Source: Podarcis filfolensis
Lineage: Eukaryota
Direction: 5' to 3' (one strand)
NCBI GenBank assembly: GCA_964270895.1
Contig: OZ185435.1
DNA length: 64,000 bases
The notes below the pieces were generated by a model. It saw only the letters and a list, made by a program, of their open reading frames with translations. It was not told the origin of the DNA and did not search any database. The position numbers and the translations under genes were made by a program. This document shows, piece after piece, positions 1 through 64,000 of the stretch. Each line of letters opens with the position of its first letter. Position 1 is the stretch's first letter.

Positions 1-65
1 ATTGCTCTTCTAGCTCTAAAAACTGGCACTTAGCTAAGGCGATTCTCTGCTGTTTCAGCACTACA
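1..65 (-). CDS. Candidate internal coding exon (truncated by window edge), ...VVLKQQRIALAKCQFLELEEQ
   Basis: Minus-strand acceptor gttttttcag ending at 66, followed by one open frame with coiled-coil-like composition; other two frames have stops. Donor lies outside the window; protein not recognised. Confidence 0.3.
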
Positions 66-86
66 CTGAAAAAACATAGTTGTATG

Positions 87-486
87 TGTCAGATGGCTGT
101 TGCGGTTGCTCGAGAGTAACCAGGCAGGACTCCAACCTGTGTTTTACAGGCTTTATTTTGGTGCAAACTATTTACAGTGAAGAGCCCCAAAGCTCATGTC
201 TGGTTCAGTCGCTAGTAGAATCTGGGAGTGGTCTTTCTTTGGATCTCCCCCAACATAAGAGTTTCGTTACTCCCAACCTTCTCCTCCCCTCTTTGCGCCT
301 TAGGCAACTGTGCAGGATGGGTGATGGCAAGAGCGTGTTTCCCTCCTGTCTAGCTTGCCCAGGAGCAGTGTTGAGGCTCTCCCCAGCATCCTCTGGTCCT
401 TGCACCTCTTCCCCACTGGAGGTGGGGCTTTCCTCCTCCCCGGAAGAGGAACTGCTTCGCAAGATTTTCGGAGGCTCCCTGTAACA
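87..486 (-). mobile_element. Solo LTR-like element (Gypsy-type, ~400 bp)
   Basis: On the minus strand it begins TGTTACAGG and ends CCATCTGACA (TG...CA), with a GA-rich U3-like part and AATAAA near its 3' end (ctttatt at ~141-147 on +). No TSD visible. Confidence 0.65.
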
Positions 487-559
487 CAACTGCCCTTCTA
501 TTTCTCACCTCTGAGCCGATGGCAGTTCCCTGACAGTAGATAACAGATCTCTCACTACC

Positions 560-596
<37 letters not shown>
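560..596. repeat. (CA)n microsatellite
   Basis: About 18 uninterrupted AC units. Confidence 0.98.
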
Positions 597-600
<4 letters not shown>

Positions 601-610
601 TAGTATAGCT

Positions 611-865
611 CAGGGGTCAGCAAACTTTTTCAGCAGGGGGCTGGTTCACTGTCCCTCAGACCTTGTGGGGGGCCAGACTATATATATATTTTTTGGGGGG
701 AATGAACGAAACCCCATGTCCCACAAATAACCCAGAGGCGCATTTAAAATAAAAGGACACATTCTACTCATGTAAAAACACGCTGATTCCCAGACCGTCT
801 GCGGGCTGGATTTAGAAGGAGATTGGGCTGGTTCCAACCCCCAGGCCTTAGTTTGCATACCCATG
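611..865. mobile_element. Non-autonomous hAT MITE
   Basis: TIRs CAGGGGTCAGCAAACT / AGTTTGCATACCCATG; perfect 8-bp TSD GTATAGCT (603-610, 866-873). Confidence 0.92.
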
Positions 866-1021
866 GTATAGCTCCATGGAGTTTTTCAAGTCTACCTATT
901 TTGACCTTGCAGAGAAAAAACAAACAAAGAATGGTATGCAAAACTCAATTCACACAGACACACATACCAGAGATACCTCATGGCTACCTCAAGAAATATG
1001 AAGGTTCAAATTGGAGTAAGA

Positions 1022-1150
1022 TGGTCCTAGGTGGTTCAACTCTCAGCATCTCTATGTACGATGGGGAATGTCCTTTGTCTGAAACCATGTAGAGCTGCTG
1101 CCAGCCAATGTGGACAGTACTAAGCTAGATGGACCAGTAGCTTCCTGTTT
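1022..1150 (+). mobile_element. Degenerate short tRNA-derived squamate SINE (Squam3-like)
   Basis: ggttcaactctcagcatctc...gagctgctgccagccaatgtggacagtactaagctagatggacc...gcttcctgtt matches the body and tail I recall for this family. Confidence 0.6.
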
Positions 1151-1827
1151 TTAGTGGTCAGTGTGATAGGAATCGGAACAATCAGTAATAAATATTACTG
1201 TGCACACGTTTAAATGCCAATATAGCAAGCAGGCCATTCATTTATGTGGCTTGCCCACTCTGCTTTCTTCAGCCCTGCTCAGTAATCACTATGCCATTCC
1301 TGTCCTGAAACTGCTGAACAGAGACTGCCTATGGTGCTAAATAGTGTAGTGCTTTGAAACAAGCCTCACCACCCCCACATATAAATTTAGAATCTAAGCA
1401 ACTTAACTAATAGCACTAGTAGCAGTGTTGTCCTCTGAATATGTATTTAAAAGGCCAGCTGTAGCTTTTCGTGTTTCAGCGCTGTATCATCTTCCCCATT
1501 AACAAGTACCCAAAACCAAAATAACATTTTTCTTGTCTGACCTAACCTCCGAGTTAAAATGAAGAAAATAAATCAAAGCAATGAAGACTAGGTAACTTTA
1601 TCTGCCTTTGGTGGCACTGTTAAAAGTCAGACCAGGTTATACTTTTCTCTTTACAATATTTGAATGCTGACATTCATACCTCTATAATATCTCAAGTGAT
1701 ATATGAATGAAGAGAATGGCACAAAGGTCCTTTGCCTTTACTAACTTTTGTGCTTCACCTTATCAGCAGAAGCTTCACTGTCGTGTTCGAGGTAAAGGGA
1801 GTGGATGGCTGCATATCCAAGACTGAC

Positions 1828-1935
1828 CTCAGCCACGGTAGGAAATTGTAGCAAAATCTTTGTTAAATACCCCTGTATCCCTTTCCCTGAAATGGGTAGA
1901 TCAATGCCAGAAAAACTCATTGGTCTGTTTTCTCC
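1828..1935 (-). CDS. Candidate coding exon GENRPMSFSGIDLPISGKGIQGYLTKILLQFPTVAE
   Basis: Strong acceptor cctgtttatttttctag; one open frame; possible donor gag|gtcagt. Not recognised and could be chance. Confidence 0.2.
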
Positions 1936-2226
1936 CTAGAAAAATAAACAGGGCATCCAATCGCAAACATGAGGAATTTCCTCCCTTAAGACACATGAAA
2001 AAGTCAATCTAGCAAGGTTTAGGAAAAATGTCTCATATTGATAAGTATCTGACCCTTTGCTGGGCAGTTTTTGGAAGACTTTGCAGCCTTTGGAATGCAC
2101 TGGGTAGTATAATTGCTGTTCAACAAGACCACCGGCAGCAGAAGCGCTGTGGTTGATTGAGAGTCTGCAAGGAATGGAGTATACTGTCCTTCTCCAGTGC
2201 AGGATTCCTGTTAGTTGGGTTACTGG

Positions 2227-2459
2227 CACTGGTGGAGAAAGAGAAGGGCGGGGGGAGCGCACCATCCCCGCCCTCCCAGTGGAGTGCCATCGCGGCTGCC
2301 CCTCCACGCTGGGTGCCTTGCCTCCACAGGTGGCGTGCCATGCCCCCAGGACGCACATCACGCCCCTGCAGGAGGCGCACCATGTCCCCAGGATGCGCAC
2401 CAGCCCCGCCCCCACCTGCTCTCCACCCCCCGGTGCCAGAGCATGAAGCTCTGCCACTG
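2227..2459. mobile_element. GC-rich hAT-type MITE
   Basis: Degenerate TIRs CACTGGTGGAG / CTCTGCCACTG; 8-bp TSD GTTACTGG (2219-2226, 2460-2467). It explains the overlapping GC-rich ORFs in the track. Confidence 0.8.
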
Positions 2460-4359
2460 GTTACTGGCTGCCATGGGGCAAACACGGTGGAGGGGCTCAC
2501 GTTTCATCTCTTGTATACTCCATGATAGTAGGCTTTCTGCCACAGTGGTCATTACTATAGAGAGGTTGCCCCCTCTCTCCTTTATCCCAGGCCCTTCTTG
2601 CATACACGCCAAGGGTACAGGAAGATGCAAAGCACTGGAAGAAAGTAATTTCCAAATGATGGAAGACAGGAAGCTGCCTTCTGTATTGAATGTGCCTTTT
2701 CAGAGACAAAGCAAAAAATCTAGGCAACGGACGCTTTCTAGGCAGTACTCTCATGGGGTTTGGCAAGTTGGTTGTCTTGGTGGGCATTTAGCTTCCTCTT
2801 GCATCTCCCCCATGGTCCCAAACTATATAAAACAGCACACAACCTCAATATATATATATAAAACACACACAAAGAGATGAGCACCTCACTTGTTGGGTGA
2901 CTTGACTTGCTTGAAAGAGACACAGTAACAGCTTTTTAGAGGGAAAGGACTTGTTGCTGTCTTAAAATTAGAACTGTTTTTTATATGAAATAAAAAACAA
3001 CCACACGTTCATGGTACCCTCTAGCCCACACAGTTTATGGTAGAGAAAAATGAACATTTAGGGCCTCTCAGGATTATGTTGGCATGTTGTTAACTGTTTT
3101 AGATGCTTGCTGTCTATATTAAGCCGATCGCATGCAGTTGTTGCTATACAAAGAATGTGATGTTTAAATTATTTTTTAAAAATTATATATTTTAATTATG
3201 CTTATTATTTGTAATTGGCTTTATACTTACAAACTGCTTAGAGGCCACATTAAGCGGTGGCGATTGGCAATTAAGCGGTGAACAAATTAAGTAATCCTAA
3301 TACCAACAATTTGGCTTTCAGTGCATTGTTGGGGAAAATGTCTTTTAGTGGATGGGCTAAAATGATTTGATAGGTAGGTACATATTCTACGTACTAAATT
3401 TCACTTTCCTCTTCCTTTTTACATATAGCTCAACAGTCCTAAGAGGGTGTCAGGGGAAGAAACAGCAAGTTCCAGACCAGGTCACCTAAGCTGTCATGAT
3501 TTTTTTCATGTGCGTTATTGTGACCTTTGAAATGTGATTTTTGCCCTTCTGTCCTAACACCAGACCTTTTTCTTTCATGCTGAGTATAACGTACTAAATA
3601 TATCTCGCCATATATTCACAGGCTGCTCTCATTGACTAAAATCCTCCTAGCTGTTCCTTTTGGCACTTTTGTGTCAGTCTCCAAGAAACAATTTGATAAT
3701 CACGGTATACTTTAAAATGCTTTCCTGTCATTGTTCAAAATCATATTTATTTGCACCCATCCTTGCTGCAGCTGAGCATGGCTTCAAAGGGCATCCCTGT
3801 TGTTTAATGCCAGGTTCAGTTCTGTCTTCATCTCATCCAGCTTTCAACACCCAGCTAACAGGCAAGTAAATTCCTCAGAATGTGGAACAGAAATTCAATA
3901 CTGACAGTTTCCGAAAGCCTTGCTAATTAGAACCTGGTGTTGCACTGTTGTTTGTCTGAGGGAATGATAAAGCTCATCACATATTTTTCAAAGCAGACAG
4001 CAAGTAAATATGTTAGAAAAATATATTAGATGCTACAGCAGCATAAACCAGGGTTTGTTATCTGATGTATAACTGTGAGACGTAAATATAATGCCTGGCA
4101 TCCTTACAGAAGTCAAAATGAATGGAGTAGATTTGATAAATAAAGGGCTTAGGTAAACTCAAATATATTTTTATTTAAAATGTATTGGGTTTTAAATCTT
4201 ATGCAGCAATGACATAACTTTTGGCCGAAATTATATTCTCTTGAGATAATATCTTTATTTGCACCATTGTCTATTGAACATCTGTATGGAAATTGAATGA
4301 GTGACTATTTAGTTGTATCTTTTATTTATTATAGTATTATAATAAAATACTTGGTTTTA

Positions 4360-4560
4360 TAGTGATTCAGTGGATCTGGGCCTCAGAGATATGGGATCAA
4401 GCCTGTCCTAACAGCCATGGGGTTTCTGGGCTATCTAGGGGGAAATGCAGTTTTCCAGTCCTAATCTATAAAAAGGGAATAAACAGCAGCCTACCTCAGA
4501 GAATTATTGCAAGTCGGAACAAGGTGAAGAATGTAAATAATTAAGGGTGTTAAAATAAAG
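4360..4560 (+). mobile_element. MIR-like CORE-SINE relic
   Basis: cagttttccagtcctaatctataaaagggaataaacagcagcctacctcagagaattattgcaag resembles the CORE motif cagtttcctcatctgtaaaatgggaataa...cctacctcatagggttgttg. Confidence 0.6.
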
Positions 4561-7500
4561 AGTGCTGAAATAATCAATACACAGTGGTCTAGGTTAGGAA
4601 ATGAAAGCACAAATAATATTTACAGCTATCCTACTGCAGGGGTCCAAAATCAAGTAAATTTGGTGCCTATAAATAAATGGTCAGAATTATTTATTTCTTC
4701 TGATCTATGACAACCCATAGCTGGATGGTCAAGTGTTTGATTGGATTGATAGTTTCTCACCCTTTTAACACAATGGTTGCTTAGGAGATGGGGTTGGTGG
4801 GAGACTCCAGGAACTGGGAAACTCTCACTAACCTAGCCAAAGGTATGTGAAGCAACTGAGTAGAATGGGGTGAGGGAAGGCCATTCTGACCTAATGTTAA
4901 GATGCAGGTCAGGTAGCCAACAGACAAGGAAAGGCTCAGGTGTAGAGGAGAGAGGGGAGATGCCACGGGCAAAGGAAAGGTGTGGTAACCAAGGGGTACT
5001 CAGATGCAGAGCTTCTTCAGAACTACATTCCTATACATATAGCCGCCACTTGCGGCATGTCACTGACAAGACAATGGGGAGGGGCCACAGCTGAAGAGGA
5101 GAATGAAAGAAAAGGAGGAACAGCCAAACAGCATCTAAAGCAGGAAAATGTGGACTGAATCAAGCCAGGTAAGGAAGTTGGGGGCTGGCAATCAACAGCC
5201 CTTATGGTTGCTGTGCATATAGCTGAGTCTTTTTTATGGCCACAGTTCCATACAGAGTACCAGTCTTTGGTGGGAATCTCACTAGTTTGTAAATGATGTT
5301 ATCCGTTTCTGTATGCTTGTTGGGGGAGGATCACACATCATTTAAATAAATTTGAGATACACTTAAATTTAGAAAAGCACCTTCTGATTATTGGGAGTAA
5401 AACAATGACACTTACAACAAGTTATCTGAACCAATGGTAGGTGATAGAAAAGTAACCTGTTCTTTCTTGTCACTGATTCCTTCTCTTTTAGTAACTATGG
5501 GGGCGGGGATTACTTGTTGGTAATCTAAATTACTTCCTTTTAGACTTTATTTCTCTTCCTGCTTCTTTTCCAACTTCAGTCAGCTAGAATCTCCATGATG
5601 GCAATATGTGCTCAGAAAGGCTTTGTTTCTTTGGAGTAATAAACTTTAAGCATTCTTTCTCTTTCAACCAGCAGTCTTAATAGACTATTTATTTCTGTTC
5701 CCTGCTTCAGTATATTCATCAAACTACAAAACTGGTAAGAGCATGGTGCTTCTCTTTCCCCCCTCCCACCACTTTTAAACAGAAATATGTATCAAAGTAT
5801 TAACCAATTATGTTTGTGCATTTCCACATTATACTAGTTACATGTGTTCTTATGGCCACGACTGACTGCTTACAACAAAACACTGATGTACTACAAGTTT
5901 CCTTATGGAAGAATATTGCCAATGCAAGCTGCTGATGGCTTCAGTTCAAAAAAGAAAAGGTATTCTAGTTTACATCTTCCCTCTTCACCCATCCTGCCTG
6001 ACAAGGTTAAGTATTCAGCTGTGAATCTCTTATTAAGACACATGGGGATAGCATAGACATATTGCATGTTTCTTATTCTTAGGAAACAAGGCTACAGTCT
6101 TCTTCATCTTTTGGTTTTATGCTTAGATCACAAATGATATGCAGTCTACTGTGTCCACTTTTACAAAACCAGCTCGATTTGTCCTTAATTTAAAAACATT
6201 CCTGTTTACCTAGGCATTTAATGGATGAAAGATACTGGCAACCTTGACATTATAAGCTGTGAGGCATCAGCTAAGGAGCCTGATCAGGACTAAGAGCAGG
6301 CAGCTGGGCGATCAGGAGACCACTGCACATGAAACCTCAGTACAGAAGTCACCAGAAGAAAGTCCTACATAGGCACCTTTCCCTGAGGAACCTGATGCTT
6401 ACCGTCCCACTTTATCAGTCCAGTGGTGCAAGGAGTTCTCTACAAGGAGATGGAGCCTGGATGAGGTGGTATGGAGAAAGGTTTAAAAGGCCACAGTGTG
6501 CTCCCAGCAAAAGTTGCTCACTTAGAGCTATCTACGGTCCTGCAACTTCCAACCCATCTTGCCTTGCCTCTTTCTCCACAGGATCCAGCACTGGACTAGA
6601 ACCTGACAGCAACATCCATGGGATGCATATTTCCCCCACATATCCCAAAGTACACTGGAGGATGTGGCTTTCCAGTCTTTGGGAGAAAGGCAGAAGCATA
6701 GTGAAACAAAATCATGTCCCTGTTGCTTCTGCTCTGCATAACACCCAAAGCCACTCACTGCCCTAGCCATTACTGAGATTAAAATACCCAAAACAAAAAA
6801 ATCAGATCAATAGAAGTACTTAGAAGATCTAGCAATCTCACATACAGTGGTAAAATGAAGAATACTACTTGTATTGAATCCATTCTGTTTAGTACAATTG
6901 GTCCTTGGCCAATGTTTAAACATCATCAATTCTCGTTTTCAAATATTATAGCGTCCACAATACCTTTTGGAAAATGACTTGTTTCCTATTTATCCCATGA
7001 GGACCAATAGCATCAATCAATGTATGCTAATGTTTGCAAGCATTTCCAGAGATGAAGGCCAGAAAAGAAACACATCGTTCTAAAATAGCAGGGACTGATA
7101 GCAAACCTAGTATAATAACAAGATGCCTATGGATGGTCCTGCTACCTATCCCAAAGCTTGTGATGGGACTTCCATGTGGTTTCTATATATGCGGTAATTC
7201 TTCAGTAAATATGTGTGCAAATAATAAAAGAAAATATGAAAGCTCTTGTTTTTGAAAAAATTAGAAAAAGTTCCAGCCCTGCAGAGAAAGTTGCAGCTTA
7301 CAGCTTCTCTTCTTTTTCTTTTTTTCAGTGGTGGGAATTAGAAAAAGGAATATTATTTCAGCTGCCTATGTCTCAGCATAAGTATCATCACATCATCAAG
7401 GAAATGAGCTCTGTCAATGTACAGAACTTTTAAGTACACATAAATTATAATAGGCTTGATGGATTGATTATGTCTTAATTATGTTGATTATGTCTATTAA

Positions 7501-8359
7501 AATAATTTGGCTTCTGATTATAGTTCCCCCTTGTATACACTATAATTGCAACTCTCTAGAACTATGTTGTTCCTTTTGCTGAAAAGTTATCCTTACAGAA
7601 TGATCCTAAAACAACTATGGACAAGGTCCTGACAGTTAATTATACCAAAAAGGTAATGAAAAGGAACACTATGACATCACGCTTAGCAAAAATCCTTGCA
7701 AGAGTGACCTAATTTTGAATGTGGGGGTAGCATGGAAGAGAAACCAAAAACATTGTACACTTCTACTATTAAAACACACGGTTGTTTAATCTTCCCATTT
7801 GCTTTGTCCTGCTCACCTTTCCCCTCAATTCATTGAATATAATAACATGTATATTGTTCAATATAGGCTTTCAAACTATACAAATAAGTTTCTAGCAGGT
7901 GGGTTGGGCTAGACTTGGTAGGAGCAAAATGACTATTGAACCCTACTTGCCCCAGTCCAAAGGAAACATGTACGTATGGAGTCTGGTCATGTTGCGATTC
8001 TAGACTGGCAATGGTGGCTGGCCGCAGAGAAGAGCGGGTGCAGAGAGCCATTTCAGATGGTAATGTTGTCCTTTCATTGAGGTCTTAACCACACTTACCT
8101 TTACTCCACTCATTCTAGGCATGGCCTGCACCTTAAAGCTCTGTGTCCAAGTTCCCCCGTTTTTTTGCTCCAGAGATTTCCCTGCAACAGCTCGCTCTTT
8201 AAACCTCCATCAGAGCAAGCAGCAACCGGCAGAAAACCCAAACTGACGATGGCTCCGACTGAGTGCTAGTTTGGTGGGGGGAGGAGGATGCTTGGATATG
8301 GAGCTTTTAAGCACAGACCGGTGCCTAGAAAGAGCAGGGCAAAAGATAAGTGTGAATAT

Positions 8360-9540
8360 GCCCAAAGTCGCAATGCCATAATGGAGGCACCTTTAGTTGA
8401 ACATTTTATTTCCCACAAGCATTCAGATAGGTAAAGGGACACCTGACCATTAGGTCCAGTCGTGACCGACTCTGAGGTTGCAGTGCTCATCTCGCTTTAT
8501 TGGCCGAGGGAGCCGGTGTACAGCTTCCGGGTCATGTGGCCAGCATAACTAAGCCACTTCTAGCGAACCAGAGCAGCACACGGAAACGCCGTTTACCTTC
8601 CCACTGGAGCGGTACCTATTTATCTACTTGCACTTTGATGTGCTTTCGAACTGCTAGGTGGGCAGGAGCTGGGACCGAGCAACGGGAGCTCACCCTGTTG
8701 CGGGGATTCGAACCGCTGACCTTCTGATCGGCAAGCTCTAGGCTCTGTGGTTTAACCCACAGCGCCACCCACATTCAGATACTGATTTATTATTCACTGT
8801 TTTATGGGTCAATCATAGGAGAGTTGGTATAAGACAAGATTTGGAACGGCGGTTACGCCAACAAGAAACACGTTTCATCTACATGTTCAACTCTGTTCAT
8901 CTGGGGGGACTGAATTCTGAGTTAGATTTCCATTGTTTTATTTAATTGCATTATCTACCATGATCCACTGACTGGATGGGGTTCTGTTTTCATCTGGTTG
9001 TCAGGCATTCTTGCATGTTGTGCTGTGTCTTTAATTTCCCTTACAGTATATTAGTTTCACCTGTGGCTAACTATATTATATTCTTTACAATTTGTTACTA
9101 GCATCAGTGACTACAGTATCATATGAGCACTGAGCATATGAGCATATACAGTATCATATGAGCATATTTTCTACAGCGTTTATATTTGCTTACATGTAAG
9201 ATTGGGTATGTATTTTAGTTGTACATATTGTATTATGCATTTTATTTTATACAGATGCAGGTTTCGTCGCATGTATATTGTAATTTCAGCTTGTTAAGAA
9301 ATTGAACTGCATCCTTATCGTATTAATTCTTACAAGTCTGGCTGATGAAGAATTGCTCAAGATCAGCTGATGAAGCATTGAACAATCAGTTATTCGGAAC
9401 CTCTGTTCTGGCAATATTTGGTGACAGATTATGTATATATCGAACTTTTGAATTAGTCTACCGCGACTGGTGAAGAAGATTTAGAGACTTTGGTTGTAAT
9501 TTCTGATCATTTGTATTAGTCTATAAATAGGGTTTAGTGC
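8360..9540 (+). mobile_element. Penelope-like element, 5'-truncated: GIY-YIG endonuclease C-terminus plus 3' UTR/pLTR, interrupted by a SINE
   Basis: Removing the SINE and one TSD gives the in-frame EAPLVEHFISHKHSDTDLLFTVLW...LERRLRQQETRFIYMFNSVHLGGLNSELDFHCFI*, a typical PLE ORF C-terminus. It is followed by an AT-rich tail with CTGATGA motifs. The 3' boundary is approximate. Confidence 0.8.
8430..8771 (-). mobile_element. Full-length Sauria (Squam1) SINE
   Basis: tRNA-like head (rc GGGTGGCGCTGTGGGTTAAACC...GGTTCGAATCCCCGC) and (ACCTTT) tail; 10-bp TSD CATTCAGATA (8420-8429, 8772-8781). Confidence 0.95.
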
Positions 9541-10389
9541 CATTGTTATTGGCCATCGTGTTGTGTTATATTGTTCAGCTGGAGCAGCTTCAAAGCATGG
9601 CAAGTTTTTTAAAAAAACGGTACAGGAAGGGCCCACACATCACTTCCTGTGCAATTCTATGCACAAAGTGGCTGCACCCAACAGTACAACACCAGACTCC
9701 AAATTGTATCACAAACTACAATCCATGGATACCAGTCCCTAGATATATAGTTCCAGCTGGGTTCAATTGTTTTGGCCCACTAGAGTGTGTGATGAAAGAC
9801 AAAAAGTGTTATGAGAAGTTTGGAATAGGCTTTTATGAACATAACACCATATAGTGTCATGAAAATCTCTCACCTCTTATTGTTGCCGTATTCCTTGGCT
9901 GTTTATATCCTCCTGCTGAAGATGAGATTAAATAAAGCTGTATGTAAACAAAGCAGATCAGTCATAGGAGCAATCTGCTGTCATTCTGAATTAAATGCAT
10001 GGGTAATCTTACAGCAATTAACTGACTTCTGCTGAGTGATGAAGAGAGCTAATGTCCTGCAAACTGCCTATATAATTCTTTTAAGAAGGAATTCCTTAGG
10101 AGGTGAAATGCTCCATGTCAGTAGCACAGACTTCCAAGATTTTGAATGTTAGTGGAATGTGGTCCTACAACTGCACTAGTGCACACTCAGAATGGACGCA
10201 CAACCAATCTAAACAGTAACATGAGTTAGTTGTACGCTGGATGTACAAACAGATCCCATAATTTGCAAGGCAGACCCCACAGTTTAGCAGTCTTGCTTCC
10301 TCTTATCCTCTCCACTCTTGGAGTTCTGTTGGTCAGGTTTCCTTTGCCCAATTCAGGATGCTCCTTGCAAAGAGGGATAATTTAATTGT

Positions 10390-10750
10390 TTTATGGTCTT
10401 CTAGCCTAACTTTTTGCATGAGTTTCAAGGCAGCAATCTACCAAGGTAGATAAAGCAAAACAACATCGTTTTAAAACAACACCATTAAACACCATAATTA
10501 AAATGGCAGCAGAAAGCTTAACAGTGGTAAAACAAACAAGAATAAGACATAAAGACATGTGGATGTGTGCCAACAACCCAAATAGCATATCGTATACCAT
10601 TTGGAGAATGCTACTTGGTGCTCCAAGCATATATGTTTGGGGTAAGAGTTCCTTGATTTGAATGCCACCACCAAGAAGATTGTCTCTTCCTAATCCAAAT
10701 ACACCTATTGGGATGTGCACCTCCATATAAATCAAAGTAGTAATTAAATT
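10390..10750 (-). mobile_element. Old L2-like 3' end relic
   Basis: On the minus strand, a T-rich 3' UTR ending in gtagattgctgccttgaaactc..., like L2-type tails. Confidence 0.3.
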
Positions 10751-11290
10751 CCTCTAATAATAATAAAAACCTATAATGGAAAAACAAAAGCAGATCACTT
10801 TCACTGAAGATAAAAATCGGCCGCACTTCCAAAGCAGATTGAAAGATGTCAAATGTGTGGTGTGAGTCATTTTTCATATGACTCTTCCTGAAGTCAACAT
10901 GCTTTACTGATGCATTAAAGCAAAGATATTTAAAATCCCGTCATCAATTATCTGAAGTATATATTAGGCTTATTAGGCTTATTGGATTTTGTATGGCATT
11001 CAAAGTGTCTAGGGTTGGCAGGCAACTTGCCAATCAATTCTATGACAGTGCATAAAACAAGTATTTGACTTGGCGATGATTTAATGATAATAAGTATTTT
11101 GTTTTTTAGATTTATCTTCATTAGCTGCCTGGCAGTACATTGCAACAAAAGTCTGGTTGTTGTGTGATAGCAATTCCAGAACCTGTTATACACTAAAAAC
11201 AAGAAAGGAACAGCACCCACACAGTCCTAAATGCTGCAGAAGACAATGACAATGACTTCTCCCATCACTGTTGCCTTCACCCGTTTACAT

Positions 11291-12449
11291 GGATTTTACA
11301 TAGCCTACCTTGATTTCAGCAAGGCATTTGACAAGGTGCCCCATTATATTCTTGTAAAGAAGCTGGTAAAATGCGGTCTTGACTATGCTACCACTCAGTG
11401 GATTTGTAACTGGCTGACTGACCGAACCCAAAGGGTGGTCATCAATGGTTCCTCTTCATCCTGGAGAAGAGTGACTAGTGGGGTGCCACAGGGTTCTGTC
11501 TTGGGCCCGGTCTTATTCAACATCTTTATCAACGACTTGGATGATGGACTCAAGGGCATCCTGATCAAATTTGCAGATGACACCAAACTGGGAGGGGTGG
11601 CTAACACCCCAAAGGACAGGATCACACTTCAAAACGACCTTGACAGATTAGAGAACTGGGCAAAAACAAACAAGATGAATTTTAACAGGAGAAATGTAAA
11701 GTATTGCACTTGGGCAAAAAAAATGAGAGGCACAAATACAAGATGGGTGACACCTGGCTTGAGAGCAGTACACGTGAAAAGGATCTAGGAGTCTTGGTTG
11801 ACCACAAACTTGACATGAGCCAACAGTGTGACGCGGCAGCTAAAAAAGCCAATGCAATTCTGGGCTGCATCAATAGGAGTATAGCATCTAGATCAAGGGA
11901 AGTAATAGTGCCACTGTATTCTGCTCTGGTCAGACCTCACCTGGAGTACTTTGTCCAGTTCTGGGCACCACAGTTCAAGAAGGACACTGACAAACTGGAA
12001 CGTGTCCAGAGGAAGGCAACCAAAATGGTCAAAGGCCTGGAAACGATGCCTTATGAGGAACGGCTAAGGGAGCTGGGCATGTTTAGCCTGGAGAAGAGGA
12101 GGTTAAGGGGTGATATGATAGCCATGTTCAAATATATAAAAGGATGTCACATAGAGGAGGGAGAAAGGTTGTTTTCTGCTGCTCCAGAGAAGTGGACACG
12201 GAGCAATGGTTCCAAACTACAAGAAAGAAGATTCCACCTAAACATTAGGAAGAACTTCCTGATGGTAAGAGCTGTTCGACAGTGGAATTTGCTGCCAAGG
12301 AGTGTGGTGGAGTCTCCTTCTTTGGAGGTCTTTAAGCAGAGGCTTGACAACCATATGTCAGGAGTGCTCTGATGGTGTTTCCTGCTTGGCAGGGGGTTGG
12401 ACTCGATGGCCCTTGTGGTCTCTTCCAACTCTATGATTCTATGATTCTA
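11291..12449 (+). mobile_element. Young CR1 LINE, 5'-truncated (RT C-terminal half plus 3' UTR)
   Basis: [22 protein letters not shown] and FADD motifs; one frameshift near 11690 splits ORFs 11231-11788 and 11704-12372; tail ccaactctatgattctatgattct. Confidence 0.97.
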
Positions 12450-12815
12450 CATTCAAATCAAATCAATGTCAGACTATTTTTGTCTTAACAAGAGGATACT
12501 GCTTCTGCATCTCCTGCCTCCTTTGAGACATATGTTTAAAAGTTCACAGACATGCCACAGAGAGGTCACGTTCTCCCTGTCTCTTTTTCTTAACGACAAA
12601 CAAGTCAGAGAAACAACAGACGATGTCCTATTGCTTTGAGACATGTACAGTGGTGTTATCAGAACCTCTTGAGAATTTATATTCAGTGTAATTTAGACTT
12701 TCATTGATCTGTTGATCCAAGATTTAGACACACTAATCTTTTGCTTAAAAAATATTAAAATATTGTTTACCAAATGCAAACACAAGGCTCCTTGAGTTCT
12801 TAAACCAGTATAAGA

Positions 12816-12895
12816 TTGCAATCCTATACCCATAAGAGTAAGCTCCACTGAACTCAGTGAGACTTATTTTGAGTAGATACGTACAGGATCGTGCA
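12816..12895. repeat. Short imperfect palindromic MITE-like repeat (further copies ~15950-15998, 16436-16514, 46810-46910)
   Basis: tgcaatcctatac...agtaagctccactgaactcagtgagacttattttgagtagatacgtacaggat; internal dyad around the ccactgaa/ttcagtg core, recurring in the window. Confidence 0.6.
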
Positions 12896-13618
12896 GTGAA
12901 TCTGTAGCGTAGATCTGCCTTTGAAGTTGAAATATTGCAGGTTATCCCCCTGTTTTAATTAAGTGAGCCAAAAAGGAAATCAGATTGCTACTTCTTACTT
13001 AAAATAGGTTCAAAAAATGGAAGCTTTCTATGAAGTTGAGGCATGACTTAATAATATGTACTTCCAGCCATCCTGAAACACATTTGGAGAGATAAACAAC
13101 TACTATCAAAATATATCAGGGTTTCAGTGCACAGTATCCTCAAGGATCTGTTCCCAACGTTCAGCATGACAGCATAAATGACTAGATCACCTATGAATAC
13201 TCCTTCAACTGTAAATATAAAAAGGAAGAACTGTAGCCAGCTGCCACTTTTTTGGCATTTATTATTCAGGATTCACCCACTGTGTTCCCCAGAAAAATAT
13301 GTTTTTGTTTGTGTGACTGCAAGTCATGGGTCTATAGAAGGGGAAAGTGGGTGTTAATCCTATGATGTAATGAATGGGGTAATCTATTTTGCTAAATCAA
13401 TCACAAGCAAAGGAACAACATACAATTCTTTAATCTGGTCTGTTCTTCAGTCAACAGAAGCACTACAATTTTTCTCATAAAGTTCTGTAAGTAAACAAGT
13501 CACCCTATTAAAAAGGGACATCGCCTGAACCCTTTCCTGACACAACAGATGTTGATACAAATGAGACTGTTCCTGATACGGTTCATTTTGTAACAATCAT
13601 CCATTCCCATTACTAGTA

Positions 13619-13869
13619 CAGTGGTACCTTGGTACTTGAACAGCTTGGCTCCTGAAGAAATCAGCTCCTGAAAGCCGCAAACCAGGAAGTGAGTGTTCCG
13701 GTTTGCGAATGTTTATTGGAAGCCGAACTTCTGACTTGGCTTCTGCAGCTTCCGTTTGAGTGCAGGAAGCTCCTGCAGCCAATCGGAAGCCGCGCCTTGG
13801 TTTTTGAACTGTTTCGATAGTTGAAAGGACTCCTGGAACAGATTAAGTTCGAGAGCCAAGGTACCACTG
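13619..13869. mobile_element. Tc1/mariner (Tigger-like) MITE
   Basis: TIRs CAGTGGTACCTTGG / CCAAGGTACCACTG flanked by TA on both sides. Confidence 0.92.
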
Positions 13870-13944
13870 TATTTTTTCATTGTCAGAGAGTGTATAGAGA
13901 AGAATACAGAATCATATATGCAGGCTAAATAATGGCCATCCGTA

Positions 13945-14209
13945 TATGCCAGCCCTACCAGTAGGTAGTGTGAGGCAGTCACCTCAGGAGGCAGCTGCTA
14001 GAGGTGTGGGGAGGCAGAGTTGGAGAAGAGAGCAGTATGTGTACATGGCCTGCCCTCTACCCGCTAGAATAGTCTGCTGCCTTCAGGGGTAGTGTTGGTG
14101 TTCAGGGGTGTTAGCGTTCAGGGGTGCAGAAGTAAGATTCAGCTATCTTCAACACATGGGCTGGGGAGAGGTGCCAAGCTGTGCAGCAGAAAGACTCGGG
14201 CCTGCCCTG
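13945..14209. mobile_element. Degenerate hAT-like MITE
   Basis: Ends resemble (cagg)gccagccctacc ... gggcctgccctg; TSD not clear. Confidence 0.4.
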
Positions 14210-14577
14210 AAAACAGCTGCTAAACTATTCTAGAATAAAACATGCAGATTTTGATAGTATTCCTCAAAGAAATTAACTTGTGACACGATGCTCTTGTTCT
14301 AAATATTTACTGCAGTTTTGATATAATGTCATTCTTTGGAATACCATGGCAGTATCCAAAAAACTTATTTGTTGACTCAGAAATTATTAAAGATCAGGCT
14401 GTTCTTCTATAAATACTTAATTAATAAACTCGTGGACTCTTAATGAAGCAATCTGTCAAACTAATTTGTTAACGTAACTGTATTCTTAAGAGTTTATATA
14501 TCAGTTTCTAGTTCCGTTCAAAAACTGTCCAAAGGGACATGTGAGCATCAGAGAGAAATGTGGATGTGGCCCTAGAG

Positions 14578-14713
14578 CAGGCATCCCCAAACTCGGCCTT
14601 CCAGATGTTTAGGGACTACAACTCCCATCATCCCTAGCTAACAGGACCAGTGGTCAGGGATGATGGGAATTGTAGTTCCAAAACATCTGGAGGGCAGAGT
14701 TTGGGGATGCCTG
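14578..14713. mobile_element. 136-bp fold-back hAT MITE
   Basis: ~58-bp near-perfect inverted arms (CAGGCATCCCCAAACT...CATCCCT / AGGGATG...AGTTTGGGGATGCCTG); 8-bp TSD CCCTAGAG (14570-14577, 14714-14721). Confidence 0.95.
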
Positions 14714-15225
14714 CCCTAGAGCTTTGCTCAGATTTCTTTTGCGATGTTCTCTTAAACCTTATGTTTCCTCTGCTTACTTCAATTTTCTTTTGCCAGTCAA
14801 TACTGCTGGTACTGGAAAGCTGCTCTTGCTTGTTTCTTTCTTTGTAACTGGCATTCTATACCTCATCACCATCTCTGGTCTGGACTTGGAGAGAGAGCCT
14901 GTTTGACTCCGCACTGATGAAAGGGATCTGAACAAGTGGGCAGCCCCCTTACTTGGAAGAAGATGAGGCTTCCTAACAATTTCAAAGCTGGATCTGAAGC
15001 AAAGCTGCCTGCCTGTTCAATGGTAGGTTCCTCTGAGTTTTTATTCTATATAGGATGAGTTTGAAAAGTGTTGGCAACCATCACTTCCATTACTCAGGAT
15101 TGCTTTTACACCTACACACTTGGAAGCCTTGACATGTGCACAAGTGGTGCCCACTGCTACACATCTTTTAAGTAGTTGCATAAGCTCTCTGTGTAGAGTT
15201 TGATAGAATTCTGTTGCGAAAGAAC

Positions 15226-15640
15226 ATAAGGAGGTCATCATATAGGTTGACCAAAGCTGTTTCTGTGCCAAAACCAGGCCAAAACCCTGATTGAAATGGA
15301 TGTAGAAAATCAGTTTCCTCCAAGAGCGCCTTGTTCTGATCCACAAGCACCTGCCCAAGAACCTTGCCCAAATAATGTCCTTGGGAAGAGAAAAATATTA
15401 CAGTTAGGTATCTTGGAGCAATCCACTGAAATGGACCATGAAACGGATTTCCTTTTGATCCCCATCGCAGCATGGACTCCCGCTGCGCCCATCAAATGCC
15501 TGGGAGTAGAAGGTAGTCTTGACCTGGCAGGGAAGAGCAAAAGAAGATGCCCTCTGTGTTGTCACCGCTCTTCAAATCTCTGTCACAGGGACACCAGGAG
15601 AGCACCTAAGCTACAGGTGCTTTAAAACCACAACATATGA
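15226..15640 (-). mobile_element. L2 LINE RT fragment (decayed)
   Basis: Minus translation YLGKVLGQVLVDQ...LHPFQSGFWPGFGTETALVNLYDDL matches the L2 RT region (FQSGFR..HSTETAL type). Confidence 0.85.
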
Positions 15641-18027
15641 CATTTGCCACAATCCCAGCATAATGAAGTCATGCAATGTTTCTTATTCCCAGGGTGTGGC
15701 CCAGAGTGCCTATAATCAGCTTGGGCTGAGTTGTCATCAGCTATACCTAATACTATAAGAGAGACCTTGCCCCTGCCATTCATGCTATGGTGACTTCCAG
15801 ACTCTGTGAGCAGCTGAGCAGCTTTTTCTGTCACCAAGGATGCAATGCGGAACCCTGCAGCTGGCAGGAAGTCGTACAGATTTCATTGGCCCATATCTGT
15901 TGTTAACATGCTGCAGTCTTCTCGTACGCTCGCTGGGTTGCAAATCCCACTGATCTCAGTGGGACTGGCTTCCAAGGAAATACAAGTAGGACTGGGCTGA
16001 GTGTGTTAACTTTACTCAGAATCTTGCTTGCTATAGCATAGATAGACAGTGAGATCAGATACAAGAGATGGCCCCTGTACCTTTAAGAGTTCTGTAAAAG
16101 AAGGATTTTGTCATGTGCCTTCAGGGGTGAGAATGAAAAGTGTTCAGCCACCATGAAAATGAGGTCGTTGATATTTTAGCCAGCCAAGAATGCACAAAAG
16201 TCTATGAATTGAAAAGGAACTATTTCAGTGAACCCAGGAGCAAATTCTCAAAGGACAGCCAGTCCCTTTGGGCTCCCTTTGACTGCTGAGGCCAGGTGAA
16301 ACCAGTAAGCAGATAATAGCCTGCAAAGGATGCAACTGCAGCAAGCGGAAAGCAAAATTTGGAATATAACGGAAGACAAGGAAAGTAAAAAAGAACATTT
16401 TGCTGTTCTTATCTTCCAACTGCACTGCACCACAGTGCAATAATATACATGCCTATTCAGAAGTATTGAGTTTGTGAGATTTACTCCAAGGTAAGAATGT
16501 ATAAGATTGCAGCCTGAATCAATTAGGGCAACCTTAGAATGCCATATGTAATTACAGTCTCACCTATAGAGAAATAAATTTTCCAAAATTGTGCCGTCAT
16601 CAAATTGCCAACTAGGATGCCAACTTGGTTAAAAATGATAGTCACATCATTTCCGCTCCATCATTCCCTCTAAACCGTGGGTGTGGGGTGCACTAAGAAA
16701 ACTACAGTTCCCAGCCCTGCTAGAAGTTAGCTTACAGCTGTAGCTACTCAACAAGACCCAGCCCCTCAGAAATACTCCTTTGCCTCAGAGGATGTTGGTG
16801 GGAGCAGACGCCTGGTACAACACCAGAGAAGAGAGGATGAACTTGGGGCCTTGTCCCCCCCCCAAAAAATAGATTCCACCAGTGGCATAATTTGTTTGGA
16901 ATGGTGCATATGGTCCCAACCCAATGGACTGATCCTCACACACTGTCCTTCAAGTGCTAGATGCAGCAATCACAGCAAGCACTTTGAAGCAAAGAACCCT
17001 CTCTGGGATCAGAGAGAAAAGACTACTTGTAACATCTCTAAATAGTTTGTGTATGTATAGTGGTGAATGCTGGTGTTGGCCTAGTAAAGACAGCTCTGCT
17101 AAACATGTTTTCTGTGGTGAGCTTAATCACTTAACTAAGTTTCCACAGCACATACACCCCAAACCCCAACAATACACTCCTTTCTCCCTTCCCTCCCTTT
17201 TCTGTTGCAGAGATCATGCCATCCTAAATCACACAACACTCTTTTGTCCCAACCAGAAAGGCATGTGAATACAGAAGGTAATCTCCCTATCTAGATCATC
17301 CACATTACAATGGGACGACTGTGAGAAACTCAACCAGTACAGTTGAAAGGTTTGCTGAATAAATCAGAGTATACAGTATTAAACAGCAGCTGTAATTATA
17401 ACATGGAAGACATTTCCCCCTTTTCTGTAAGGAAATAGCCTTTCATAACCCACGTACAGTTCCTGTTAAAAGTCAACAGCTCTTCTGTGACCTGTTGCTT
17501 TGGAAGAGTTAAGGCTATCATTTTCACACAAGCTGCTGAGTCCAAATTGTTAGCTTCCCTCTAACCGTTATATATAAAACTCTTGGGATCATTTAGCAAT
17601 GATTTATTTTTGCCAGAGGACAGGTCATACTACAATTTTGCTTCTTTCTTACAGTTCTTGCCAACTTACAACATATGGACCTTGTTTAGTGTAAATCAGT
17701 AATCTGATTGTCTCGTTATACTCACAAATTAATGTGTGTAATTTGAACCAGCATGCTTCCATTGCAAACAAGAGGTTCAAAGTTTATCTGGAGGCCAAGC
17801 TGTAAAAAAAAATAATCCATGTTCATTTTACTGTAAGCTGTAGTCCACAGCAAGGCTCTGAAAAGAACAGTTACTATCTTTATAATGATATTTGAAACAA
17901 TCCTCATGAAATGTCTGTGATAATCTTGTTTTTCTCTTTTTCCCAGCTGGGCAAATGGGTCTTTATCACAAGTGTCTACATATTAGGGTTTTAGTCTTGT
18001 TTTAAATGTATTTGCGTGTTTTTTGTT

Positions 18028-18150
18028 TTGTGGAGTTGGACGGGACCACAAAGGGAATCTTGTCTAACTCCCTGCAATGCAGGAATCTTTTGCCCAATGT
18101 GGGACTCAAACCCACGACCCTGAGTCTCATGCTTCACCAACTGAACTATG
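18028..18150 (-). mobile_element. tRNA-head / CR1-tail SINE (Squam2/POM-like)
   Basis: rc tagttcagttggtgaagcatgagactcagggtcgtgggtttgagtcccac (A/B boxes) followed by ttcctgcattgcagggagttagac...tcccgtccaactc (CR1-type tail). Confidence 0.7.
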
Positions 18151-18199
18151 GAAGCTATTTATACGTTTTAGTCAGTTTTTTTTCCGGTGAAATTACTGT

Positions 18200-18570
18200 G
18201 GGACTCTGGCTGGGAGTCACCTAACACGGCCCACCAGCAGAAGCCTGGGCAAAGACTTCCGCATGGGCAATGGGGTTTTCCCAGCTTTATGGTGGCACAT
18301 CTGGCTGGCACCAGCACTAAAAGCTTTTGGGCACTAGTTAAAGACCATATCTGCTTAGGCACTCTAGACTTTAGGTTATTTTTGGAAATGCAGCCTTTTA
18401 TAAATTTTGTTTTTGTTTTTTAAAAAAACTGTCTTGTTGCATTTTGTTATGTTTATTCATTGATTTTGAATTGTATTTTGTATGTTGCATGAATTAATTT
18501 TATTCACCCCTTTGGATACCACCCTGAAATCTTTTGATGAAGTCTGGTTATAAAATATTTTAAACAAACA
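18200..18570 (+). mobile_element. Old L2-like 3' end
   Basis: T-rich UTR and terminal ccaccctgaaatc...gaagtctggttataaaatattttaaacaaacaa. Confidence 0.45.
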
Positions 18571-19879
18571 AGCCGACTTTCTGCTCAGAACTTTGTGTGC
18601 AGAATCCAATCTAGAGCTCATGAATTGCGGGGGACCTGCTGACTCCCTTCTGCCTACAAGCCCCTTCTCTCAGATTTAATGTGTGCTGCATAGAACATTC
18701 ATGTCAAAACTTGAAAGCTTTCCTATCTTAAGTGTTTGTGGTTTGTAGTATCCCCATCTCCAAGCTTTCATGGTTTTTAAAAATATCTGCAGAAAGAAAA
18801 GCGGTGCCCTACTTCTGCTGGTTAGGAAAGGACAGCTCACAATACATTTTGCCCAGGAGTCATCACCAATATAGTCCATGGAGAAAACCATTCATTGTCA
18901 AAACACCCTGATAATTGGCATGGTGACACTTCCTTCCGAAAAAGTAAGGTAACTTTCTTTGCACCAAAGATAGACCGGACTCACTGAAACAGTAGCTTGT
19001 GTTTTTTCTGTGCTACTCTAATAATGTTGGAAAATCTAGGCCAGGATTAATCCAAGTGCCCTCCAGTTGTTGGATTAAGGGTCAGATCACTCCTGACCAT
19101 TAGTCAAGTTGGCTGGGGTGACAGGTGTTGGAGTCCAGCCACATCTGGAAGCTACCTCTGATCTAGGTCATGCTGGAAGGATCACAGGGTGGTCTCTTCT
19201 CACACCAGTGTCACCCATGCTGGAAACTAATGTAATGCTGGAATAAGAGGAAATCATAGTGTCAGCCTCTCCCATCTGGTTGCAGACTTTGGACTTCTTC
19301 ATTCATTCATTTCTTGAAAATGCCACATGCCCTCACATGTCCTCTACAGACATATTGACAAAGCGGCACATGCTTTATGTCTCCTGGCTACACCAACAAA
19401 AACCATTCAGATAAAAATTGTGGCAACTCCAGCGTAAACTGTTGATTATACCATTCTACAAAACTGAAGAGTTATGGTGCAGGTAGATCATTCATAACGT
19501 AGAGCTTAGCAAGAACTTAGGACCTTTGACCAACACTGAAGCACATGAAGGAAGCTAACTCTTCTCAAAAATGAAACCCCTTTTCAACATCTAGCACTTC
19601 CGAGTGTTCCATAAATGCAACCCCCTCTCTTCCCCCTGTGTGCAGTTTCAGGGGTCTTCTCAACTCCCCAGAGCAGATCTGGGGGAGGCACAGGGGTGCA
19701 CATGGGGAAGAGAGTGGGTGGAAGCCCTGTTGCGCTAGCAGGAGCCCTTGCACAGGCTTCGGCTAGCATGCAAAGATAGTTGAATCTGGGTGCTGGAATT
19801 ATCATTAAAAAGCCCAATCTCTTATTGATCACTGCAGAATTGTTCTTATCTGCAATTCTACTCCATATGATGTAGAAGG

Positions 19880-20217
19880 CAAGCCCTGAATACCTGAAGG
19901 AGCGTCTCTACTCCCATTGTTCAGCCCAGACATTGAGGCCCAGCTCCATGGGCCTCCTGGCGGTTCCTTCATTGCGAGAAGTGAGGCTAAAGGGAACCAG
20001 GCAGAGGGCCTTCTTGGTAGCTGTGCCCACCCTGTGGAACGCTCTCCCATCAGGTGTCAAGGAAATAAACATCTTTCTGACTTTAGAAGACATCTGACAG
20101 GGAAGTTTTTAATGTTTGACTTTTTTGTGTTTTAATATTTTGTTGGAGCTGCCCAGAGGGGCTGGGGCAACCCAGTAAGATGAGTGGAATATACATAATA
20201 AAATTATTTTTATTATT
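19880..20217 (+). mobile_element. L2 LINE 3' end (young lizard family)
   Basis: ccctgaatacctgaaggagcgtctc...gggaaccaggcagagggccttc...gctgcccagagggggctggggcaacccag...ataataaaattattttta; same family as 33249-33679 and 42364-42603. Confidence 0.85.
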
Positions 20218-20224
20218 TAGTGTG

Positions 20225-20462
20225 GCAGCACCTGCCTTTGGAGCTCCCTCACATTATAAATAAGACAAATGCCATCTTTGCTGTTTTTGCCCTGAATATA
20301 TTCTCCTAGGCCTTTGGCTAATTAAGCAATCTAAGGCCTTTTAAACTGTGTTTGGGGTATTGCATTTGTTTGTTATAAATTGTTGTGTTTTTATATTGTA
20401 AACTGCCCTGAGATCCTTGGACAAAGGGTGGTACAGAAATTTAATAAATAATAAAAAATAAT
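20225..20462 (+). mobile_element. Second, older L2-like 3' end
   Basis: tgtaaactgccctgagatccttggacaaagggtggtacagaaatttaataaataata tail. Confidence 0.6.
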
Positions 20463-22039
20463 TAAAAGTATGAAGCTATAGCAACAGATGATGTAAAGAA
20501 ATCACTTTGGCAAGCTCTGTTTTTGTCTAACAACCAAATAGACTTACAAGTTTGATAGGTCAAATCTAATCTGCTTTGCAGATGTATGTGAACTTTGTTA
20601 GCCTATTTCCATTGCTGATTCTATTTAGTCAGTCCTCTATTTAAACTCTTCACTGGATTCTTATTCTTAGCAATTTTGATCTAAGTATTCACAGTGTCTA
20701 AATCTCATTCTAATTGCACTCTTTAATTTCCTATGCTATTAATTGCATTTGCTTTGTGCAGATTAAGTATGTAATAATTACTGCCTCTCTAAGGTCCATT
20801 TCTTTACATCAGAAACTGAAATGTTAATGCTTTATGAATATTTTCCTGTTGAAGAGGGAATTGTCCTGGCTCCTTAATAAGAGAGATTTGTCCTTAAAGA
20901 AACACAAAACCAAACCCATATGATTATGATTGGCTGAGGAAGATAGATGGGTGCCTATTTCTGGTCCATGTCAATTTCACAGGTATTCATCCATACATCA
21001 ATTCATCTCTTTCCCTCATTAATCTGCAATTTAAAAAAATACAAACTTTTGTATTTTGTATTTGAGAGAGGAATTGAACATTGCTGTACTGTGATTATTC
21101 CATCAAAGCAAGCATTTTGGCTTGCTAGATGGAATGACCCCCTGCACTGTTCTGGGATTCTCCTAACACCGCCAGGGCAAATTTTGGGGAGCCCAGGGAC
21201 ATGAGGTGTGGAGAGCAGAAGTCCTTGTGCAGGGTTTCCACTAACAGGATTCATTTGTTGAATCTCGCCCTAAATATGTATTCATATTTAAATATGTATT
21301 TTATCTCAATGTACACACTCAAACAAACTTCATCCTAAATAAACATTTGGGATATTTTGTGCTGAGGATTATATCACAAAAAGTGCTAAATCCAAAAGAT
21401 GAATATGTTCAGATCCACATATTAAGTTCAGGAGCTTTGAGTTAGGTTTGTTCGTGTAAATATGTGGAGTGAAGTGTTAGTGGGCAAGGAGACCTTGGAG
21501 ATCACACAAGCTGCACTTTGTGAGTGACTGGTATTTAGGTGTAGCTAGATCCTCAAAGGTAATCAATCTGGAGGTTGACCCAGGGTGTCTCTGCCACTAC
21601 CAGATCCCTCCTTTCTGATTAGACAAGTGGAATCCTTGTTACACATTGTGATTTTCCACCATTGTACGGTCCTAGGTTTTCTAGATTTTATTTTTTGGGC
21701 CCTTTTCAATCCCACACACTCTGATGTTTGATAGCAGAATAGTTTTCTGGTCTCCCTCAAAATCACTGGCACAGTGAACCTCACAGGTCAGTCTTACATC
21801 TTAAAGACTAATGTATTTTAGTAAAAAAAGTATTCAGGGACCCATTAAGGAAAACTATAGATAGGCCTAGCTTTGTCTAAAATTAGAAAGCCTTCGGACT
21901 CCTTTAGACAAGAGAGAGAGAGTTCAGGATGCAGCAACTTAAAAGGCTTCCGTTTTTTATGCTACTTCATCAGTCTCCTTTGGTTCCACCAGGGGCTTCT
22001 GCTCTCTATCAGCATGGAGCGTAGGCTAGGGAGGAGAAT

Positions 22040-22880
22040 CCTTTGTTTGTGAACTTGAACAGGAAATTGACCACCACAAACACCTAGGCAATGCTTCTTT
22101 CATACTCAAATATGAAGGTATGAAAAAGGCTAGATCAATCCAGGCAAAATGCCCTGGGAGAACCAAATCATAGTGAATGTTGCCTATGCTTCTATGACTA
22201 CAATACAATGTACACTTCAGTGTACACTTCAGAATTAGTCTCAAACTGAATGTGGCTTTCTTCTGATCAAGACTGGGCCACAACTGGCTTCTCTGCATCA
22301 ATAGTGTTAAGACTGGGGTGGCGAGATTCCAACAGGCAGATACCGAAACCCATGCCTGCTTTTGCCGTGGCCAATCCTCCCCTCAGGCCGCTTATGGCGC
22401 CCCCCCCCCCATAAAATGTTGATCCTGACCAATGCCATTTCCACCCTCATTCAAACAATGTTCTTCTGCCTAACTGAGGAAAGCCCTAATTTCACTGAGG
22501 GAAAGGCGAAAAAACCCCAACCATGTGCCAATCAGGTGGAGAGAAAAAATCATTTCGAACTTAAAAATGGAAAGCGTAATGCTGGTGGTCAACAAAAGAG
22601 GTTTAAAGACTATCAAGGCAAATCTGAAAAATGTAGTATAAACACCAACAACTGGGAAACACTGGCCTGCAAGGGCTCCAGTTGGAGAATAGCTTTTACC
22701 AAAGGTGTCATGGACTTGGAAGACACTCAATCTCAGACAAAAGGGAGAAACATGCTAAGAGGAAGGCACATTTGGCAAACCCTCACCATGATCAACTCCT
22801 GCCCAGAAACCTACTTTTAAGACCGTTTTCATGGAAGACAATCTTACTTGGCTACAAGTGATTGCCAAAGAAGAAGATAG
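22040..22880 (+). mobile_element. RTE-clade LINE 3' fragment (non-Bov-B), decayed and internally interrupted
   Basis: ELKNGKRNAGGQQKRFKD...NWETLAC...W at 22555-22720 is a typical RTE C-terminus; tail gattgccaaagaagaaga. The left boundary is uncertain. Confidence 0.8.
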
Positions 22881-23313
22881 TTAAAATACCACCAGATCCT
22901 TGGAAATCCAAACTTTTTATAGCCCCCTGTGTTGGAGATGGCATATGCCTTCAAACCTGAGCAACTACAATACATAAAAGTAACAGATTTTGATTTTCAA
23001 GTACGCATTAAATTAGTCCCCAAATCTCCTCCTCCAGTTTGAACTATACAGTGAAACTCTTCAGTGGCAAATAACCTCAAATGGAAAATATTATTTAAAA
23101 ATATTCTGCCAAATATGTTAAGATGCCCCCTACACGCATAATATTGCTGTTATGCCACAACTGGGTAATTATGTAATCATTTGTTTAATCTATTGACAAG
23201 AATCTGAAAAACCAAATTCCTTCTATTATTCTGGCTTTTATTTTCCTATCAAGATATACTTAGATACTGTGGAGGCTATAATAAGCAGTTAGCAGATACA
23301 ATTCTGTGCTCAC

Positions 23314-23355
23314 ACTGGGAACTTGTTTCCAAGAACGATAACCAATGATTTATCA
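23314..23355 (-). CDS. Candidate 42-nt exon (xINHWLSFLETSSQ or DKSLVIVLGNKFPV)
   Basis: Very strong acceptor (T)11-ctttctgctttcag and donor gt|gtgagc; frame-preserving length; two open frames. Confidence 0.3.
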
Positions 23356-24319
23356 CTGAAAGCAGAAAGAAAAAAAAAAAGGTTGGAGCTTCTTGTCTTT
23401 TTCAGTTGGGTTTCAAAGCACATATCTTGTATCTCTTTGCACCTGTGGACAAAATGCAGGGCTAGTCATCCAAATGGAAAACTGCTCCAGAAACACAATT
23501 TTTGTAATTATATAGAGTTGGGCAACTTCATTGGTGATACCCAAGACTAAACACAAATGATAGCAGGAAGCTAAAGTGCAACTTTGTTTTCTATGAAACT
23601 TGCATAATCTGCATATCATTGACATGGATGAGACAGGAGTCAATTCAGCGATCGCCATTTTTAATCCGTACTATTTAGACGTCAGTTGAGACCCCAAACT
23701 CGCTTTCTTTATAAAGACTCATGCTATCATCAAAACCGCTAATCCTCTTGCAACCAAGATTTTGTACTGCGGCTTGTGTGAGTATGGACTTATGATTGAT
23801 TCAAGAGTATTTGCAATGACTCATAAGGTCAGGGAGTGCTTGTTATTTCATTAGGATGAATCTAAGCGTATAGAAAAGTCAAGAAGAACTTCATAAATCC
23901 ATGTGTTTGTGTGGTTTTATGCTAAGCATGGCATAATCAGTTTTAAGTCCAGTAAATAGGATCAGCAGTGGACTTTTTACTCTATAGGATTAAATTGAAT
24001 TACACTGGAAACAAATATAAACCATATTTCTGAAATATTGTTTTGTGCTGCTGTAACCATATACGTAAGTTTTTTCCCCCAAGCTTTGTAAAATAAAAAA
24101 GGCTAAGTATAATTTTAAGAAAGAATATTTGCAAAATCTTATCTCAAAAAACACCAGAGTAAGACTTCCCAAGGATTATTACTCAACAATGTGGTAAAAC
24201 AAAGAACTTGAATGAACAAATACATTGGCATCATATATCAGCAGCAAGGAGATCCCCTGGAAAGATATAAAGAAGGTATGCATAAAGGCCCTGTGAGTGG
24301 AAACAGCAAGACATAATAA

Positions 24320-24575
24320 TGTAAAAAGAGCTCTGCTGGATCAAACCAAAGGCCCATCTACTCCTATTTCCCACAGTGCCTCTGGGAAGCCCAGTGCAAT
24401 AACTCTTTCCTGTCATTGTCTCCTACTGACTGCTATTCAGAGGCATGGTACTTTTGTTCCTGGAGGTAGTAAATAGCCATTGATGGCTTTATCCTCCATG
24501 AATTTGTCTAATCACCTTTTAAACCTTTGTAAGCTGGTGGCCAACACCACATCTTGTAGAAACTATTTCAATTGG
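24320..24575 (-). mobile_element. Older CR1 3' end
   Basis: agagctctgctggatcaaaccaaaggcccatcta...tagccattgatggctttatcctccatgaatttgtctaatc is a CR1 3' UTR in reverse orientation. Confidence 0.75.
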
Positions 24576-24589
24576 GTTTAGAATCATTT

Positions 24590-24715
24590 CCCCTTTTTTA
24601 TATTTGTAGCTCACGTTTCCTCCAGTTTGCTCAAGGCAGTGTGTGTGGTTCTCCCACACCCCCCATTTTATCCTCACAACTCTGCTGTGAAGCAGGGTGG
24701 TAGCAGAAGATGGCG
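24590..24715 (-). mobile_element. MIR-like SINE fragment
   Basis: ccccattttatcctcacaactctgctgtgaagcaggg is the reverse CORE motif. Confidence 0.55.
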
Positions 24716-26084
24716 AGGGGCCAACGATCACCCTGTTGTGACGCGCTGGAGTCACAGAGCTGCCCTCTCACCACAGAGATCCAAATTAAGCTGTCTTTGT
24801 GCAACTGAAGGCAACCATATTAGTCCTCCTGTTAAGACCTCCCTTCTGTACATTAGCTTCAGTAGCCAAACGTGCTGAGGATTCACACGCTAAGAGAAAA
24901 CACAGATGAAACATAAAAAGAGCAAGGCAAGTGGCTCCATATCAAACCAATATTTGAGATCTCTTATTTGTTCTGTTGAACTTTATTGATTTCTTTCTGG
25001 CTTTCTTTTTTCCTGCTGTATAACTTAATAAAACAGATTTACTTAAAAAGAAAACCTTTGCCTAGTGTATTTCTTAATCTCTGGGGTCCAGATAAATGTG
25101 TCTACACTGGCTTCTAAAAACAAACACAGGATCAACCCATAGAGTACTTAACTTTTGCAAGGAAGGAAGCATCCAATGGCTAAATTGTTTACGGAAAGCT
25201 ATTTGTCTACAATGTGGGTTTTGCTGTGGAATCAGTTACTTAGATAGCAAAGCTTTACTACAGTTAAACTGTCCAAGTTAGCTTCTTATTAGACATCACT
25301 TTTACTGACATAGAAGGATGGGCAATAAAAAGCAAGAAATACAATTCTGTTTAGTTACTATAATATTTACAGGGGGCGATGTAAAAACCTAATAAACATG
25401 GTGTAATTGGGCTATTCTCTATTAAACCTCTGCTTTTCTGCTAAATCAGAAGGTATTGCACTTCCAAATATCACCACATATATGGGCATGAATGTGGGTA
25501 TTTTCCTTGAAGATAAAGAAGTGGTTCCTGGCTGCCCAGCACATCACCTCATTTTCGCCCCAGCAGTTCATAAAGCTGCTACATGTTGAAAAAGGGCTCT
25601 TGGTTTATTGACTTGTTTGTCATAAAAAATTAATCGCTTCCTCTTTGATGAACAGTGATAAATAATGACCCTCAAAGTGTGCTGTGGTCTCAAGTGTACT
25701 TAATGTGCTGCTCAATTTGGCTTTAGGAAATGAACAGGACCTAGGCAGATTGCGATTCCATGCCAGCGTGATAGAGAAGAGGGTGTTTAGGTGTACCTAA
25801 CGTAAAAAATAAATAAAATACCATTCTTATGCTGTAACCTCAGGGTTTGTTGATGTAACTTTGGCAGTTTTCCTAAGATGGCATGCATCTCACATTGTGC
25901 CACTTAAAGATTATCTTTCAGAAATCTTATAAGATTTCTCGCCACTCATGTCCTCTCTAAACTACTATGAATTAATTTCATGGCAAACGTGTGAAGTAAA
26001 GAATTGTTTGTTTTCCCTGGATACAGACCAAGCCTCAAACATATGCTTGTAGTACCTGAAATAATTTCTTAGCCTAATCCTGGT

Positions 26085-26530
26085 CATGGCCATACAGTGA
26101 ATATGGGTATGGAGACTCAGGTTCAAATCGCATGAGCTTCTGCTCCCAACTGTAAAATGGGAATTGTTATGTATTCAGTGGTCTGTGTTTGCCTGAGCTC
26201 AAGTCTGGACTAAGGATTCTGAGCTCCTGTGTTCTGATTCAATACATGATATCCAATCACAGAACATTTCAGGATTTGGGCTTCTGCCATTGGCCCTTAA
26301 ACTCTGAGTCATGATTCACAGCTTGGAAGTTTAGACAGCCAATCATGTTGGGAGTGTGAGTGGCCCAGGCCTTCAGAAATGTATATAAGCAGTTGCTTTG
26401 CCCCTGTTGTCCAGTTCTGTTAGTTCAATAAATGCTCTTGCTGTTATCACTGTGTCTTGCCTCGTGGGAACCCACCTACACTTCAGGAATTACTATTAAA
26501 AACATCACAAGGCTCTTCTGAAGTTAATGT
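26085..26530 (+). mobile_element. MIR-like SINE split by the solo LTR
   Basis: ctgtaaaatgggaat | tactattaaaaacatcacaagg... joins into a CORE motif once the LTR is removed. Confidence 0.55.
26165..26485 (+). mobile_element. Solo LTR (321 bp)
   Basis: TG...CA ends; 5-bp TSD GGAAT (26160-26164, 26486-26490); CCAAT at 26253 and 26339, TATATAA 26382-26388, AATAAA 26427-26432. Confidence 0.88.
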
Positions 26531-26621
26531 TTATATACTGGAGGCCAATGGTGACATGGCACAAAACTGAGGAGGAAAATTCCAATGGTCTCATGACAGT
26601 AAAACAATAACAACATAATGA

Positions 26622-26730
26622 AGTTGTTGTTGTTGTTTAGTCGTTTAGCCGTGTCCGACTCTTCGTGACCCCATGGACCAGAGCATGCCAGGCACTCCTG
26701 TCTTCCACTGCCTCCCGCAGTTTGGTCAAA
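26622..26730 (-). mobile_element. Very short 5'-truncated Bov-B 3' end
   Basis: (GTT)n tail plus tagtcgtttagccgtgtccgactcttcgtgaccccatggacc; 7-bp TSD ATAATGA (26615-26621, 26731-26737). Confidence 0.92.
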
Positions 26731-26939
26731 ATAATGACCAAATTACTTCCATGTAACAAGTTACTTCCATGTAAATCCACATAGGATTGCATTTAAAGAC
26801 TATACCTGCAATTTGTTGTCCTTTAATAGTACTCCAAAATCTGCTGCCTAAAGCATACCTCAGCATGCCTAATGAGAACCCGCTTATATCTTATTGAACT
26901 AATTAATGGCATAGGCCTGCTATTGCATGCATATTTTTT

Positions 26940-27138
26940 GATAAATAGGTACTGCTCCGGCAGGAAGGCAAACACCGTTTCTGTGTGCTGCTCTGGTTCG
27001 CCAGAAGTGGCTTGGTCATGCTTGCCACATGACCGGAAGCTGTACGCCGGCTCCCTCAGCCAGTAAAGCGAGATGAGCACCACAACCCAAGAGTCGTCCA
27101 TGACTGGACCTAACAGTCAGGGGTCCCTTTACCTTTAC
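26940..27138 (+). mobile_element. 5'-truncated Sauria SINE
   Basis: gataaataggtac...ggggtcccttttacctttacc; same subfamily as 8430-8771. Confidence 0.92.
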
Positions 27139-27235
27139 CATCAATATAGTGGTATGACCAAACGTCAATAGAAAAATGCTTCTCTTCTTGTGCAGATATT
27201 GTGCACATCTGATTTGCTGACCTTTTATACAGACC

Positions 27236-27660
27236 TGGTTTGCACGTCACAATAAACCATAGTTAAGAACAAACTCTGGTTTAATGTGAATGTGCAGCAT
27301 GTTAGTGCATGCTGCTTTGAAAGTCTCACTCTGATCCTCCCCCACTCCTGCTGCGCCACCAGGAAACAAGCCAGAGTCTGGCTTGTTGTGATATCCAAAC
27401 CTGGACCTGTGGTTTGTTTCTCTCCAAACAACTAGGAGCAGTAACCAATGCCTGCTCTTGGCTGACTCCTCATAATTTGTTTAGGGGAAATAAACCAAGC
27501 GCCTGGGTTTGGCTATTGCAACAAGCCAGACTTTGACTTATTTTCTGTTGGTGTGGCAGCAGCAGGAGGAGTGGGAAAGGAGCAGAGTGAGAACTTTTCA
27601 GTATAATGCTCAAACACACTGCATGCTCACATTAAACCAAGCTTGTGTGATGTGTGACTA
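27236..27660. mobile_element. MITE with long (~150-bp) degenerate inverted arms
   Basis: ggtttaatgtg...ccactcctgctgcgccaccaggaaacaagccagagtctggcttgttg...ccaaacc mirrors ggtttgg...caacaagccagactttgac...gcagcaggaggagtggg...cacattaaacc. Confidence 0.75.
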
Positions 27661-28089
27661 TTCTAGAAATGGAGCAGTGCAATGCATCAGGGGGCAATAC
27701 ATTGATAGAACAAAATTTAGCAAGGCAAACAGGTTTAGCACAGATCTGCTAAAACCAGGAATCCAACTAACCCAATATTTATTTAGATCGTTTCCATACC
27801 ACCCTTTACACAGGCCACTCTGCAATTTACAATATAGACAAGTAACTAGGAATACATAAAATCAATTTAAACACATACACACAATCCATTAAACCACACA
27901 ACAACAAATAACTAAATTACTGTTACTTATAGTAACAGCAATCAGGTCTCTCTTCCTCCAAAAGCCCTTTGAATATTTTCAGGGGAATATGAATAATACC
28001 TAAATGATAGACATTCCTTCAATGGATGGTTCAATCTACATCCCTCAGATACTGTATTCATCTTAAGGAACCATCAATTGCTTCTATAA

Positions 28090-28740
28090 TGTCCTCAAAA
28101 AGATATCCATCACCACTCCTCTTAGCAAATTGTTTCCATGCCCCAGAATTCTTTTTGGCAACTTCTTTCTAGCGTTCCACTTAAATCTTTTGGATTATGG
28201 TTTGATCTTATTTGTTAATTGGCTTGTCCAGAGCTGACATTGTGGGCAATGAATGGTGATCCTCCGTAATGCAATGCTTCAGCATCATCACCAACGATCA
28301 TTTCTTCGTATTTTCTCTCCCAGGCTAAACAAATGCAAATCCTATAGTCTTTCCTCACATCATTTTCTCTAGACCTATGATTATTCTGCTGGATCTTTGG
28401 ACTAATTCCAGTTCTCAGTGCCTTTCTTGACATGTGCTACCAGAACTCACAGTACTTCTGCAAAAGCTGCACAAATGCTAGTTGGGAGAAATACATCCTA
28501 TGTCTTACTCTTGATTTCTCTATTAATGTACTCTGGGTCATGTCACTATTTCCTAGATCCTTTTCTGCACGATCAAGTAGATAGAAATAGATATGTCAAA
28601 TACTATCTGTGCCTTTGATTATTCTTGCAGAAGGACCTTGCACTTACCCTTATTAAATATCAGCCTATTTATTTTTTGCTTGGCTTTCCATTCTTTTGAG
28701 ATAATTCTGATGGATTTTCATGTGTTCTAAGGTATTCTGC
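28090..28740 (-). mobile_element. Ancient CR1/L3 fragment
   Basis: ttctctcccaggctaaacaaatgcaaatcctatagtctttcctc...ccagttctcagtgcctttcttgacatgtgctaccagaactcacagtacttc is reverse CR1 RT C-terminal sequence, heavily diverged. Confidence 0.7.
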
Positions 28741-28869
28741 AAGTTTTAGAATAGTGCTTCCTATTCTGAATCATATGACTATATTAAATCACACTGCGGC
28801 TACAATAGAAGCTGGTTGGATTTCACTTATTATGCAGCTCGTTTGAGGCAGGTGCTGAATCATTTACAT

Positions 28870-28967
28870 CATGGGTGTAGCCGGGAGGGCAGTTGCCCCC
28901 CTAAATCAATAAAATACTTAACTAACGGAGGTTCTACCCCCCTAACATAAATCCTGACTACGCTCAT
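28870..28967. mobile_element. 98-bp hAT MITE
   Basis: TIRs CATGGGTGTAGCC / GACTACGCTCATG; 8-bp TSD ATTTACAT (28862-28869, 28968-28975). Confidence 0.9.
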
Positions 28968-29886
28968 GATTTACATGCCCCCCTTTGCATTCGAGATTCC
29001 AGCCTACCGTGCTTTCATCAACAGTGTAAAATTACTTCCACATCCCCTTAAACAGTTTCAGATCAAGCCACGTGAGAGATTGTCAAAGGCCTTATTTATC
29101 TCTACATATAACACTTGTCTTTGTACCTCTGTGTGCACTGCAAACTTAGCAAGGCGGAAAATCATTTATGCTGGATTTGTATATTTATCCTTTCCATATG
29201 GTTCCTTGAGAGGGACCGTACATGGTCCCGCAAGAAATATTTTGTATGATGCCATTTGTGCTATTTGAAAACACTCTCTTGAATCCCAGCCACATAACTA
29301 TGCTGTTATTTCTAATGACAAGGGGGAAAAAATCTCATTTTCTCCCCCTCTCCAATCACACAAACATATTCTTTTATCTGAGAAGCACAATGTAATTGAA
29401 AACAAAGGGCTAGATCACTATCAAGTATTGTCATAGAACCATTTTTCTTTTCCTGGGCATTTATATTCCATTCCTTGGCTCTGCTTGCAGAGATTTGTCA
29501 TCCTTGGCTTCAAGTATCATGGAGAGACAGAATACCAAAGCTGGATCTTTGTAAGCATCTAAATAAGCCATTTTAAAAAAGACAGTGTGATAGTGTGGCC
29601 TGTCCAGAATCTTTCCCAGGGCCATACTGAAGTACATCCAACAACTCAAGCTCGCTTTGTACTGTACGGAACTGGTCCCTCCACAATGTGCTGCTTCATG
29701 CACTGCCGACAGTAGTGATCTCAGGACCAGCAGGAGCCAGAGCTCTGCAGGCCTAGAGGCTGCTCTCCAGACTTGCAAAAAGCTACTGTTCAACTTCCAA
29801 GCAAAATACAATTGAGTACAAAAGAGCCAAATCAATCAGTGCTTGCTGGATAATTTGCAAGAGGCAAAACCTTGTTGGGACATTTA

Positions 29887-30299
29887 CCGTATTTTTCAGT
29901 GTATAAGACTAGGTTATTTTATTAAAATATTATGCTAAAAACTTGGGGTTGTCTTATACATGGATAGTGGAGAGGTGGGACGGGCGATTGGTGGCTGCTG
30001 CGAGCAGGATATTGTCTGCAGACTTTTTGTGGGTGATTGGTGGGTGCTGCAAGGTCCTCTGGCTATTGGCTGCTGCGGCAATTGGGAGGGTGATTGGTGC
30101 TTGCTTTTGGCAAGTAGACGATTGGTGGCTTCACCGATGTGTGTGCGATTGGCTGTTGCACTCCTGCGGGTGAGCGATTTTTGGCAACCCCCCTCCCCAA
30201 AAAAGCTCAACAACTCTGGGCAATCTTCCCCTATTTTCTCTATTTGGAGTCCCAAAAAAGACTTATACATGGGGGCGTCTTATACACAGAAAAATACAA
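29887..30299. mobile_element. Tc1/mariner (Tc2/Kanga-like) MITE
   Basis: TIRs CCGTATTTTTCAGTGTATAAGAC / GTCTTATACACAGAAAAATAC, flanked by TA; internal repeated gattgg(t)ggctgc motifs. Confidence 0.88.
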
Positions 30300-31019
30300 T
30301 ATTTATTTTTAAACATCTGGCCTTTGGCAAGGAGGCCAGAAAACCATGTGGGAATGCGCCTGTCTATCTGTAAAGCTTGCTTACTCAGAATCAGGGGTGG
30401 GTGACAGTTGTGGTGTAGCAGGGCTCCTTGAAGGAGAGAGAGTGGACCCCACTCCTTCACAGCTGGTCACAGGTTTTGGCCTTGATGGACCGCAGGAATT
30501 GATGGGATTGCTTACCAACTTTTAAATTCAAACTGGCTAGTAGGGGTCAGAGAGGAGGGCAGAGCCTGGGAAGTGGAACAGAGTAAGCAAGTCTTCACTC
30601 TGGTCCGCCACTGGAATATTTATGCCGGTTGTGCTTGGACCCAGCAGCGCAGTCAGTGGAAGACCAACCCACTCAACCCATTATACTGGTCCTTAGGCAC
30701 CACTTTAGGAGGACATTGCTGTTGATCTAATTGGTCACCATATTCAGGGCTGGAAAGGAATTTGCCTGCAAACAAATGGCCCATCTGGGGTTTTTGTCTT
30801 CCTCATAGCAATCACCACAACTTTCAGCGGATAAGGCACTGGGTTGAATCCTTAGTCTAGCTTCCAGGGGGTGGGGTGAGTTGTTGCATCACTCCTGCCC
30901 TTGTGCAGGTGCAATATCTCAGGGTACCCTGGTAAAGCGATCTGTGTGGAAGTTTCTGTCCTAAAGCCATAGAGAGAGGATGGGCCATAGACCTTCCAAT
31001 GGTGGCTGGGGTGGGGGAA

Positions 31020-31200
31020 GCTTACTTGACCTGCATCTTGACCTGCATCTGTAACTCAGGCATGACCTTGTTCAAAACTTCAGCCATTCAGGAGGAGGCT
31101 GGTGCAGGATACATGTTCAGTGCCTAAACCAAAGCCCACCTACATCTGTAATCAATAAAGTTATGGCCAATTTCCAATTCCAGAATGTTGCTGTGTCAAT
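31020..31200 (+). mobile_element. LTR 3' fragment related to 50558-51487
   Basis: Shares ctgtaatcaataaagtt(a/g)tggcc with 51393-51416. Confidence 0.5.
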
Positions 31201-31264
31201 TTGTTTCAGCTGTTCACTACCTCACCCTTCCCATCCCTGAAAGCATGCTGTACATGGGTCCACA

Positions 31265-32560
31265 GATGCTACCTGACAACAATAACACATGTCTTAGTTA
31301 TATCTCAACATCAAAAAAACGAAGATCATGGCCACTGGTCCCATCACCTCCTGGCAAATAGAAGGGGAAGAAATGGAGGCAGTGAGAGAGTTTACTTTCT
31401 TGGGCTCCATGATCACTGCAGATGGTGACAGCAGTCAAGAATTTAAAAGATGCCCACTTCTTGGGAGAAAAGCGATGACAAACCTAGATAACATCTAAAA
31501 AAGCAAAGACATCATCTTGCCAACAAAGGTCTGAATAATTAAAGCTATGGTTTTCCCAGTAGTGATGTATGGAAGTGAGAGCTGGACCATAAAGAAGGCT
31601 GATCACTGAAGAATTGATGCTTTTGAATTATGGTGCTGGAGGAGACTCTTGAGAGTCCCATGGACTGCAAGAAGATCAAACCTATCCATTCTTAAGGATA
31701 GGTAAGCCCTGAGTGCTCACTGGAAGGACAGATCCTGAAGATGAGGCTCCAGTACTTTGGAATACTGGAGGACTCCCTGGAAAAGACCCTGATGCTGGGA
31801 AAGATGGAGGACACAAGGAGAAGGGGATGACAGAGGACGAGATGGTTGGACAGTTTTCTCAAAGCTACGAACATGAGCTTGACCAAACTATGGGAGGCAG
31901 TGGAAGACAGGAGTGCTTGGCGTGCTCTGGTCCATGGGGTCACGAAGAGTCAGACACGACTAAATGACTAAACAACAATAGTTATATCCAGGTTAGATAG
32001 CTGCAAAATGCTCTATATAGGGCTATTCCAGAAGCATCAGCTGTTCCAAAATACAACTGCAGATGCTGGTGGGTGCTCACTCATGGGTTGACTTTACACC
32101 AGTCTTGAAACAGCTGCAGTTCTTACCAATTTGCTTCCAGCCACAATTCAAAATGTTGGTGATTTTCTTTAATGTCCTAAATGGCTTGGGCTGAGGATAC
32201 TTTAGGGGTTACTGCCCTCTGTATAATTCTGATCATTCCCTTAAATCAGAGGGAGGGGCCCTTCTTTGTCTTGCCTAAGGCAGAAGCACAGCTGGACGGG
32301 ACAAGAGAGAGGGCCTTTTCTATGGTTGCACCCAGATTATGGAACACCTTGCCTTTTGAAGTGCGGTTGGCCGCTTCATTAACAATTACAGAAGACCTGT
32401 TTATTCTAGGAGGCTTTTACTTCATGAAACAGACAATGCTTGTATGGTTTTTCAACTGCTGACCTTGTGTCTTTCTGCTATTGTTTTATAGAAATGCAAT
32501 ATATATTGTAACCTGCCCTGAATAGTGTTTTTGCACTCAAAGGGCAAGGCAGAAATGTTT
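31265..32560 (+). mobile_element. Older L2 3' fragment (host of the Bov-B copy)
   Basis: cacatgtcttagttatatc|caggttagatagctgc (HALVTSRLDYC-like), followed by an L2 C-terminus and tail tgtaacctgccctga...aaagggcaagg. Confidence 0.75.
31305..31978 (+). mobile_element. Bov-B LINE, 5'-truncated, inserted in an L2
   Basis: Bov-B RT C-terminus and tail acgactaaatgactaaacaacaa; 10-bp TSD TAGTTATATC (31295-31304, 31979-31988). Confidence 0.95.
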
Positions 32561-33149
32561 AAATCTAAAGGCAGGAGAGTCACTTTTGAATGCTTTCCAA
32601 CTGGAATTTCTCCCTTTCTCAGCTCTACCCTAAATAACTGATGACTCAACAGCTCTGTCTGCTCTCATTGCCTTTTCTTTGCTTCTGGGGACCTGCCAGC
32701 TACTCTTGGATCTTAGTTTAGGCCTTAATTCATACGGATCTTAAGTCCTAGAAGACACTTGCTCTGTACTTCTAGAGTCATTGGCTTGGGTAATACAACT
32801 TGGAACGTCGCCTGTGCTCCTGGTTTTTCATACTGGGACATTTATGCTGGAGTCTCGCCACTCTTCTGGGAAACTTGCCACACTATTGCAAGATTCTTGT
32901 TCTAGGTCTTTCCCAGGATTCAGGTTCTGGGTGTTAGCTTTCTCTCTCTTCATAGTTTTTGCTTCTTGCATCATGGACCACACCAAAGAAATCCTGCAAG
33001 CTACTGAACTACATAATGATTTAAAGCAAAGCTGTTTTCCCCCTCAGGAGCACAAAGAACATTCCTGGTTTCTGCATTCTGGCCAAGTCATCTGCTATAA
33101 AGTATGTTCATCTTACAGGAAATAAAATAATTTGAAATTTAAGAAAATT

Positions 33150-33246
33150 CTCAGACTCTCCTTACCGGGAGGTTTTTAAGCAGAGGTTGGATGGCCATCT
33201 GTCATGTGTGATCCAATTGAGATTCCTGTGTTGCAAGGGGTTGGAC

Positions 33247-33293
<47 letters not shown>

Positions 33294-33726
33294 GTTTATT
33301 ACTTATACCCCGCCCATATGGCTGGGCCTCCCCAGACACACTGGGCAGCTTCCAACAGGCTATTAAAAACACAATAAAACATCAAACATTAAAAACTTCC
33401 CTAAACAGGGCTGCCTTCAGATGTCTTCTAAAAGTCAGATACTTATTTCCTTGACATCTGATGGGAGGGCGTTGCACAGGGTGGGTGCCACTAGCGAGAA
33501 GGCCCTCTGCCTGGTTCCCTGTAACCTCACTTCTTGCAGTAAGGTTAGAAGGCTGTGAGGGAACCACCAGAAGGCTGTGAGGGAACCACCAGAAGGCCCT
33601 CTGCGCTGGACCTCAGTGTCCAGGCTGAAGAATGGGGGTGGAGACGCTCCTTCAGGTATACTGTGCCGAGGCCAAGACTGACTAGGTGACCCTTGGGGTC
33701 CATTCCAACTCTACAATTCTATGACC
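33150..33726 (+). mobile_element. CR1 3' end split by an L2 insertion
   Basis: ggtttttaagcagaggttggatggccatctg...ggggttggacta | gactaggtgacccttggggtccattccaactctacaattctatga. Confidence 0.85.
33249..33679 (-). mobile_element. L2 3' end with (TAA)n tail
   Basis: (TAA)~15 at 33247-33293, then reverse L2 UTR; TSD GACTA (33244-33248, 33680-33684); internal 22-bp tandem duplication at ~33547-33596. Confidence 0.88.
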
Positions 33727-33959
33727 CTGGATACCACATTCCAAAGAAACAGCAATGTTGTTCTGCCTCAAACAAACCTGCAGTTGCGCTAGCCTGCAAG
33801 TTATGTTTTCCCTGCAGCATTGTCCAGAAGAACACTTTGTATGGAGGACAATTGTCCCTCATATTACTTTTCCAGCATTCTGCCCTTTTAAAAAGCATCT
33901 AAAAGCTTTTACGATTTGAGATTTATCAGACACATCTCCTTAATTTCCAAGCAAGTCAG

Positions 33960-33991
33960 GTTTTTGTTTGTTTTTGTTTTTGTTTTGTTTT
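33960..33991. repeat. (TTTTG)n simple repeat
   Basis: tttttgtttgtttttgttttgttttgtttt. Confidence 0.9.
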
Positions 33992-36799
33992 AAGTGCTTA
34001 ATATAATTTCAGGTACTAAAACCATAGCGGTATGAGCCAAAAAATACGACGTGTCAGGGTGAAGTGACCCAGCATTTGTGCACACACACACAATTCATAG
34101 GACAAAAGCTTCATTAACTCAGAAGTGTCAAGATGAAATGGAAAGGAAGAGGGTGGAAAGTGCTGAACAAACGCATAATAAGGAGAATGTTGAAGTATTA
34201 GATGGGTGCCAGCAATGTTGAATGATGGTCAAGGAAGGCCTTGTGTAAAACCTGGGGTTTGAAGATGACTTAGGTGCAGGGCGATGGCAGAAAGGTGCAA
34301 AGCAGCAGTCGGAGATGAGACACATGTACAAAGGTTCATCATATTAATTCAGTGAAAGCTTAAGTGTTTTGAAAAGCCACTGCAATTTTCTTCCTGCAAC
34401 TGAACCTTACAATGGGAAAAGTAAGAGTAAGAAAGACATAGGCCTCTAAACAAAGGTTTGGTAGCATCAGGAAGAGATGAGCTTTGGTAAGGGGAGGGGC
34501 TGAACAGAAGGCGAGAGGCTTTCTGCCCCCCACAGGAGAAAACTAAGGAAGCATTCCAGTCCTGGCTGACACATAGCAGCTGTGCAATTGTAATTGCTTA
34601 GAGTAAACATCTTCCACAGGGGACATCTTTAGCATGGCCTATGGGGCATCGTTTCTTTCCAGCATTTATTTGCCAATTCTGGGCAGTGCTGGGTGGGCTG
34701 ATTGCTTTTGCTCTGCTGGTTGTCAGAGTCGCTCTGGGTGATGTCACTGGAGCAGCTGCTCAGCTGCAAGTATACTACTCTTTGCCTCGCAGGGGGTATA
34801 GCCTACATTACGAGCAATGGCAGGCTGGCTGGTTGACTGGCTCCAATACGCTCCCAGCTCTGCAGCAGTTCTGGTGGTGACATGCCTTGTCAGTGCTCAC
34901 CCCAGAGCAACATGACACACAGCCCTCAAAGTGGTGGAAAGAGCACTTTCCAGATGTGAACAATAATCCCCCCCCAATAAGAAGGGAGGCCCAATCAACA
35001 GCCAACTGAGTGCAGTTCAAGTACATTTAAGGTCCACACTTTTAGGCTGCAGTCATTAATCTGCTTTCATTGAGACATAGCTATTTTGCAATCAAGAGAA
35101 GCTCAGCGTGACAATTCCAAAAATCAGGGGAGATTCAGGATCACAGTCCTCCTAACCACTGTTTAAAATTATGGCGTAACAGCCAGTATTTGCACAGCTA
35201 CTGTGGTTGTGTTAAGCGACAACCAAGCAACCCCCCTCCCCATTGCAATACACACAGAGGTTTTTAATTTTGAGTTCCATTTGGGAAACCATTAAGATGA
35301 AACCTAAAATGGTTGTGGGTGGAGATGTCCCCTGTTTTCCAGCAGCTGTAGTTTCCCCCTACCTATATGCTTATTGATGATCTCTAACTCTAAAAAGGTG
35401 GTAAGACAGAGCCCATTCGTGAAACTGCTCAGGCAAATCTTCTGGATTGTCACTTTTTGAGATGACAAGAACTTCACTTTTCAAGATTTTGCACAATACC
35501 AAAAGTATGGAAAGATCAAATATACTGATGCTCATGGGCCTCAGCTGACCTAAGGTTGTTGGTGGTTTAAAAAATAGATACTCTATTCAGAATACTGTCT
35601 ACAGGTTCACACATATTTGGGGAGTTAGTGTTTTCACAGTGGCTGCCTGCTTCTCACCTTATTTCCCAATGTCAAATAATTCTTCTACTGTAATTAGCTG
35701 AAGAAAATTGGCATTTTAAACACATTATCCAAAAAACATACACAGCCACTCAAGAACATAACTGAAAGGAGCCAGCTATTACAAGTATTTGTGCGTCCCT
35801 GTTGTTTATAATAAAAAATGTTAGGTTGAATACGCTCTAAAGGTTTGCCTGCTGTGACTATTTCACTATGTCTAGGAAGCAAAAAGACAAACAACAAATC
35901 AAGTGAACCATTAACAAATTGTTAGAACAATGAATATGGTTTCCGCCGCTAAATGCAATTTTCTTTTGTGCTATTAGGCCTCTGCAATGCACTGAGATGT
36001 CTGGAGCTGTCAAAGCCTAATAAGGACAGCACATTTACTTCCTGCAATCCTTTCAATAATTTAGACGCAGACAATCTCTACCAATGCACATCTCGCTCTG
36101 TGTCAAAAGGTCAGGGGTTTGAGCCCCATTTTACCTTGGTTTGCAACACACTGAAGGAATGAAGTGTTTGAGCTTTTGCTCAAAAATCTATATTGTATTT
36201 ATATAAGGTTGGACCATTTTGAAATGCAAGTGTCCTTTTTGGTTTTCCTCCTTTTTAAAGGTCTACATTTGCACGAGTTTAAACAAATCATGTGATGTTT
36301 GCATCGATGCAAGATTTCTTCAGTAAAAGAAACAGTCTACTAGCACATCAGTTCTGATGATTTTATCACCAACATTTGATGACAGCAGGTCTAATGCCAT
36401 CACTCAGTTTTTGTGACTAATATGCACATAATATCTTTATTTTCCTGGGGGTTGGGTGGGCTGGCCTGGTTGTTCTATATGAAAATATTTATAACATTTC
36501 ATACTTAAGAACTGTGAACTTCCCCATGTTGTGGACACTGAAGACAAGACAGTAGTCAAGGAAGTCAACAGGGTCACAAGCAACCCTGAGAGAAATAAGG
36601 TGGTAGGGAAATGTTGTCTAATCCCATCATAGGGTTGGTATAGACAAGATTTATGCAAGCATGAGAAAACCCAGCAAGAATTCCCTTCCCCTGGCCCCAA
36701 GCAGTACCTTTTCCACAGAGGCTGGGGCGCCGACTTTATGGGGCCAAGTTGACTTCACCTCTCTGCACCCCCCATATCTGTTGCATAGTTACATAACTT

Positions 36800-36937
36800 T
36801 ATAACCTCCAACATTTCTCTGATGAAGACAGGAACATCCTAAAGAAAAGAGGGACATTCTGGGATCAAATCAGAAATCAGGACAGCTTCTGTAAATCCAG
36901 GACAGTCCCTGGAAAATAGGGACACTTGCAGGGTCTG
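36800..36937. mobile_element. hAT (Tip100-like) MITE
   Basis: Ends (c)ataacctccaacatttc / gacacttgcagggtctg with internal gggaca/tgtccc repeats. Confidence 0.75.
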
Positions 36938-38765
36938 TGAAGTGTAAATGTAACCTAGGTTGGAGCAGTTTGATATGTTAGAGAACTACGAGGGGGGAAA
37001 TAAAAATAAAAATACTATCTGGTTGTGGAACTGGAGGAGTAGCAGGTTTCCTCCAGATTTCGCAGTACATTTATGTAGCTAGAAAATAATAGAAAATCAC
37101 TGTTACCTGCAGCATGGGTAGACTGTAGATGAGACATGAATATGCTGCCTGCCCATACTCTGAACACCACAGTGCTGATTATGCTGTAAATTTACAGTGT
37201 AAATTTTACACCGTGCAATTATTTCTTTGTGTTGTTCTCAAGGACATAATCTGAATTCCAAGCTAGTCTCTCATTATGCAAGCACCGCTAAAGCATGAGG
37301 AAGAATATTATTTCTGTAGCCTATCTAGATGTATGTCCATTGCTTTGATCCTAGACTGGCGGCAAGAAGAAAAAAAAGAATTCTGTTCTAATTTTCTTTT
37401 TAAATTTGCTGCTTTTTTGTCTGCAGATCCACGTGGGTTGAACCCAGCATCCTTTCTGTTTTCCTGGGATAATGTCTGATTTCATCCACAGAATGCCACT
37501 CCTAGGCCCAACCAGCTTTTTTTTAAATTGAAGCGTTGCCAGTCCTATTTATGCCAAGTAATTCTCTTTAGCGCCCTAAGCCACAGAGCTTCTCAGAAAC
37601 AATTCATTCTGTGCAATGCAGTGCTCTTTGACTGAGTCAGCCACCTATTCCGAGCAGATAATGCAGTTTCTAAAAACAACCAGAACAGGCATATATTCCC
37701 AAGAAACTATGGATTGAGAGTCATGAAATCTAAGCTTATTTTCCATTATCAATATATGTTCCCTAGATGGACCAATGCAACGATTGCCAGAACAAATTTT
37801 GGGGCATGCAGATAAAACAAGACAATATGTCAGTGTGCGGTTTGCAAAAAAATCAGCTACGGAAACAGAATGCATACCACACGATTAAACTCTTGTGGCT
37901 GTTCCTTATTTGATGTGCCTGGGCTTAAAATATCCAGTGATAGCAGCAGTAAATCTCTATTTAGTTATGATGAGATAAGTGGATCTCCCTCTGTTCCTTC
38001 ACCCTCTTCCCTCCTTCCCTCCTCCTGTCTCCCACTTTCCCTCTGTCAAATAATAACTTACTCATCCATGAGCATATTACGGTATTTGCTTTTCTGTTCT
38101 GTAGCATCAGAGTCTTATTTTTCATGGCGTTATCATGCCTTTAGGTACTTTTGAATGGTTGTTTTGGAAGCCTTATCAACATCATCTTATATCCTTATTT
38201 ATTATGCTTTTAATTTGTAGCCAGTCTCTGAGGTGGCTTTGTATCTCTGTGTTATGAATGAGTGAAGGCTGCTTGCTAGTGATCTGCTGAATATGCTGTA
38301 ACATTGATGGGTTTAGTATCTATTTTCTGCATATGAAAATGGCAAGTATGGTTTTCCAGCCCAACCCAAAACAGAATTAATTGCAGCTAACCATTTAGCA
38401 GTCTTAAATGAATCTAACGCTGCCTAGAATTACAGCCACTTATACACCTTAAATTTATTTATTCAAAAGGCATTTCTATTGGTTAGCCATCACAGAATAT
38501 TAAGAAACAGAGCACTCCTCTTTGTATGGTTGGATGTGTGGCCTCTCAGCAAGCTAAATCCATTGAAACAGTTGTGATTTCTCATAGATTTTAATGAAAT
38601 ATAGCTTGTACTCAGAATGACCAGTCCCTTCAGCTTGAGTTTGAACTGACATTTGTGTTCTAAATTGAAGACCTTCTAGCTGAATTTCTGTTGCTCCCCG
38701 AAGACAGATGGGTGTTATATTCCAAGGTCTAGAGAGAGAATTCAGCCCATTAAATACCATCTAGC

Positions 38766-40047
38766 TGTTTTTCTAAACCTGTCAGGAGGCTAAAGATCAA
38801 CCACCCAGTAGCTGCAGAGCTGGAGAAAGCTGATGTGCTTCCATTGCCCTTTACTGGCTTCAGGCTGTAGGGAGATCAGAGAGAGACGTTGGTTTGTCCT
38901 TTACCTCATGCTGCATTTCAAACATACAGCAGAACGTTAAAACGCTCTTTGTTAGTCACCCATCAGTCAGACAAAGCCATTCACAATAATATTTATTGAC
39001 AATCAAATTTGTAATGCTACACATTATTTCATTATTTCTTTTGTTTAGAGCACTGTGTAAGTATAAATAAAATGTGGGATAGGTGTACTGGTGAATCAAC
39101 CATTTGTTCAGCTAGCTGACTAGTCAGACCAGTCCCCCCCCCATTTAAATTAATTCTTCCTGTCAAGTTTTCTGATGAGTCTCTCATCCCCAGTTCACCA
39201 GCAGTCCAGTCATAGTCATTTAGAGGGTGTTAAGACTAGCAGAAGAGTTTGAGGATGGAGAGGAAAATAGATCACCTTGTTAAGATTAAAGCAATAACTG
39301 AAGACAGATTCTCTGAAAATCTAGGCTGGGAAATAGTAATGCTGAATAATTTAGCGAATGCATGATTCAGTTCAAATTACTCAACCAGTCCAAGAGCTCA
39401 GTTATATTTATGTTGAGGCTTAATTTTTAAGACGGGCAGAGCACTCTGTCTGTAATTCACTGGTGAGGATGCATTTACGGTGCTGTGGTCACTTTGGGGC
39501 GCCAAAGTTCAAGAGAGAGATTGGCAAATGGGAGGAGATTCAGGGGATAGTACAAACATTGATAAAGCATTTGGAACAGAAGGCATGTGATTAAATGCTA
39601 TAGGAACTGGATAGGTTTAAGGCGGGGGGGGGGGGAATGAAGGACTTGATTGAGATGATGAGTTAAGAGAAAAACCTAAAAGGCATATGATGTAATTCCA
39701 CTGTTAACAGTAAGTGGATCTGGCTCCTCAGGGAAACCATATGTAAGCCATTCTCCATTTTTGGAAGAATAGCAGGATATGTGTAGTTGTTTAATTCATA
39801 ATCAGAGCATTGTTTACAAGGGTCAGTGAATTCTGGGTAGGTTTGACGGCTAGCCAAAAGTTCTTAATCACCTGACAGTGTCTTGCTCCTAACCTTCTGT
39901 ACCTTTGAAATGCAGCATGAGATCAAGGATAAACCAAAGTCTCTAAGATGAAGCCAGTGGAAGGAAGTGGAAACACACCAGCTTTCTGTGGCTCTGCAGC
40001 TGCTGGGTGGTTGATCTCCAGCCTACTGGCAAGTTTAGAAAAAAATA
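38766..40047. repeat. Pair of ~165-bp diverged inverted repeats (38766-38930 and 39893-40047)
   Basis: tttttctaaacctgtcaggaggctaaagatcaaccacccagtagctgcagagc...ctcatgctgcatttcaaa aligns with the reverse complement of 39893-40047. Confidence 0.8.
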
Positions 40048-40149
40048 TTTCCATCCATGTTTGGGGGTGGGGAAAGAGCAGGGGTGATCCTTCCTGCTTT
40101 TCAGCTCCACTGTTGGAAAGAAGCCTCCGGCTTGCGGCACTCTCTAGAG

Positions 40150-40772
40150 CCGTGGTTCCCAACATGGGGCACATGCCCCACAGGGGGGCAATTTGATTTT
40201 TAGGGGGGGGCAATTCGAGAATGAGTTATTAACAGTTAATGGCCTTTGGGCTTCCTCCATGTGAACAGGAGTTCACTTTTTGAATAGGTAAAAGGTAAAG
40301 GACCCTGGATGGTTAAGTCCAGTCAAAGGCGACTATGGGGGTTGCAGTGCTGATCTCGCTTTCAGGCCGAGGGAGACGGCGTTTGTCCACAGACAACTTT
40401 CTGGGTCATGTGGCCAGCATGACTAAACCGCTTCTGGTGCAATGGAATACCATGATGGAAATCAGAGCACACGGAAACGCTGTTTACCTTCCCACTGCAG
40501 TGGTACCTATTTATCTACTTGCATTGGCGTGCTTTTGAACTGCTAGGTTAGCAGGAGCTGGGACAGAGCAACAGGAGCTCATCCCATCAAGGGGATTCAA
40601 ACTGCCAACCTTCTGATCAGCAAGCCCAAGAGGCTCAGTGGTTTAGATCACAGTGCCACCCAGGTTCCCACTTTTTGAATAATAAGAATTATATGTAATG
40701 GGGGCGGGGGGTCGGTCAGGATTTTAGTGATGCTTAGGTGGGGCATGGCCCAAAAAAGGTTGGGAACCACTG
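40150..40772. mobile_element. hAT (Charlie-like) MITE containing a Sauria SINE
   Basis: TIRs C(A)GTGGTTCCCAAC / GTTGGGAACCACTG; TSD not retained. Confidence 0.8.
40287..40668 (-). mobile_element. Full-length Sauria SINE (second subfamily)
   Basis: (ACCTTT) tail and tRNA-like head; 13-bp TSD CACTTTTTGAATA (40274-40286, 40669-40681). Confidence 0.95.
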
Positions 40773-42363
40773 CAAGTCTTGTTGATCCCTCTGCATAGTG
40801 AGGCTGGCAAACAAGACTGCTGCTCATGTATCTAAAAGTCTTGCATTAAAAAGAGGGAACAACTGTATTGAGGCCTCATCCTATGGATGTCTGTGCAAGG
40901 CAAAAGCCCAGAAGATCTGGATTCAGTGTTGTGACATGCTATTCCCTTCTACTAATACATACCTTGCTGTCCTGTCTCAGACCAATGGAACTGCATTTGT
41001 GCAAGACTTATGTCAACAGTGTTGTTTGTATTAGACGGGTCTTTCACCCACTGTTTACGTCCATGCTCTTGGGCAACCAAATGATTATCAATATTAATTT
41101 GAAAATATCAGCATAGAGTCCCAGAGCCCCAATTACCTGTCTGGCTACACTTCTTTTATGTAGTATGCCAGCAAGTCTGCACTAGTTGTAGCAATGACTC
41201 CCTGCACATCAGATAAGCTGCAAAAAGCAGGAAGTCATGCAGTCTAGTCCACAAGGTGGGTTCATCATGCACATTATCAACTCAAGGACAGGATAAAGTC
41301 ACATCAGCTCAGCAACAGAATGCCAAAAGCACAAGGTGTTTTGCACAAGGATCTTAGCAGAGCAGGTAACTTAAGCAAGTCAGAAAGATGGGAAAGGATA
41401 CAGATTTAAATTGCAGCCATATAGCTTTAGGAAAGGTTAAAGGAAATCTTAAAACAGAGATTATGATCTAATAAATTTGTGAAGTATCCTTCCCTGAGGG
41501 TTTATAAAAGGATACCAAACAAGCAAGTGAAATGTTTCCAAGTATAGGATTAGACAATATGACTTTTATAATGCATTTTATTTTGTGTTTTTTATGATCA
41601 GATGGATCAGTTGGTGGCAATGTTAGAGCCTCCATTCTCTATGAAAAATACAGCATTAACTTCCACTAAAAGAAAATACTTCTTTAAATAATTTAAAAAG
41701 TGATGAATGTTTTAAGAATACTTTCATTTATGTGCAGCATCTGTGAAAGCTGACAAACCAATTGCACCAGAAGAAGGAAGGTGTCCTCATATAACAGGCC
41801 ACTTTGGGTTTTGACGTGCCTTACAAGCCCATCTTTGAAGCCAAAATAAGAAAATGTGTTTTCCAACACTTTGCTTCATTCAGAATGCTGTCTTCAGACT
41901 GTCACTATTTTGTGAGAGGGAATCTAGCGTATACTGGAACTTCAGATTTGGGCAGTTCTGTTGCCCTAGCACAAAAGAAATCCACTTTAGAAAAGAATCA
42001 GATTTTTTTTGTGTGTGTGTGGTTTGGAAAGTGATGGGGAAACAAACTAAAAAGTGTGGGATGAACCACTGGGAAGTGGAATAAATACAAGATGAATGCA
42101 GGAGAAGTGTTCATTGTATAACCACCCTGCAAACCAACTAGAACAGATGCTACATAAAGACCAGTAAATTGGGATGAATGTTCAATAAGCAGGCCGTATG
42201 GAGGGACTCGTACACAAGACATTGGAATTAGGGAGCCCTGCTCAGAGGGTACTCCTGTTGGTTGGAAAAGGGTGCAGCTTTTGCCAACTCCCAGTCAAGA
42301 CCACACACCTCCTCCCATATTGCAGACCCTCTGGAACAATGTGGCAGTGGTGTTGGGGGCTGT

Positions 42364-42603
42364 AATAATAATAATTTTAAATAATAATTTATTACTTGTA
42401 CCTTGCACATCTGGCCGGGCCTCCCCAGCCACTCTAGGCGGCTTCCAACAGGATATTAAAAACACAATAAAACTTCAAACATTAAAAACTTCCTTAAACA
42501 GGGCTGCCTTCAGATGTCTTCTAAAAGTCAGATAGTTGTTTATTTCTTTGACATCTGATGGGAGGGCATTCCACAGGGCGGGCGCCACTACCGAGAAGGC
42601 CCT
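42364..42603 (-). mobile_element. L2 3' end
   Basis: (ATA)n tail plus cagggctgccttcagatgtcttctaaaagtcag...; same family as 33249-33679. Confidence 0.88.
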
Positions 42604-42799
42604 GTAGTGGCAGAGAGGAATTGGCAAGCATTCCCTCTCACCACTAGCAGTATCACTATGGTGGATTGCAAAATGTTTGTGGATGGAAGATGCTTGATCC
42701 AATAAAATATCTCAAACAGGCTTCAAAATAAGTGTGGCATCCATTCTACATTCATAAGGTCCTGGCATTCACTGCCTTTCTGCACCACCCACACGGAGC

Positions 42800-43350
42800 A
42801 GTGTTCTTGGGTCCTTCAAGGACTAGAGCAAATTCCTTATTTCGTGCCACATCTTTAGAGAAGATGCCTTCCGCCCTGTTCTGCTGCCATTGCATGGAGC
42901 TGTACAGGAAATCATGCACAGGAATACCACCCTCCGTTTACACATGTTCTGTGTGCCATCCCCAAATGGGGATGTGCTGTTCTGCTTTCAGCTGAAGAAC
43001 ATTTCTCCATACCACACAAGTAGCTGCGGGCTTCAAGCTTCTCAGATTCTTGATGGCTCCCATCCAAAGGTTTCTTATGACAGCTAGAAATCTCTTCATG
43101 TCCCTTGGATCTTCTTGCACTCCCACAAAGAGCCACCTGCTCCATTTTGGAGCACACTGGGATTAGCTGAGTGACAAAAGCAATTATTCTGCAGTAGATG
43201 AATGGGTTTTCGTGAACAATTGGCAAACATAAAAGAAGGACTTGTACTGTCGCCGTAACTAGAGATGTGTGAATTCCTACTTCACGATCCCATGCATAGC
43301 CCAAATCTGTCCCTTGTCCCATTAGAGACATACAGAAGTAGGATTTTTTG
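42800..43350 (-). mobile_element. Possible decayed DIRS/Ngaro (RNase H region) relic
   Basis: Minus translation ...WRNVLQLKAEQHIPIWG resembles the L.A.HIPG..N..AD motif; very diverged. Confidence 0.3.
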
Positions 43351-44066
43351 CTCTCTGAATATTTACTGACCAGTATTATTAACATTTTCATCCATCCCCA
43401 CCCCTAGGTCTGGTACTAAGCTGCTAGTTGTGTTGCTCATTGCAACTCCCTCATGTCACAAGTTTCCAGAGTGATTGCCTACAAAACAATAAGGGACATT
43501 TAGTGATTTCTGTTTTGCCCACCTCTAAATGGTACAGTCTGCCATTATGGGAGAACCAGCTCATGTATGGTGACCATGCCTGCAAATTGCATCCATTTAT
43601 GACACAGCAAATGTCACAGACTTTTTCTTTAACAGCAGAACAACCCCCCCCCCCAACAAAACTTTAATGAAAATGCTGGAAGGATCTGCTAGCAATTTAG
43701 CAGGTTTAATCCCTCTGGAGGAACTCCTTTGCCTGCAAATTTCATACACTTATGTGAAAAGGAAAGAAGTTATACCCATTTTTAGATCCCCCATGGGAAG
43801 AGCGAGCTCGAGATTTAACAACGCTGATTCAGACCCTAATAACAACTCAAATTAGAATGATACAGTGCTACAGATACAAGGCAAATCTTGTGGCCAGTGC
43901 ACACCCCTATCTTTTATTAAGTAGATATCTGACATATTCCCTTTTGTTTGGAGAATGGGACTTTTTACTTGGCCAAGTATAGGTGGTTTGTTGCTATAGT
44001 AGCTAATTGTTAAAGATGTCACATGGAAGCAGCTGCATCAGAATAATGTTGTTACAGTAATATATA

Positions 44067-44087
44067 TATATATATATCTGTAGAACT
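44067..44087. repeat. (TA)n microsatellite
   Basis: atatatatatatatatat. Confidence 0.9.
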
Positions 44088-44210
44088 CAAGACTGTTAAT
44101 TAATTTGCCATGAAAACTGATGGTGCATATAAGATGGGAGGGCCAAATTTAGGATGCCAGAATATTCCAAACTCATACATAAATTAGAATTTAGATAATT
44201 TCTCTGAGAT

Positions 44211-44686
44211 CATAGAATCATAGAATCATAGAGTTGGAAGAGACCACAAGGGCCATCGAGTCCAACCCCCTGCCAAGCAGGAAACACCATCAGAGCACTC
44301 CTGACATATGGTTGTCAAGCCTCTGCTTAAAGACCTCCAAAGAAGGAGACTCCACCACACTCCTTGGCAGCAAATTCCACTGTCGAACAGCTCTTACTGT
44401 CAGGAAGTTCTTCCTAATGTTTAGGTGGAATCTTCTTTCTTGTAGTTTGGATCCATTGCTCCGTGTCCGCTTCTCTGGAGCAGCAGAAAACAACCTTTCT
44501 CCCTCCTCTATGTGACATCCTTTTATATATTTGAACATGGCTATCATATCACCCCTTAACCTCCTCTTCTCCAGGCTAAACATGCCCAGCTCCCTTAGCC
44601 GTTCCTCATAAGGCATCGTTTCCAGGCCTTTGACCATTTTGGTTGCCCTCCTCTGGACACGTTCCAGTTTGTCAGTGTCCTTCTTG
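44211..44686 (-). mobile_element. Young CR1 3' end, same family as 11291-12449
   Basis: Intact C-terminal [17 protein letters not shown]...HMSGVL; tail (catagaat)2catagag. Confidence 0.97.
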
Positions 44687-45373
44687 ATCCCGAGGGTTAA
44701 CCTTAGTTATCCTCTGAAGGTATCTTTCCATATATTGCAGTGGCTTGAGCTACTTGGTATGGATTTGCAAGACTGAGAAACAACTTAAACAATTTTCATT
44801 ATTTTAGCTATTTACTTGGGAGTAAAAAAGAAGAAGTGGTCTTTCCACATGAGGTTTTATCAAGAAGTTCCAGTGCACTTCTGGATATTGATTTATTGCC
44901 GCTTAGACGTAGCTAACATTTCAAGTAATCCATACTGGTTTAAATTTACATTGGGTCTTTTAATAAAACCACTCGCACCCTGGGGATTTTTCAAAGGGAT
45001 AAACACCCAAGATTAATCAGCCTAGGCACAGTATGTCGTTAACGTTTAAGCACTGTTCATTGCATGTATTTGTGTGTGTGTGTGCGCGCGTGTGCGTTTT
45101 AATAAAATGAACACAACTCTTTAGCCTCCGTATTAAATAGCCATTGAACAAATACTTCATTCAGGACACAATCCTATGGTTCTATGGAGAGAATCCCGGG
45201 GATCATAGAAGTTTCTGGATCTCCTTCCCTATAGGTGGAAAGGGATATCTGTGGGTGGGGCCAGAGGTCCACTCATAAAACATTATTTGTGCGACTTTGA
45301 ACATGTGATTATGGCTGCACTGTTGGTAAATGAGAGCAGAAGGAAGGGGAAAGGAGTGTGTCAGGGACATATC

Positions 45374-45404
45374 TATATGTGTGTGTGTGTGTGTGTGTGC
45401 GCAC

Positions 45405-45436
<32 letters not shown>

Positions 45437-45448
45437 GCGTGCATGTGT
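45374..45448. repeat. Compound (TG)n-(GC)n-(CA)n alternating purine-pyrimidine tract
   Basis: About 75 bp of uninterrupted Y/R alternation; the (TG) and (CA) arms are mutually complementary. Confidence 0.95.
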
Positions 45449-45649
45449 TTAGAAGGTTGTCCCTGTTCCAGAACATGACAGCCCTAAACTTGCATAATCA
45501 GAATGAAAGACTTTATCTGCCATTCATCTGGAAGTAGAATCACTGTGGCAAAGTGGAATAAGATGCTGAGTTTAGATTCTGGTATGCTCTTGAGTAGAAC
45601 ATGTATGACCTTGAAATAAATTAAAAAATTGTCCAGTAGCACCACTGGG

Positions 45650-45682
45650 TATAAGCTTTCATGTGCATGTACACTTCTTCAG
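45650..45682 (-). ncRNA. Hammerhead core, inverted copy (core intact, stem I 5' strand lost)
   Basis: rc tCTGAAGAagtgtacatgcacatGAAAgcTTatac. Confidence 0.6.
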
Positions 45683-45938
45683 AAGCAAGGGATAGTATGG
45701 AAAGACCTGGTCTGAATAGAGATATTGTATTCTTTTCTCATTACATATGCTAAAGCTATTTTTGGTCATCTGCATACTATCCCTTGCTTTTTCCGGTAGG
45801 AGTAATTGCAGTCATTAACAGTCGTCAACAGGTTTACCATACCCATTGAGTCAATCACCCATCTCCTACTACCATTCTGAGAAAAACCCCACCCCACCCT
45901 CCCACTATATATAAGGGTCTGGTGACTTCTGTTTCAGT

Positions 45939-45976
45939 GTATCTGAAGAAGTGTGCATGCACACCAAAGCTTATAC
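45939..45976 (+). ncRNA. Minimal type I hammerhead ribozyme motif (degenerate, GAAA>CAAA)
   Basis: gtat-CTGAAGA-a-gtgtgc/at/gcacac-CAAA-gc-TT-atac: stem I gtat/atac, stem II hairpin, palindromic minimal stem III. Confidence 0.7.
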
Positions 45977-48000
45977 CCAGAACAATCTTAGTTGGTCTCT
46001 AAGGTGCTACTGGACTATTTTTTTATTATTATTCATTTCTACTGTGTCAGACCAACACGGCTACCTAGCTGAATGTATGGCCTTGGTCAAACCAAATCAC
46101 CATCTTCATCACAACATCTTGCAGGCTCGTTGTGAAGATATGTGTGTGAAGAGAGACAACATAATATAGTTGTTAGAATGTCAAACTAGAACTAAGGAGA
46201 CCTAATAATAGATCTTAGCCAGGGCAGAATGATTTCTTTTGCTGTTTCAAAAGAACACAACAAGCTAAGCATCCATTTTCCCCAAGTGGATGTCTTGCAT
46301 TTGTTGTGGAAGTTGTGAAAAGATGTTTAAAACAGACTGTTCCTCTAGCAAAGCCACTATGATTTTGACCTACCATTAGCTAGGCAAATCTAACAGTTCA
46401 CATTAATATCTGTGTCTGCTTGCTAAATATCAAAACAATTACATAATAGAATGCCAGTGGTGTCTCTGTACTTTATCTGCAGCAGTGACATAACTGCCTT
46501 TATGCAGCTCACTGAAATTGGAGATTTATTGCTTCTTCTTTTTTCAAAGGGCCATTACCATGTAATTTTAACTTACTCTTATTAAAGGGCTTACATCATA
46601 AGCAATTACTGGAGAAAACCTTGGAGCATAGATTTATTCAAAATTTTATAGCATGATTAATTTGAGTGTGATGCCATACATAAATCACATCTGAAGGAAA
46701 TGAGAATCCACCAAGGCCAGATCCTGTTATCCTTTGTTCTGTAGCGTGTGCCAGTGAAATCATTGGGGGTGTCTGTGGAGTAAAACAAACTCCACAAACG
46801 CTTTTGTATGATCCTACAGTCCTATTCCTAATTACAGTACTTGCCTTGGAGAAAGCCACATTGAATTCAATGAGATTTACTTCTGAGTAGGCATGTATAG
46901 GACTGCACAGCAAAAGTTGCAGGACCTTCCAAAATATTCATATAATCAAGGGTGGGAATTTAATATTAACATAAAGTGACCTGGAAGAAGGAGAAGGGCA
47001 GTGTGTTTTGAATGAAGACAAAAAGCAATCTGTACAGTACTCACTAAATTCATGCATGTTTAGAATTTGATCTGGAATGAGCCGAGAAAAATACTTTTAA
47101 ATTCACTCTAAAATTGGTTGCATTCACAAACAATTCAATGTATATTTGAGTTGATTAAGTGATTCCACAAATGCATATTGAACATCAACTGAAAAAGCAT
47201 TGGAGGGGAAAGGTACATTCATACATTCTGTGGGCCTTTTGATACAGGCATATGATATATTGGAATAAGGAGAATTCAGCATAACAAAGGTCCATCACTA
47301 GTGAAGAATAATAAGCCTTCTGCACAAAGATATAATTTTATCATAACAAAGTACAATAAATTCTGCTTTCGTTTCACATTTCTAGCCTTGCTTACACAGC
47401 TGTCCCAGCTCATAATTGCTACTTGGTACATCTCTATATTCAACCACTTCCATTTTAGCCGCCAATCACAAAGCCAACATGTTCCACTATGACATCCATC
47501 TGCAGTATATCTCTCTTTAAATAGTGGCTGATCTGCAGGCAGGAAGCAGTGATGAAAGCTGACAATATGGATTTAATAATTCAGCATGCAAAATAATCTG
47601 CTGTCCAGTGAAAAATTGGGATTTCAGGTGTCTCTTTTTTATTTCATGCCATGCATTGGTTCCATCTGATTTTAAATTGCATTCTATCTACTATTCCAAC
47701 ATATATATCCTGTCATCTGCATTTGAATGAATCACCTACTTACATAATGTAATATTCAACAGAAGAAACCAATTCAGTCTTGCAGAAATATTTCCTCCTG
47801 TATTTTCAACATGTAGAATTTGAAAGGTAATTGCACAGCCCTTAAAATGACATATTGCCATTTTATTCGAAATAAAGGAAAGGCTCGATCCTTTGAGTAA
47901 ATCTACTTAACATAAATGAAGTATTTTAAGGGAATGATCCTTTGCGTTAAGTACAACTTTTCAGGTTTGAACCCTATGTATTGATTTTCTCAACACTCAC

Positions 48001-48056
48001 CAGTTCTTGAACAAACACGGCACTCAGCAATGCTGTGGTCACAAATTTCCTGAACA
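48001..48056 (-). CDS. Candidate 56-nt internal exon (VQEICDHSIAECRVCSRT or FRKFVTTALLSAVFVQEL)
   Basis: Acceptor ctttatttcattttag and consensus donor ctg|GTGAGT; lies in a 2.7-kb TE-free island; two open frames; protein not recognised. Confidence 0.4.
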
Positions 48057-49003
48057 CTAAAATGAAATAAAGACAGTAGAGTGAAATAGAACGCCCATAT
48101 TTGGCACCAGTTCAAAACCAGATGCCTGTTGGTTGTGGCTCTTGTCATGACATGATTTTTATATGTTCAGGTCAGAATTCTGGTGAATGTTGACCTTTGC
48201 ATTCAATTCATATAAGGTGAGATTTTCTGGTAAATGTCTGATTCTGTAATGGGAAAATGTTGATAAAATTTCTCTGTTCTCAGCTGCTCTCAGTGGCAAA
48301 TGTTGCTAACGTCAGTTTGCATCTAGAGACATGGCCTTCTGCAAATAGCAGGATTCCTTCCGTTTGTGGAAGAAGCTCTGATCTAGTGGAAAGTTCCACT
48401 GGAGGCGGCGGCAAGGGTGGTGATCTTTGCTGATTCCACTTTCCCTTGGCAGCCCCCACTGCCACCTATCATGCTGTTTCAAAGGGTCTCCCAATCCTCT
48501 GGCTTTTCAGGATCCACAGAAGGCTGAAGGGAGAGTCCGCAAAAATTGTCTCTCCCGCTTCCTCCTGTGACACACCCTGTGAACAGAACTCCACTCATGG
48601 GAGAGCAGGATCCAACCCATGACAATTTTCTAGGATTTCTTACTGGCTAAAAAGATAGTAACAACTGGTAGATGTCAACAGCCACCAAATATGTATAAAT
48701 TATGCTTATTTAACTTTAACTTGTCAAGTCAGTTTTGTTTTAACTCATAATATATAAATGTCTCCATCTTTTAAGCAATGCTTTCACTTCAAGTGATCTG
48801 TTTTTCTGCTTTACACCCATGAGACCCATTTTCTCTCTCTCCCTGACATAAATGGGAATATTGGCAGCAAACTTTGTGACACAATCAGCTTGGGCCTATT
48901 ATTCTCACGCTGTAAACAAAACACAACAATACATGTAAAGTTTTACGATTATTTACTGCTTGCTTCCTAGGACCATAAATATAAGATGTTGAGTAATTAA
49001 TTG

Positions 49004-50227
49004 CTTAAAATTCTACAAGGCAGGCTCAAGCAGTATGCGGACCAAGAACTCCCAGAAGTGCAAGCGGGATTTAGCAGAGGAACCAGAGACCAAATTGCAA
49101 ACATGCGCTGGATTATGGAGAAAGCTAGAGAGTTCCAGAAAGACATCTACTTCTGCTTCATTGACTATGCAAAAGCCTTTGACTGTGTCGACCACAGCAA
49201 ACTATGGCAAGTTCTTAAAGAAATGGGAGTGCCTGATCACCTCATCTGTCTCCTGAGAAATCTCTATGTGGGACAAGAAGCTACAGTTAGAACTGGATAT
49301 GGAACAACTGATTGGTTCAAAATTGGGAAAGGAGTACGGCAAGGCTGTATATTGTCTCCCTGCTTATTTAACTTATATGCAGAATTCATCATGCGAAAGG
49401 CTGGGCTGGATGAATCCCAAGCTGGAATTAAGATTGCCGGAAGAAATATCAACAATCTCAGATATGCAGATGACACAACCTCGATCGCAGAAAGTGAGGA
49501 GGAATTAAAGAGCCTTTCAATGAGGGTGAAAGAGGAGAGCGCAAAATATGGTCTGATCCTCAACACCAAAAAAAATCACTGGTCTCATCACCTCCTGGCA
49601 AATAGAAGGGGAAGAAATGGAGGCAGTGAGAGATTTTACTTTCTTGGGCTCCATGATCACTGCAGATGGAGACAGCACCCACGAAATTAAAAGACGCCTG
49701 CTTCTTGGGAGAAAAGCAATGACAAACCTAGACAGCATCTTAAAAAGCAGAGACGTCACCTTGCCGACAAAGGTCTGTATAGTAAAAGCTATGGTTTTCC
49801 CTGTAGTGATGTATGGAAGTGAGAGCTGGACCATAAAGAAGGCTGATCGCCGAAGAATTGATGCTTTTGAATTATGGTGCTGGAGGAGACTCATGAGAGT
49901 CCCATGGACTGCAAGAAGATCAAACCTATCCATTCTTAAGGAAATCAGCCCTGAGTGCTCACTGGAAGGACAGATCGTGAAGCTGAGGCTCCAATACCTT
50001 GGCCACCTCATGAGAAGAGAAGACTCCCTGGAACAGACCCTGGTGTTGGGAAAGATTGAGGGCACAAGGAGAAGGGGACGACAGAGGATGAGATGGTTGG
50101 ATAGTGTTCTCAAAGCTACCAGCATGAGTTTGACCAAACTGCGGTAGGCAGTGGAAGACAGGAGTGCCTGGTGTGCTCTGGTCCATGGGGTCACGAAGAG
50201 TCGGACACGACTAAACGACTAAACAAC
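49004..50227 (+). mobile_element. Bov-B LINE, 5'-truncated (RT domain to tail)
   Basis: FIDYAKAFDCV, GVRQGCILSP and YADD motifs; small deletion/frameshift near 49570; tail acgactaaacgactaaacaac; 9-bp TSD AATTAATTG (48995-49003, 50228-50236). Confidence 0.97.
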
Positions 50228-50557
50228 AATTAATTGTCATTTTAAACTTTGGCCGATGCAGAAGCGTGTTCTGTATTAAAATGTGATATTAGGAAGGGAA
50301 CAAAAATGGGAGGAATGTTTTACTAGGTACCAAGTATTCACGTGAAATTTATTTTAACGGCCAACTATTTATAGGAAATGTAAACTAAAGATACAGCTAG
50401 AATAAAAATGCTTGACTTAACACATGGGCAGAGGTGAAGGAATGAAGAGAAGAAACTGGAGGAAACTAAGAGGATACACCACTTATTGACTGAGCTTTGT
50501 TGCAGTTTCTCAAAGTAGCAGAGACCAAGAAACTGGAGGGTGGAAAAGGCTCAAGTC

Positions 50558-51487
50558 TGTTCAGGCATTAGCTTGCACCACACCGACTAAAGAAGCATCT
50601 TCTACTTGGAAAGTGATGTCTCCTTCCTTCTCTCCTTGAACTAACTTAGTTCTACTGTTCTCATCAGTGCCTGGGCTAATACAATCTGCCCTGAGATTGG
50701 TAATGATGAATCGGGTCCTCCCCCTTAATGAGGGCACGGAATGCGGTGAGACCTGGAAAACCGACACCCTGTGTTGTGGGTGGGTACGTTTGGACAGCCA
50801 CAACACCTGATTGGTAGGTCCCTCAAAGCTGGGTACAATCTGGCCAATGGGACGCAGTCCGAATGGTTCAAGGGACCTATTTATGCCCATGCACGTGACC
50901 CAGAGCTTCCTCTTTTGGGGCGTGCATTTGGAACACCCGCCCACCTCTCCCTACTTTTAAGGCTTTGCTCTTGACCTTGCTATGCCGTCGTGTGTCGTCT
51001 GTCATTGGGACAGGGGCACGGCAGGAATTTCCCCCACTTGGCTGATTGGCTGTTGCCATTTGGGTTTTGCCTGCAGCGTAGCAAATCGTCACAACTTGTA
51101 AGGTTGCAGATAGGCTCTGGTTCAGGTGATAGGGATGGGAGAACGCTCTCGCCATCCCTATGTGAAGGGTATTCCATTAAACCAATCCAGGGACTCAATA
51201 GTTTGGTCAACCCCTGAGAGGGGGTTGTGCCCATGCCTGAGTCCAGGGGGACATTTGGGTGGAGTTAGCCCGTTCCTGGCTTTCCGCTTATCCAGGTGTT
51301 CACCCTTGGCTGACCTATGCTGGAACCCTGGGTCAGCGCTACCTGCATGGCAGGGAGCTAGTTGAACCAGAGCCTATGCAACCAGTCACTTTCTGTAATC
51401 AATAAAGTTGTGGCCTAAATTCTGCCAAAAACCAAAATTTGAGTCATGTGTGAATTTATTTAGGGGGGAGGTTTCTGGGTCTGAACA
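50558..51487 (+). mobile_element. Solo LTR-like element (930 bp)
   Basis: Inverted termini TGTTCAGGC / GTCTGAACA; CCAAT/ATTGG boxes (~50809, 50835), TATA-like cctatttatgc (~50877), AATAAA 51401-51406; CpG-rich; flanks AGTC / TGCA, so no TSD. Confidence 0.8.
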
Positions 51488-51535
51488 TGCAAAGGACAGA
51501 CTAGAACTTCTTAAAATAAATAAAAATAAATAGAG

Positions 51536-52524
51536 AGAGAAGAAGGTTCCCTCTCTACCCAAGGGATTCTTTGTTCTCCAAATATCAACTAGGTCCAAAT
51601 TGTCGGTCATCTCAAAAAAGGTTTTTGGTAGTCTACCATCCTTGGTGACTACCTGTCTTTGTGCCTTGTCCATATTTGTAGATACCACTCCATTCATATC
51701 CCCCATCAAGATCACATTGTAGTCTAAGTAGTCCATCAAGGTCTCATGCAACTTTTTTAAAAATTCAGATTTCCCCTCATTTGGTGCATAAACTCCTACT
51801 ATCAGAAATTTCTCTCCTTGTGTTTGAATTTCAATTGCCACAAATCTTCCTTGGTCATCTTTAAAAATAAATTTCGGTGATAGACTCTCCTTTGCATAGA
51901 TCACTACTCCTCTTTTTTTAACTTTGTCCGATGAGATAAACTCTTAACCCAATCTTTTGTTAATCAATACTTTTCTATGTAGCCTTATCACATGTGTTTC
52001 CTGTAGACAAATCTAGTCCAATTGTTCCTTTTTTAGTAAATGAAACACTTTTTTCCTCTTCTGGGGGGAGATAAGACCATTTGTATTCCAGCTTGTGATG
52101 GGATGGTGAGCTGCTTGTGCGTAAAATCCTGATCCCTCAGAGTTTGGCTAAGTTCCCAAACCTCTGTCTGTGATGGAGCTCCTTAAGCATGGCTCCATCA
52201 ATCGCTCGTTGAATCGGACAGTGGGCGTTTACGGAACTTCTTCCAGCATAAAAGCTCCTTAACGGAAACACGTCTTCTGGACTCTCGGCGTGACAGTTTC
52301 CGCCGAGGAGTGGGTGTTCCTACGGGAGGTCCTGAAACCCCCCCACTGTTCTCGCTTGAAGTATCTCTGAGCTCTCCCTCCTACTCACTTTCCCTTGGAA
52401 CTCCACTTCTCCCCCTGCTGGTCCCCTCCTCCGCTGAGTGGTCTCTCTCACCCTCCATGAGCCCTTTCACCTCCTTTGTCTCAGATGACAGTTCCCTGAC
52501 ACAGCTTAATAGTTGCAGAGCCAT
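51536..52524 (-). pseudogene. L1 ORF2 N-terminus (APE endonuclease), inverted, interrupted by an LTR and two stops
   Basis: ATG at 52524: MALQLLS|WNTNGL..KRKKVFHLLKKEQLD*ICLQETH...LG*EF...VGVYAPN...GDMN...DIWR. ORF1 C-terminus (...VIPPTEQE*, stop 52565-52567) sits 40 nt upstream. Confidence 0.9.
52093..52501 (-). mobile_element. Solo LTR (409 bp) inserted in the L1 ORF2 start
   Basis: TG...CA ends; 5-bp TSD CAGCT (52088-52092, 52502-52506); removal restores ATGGCTCTGCAACTATTAAGCTGGAATACAAATGG. Confidence 0.92.
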
Positions 52525-52653
52525 GATGTAATTACTTTGCTTTTCCTCCGACTGCGCCCAGGGTTTATTCTTGTTCTGTCGGTGGTATCACTTTTTCTAA
52601 GCTATCCAATCCAAAAGGTAGTGTTGCTATGTCTAATATTCCTCTTTTCAGTG

Positions 52654-55600
52654 CTTCTTCTCTGAAGCCAAAATGACATGGACAAGAATTGACCAAATTT
52701 GGATAACTAGAGGACTGGCTCCAAAGACTAGAAAAGTGGAAATTTGTCCTAAAACTTGTTCTGACCATAATGCTGTGAAAATGGAGATGAAACTAACACC
52801 AACTGGCTCCTTCAGATGGAGGATGAATGACACCTTGTTTAGGGACGAAGAAGTGACCAAGAAGGCCCAAAAAACCTTGAGAGATTATTTTGAGATAAAT
52901 ATGAATACTAGTGTTGAAAAAAGAGTAATCTGGGACGCAAGCAAGGCAGTTATGAGAGGGTTTCTGATACAACAGAATGCAATAAAGAAGAGAACTCAAA
53001 ATGAGAAAAAAGATAAAATTTTTGATAAAATAAAAGAAGGCGAGAGGAAATTGAGAGCGAAACCAAAATCGCAAGAGATTCTGAGAGAAATAAAGTTACA
53101 TCAAGTACAATATATGAAAATGATGAACCAGGAAATAGAGTGGAAAATCAAACAGATGAGACAAAAGACATTTGAATCGGCCAACAAATGTGGGAAATTG
53201 TTAGCTTGGCAAATGAAGAGAAGGCAAAAACTCAATACTATTACAAATTTGGAAGTGGAAGGAAAGAATATACAGAATCCAGCTGAGATTAGAAAATGTT
53301 TCCAGAGGTATTTTAAACAACTATATACACAAGGGCCACAGAAAGAAATTGATATAGATCAATTTTTGAAATTAAATGGACTACAAAAAAATCTCTCAGA
53401 AAAATAAGTTGATGTTGAACTATAAGATAACTGAACAGGAGGTAGAAGGTGCCATCCAGAATATGCAATTGGGTAAATCTCCAGGACCGGATGGCTTAAC
53501 TTCAAGATATTATAGATCCTTGAAAGAGTGGATAATACAACCATTAAAGGAAGTTTGTAATGGAATTTTGGAAGGGAAAAAAGCACCAGAGTCGTGGAAG
53601 GAAGCTTATATTACACTTATGCCGAAAACTGAGTCTGAGAAGACACAACTTAAGAATTACCGCCCCATATCTCTGCTTAATGTGGATTATAAATTTTTTG
53701 CAGATATTTTGGCTAAAAGACTAAAAAAAGGGCTAGTGGAGGAGATACATAAAGACCAAGCAGGCTTTCTCCCGGGCAGACATTTGTCTGACAATACGAG
53801 AAATATAATTAATCTTTTAGAAAAACTACAAGTAAACATCAATACTAAAGCAGTTTTGATATTTATAGACGCGGAGAAAGCCTTTGACAATATTTCTTGG
53901 AGTTTTATGAAGAAGAATCTTCAGGGGATGGGGGTTGGTCAAGGTTTTGGAAACGGTATAGGTGCAATTTATTCAGAACAAAAGGCCAAACTAATTGTTA
54001 ACAATGTGGTGACGGAGGAATTTAAGATAGAGAAAGGGACACGACAAGGTTGCCCAATTTCCCCATTGCTCTTTATTTCGGTCCTGGAGGTTCTCCTAAA
54101 TATGATCAGAAGGGACCAACTGGTTAAAGGTATACAAGTCGGAGCCAAACAGTACAAATTGAAAGCATTTGCAGATGATCTAGTACTGACATTACAGGAG
54201 CCAGAATCTAGTACTAAAAGAGTATTGGAATTGATTCAAGAATTTGGTCAGGTTGCAGGATTCAAGTTGAACAAGTTAAAAACTAAGGTTCTAGAGAAAA
54301 ATCTAACACCGATTGAGAAAGAGAGGTTTCAGAAGGGGACAGGCTTGACATTGGTTAAGAAAGTAAAATACCTGGGGGTTAATATGACTGCTAAGAACGT
54401 GAATTTATTTAAAGATAACTATGAAAAATGTTGGTCAGAAGTGAAAAAGGATTTAGAAATATGGTCAAATTTGAAGCTTTCCTTGCTAGGCCGTATTGCT
54501 GCTATAAAAATGAATGTATTGCCAAGAATGTTGTTTTTGTTTCAATCATTGCAAATTATGAATAAAATGGACTGTTTCAAGAAGTGGCAGAGAGATATTT
54601 CTAGATTTGTCTGGCAGGGCAAGAAGCCCAGAATAAAATTTAAAATACTAACCGATGCAAAAGAAAGAGGTGGATTTGCCCTGCTAGACCTTAAACTTTA
54701 CTATGAATCAGCTGCATTTTGCTGGCTGAAAGAATGGCTGCTTCTTGAGAACACAGACATTTTGGATTTAGAAGGTTTCAATAATGTATTTGGGTGGCAT
54801 GCATATTTGTGGTATGATAAGGTCAAAGCGCATAAAGCATTTAAAAACCATATTGTCAGGAAAGCATTGTTCAATGTATGGATAAGATATAAAGACTTAC
54901 TTGAAAATAAAACCCCAAGGTGGTTATCACCGATGGAAGCGAAGGCTCAAAAAAAGCTCAATATGGAGGCCAAATGGCCGAAATATTGGGAGATTTTGGA
55001 ACAAGAAGGAGATAAATTGAAATTGCAGAGCTTTCAGAAACTAAAAGACAAAGTGCGAGATTGGCTTCATTATTATCAAATAAGGGAGGCTTACAATTTG
55101 GACAAGAAAATTGGCTTCCAGGTGGAAAAATCAAAATTGGAAACAGAACTGTTAGATCCCAAAACTAAGATATTATCAAGAATGTATAACTTGCTGCTGA
55201 AATGGAATACTCAGGATGAAACGGTAAAATCTGCTATGATAAAATGGGCACAAGATGTCGGACATAACATTATGTTGGCTGACTGGGAACAGTTATGGAC
55301 CACAGGTATGAAATTTACGGCATGTAATGCCTTAAGAGAGAATATTATGAAAATGATATACAGGTGGTACATGACACCAGTCAAGCTTGCAAAAATCTAT
55401 CATTTGCCCGATAATAAATGTTGGAAATGTAAAGAAAATGAAGGTACATTCTTTCACCTTTGGTGGACGTGCCCAAAGATTAAGGCTTTCTGGGAGATGA
55501 TCTATAATGAAATGAAAAAGGTATTTAAATATACCTTCCTGAAGAAACCAGAGGCCTTTCTCCTGGGCATGGTCGGCCAATTGGTGCTAAAGAAGGATAG

Positions 55601-55826
55601 AACTTTCTTTATGTATGCTACAACAGCAGCAAGAATACTTACTGCAAAGTATTGGAAGACACAAGATCTACCCACCCTGGAAGAATGGCAGATGAAGGTG
55701 ATGAACTATATGGAACTGGCGGAAATGACTGGCAGAATCCGAGACCAGGGAGAAGAGTCGGTGGAAGAAGATTGGAAGAAATTTAAAGACTATTTACAGA
55801 AAAACTGCAAAATTAATGAATGTTAG
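52654..55826 (+). pseudogene. L1 ORF2 main part (EN C-terminus, RT, CCHC knuckle), one +1 frameshift
   Basis: ORFs 52673-53407 and 53376-55826 fuse if one A is removed from A7 at 53385-53391; NYRPISLLNVDYK, GTRQGCPISP, FADD, CWKC-x8-H-x4-C. Confidence 0.95.
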
Positions 55827-56629
55827 AATGATGTCGGAATGAAGTTAAGTGGTTTTAGCAGCAATGTTATAAAGGAGTATGTAAAAATGGATTGTTAATA
55901 GGTGAGAATGTAAAGTTATAATATATTAAGATAAAGGATTAAGATAAAAACAAAGAGGGAAAGGATTTGCTGAAATAACCAACTGAACTGGAATACAAAA
56001 AAGGGAGGTGTGAGGAGGTCAGGGAAACAAGTAAATGAAAGATAAGATATGGAAAGATTGATTTGTTTTTAATTGTTTTTATTTTCCTGTATTTTGTATT
56101 TTCTCTTCTTTTTTTCTTAATTTGTAACCTTTTTTTGAAACTTTAATAAATATCTTTAAAAAAATAAAAGTAAAAATAAATACATCATAATGAATAGTCG
56201 GCAGCATAGAATGTAAGAGGCTATCGATGGCTGCATCACACCCCCCAGAATTGTTTAGCTTTCGCACAGCTGCTCAAGCTCCTCTCATGAGGCAGCTGCA
56301 TCACAAATAGGCTGGTGCCCCACTAATGCTGCAGCACCAGTGACTGTGAGGTATTGCACTGGAATGGTGTCAGATCCCATTTATGATCATTAGGTGATGA
56401 AATGTTCTCTCACTCAGGAACTGAAAGCCTAGCTCTTCATTCTCTGAGCAGTTACACCGCAGGAGCTTATGGGCTAGGTGCATTACAAAAGAATGTGAAG
56501 ATCCAAATCACCTTGTCAAAAACAGGTCTTCCCAAGTGGTTTTATGAATCAAGTTGTGACATCCAGGTTTTTCAGTCTAACATTTCCAGATTGAAAAGAT
56601 TATTGCATTTTTATTGTATTGTTTAAGAT

Positions 56630-56826
56630 CCATAGAATCATAGACTTGTAGAGTTGGAACGGACTGCAAGGGACATCTTGTCCAGCCCCCTGCAATGCAG
56701 GAATCTCAATTAAAGCACCTATGACAGATGGCCACCCAACTTCTGATTAAATACCTCCAGTGAAGCAGAGTCCCCCACCTTCCAAAAGAGTCTGTTCCAC
56801 TATCATACACCTCTTACTGTCAGAAA
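56630..56826 (-). mobile_element. Older CR1 3' end
   Basis: catagaatcatagacttgtagagttggaacgg...ccccctgcaatgcaggaatc...ctcttactgtcag. Confidence 0.85.
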
Positions 56827-57871
56827 ATAGCTCAGTTAAGTAGATTTTCCCCCCATCAAGAAAAAGTCTTTTTTATTTTAACAAATGTTGTATGTTCAGA
56901 GTGCAGGGGGTCTCTGGATTTGGCTCCAAAAACGTGCAATGATAAGAAAAGTATCTGCCCACATATATTGCCCTGTGGAAAAGTTCACAATGTAAACCGT
57001 GCAGAAATGTCTGAATGTGTAGTAAGCCAGAATGAAAACAGCTAGAGGTTCCATTGTTGCTATTAGTAGGAGTTAATCACCGGTACTGGTTAATAACAGA
57101 TATTATTTGCAATAGTATAATGAGATCATACACAAGCTGCTTGAGGTTGTTGATTTACACATGTATTTAGGCTTTTAACCCACTGTGTTCTGAAAGCTTA
57201 TGTATATATGTTTAGTTTTTGAATTGTTAGCATATCCTTGTTGTTAAAGAGCATTATGGCGTTAGCTAGACCAAACATACCCCATGGCAGGACCATCTAC
57301 ATTCCAGCTTACATCCCTACACATGCATGCACACACACATACATTAAAAAGGATCAAACTACACTATAGGTCAATCTACTAAAGTGAAGCTGCACCACAA
57401 AAAAAGTTGTTGCAAACCCCAGGACAGACAGAACCATTAAAAAAAAAATACAGGAACTAAAATTATGGATTCCTGGCCCCTCCACCAAAAAGCTGGGTCA
57501 ATAGAGTTCATAGTGCTACTTTATGTGTCCCTATCATTGTATGACTTGCCTCATGCTCTTTTTTTTCACACAAAGTAACATTAGGCGTCTATACCAAGAA
57601 AGGTCTTGGTAAACTGTCCTAATCATAAATTTCAGATGTATATTTATATCCACTGCTGTTGAATCACAGCCTCTCTGACTGTCATGCTACTTGATGTAAC
57701 TCAATGCTACCAAAATAATCTGGAGATTATAGCTAGAACAAAGGAATGTGAGAAAGAGTGATACGTCAAGTTCCTTTGAAGGATAAAGTGAAAATCTGAT
57801 TACTTGGTGAATTTCCTATTCTCTTTTACATTTTTCTCCTCAATTTGCTCCCTGAATAAGTAAGGTATATA

Positions 57872-59479
57872 TAGTGGGGGGTGGGGAGTATTTGATCCCC
57901 TGCTAAATTTGCCAATTTGCCCTCTGATGAAGAAATGACCAGTCCATAATTTTAATGGTAGGTTTATTGTAGCTGTGAGAGACAGAAGAACAACAGGAAA
58001 ACCTCCAGAAACCCAAGAGACAAAAGTCAGATTGATATGCATTATAATGAGTGAAATAAGTATTTGATCCCTTTGCAAAAGATGACTGTACTTGGTGGCA
58101 AAACCCTTGTTGGCAATTACAGAGGTCAGACGTTTCTTGTAGGTGGCCACCACCAGGTTTGCACACATCTTAGGAAGTATTTTGTCCCACTCCTCTTTGC
58201 AAATCCTCTCCAAGTCAGTAAGATTTCGAGGCTGATGTGTAGCTACTCGAACCTTCAGCTCCCTCCACAGATTTTTGATGGGATGAAGGTCTGGAGACTG
58301 GCTAGGCTACTCCAGGACCTTAATGTGCTTCTTCTTGAGCCACTCCTTTGTTGCCTTGGCCGTGTGTTTTGGGTCATTGTCATGCTGGAATAACCATCCT
58401 CGACCCATTTTCAATGCCTTGGCTGAGGGAAGGAGGTACTCACCCAAGATTTGACAATACATGATCCCGTCTATCGTCCCTTTGATGTGGTGAAGGTTTC
58501 CTGTCCCCTTAGCAGAAAAACACCCCCAAAGCATAATATGTGCCCCTCCATGTTTGACGGTGGGGATGGTGTTCTTGGGGTCGTAGGCAGCATTCCTCCT
58601 TCTCCAAACACGGCGAGTTGAGTTGATGCCAAAGAGCTCAATTTTGGTCTCATCTGACGACAACACTTTCACCCAGTTCTCCTCTGGGTCATTCAGCTGT
58701 GCATTGGCAAACTGCAGACGGGGCTGTACATGTGCTGTCTTGACCTTGCAGGCTCTGCAAGATCTCAGTCCTTCACAGCGTAGTGTGTTACCAACTGTTT
58801 TCATGGTGACTATGGTCCCAGCTGCCCTGAGATCATTGACAAGTTCCCATCATGTAGTTCTGGGCTGCTTCATCACCGTTCTCATGATAATTGCAACTCC
58901 ATGAGATGAGATCTTGCATGGAGCCCCAGAACGAGGGAGGTTGACAGTTATTTTGTGTTTCTTCCATTTGCAAATTATTGCACCAACTGTTGTCACCTTT
59001 TCACCAAGCTGCTTGGCAATAGTCTTGTAGCCCAGTCCAGCCTTGTGCAGGTCTACAATCTTGTCCCTGACATCCTTGGACAGCTCTTTGGTCTTGGTCA
59101 TGGTGGCTACTTTGGAATCTGCTGGATTGATTGCTTCTGTCGACAGGTGTCTTTTGTACAGGTACTGTAATGAGCTGGGATTATAGGTAAGACCTCTCCC
59201 TTACAGCAGGTGCTTCTAATCTCAGCTCATTACATACAGTGAAGATACCAGGTAGCCCGACATCTGGCTGATTGATAGGGGATCAAATACATATTTCACT
59301 CATTATAATGCACATCAATCTCTGACTTTTGTCTTCTGGGTTTCTGGAGTTTTTCCTGTTGTTCTTCTGTCTCTCACGGCTACAATAAACCTACCATTAA
59401 AATTATGGACTAGTCATTTCTTCGTCAGAGGGCAAACGGGCAAATTTATCAAGGGAACAAATACTTCCCCCCCTCACTG
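57872..59479 (-). mobile_element. Full-length Tc1 (DD34E) DNA transposon with ~210-bp IR/DR ends
   Basis: TA-flanked; TIRs (c)AGTGGGGGG..AGTATTTGATCCC / mirror ...CCCTCACTG; inner DR AAGTATTTGATCCC at ~58057. Confidence 0.96.
58085..59101 (-). pseudogene. Tc1 transposase pseudogene
   Basis: [20 protein letters not shown] (paired-like HTH), GRPR-like PRSGAP, SDETK, HDND; one frame with stops at 58850 and 58307; catalytic E replaced by K (codon 58274-58276). Confidence 0.95.
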
Positions 59480-61357
59480 TAAGAGTGTCAAGCTTCTCCT
59501 AAACTTTAAGCCCACAGGGCATTCTCATGTGAGATCGATTCTGGCACAGTGGATGGCAAGAGACTCATGAAAGTTTTGTTTAAGCATAGGTAGCTATTTT
59601 GTCATGGGGCATTACATTAGGTACCATGACTGGTATTAATTTTCATAAAATATCTTACTCCATTAGAATCATGGGAGGCCATTATTTCAACAAAGAACTC
59701 TTTGTTGCAGAGGGAAAAACCCATATTTCCTTAGCTTTTAAAAAAGAAAATTTTAATATAACTCCCTAATAATTCTTACCTATGCCCTTTCCTCCATCAT
59801 AAATAAATGAAAGGCTCCTTTGGAGACCCATAAAGCAATGAGGTTGCTAATTCTTTTCGCCCCTGTTCTACTCTTTTCTCTTCTGTTCATCTTCCTCTTC
59901 TTCTCTCTTTTGAATCACATCTTCCTGGTCACCTCTCCTCACTCTTCCTGCCAGTAAAATATTTTCCTTGCATTGGAATGGCTCTTTACATTTTTGTTAC
60001 CAGTGGGAGACTTAGGAATGCCAACCTTTGAGAAATTCTTCAGTGAACAATTTGTATGCAGGTGCCCACATTGCTGTGTCTTTATAGTCTTCCTGAATGC
60101 AAGGATGACCAATCATAAACAAGGCTGGTGGAAGTCAAGACTATTGCAAACAATGAATTTAAAGAGGTTGGCTATCAAGGAGTTGTCAGTTCTATTCACT
60201 ATCTCATCATCTAACACAAAATAAAGACTATGGTGCACTTTGCTTCAAGTTATTTGGATGGTGTTAACGTGATATGTTCACCGTACACTCAGTAGAACTT
60301 TTTGCCATTGAATTTCTTGGTGGTTTTGAAGTGTTAATAACAAATGATGCAAATAACATCCTGCCCTAGGACTGCTGTCAGTTGAGATTTCATCCCTTTT
60401 CACCCTTTTCTACTCCCTCCACATATTTCCCTGCCCTTCATGACTGTTTGTCCCTTTGCCACTCTCACTTCCCTCCCATCACTGCCTTAATGATTACCCT
60501 GTATAGGAAATTCTCTTTCAGACACCTCTCCCAAATCTGTTTCTTTAGCTAGCACAGAGTGGCATCAGTCAAAGTGGCTAAACACATGTAATTGGGGGAA
60601 TTGGGGGCTGAAGAGGGAAACAACATTTGCTTCAGAGAGCATCTTGCAGTCAAAATAAACAGCTTCCATTTAACATTGATATAGGAAATCTAGTGACACC
60701 AACTATCCCTTTCCATACCCACTACCATTTTCTGTTTGGGTCTCATCGAGCTAAAAAGCTTTGGAAGATGGAATTTACAGAATTCACTAGCCTACAAGTA
60801 AGATCCTCTGAAATCAAACAGGAATTACAGGAGTTTATACAAGATTCTAAATATTCAAGGTCAAACTGCTGACTCCTGCTGGGTTTCATCGGCTACTTGT
60901 TTAAACTCTACTTATGTGAAAGTTTTGCTACATATCATTGGGATGTTATTCAAAAGATCTGTTAAATTGTTTTATAACCATACCTAGACAGGGAAGAAAT
61001 CTAGGTATTTAGACACTTTCATACCTCAGATTAGCAGCTAATTCATTTCAAGGGATGGTCACTTTGGGGAAGATTTGGAGGGTAGTAGACTCTTCCCTCA
61101 AAGTAGACTGCAAGCAAGCTGTTGCAAGAGCACCACTTCCCCTTCAAGACATGCCTGATCTATCTTTGCAACAGGGGGGGGGGAAGTTTTAAGATTAAGA
61201 ACTAAGTTTTGTTTAACATTTATGCAAAAGACTCATGCAGTGATACAGTATTTGTGACCTCCACATTACTATGAAATAATAATACAGCAGTATGGTTGAT
61301 ACCAGAAAATATCAGGCCATTCCTAAGCAGCAGTTCTTCTGCCTTTATTTCTAGGAC

Positions 61358-61727
61358 AAGGTAAAAGATAAAGGACCCCTGGACAGTTAAGTCAGGTCAA
61401 AGGCGACTATGGGGTTATGGCGCTCATCTCGCTTTCAGGCTGAGGGAGCTGGCGTTTGTCCACAGACAGCTTTCTGGGTCATGTGGCCAGCAGGACTAAA
61501 CCGCTTCTAGCACAACGGAACACCGTGACGGAAACCAGAGCACACGGAAATGCTGTTTGCCTTCCTACCACAGAGTTACCTGTTTATCTACTTGCGCTCG
61601 TGTGCTTTCAAACTGCTAGTTTGGCAGGAGGTGGGACAGAGCAGCAGGAGCTCACTCCGTTGCGGGGATTCGAACCGCCGACCTTCTGATGCGCAGAGGC
61701 TCAGTGGTTTAGACTACAGCGCCACTC
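61358..61727 (-). mobile_element. Sauria SINE (same subfamily as 40287-40668)
   Basis: aaggtaaaagataaaggacccctgg...ggggattcgaaccgccgacc...cagcgccactc. Confidence 0.93.
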
Positions 61728-63439
61728 TGCTGCAACAAAACATTGCAGTGTGGAGTGCTCCTGTTCAGTAGCCAGCCATGGTACTTCCAGGTACTCCATT
61801 CTATTTCCCTTGTCCCCTAGATTTTATGTTCCCTCCACAATAGTTGGGTCAATGTTCTGTTGAGAATGTTCATTTCTTGTTAGGCTGTTTTTAGATCCAC
61901 CTGGGCTTTTTCTAAAGAGCTTTTGAACTTCTGCAGATCTTAAGTTGCTTCCTGCTGAAACCTCTCTCTTACATGTGGTTGCTTCTGCTTTGGTTACATA
62001 AGGATTCACACTCAGAATGAGTAAGCTATTAGTCTAGGAGATAATTGTTCTCAATCACAGGATTGGCTTTTATTCATTAGGCTACAAATAAGTACTTGTT
62101 TTTTCTGGATTTTGTATCTGTACTATGTGAGAAGTATTATGTCAAGCAATATTTCATTTAAAACATCTGCCTGTGAGGCTTTAAAACTAAGATAAAATAA
62201 ATTCACAGGTATCTGTAAATTTATTGATAGGAATTGGTGTTTTTTCAAGCATGGGTAGCTATACTTTATAGCAGTTTTTAGATCATTCCTTTCTTTTTTG
62301 GACATCCAATGTGAGAAATAAAACAGACCCGTATAGATGACTCTGTCATGAACAGCAAAGTTGAATTGCTGAATTGTGTCCTTCAAACACTTCCTAAGAA
62401 ATATTGATGTCTGCATGTGAATATGTGGCACAGATGGGGGGCTTGCAACACACATGCGTGCATTGGGGTGGGATAAAAAAAACTTCTATTCAATATTTGA
62501 GTAATAAATACTTTACTGTATAGTTTTAGGATTCTTTCATGGACCACTTTAGGACATGAGAAAAATTAAAATGTGGGGAAGATTTGGTCACAATTGTAGC
62601 CCAGGGAAAAGGTGATTCACTGTAGGAGTTTTGTACCCCCAAAGACTTCAGAATCCCCAAAGATTTTGTAAATGTGAGATTCACCTTCAGCCCCACAGTC
62701 ACATGTTTATTACAGGACAATTGTGTTTACCTAAATATAAAACCATTTGAAAACTTCCAAGCCTAAATGTACAGTAATTTGCAAGCCTTAATTTGATGTA
62801 GACATTTTAGAACTATACAGTGCTTAATTAAAACTGTGCATGCATTTTTCCTAGATGAACACTTTATTTGGTGTAATTGACTTTTTAAAAATAGTGTGTA
62901 TGTAAATGAGCCTATTGATTCTTCTTCATGGCTTCTGTAGCTAGTTTGAGGTCTTTGTGGTGTTTTCTATTAAATTACCATAGCACAGCTCTGAGTACTC
63001 CTTTATATACACAACACATCCATTAGTTTCTATTTGCATTATTAGGTGCTGAAGGTCTGCTAATGTACCCATTAATAGCTATGAACATATTAGACAAAGC
63101 TTTTTTAAAAAAATAAATGTCTGCATGTTGTCTTACTCCTTATAGACACTGCAAAACCTGCATAGAAGGTCATGAATTAAAGGAAAATTAGCCATTTGCA
63201 ATAGCTTTTGGACAATGGCAAATGCAACCCAAAGGCTTAATACACCCCACAAACCCATATCAAAAACCCAGCTAAAAAATGGACAGTAAAATAAACAAAT
63301 TAAGAGAACAAAAAGTATCCAGCTATATCTTTTGACAGAGGTACTTATAAATAGAATGCATGATTGTTCATTACCAGAATTGATACAAGTCACACCAAAA
63401 TCATGAATTACACCCCACAGGTGCTTTCTATGGTTGTTG

Positions 63440-63630
63440 CCCCATGGTCAGATGAAGCCTGAGCAAGAGGCCATTGGTACAACTAGCTCAGCAATGTGTT
63501 TTGCCCTGACTAGCAGTGGATCTCCAGGATGTCTTCCACAGCTCTGCTGCCTGAAACCATTTTAACCAGAGGTGCCACAAATTCCACTTTCAGAATGAAA
63601 AGCATGTGCTTCAGCACTAAGCTACAGCAT
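63440..63630 (-). mobile_element. Degenerate Squam3-like SINE
   Basis: rc gctgtagcttagtgctgaagcacatgcttttc... head and gctagttgtaccaatggcc tail. Confidence 0.5.
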
Positions 63631-64000
63631 CTCTTCAAATATAGGATCTTTGCTCTGCACAATGTCAGCTGGGACATGGCATGCCTGGTCCTAGTCTGTG
63701 TGTAATTCAGTATCTATGGGGAAGAGGGGAGACTCCATTTCAAATCCAGTTTGTGTTCATATTACTCTTTCTTAGAGAAAGCCAGCAGGATCTGTCTGAA
63801 AAAAACAACTATTTGACCTTCTCTCTACAGTTTCATGTCCCCTTCCAAAATATCACTGGGATCCAAGTGTTGCTGCTCAAGAACACCATTGTTTTATGAT
63901 CTAGCAAATATTTAATTAATCTTTACTACACACACAGACTCACAGCTTTACATATTAAACTTGCTAATGTGGTACGAAATCTCTGAATAGTATATAATGG

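What the first reader, a model, noticed from the sequence alone, without database searches (positions are those of the whole stretch)
51513..56182. Twin-priming (5'-inverted) L1 insertion in a lizard
Seen: the ORF2 endonuclease is cut at GTFFS. Its 5' part (EN N-terminus plus ORF1 end) sits reversed at 51533-52653, with the 3'-most breakpoint abutting the left flank. The 3' part resumes at exactly the same codons on the plus strand (52654), with ~10 bp CTTCTTCTCT present at both breakpoints. The target is TT/AAAA with a matching 12-bp TSD. Established: this geometry is what the twin-priming model predicts, characterised mainly for mammalian L1. Inference: squamate L1 uses the same mechanism, and this is a clean specimen. 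I cannot say whether squamate examples are already reported.
Basis: partly seen in the sequence, partly recalled or inferred. Interest (0 to 1): 0.72.

Follow-up and report, generated by a model that had tools for sequence, protein, structure and literature searches.

The report
Twin-primed inverted L1 in lizard
A lacertid-lizard L1 jumping gene was inserted in one event with its front 0.7 kb flipped, the "twin priming" accident known from mammals; it is real but not pristine, because a 408-base solo LTR of another retroelement sits inside the flipped part.

Summary
The geometry is real. An L1-clade element lies inside one exact 12-bp target-site duplication (51521-32 and 56171-82). Its 5' arm is inverted (51536-52653, minus strand) and its 3' arm is in sense (52654-56157, then a 13-nt A-rich tail).

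Both arms break at the same FFS codons of the endonuclease, and exactly 10 nt is present at both breakpoints. Human ORF2p, Podarcis muralis ORF2 proteins, a P. lilfordi L1 copy and reads from uninverted family copies all show the arms are contiguous in L1.

Public contigs carry the filled left junction in one organism. In two more diverged organisms a single contig appears to bridge both flanks, which I read as an empty site.

Twin priming is the best explanation (about 0.85).

- The host is a lacertid, not Anolis.
- 408 nt of the "inverted L1" (52094-52501) is a nested gypsy-type solo LTR with a 5-bp duplication, interrupting ORF2 after codon 7.
- Only 28 codons precede an in-frame stop where ORF1 should end, and their ORF1 identity is positional only.
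- Three extra nucleotides sit at the 5' junction.
- TT/AAAA lies 8 nt upstream of the exact duplication.

This is a known mechanism in a new host lineage. Interest is modest.

The parts
51521..51532 (+). 5' copy of the target-site duplication, TAAAAATAAATA. The A-rich target extends back to 51513, preceded by TT at 51511-12.
   Evidence: the exact 12-mer also lies at 56171-82; 3 matches in the window against 0.02 expected.
51533..51535 (.). Three extra nucleotides (GAG) between the duplication and the inverted L1 arm.
   Evidence: they match neither the right flank (CATC...) nor the L1 sequence that follows the breakpoint in the plus arm or in L004.
51536..52093 (-). Inverted L1 arm, part 1: the rest of ORF2 codon 8 through codon 193 (endonuclease up to GTFFS). 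Two in-frame stops at 52013-15 and 51944-46.
   Evidence: aligns to human ORF2p 66-195, P. muralis ORF2 residues up to 192/193, and L004 7019-7579 at 77.2% identity; both stops are private to this copy.
51536..51545 (-). Copy 1 of the 10-nt L1 stretch duplicated at the inversion point (reverse complement of CTTCTTCTCT).
   Evidence: (joints with 9-10 shared letters).
52094..52501 (-). Nested solo LTR of a Ty3/gypsy chromovirus-type element, 408 nt. It runs TG...CA in the same orientation as the L1 arm and is flanked by a 5-bp duplication, AGCTG (52089-93 and 52502-06).
   Evidence: HMMER E=1.3e-10 to the C-terminal end of P0203. P0203 has SH3_Tf2-1 and Chromo domains; tblastn to P0203 residues 373-474, E=2.6e-22; a polypurine tract lies directly before the homologous TGTCAGGG in L005; an organism-B contig joins 52088->52502, skipping 413 nt, and read depth rises about 5-fold in 52082-52475..
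52502..52653 (-). Inverted L1 arm, part 2: ORF2 codons 1-7 plus 2 nt of codon 8 (ATG at 52522-24, MALQLLS), a 40-nt spacer, a stop codon at 52565-67, and the last 28 codons of an upstream ORF (52568-52651), presumed to be ORF1.
   Evidence: the N-terminus matches P. muralis ORF2 (MALQFLSWN, MSLQLLSWN) and L004. The spacer length compares with 45, 42 and 86 nt in L004, L003 and L002. ORF1 identity is positional only.
52654..56157 (+). Sense L1 arm: ORF2 from the FFS codons through RT and the CCHC C-terminus (stop at 55824-26), then the 3' UTR. One frameshift near 53385-53394 in an A-run.
   Evidence: RVT_1 1e-36; 81-93% amino-acid identity to P. muralis ORF2; L004 7571-10734 at 77.6% identity.
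52654..52663 (+). Copy 2 of the duplicated 10 nt, CTTCTTCTCT.
56158..56170 (+). A-rich tail, AAAAAAATAAAAG.
   Evidence: related copies L001 and L004 end with an AATAAA-type signal, about 10 nt, then A12-A16.
56171..56182 (+). 3' copy of the target-site duplication.

Best explanation
This is a single L1 retrotransposition event resolved by twin priming.

1. The L1 endonuclease nicked the bottom strand in an A-rich target.
2. The first cDNA was primed on the poly(A) tail and copied the RNA back to the FFS codons of the endonuclease region.
3. After second-strand cleavage 12-20 nt downstream, the free top-strand 3' end primed a second cDNA inside the same RNA, at those same codons.
4. The second cDNA ran about 705 nt towards the RNA's 5' end, through the ORF2 start into the end of ORF1.
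5. The first cDNA overran the second priming site by 10 nt, which produced the duplication.
6. The two cDNAs were joined at 52653/52654.

The result is: duplication, 3 extra nt, inverted arm, sense arm, A-tail, duplication. The insertion was non-functional from the start.

A gypsy-type retroelement later integrated after ORF2 codon 7 and collapsed to a solo LTR. Alternatively, the template RNA already carried that LTR.

SHOWN: the anatomy, the contiguity of the arms in L1 coordinates, the duplications, and the nature of the LTR.
INFERRED: the order of enzymatic steps, the timing of the LTR, and the empty or filled state in other organisms.
For: - The arms are opposite in orientation and adjacent in L1 coordinates, with a 10-nt overlap. 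This shows against human ORF2p, full-length P. muralis ORF2 (the inverted arm ends at residue 192/193 and the plus arm starts at 190/191), and the P. lilfordi copy L004.
- Uninverted family copies read straight through the breakpoint with a single copy of the 10 nt. joints: 3 contigs in X15, 2 in X2, and 10-12 raw reads in X24. X4 also has a loose end before 52655.
- The 3'-most L1 position of the inverted arm faces the 5' flank. Only the sense arm has a tail. One exact 12-bp duplication encloses everything.
- Both arms are equally distant from references: 77.2% versus 77.6% to L004, and 78-83% versus 75-85% to P. muralis proteins.
- A laid piece of an X15 contig spans at least 51465-51549, which is the filled left junction, on a different haplotype (C>G at 51507).
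- In X2 and X4 the same contig depth (109 and 9.79) covers both 51507 and 56187 onward, so I infer an empty site. Their right flanks are about 5% diverged.
- Small duplications at inversion junctions and 10-20 bp duplications are typical of twin-primed human L1s (PMC5668948, PMC4245944).
Against: - There is no microhomology at the 5' junction. Instead there are 3 extra nucleotides, the rare class in primates (3.9% with extra nucleotides; 95% with microhomology; PMC2912911).
- The exact duplication starts at AA/TAAAAA rather than at the consensus TT/AAAA, which lies 8 nt upstream.
- The internal junction 52653/52654 was not seen in independent data.
- The empty site was inferred from contig depths, not read directly. 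The tool masked 56155-56186 and dropped joints there.
- No reference closer than about 7% in protein or 23% in DNA was available, so 'same subfamily, same RNA' is consistent but not proven.
- The disabling load looks uneven: 2 stops in 193 codons against 1 frameshift in 1053. That is not significant (P about 0.07 by my own calculation).
Confidence: 0.85

Rival explanations
1. An ordinary 5'-truncated L1 insertion whose first 0.7 kb was inverted later by breakage and repair, or by recombination.
For: Repair of staggered breaks can leave short inverted duplications like the 10 nt seen here. A later event, the LTR insertion, did hit this arm.
Against: One inversion breakpoint would have to coincide, to within 3 nt, with the element's 5' end at the duplication. 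No inverted repeats flank the segment to drive recombination.
Confidence: 0.05
2. Two independent L1 insertions in opposite orientation, or one nested in the other.
For: L1 copies are numerous here (depths), and nested elements occur in this very locus (the LTR).
Against: The inverted arm has no 3' end, no tail and no duplication of its own. Its 3' break coincides with the sense arm's 5' break to within 10 nt in an element of several kb. The single duplication encloses both arms.
Confidence: 0.03
3. An assembly artefact, with a mis-joined or flipped contig inside a repeat.
For: The internal junction was not independently observed. L1 interiors are repetitive, and short-read contigs break there.
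Against: The filled left junction (flank, duplication, extra nucleotides, inverted arm) is present in a contig of another sample on a different haplotype (row 51507). An artefact would not create a matching flanking duplication plus a precise 10-nt duplication at homologous L1 positions.
Confidence: 0.03
4. A variant of the main model: the 408-nt LTR was already in the template RNA. An ORF2-dead L1 copy carrying a solo LTR would then have been mobilised in trans and twin-primed.
For: The LTR lies in the same orientation as the L1 arm. At 7 of its 408 positions every read in at least one run differs from this copy (52207, 52209, 52210, 52340, 52357, 52373, 52374), which may be more than expected for a very recent insertion. 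First-stage notes report abundant non-autonomous 'half-L1' elements in this genome, so trans-mobilisation may be common (unchecked). The L1 insertion itself looks young: absent from two related organisms, with an open 816-codon stretch.
Against: L1 cis-preference makes mobilisation of an ORF2-dead RNA rare (established for mammalian L1). An LTR-free family copy exists (joint 52088->52502). No second copy with the L1/LTR junction was found, though this could not be searched genome-wide.
Confidence: 0.25

Closest known systems
[quoted passage not shown]
   Same: An inverted 5' arm and a sense 3' arm that are adjacent in L1 coordinates. A small duplication at the inversion point. One poly(A) tail. 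One duplication of 10-20 bp. An A-rich endonuclease-type target.
   Different: The host is a lacertid lizard, and the L1 family is only distantly related to mammalian L1 (E about 1e-17 to 4e-25 to human ORF2p). There are 3 extra nucleotides instead of microhomology at the 5' junction. A nested solo LTR sits in the inverted arm.
LINE retrotransposition assays in human HeLa and chicken DT40 cells (Yamaguchi et al. 2014, PMC4245944)
   Same: Inversions in those assays go with duplications of 10-20 bp, as here (12, or 20/22).
   Different: In those assays 5' inversions arose essentially only with human L1 in human cells, and none with L1 in chicken cells. Here a native L1 in a sauropsid host shows the structure.
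Inverted snRNA/L1 chimeras attributed to twin priming (Doucet et al. 2015, PMC4476161)
   Same: A second reverse transcription primed from the top-strand nick.
   Different: Those involve a second RNA species. Here both arms come from L1, and the foreign 408 nt is a separate LTR integration with its own 5-bp duplication, not a template switch.
Another twin-primed L1 reported by this scan in the same genome (s1-333215, followed up)
   Same: Same genome, same class of event.
   Different: That copy is described as nearly full length with a 187-nt sense tail. I did not examine it, so it is not independent support.

Membership tests
L1-clade LINE | ORF2 with an N-terminal APE-type endonuclease, a reverse transcriptase and a C-terminal cysteine-rich motif | tested here: met
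   RVT_1 at 1e-36; the endonuclease and linker align to human ORF2p 66-195 and 193-436; a CWKC...HLWWTC motif near the C-terminus; best hits are Podarcis L1 ORF2 proteins.
L1-clade LINE | ORF1 immediately upstream of ORF2 | tested here: inconclusive
   28 open codons and a stop lie 40 nt before the ORF2 ATG. They show no detectable similarity to ORF1 of L002, L003 or L004, and no Pfam hit. ORF1 C-terminal tails are not conserved between these families.
Twin-primed (5'-inverted) L1 insertion | Two arms of one element in opposite orientation, with the 5' arm inverted and its 3'-most position facing the 5' flank | tested here: met
Twin-primed (5'-inverted) L1 insertion | Arms adjacent in element coordinates, with only a small deletion, insertion or duplication at the inversion point | tested here: met
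   A 10-nt duplication.
Twin-primed (5'-inverted) L1 insertion | A single target-site duplication around the composite and a single 3' tail | tested here: met
   An exact 12-bp duplication, a 13-nt A-rich tail at the sense arm only, and no tail at the inverted arm's end.
Twin-primed (5'-inverted) L1 insertion | Microhomology between the target's top-strand end and the internal priming site | tested here: not met
   Three non-matching nucleotides (GAG) intervene. This feature is frequent (95% in primates, PMC2912911) but not obligatory.
Twin-primed (5'-inverted) L1 insertion | Endonuclease-type first-strand nick site (TTTT/AA on the bottom strand) | tested here: inconclusive
   A perfect TT/AAAA lies at 51511-16, but the exact duplication begins 8 nt later (AA/TAAAAA). 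The two fit only if the duplication is 20/22 nt with a 2-nt indel.
Twin-primed (5'-inverted) L1 insertion | Both arms derive from one RNA molecule | tested here: inconclusive
   Equal distance to references (77.2% versus 77.6%). No close family copy was available.
Twin-primed (5'-inverted) L1 insertion | An empty site with one copy of the duplicated stretch in genomes lacking the insertion | tested here: inconclusive
   Inferred from identical contig depth on both flanks in X2 and X4. The contig letters were not shown, and joints at 56155-56186 were masked.
Solo LTR of a Ty3/gypsy (chromovirus-type) retroelement | TG...CA termini and a 4-6 bp target duplication | tested here: met
   TGTCAG...ATCACA, flanked by AGCTG twice. 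The uninterrupted ORF2 start is seen in L004, in P. muralis proteins and in an X2 contig.
Solo LTR of a Ty3/gypsy (chromovirus-type) retroelement | Homology to the 3' LTR of an element with gypsy-type pol, starting right after the polypurine tract | tested here: met
   P0203 has SH3_Tf2-1 and Chromo domains. Its last about 100 residues align from LTR nucleotide 2. The purine run GGGGAGGAGGTGGA precedes the homologous start in L005.

The most novel reading that the evidence does not exclude
The template was an ORF2-dead L1 RNA that already carried the gypsy solo LTR. It would have been mobilised in trans by another L1 and twin-primed, in a lineage where the insertion is recent enough to be absent from two related organisms and may still be segregating. 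Together with the dozen twin-priming-like structures flagged in this genome (L1, Sauria SINE, BovB, U6 chimeras; unchecked notes), this would make lacertids a natural system for asking whether 5' inversion depends on host or on element, the question raised by the human-versus-chicken cell assays.
Probability: 0.25. Interest if true: 0.5.

Novelty: new member of a known kind. Interest (0 to 1): 0.35.

Why it matters
Twin priming has been characterised almost entirely for mammalian L1. Cell-culture work found 5' inversions only for human L1 in human cells and none in chicken cells, and concluded that both host and element matter (PMC4245944).

A well-documented natural 5' inversion of a native L1 in a squamate shows that a sauropsid germ line can produce this outcome, with a duplication length in the same 10-20 bp range.

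One specimen proves little about frequency. Its value is as a verified example for a genome-wide count. The nested LTR is a caution for anyone using this copy as a 'clean' reference.

Tried and rejected
1. The 560 nt upstream of the endonuclease as ORF1 end. Rejected for 52094-52501:
- no Pfam hit;
- no similarity to ORF1 of three related lacertid L1 families by blastn, tblastn or tblastx;
- frameshift-tolerant alignments scored no better than shuffled queries (z from -1.1 to 2.0).
An eye-match of LKRGIL...LPFGL to the ORF1 motif LKKNGILYRWEFPEG scores below the null and was dropped.

2. The foreign piece as a small RNA or SINE head. There is no tRNA and no Rfam family. A SNORD105 hit at E=0.25 is chance.

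3. The foreign piece as a template switch or 5' transduction during retrotransposition. I considered this after and rejected it, because the piece has TG...CA ends, a 5-bp duplication, and exact restoration of the ORF2 reading in LTR-free copies.

4. Other copies of the family inside the window: none.

5. Full-length same-family DNA:
- P0006 and P0017 are not on record.
- L001 is 5'-truncated.
- L004 gave a 77% relative only.

6. An orthologous site via a neighbouring host gene. The neighbouring ORFs are transposable elements, so this route was closed.

All comparisons were pairwise with natural copies.
Full report
WHAT IS THERE

The block 51513-56182 is an L1-clade LINE insertion.

The plus strand from 52654 reads FFSEAKMTWTRID... 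and continues through the linker. One frameshift lies in an A-run near 53385-53394. After it comes an open 816-codon stretch with RVT_1 (1e-36) and a cysteine-rich C-terminus, ending at 55826. A 3' UTR follows and ends at 56157, then a 13-nt A-rich tail (56158-70).

The minus strand of 51536-52093 encodes the endonuclease N-terminal part, ending ...GREGTFFS.

Against solved structures, the inverted piece aligns to human ORF2p residues 66-195. The plus piece starts at residue 193. The two arms therefore meet at the same FFS codons.

THE HOST IS A LACERTID

The best ORF2 relatives are Podarcis muralis proteins at 81-93% identity. Anolis proteins reach only 42-46%.

CONTIGUITY OF THE ARMS

- In full-length P. 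muralis ORF2 proteins the inverted arm ends at residue 192/193 and the sense arm begins at 190/191. Identities are similar for both arms.
- In an uninverted P. lilfordi copy (L004) the arms map to 7019-7579 and 7571-10734, at 77.2% and 77.6% identity.
- Exactly 10 nt (CTTCTTCTCT) is duplicated, at 52654-63 and reverse-complemented at 51536-45.
- Public data give independent evidence. Contigs of organisms A and B and 10-12 raw reads of organism I join 51536 to 52664, or 51546 to 52654, on opposite strands with 9-10 shared letters. This is what uninverted family copies look like when laid on this locus.
- Organism C contigs show the expected upstream L1 sequence as a loose end before 52655.

ENDS OF THE INSERTION

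The 12-mer TAAAAATAAATA lies at 51521-32 and 56171-82. It occurs 3 times in the window against 0.02 expected.

Between the left copy and the inverted arm are 3 nucleotides (GAG) that match nothing.

The consensus nick site TT/AAAA is at 51511-16, 8 nt before the exact duplication. It fits only if the duplication is an imperfect 20/22 nt and the tail is about 3 nt. Related copies have A12-A16 tails, so I keep the 12-bp reading as the conservative one.

THE UNEXPECTED PART

The 560 nt of the inverted block upstream of the endonuclease has no ORF1 signal. This holds even though L004 carries a normal ORF1 that ends 45 nt before ORF2.

An exhaustive HMMER search with the 60-residue piece 52201-52380(-) hit the extreme C-terminus of P0203 (E=1.3e-10). 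P0203 is a gypsy-type integrase tail with SH3_Tf2-1 and Chromo domains. Over 100 residues the match has E=2.6e-22 and ends at the same stop.

The evidence for a solo LTR:
- The homologous stretch starts at TGTCAGGG, and in the P0203 contig (L005) a polypurine tract directly precedes that motif.
- In the window the stretch is 408 nt (52094-52501), runs TG...CA, and is flanked by AGCTG on both sides.
- Outside it, the L1 reading is restored. ORF2 codons 1-7 (MALQLLS, ATG at 52522-24) lie before it and ...WNTNGL after it. This matches MALQFLSWN and MSLQLLSWN of P. muralis, and L004.
- An organism-B contig joins 52088 to 52502, skipping exactly the LTR plus one duplication copy (413 nt).
- Read depth rises about 5-fold over 52082-52475.

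It is therefore a nested solo LTR in the same orientation as the L1 arm.

The true L1 content of the inverted arm is about 705 nt:
- 28 codons and a stop of the upstream ORF (52565-52651), presumed to be ORF1 by position only;
- a 40-nt spacer;
- ORF2 codons 1-193.

PRESENCE AND ABSENCE

In one search, 'from_end' is the distance to the nearer end of the laid piece. I checked this on rows 56263 and 56496.

- **Organism A (X15):** the piece covering 51507 extends at least to 51549, so it carries the filled left junction. It has a C>G difference there, and its right flank is 1.5% diverged from the window. It is a different haplotype from the window's, though the run could still come from the sample that was assembled.
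- **Organisms B and C (X2, X4):** their right flanks are about 5% diverged. The contig depth at 51507 (109 and 9.79) equals that of the right-flank contig, whereas in X15 the two depths differ (49.9 and 71.2). One short contig (509 and 545 nt) therefore appears to bridge both flanks, which I read as an empty site.

The empty-site reading is an inference. The tool masked 56155-56186 and dropped joints there.

The X15 right-flank contig begins exactly at the first base of the duplication. That would fit a graph branch, meaning heterozygosity, but this is unresolved.

MECHANISM

Every geometric prediction of twin priming is met. A small duplication at the inversion point and a 10-20 bp flanking duplication are typical (PMC5668948, PMC4245944).

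The atypical feature is extra nucleotides instead of microhomology at the 5' junction. In primates only 3.9% of 5'-inverted L1s have extra nucleotides (PMC2912911).

The rivals need coincidences or are contradicted by the data:
- later inversion;
- two independent insertions;
- assembly artefact.

Whether the LTR entered after the L1 insertion or was already in the template RNA is open.

STATE OF THE COPY

There are two stop codons in the inverted arm (52013-15 and 51944-46). Both are private to this copy, because every other family read or contig differs at those positions. There is one frameshift in the sense arm, plus the LTR interruption.

LITERATURE

In the held library, papers that mention twin priming together with lizards cite it only for truncation or for snRNA chimeras. 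I found no report of a 5'-inverted squamate L1. Much of the literature is not held, so this is not proof of absence.

First-stage notes of this scan list a dozen twin-priming-like structures in the same genome, one of them followed up. Two notes describe solo-LTR families with an ORF that starts at LTR nucleotide 2. That description matches the LTR found here. These notes are leads, not evidence.

VERDICT

This is a real, lineage-specific, twin-priming-type L1 insertion in a lacertid. The mechanism is known and the host lineage is new. The specimen is not clean.

Noticed in passing
window 52094-52501 (minus strand); L005 1209-1518: The solo LTR carries an open frame from LTR nucleotide 2 that encodes the last 100 or so residues of the gypsy-type Pol (45% identity to P0203, ending at the same stop). 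In this retroelement group pol therefore runs through the polypurine tract into the 3' LTR. Two first-stage notes of this scan describe the same kind of LTR-borne ORF elsewhere in the genome.
   Followed up: partly
window 55234-55824: Read depth in the roughly 1x raw-read run is 650-1190 per strand, against 12-33 over the endonuclease region. The last 600 nt of ORF2 is shared with a much more abundant element. This fits the 2.1-kb 'half-L1' family that first-stage notes report in this genome.
   Followed up: no
window 50900-51433 and 56613-56800; ORF 49001-49687: Both outer flanks are high-copy repeats (depth 300-400 per strand). An RVT_1-bearing ORF of another LINE lies at 49.0-49.7 kb on the plus strand. 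The L1 landed in a unique A-rich stretch of about 70-100 nt just downstream of that repeat.
   Followed up: no
window 58310-58804 (minus strand): A 165-codon ORF has a weak Tc3-type transposase HTH match (E about 1e-3). It is probably a Tc1/mariner remnant.
   Followed up: no
P0098, P0125 (database proteins): Public annotations name L1-derived sequences as host proteins. An Anolis 'vesicle transport protein GOT1B isoform X1' aligns over 99% of the query ORF2 fragment, and a Zootoca 'GPR157 isoform X1' contains an L1 ORF1-like region. These are likely gene-model chimeras.
   Followed up: no
L001 6990-10328 (P. lilfordi): A related L1 copy is 5'-truncated at a position only about 116 nt downstream of this element's inversion point. 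This is probably coincidence.
   Followed up: no
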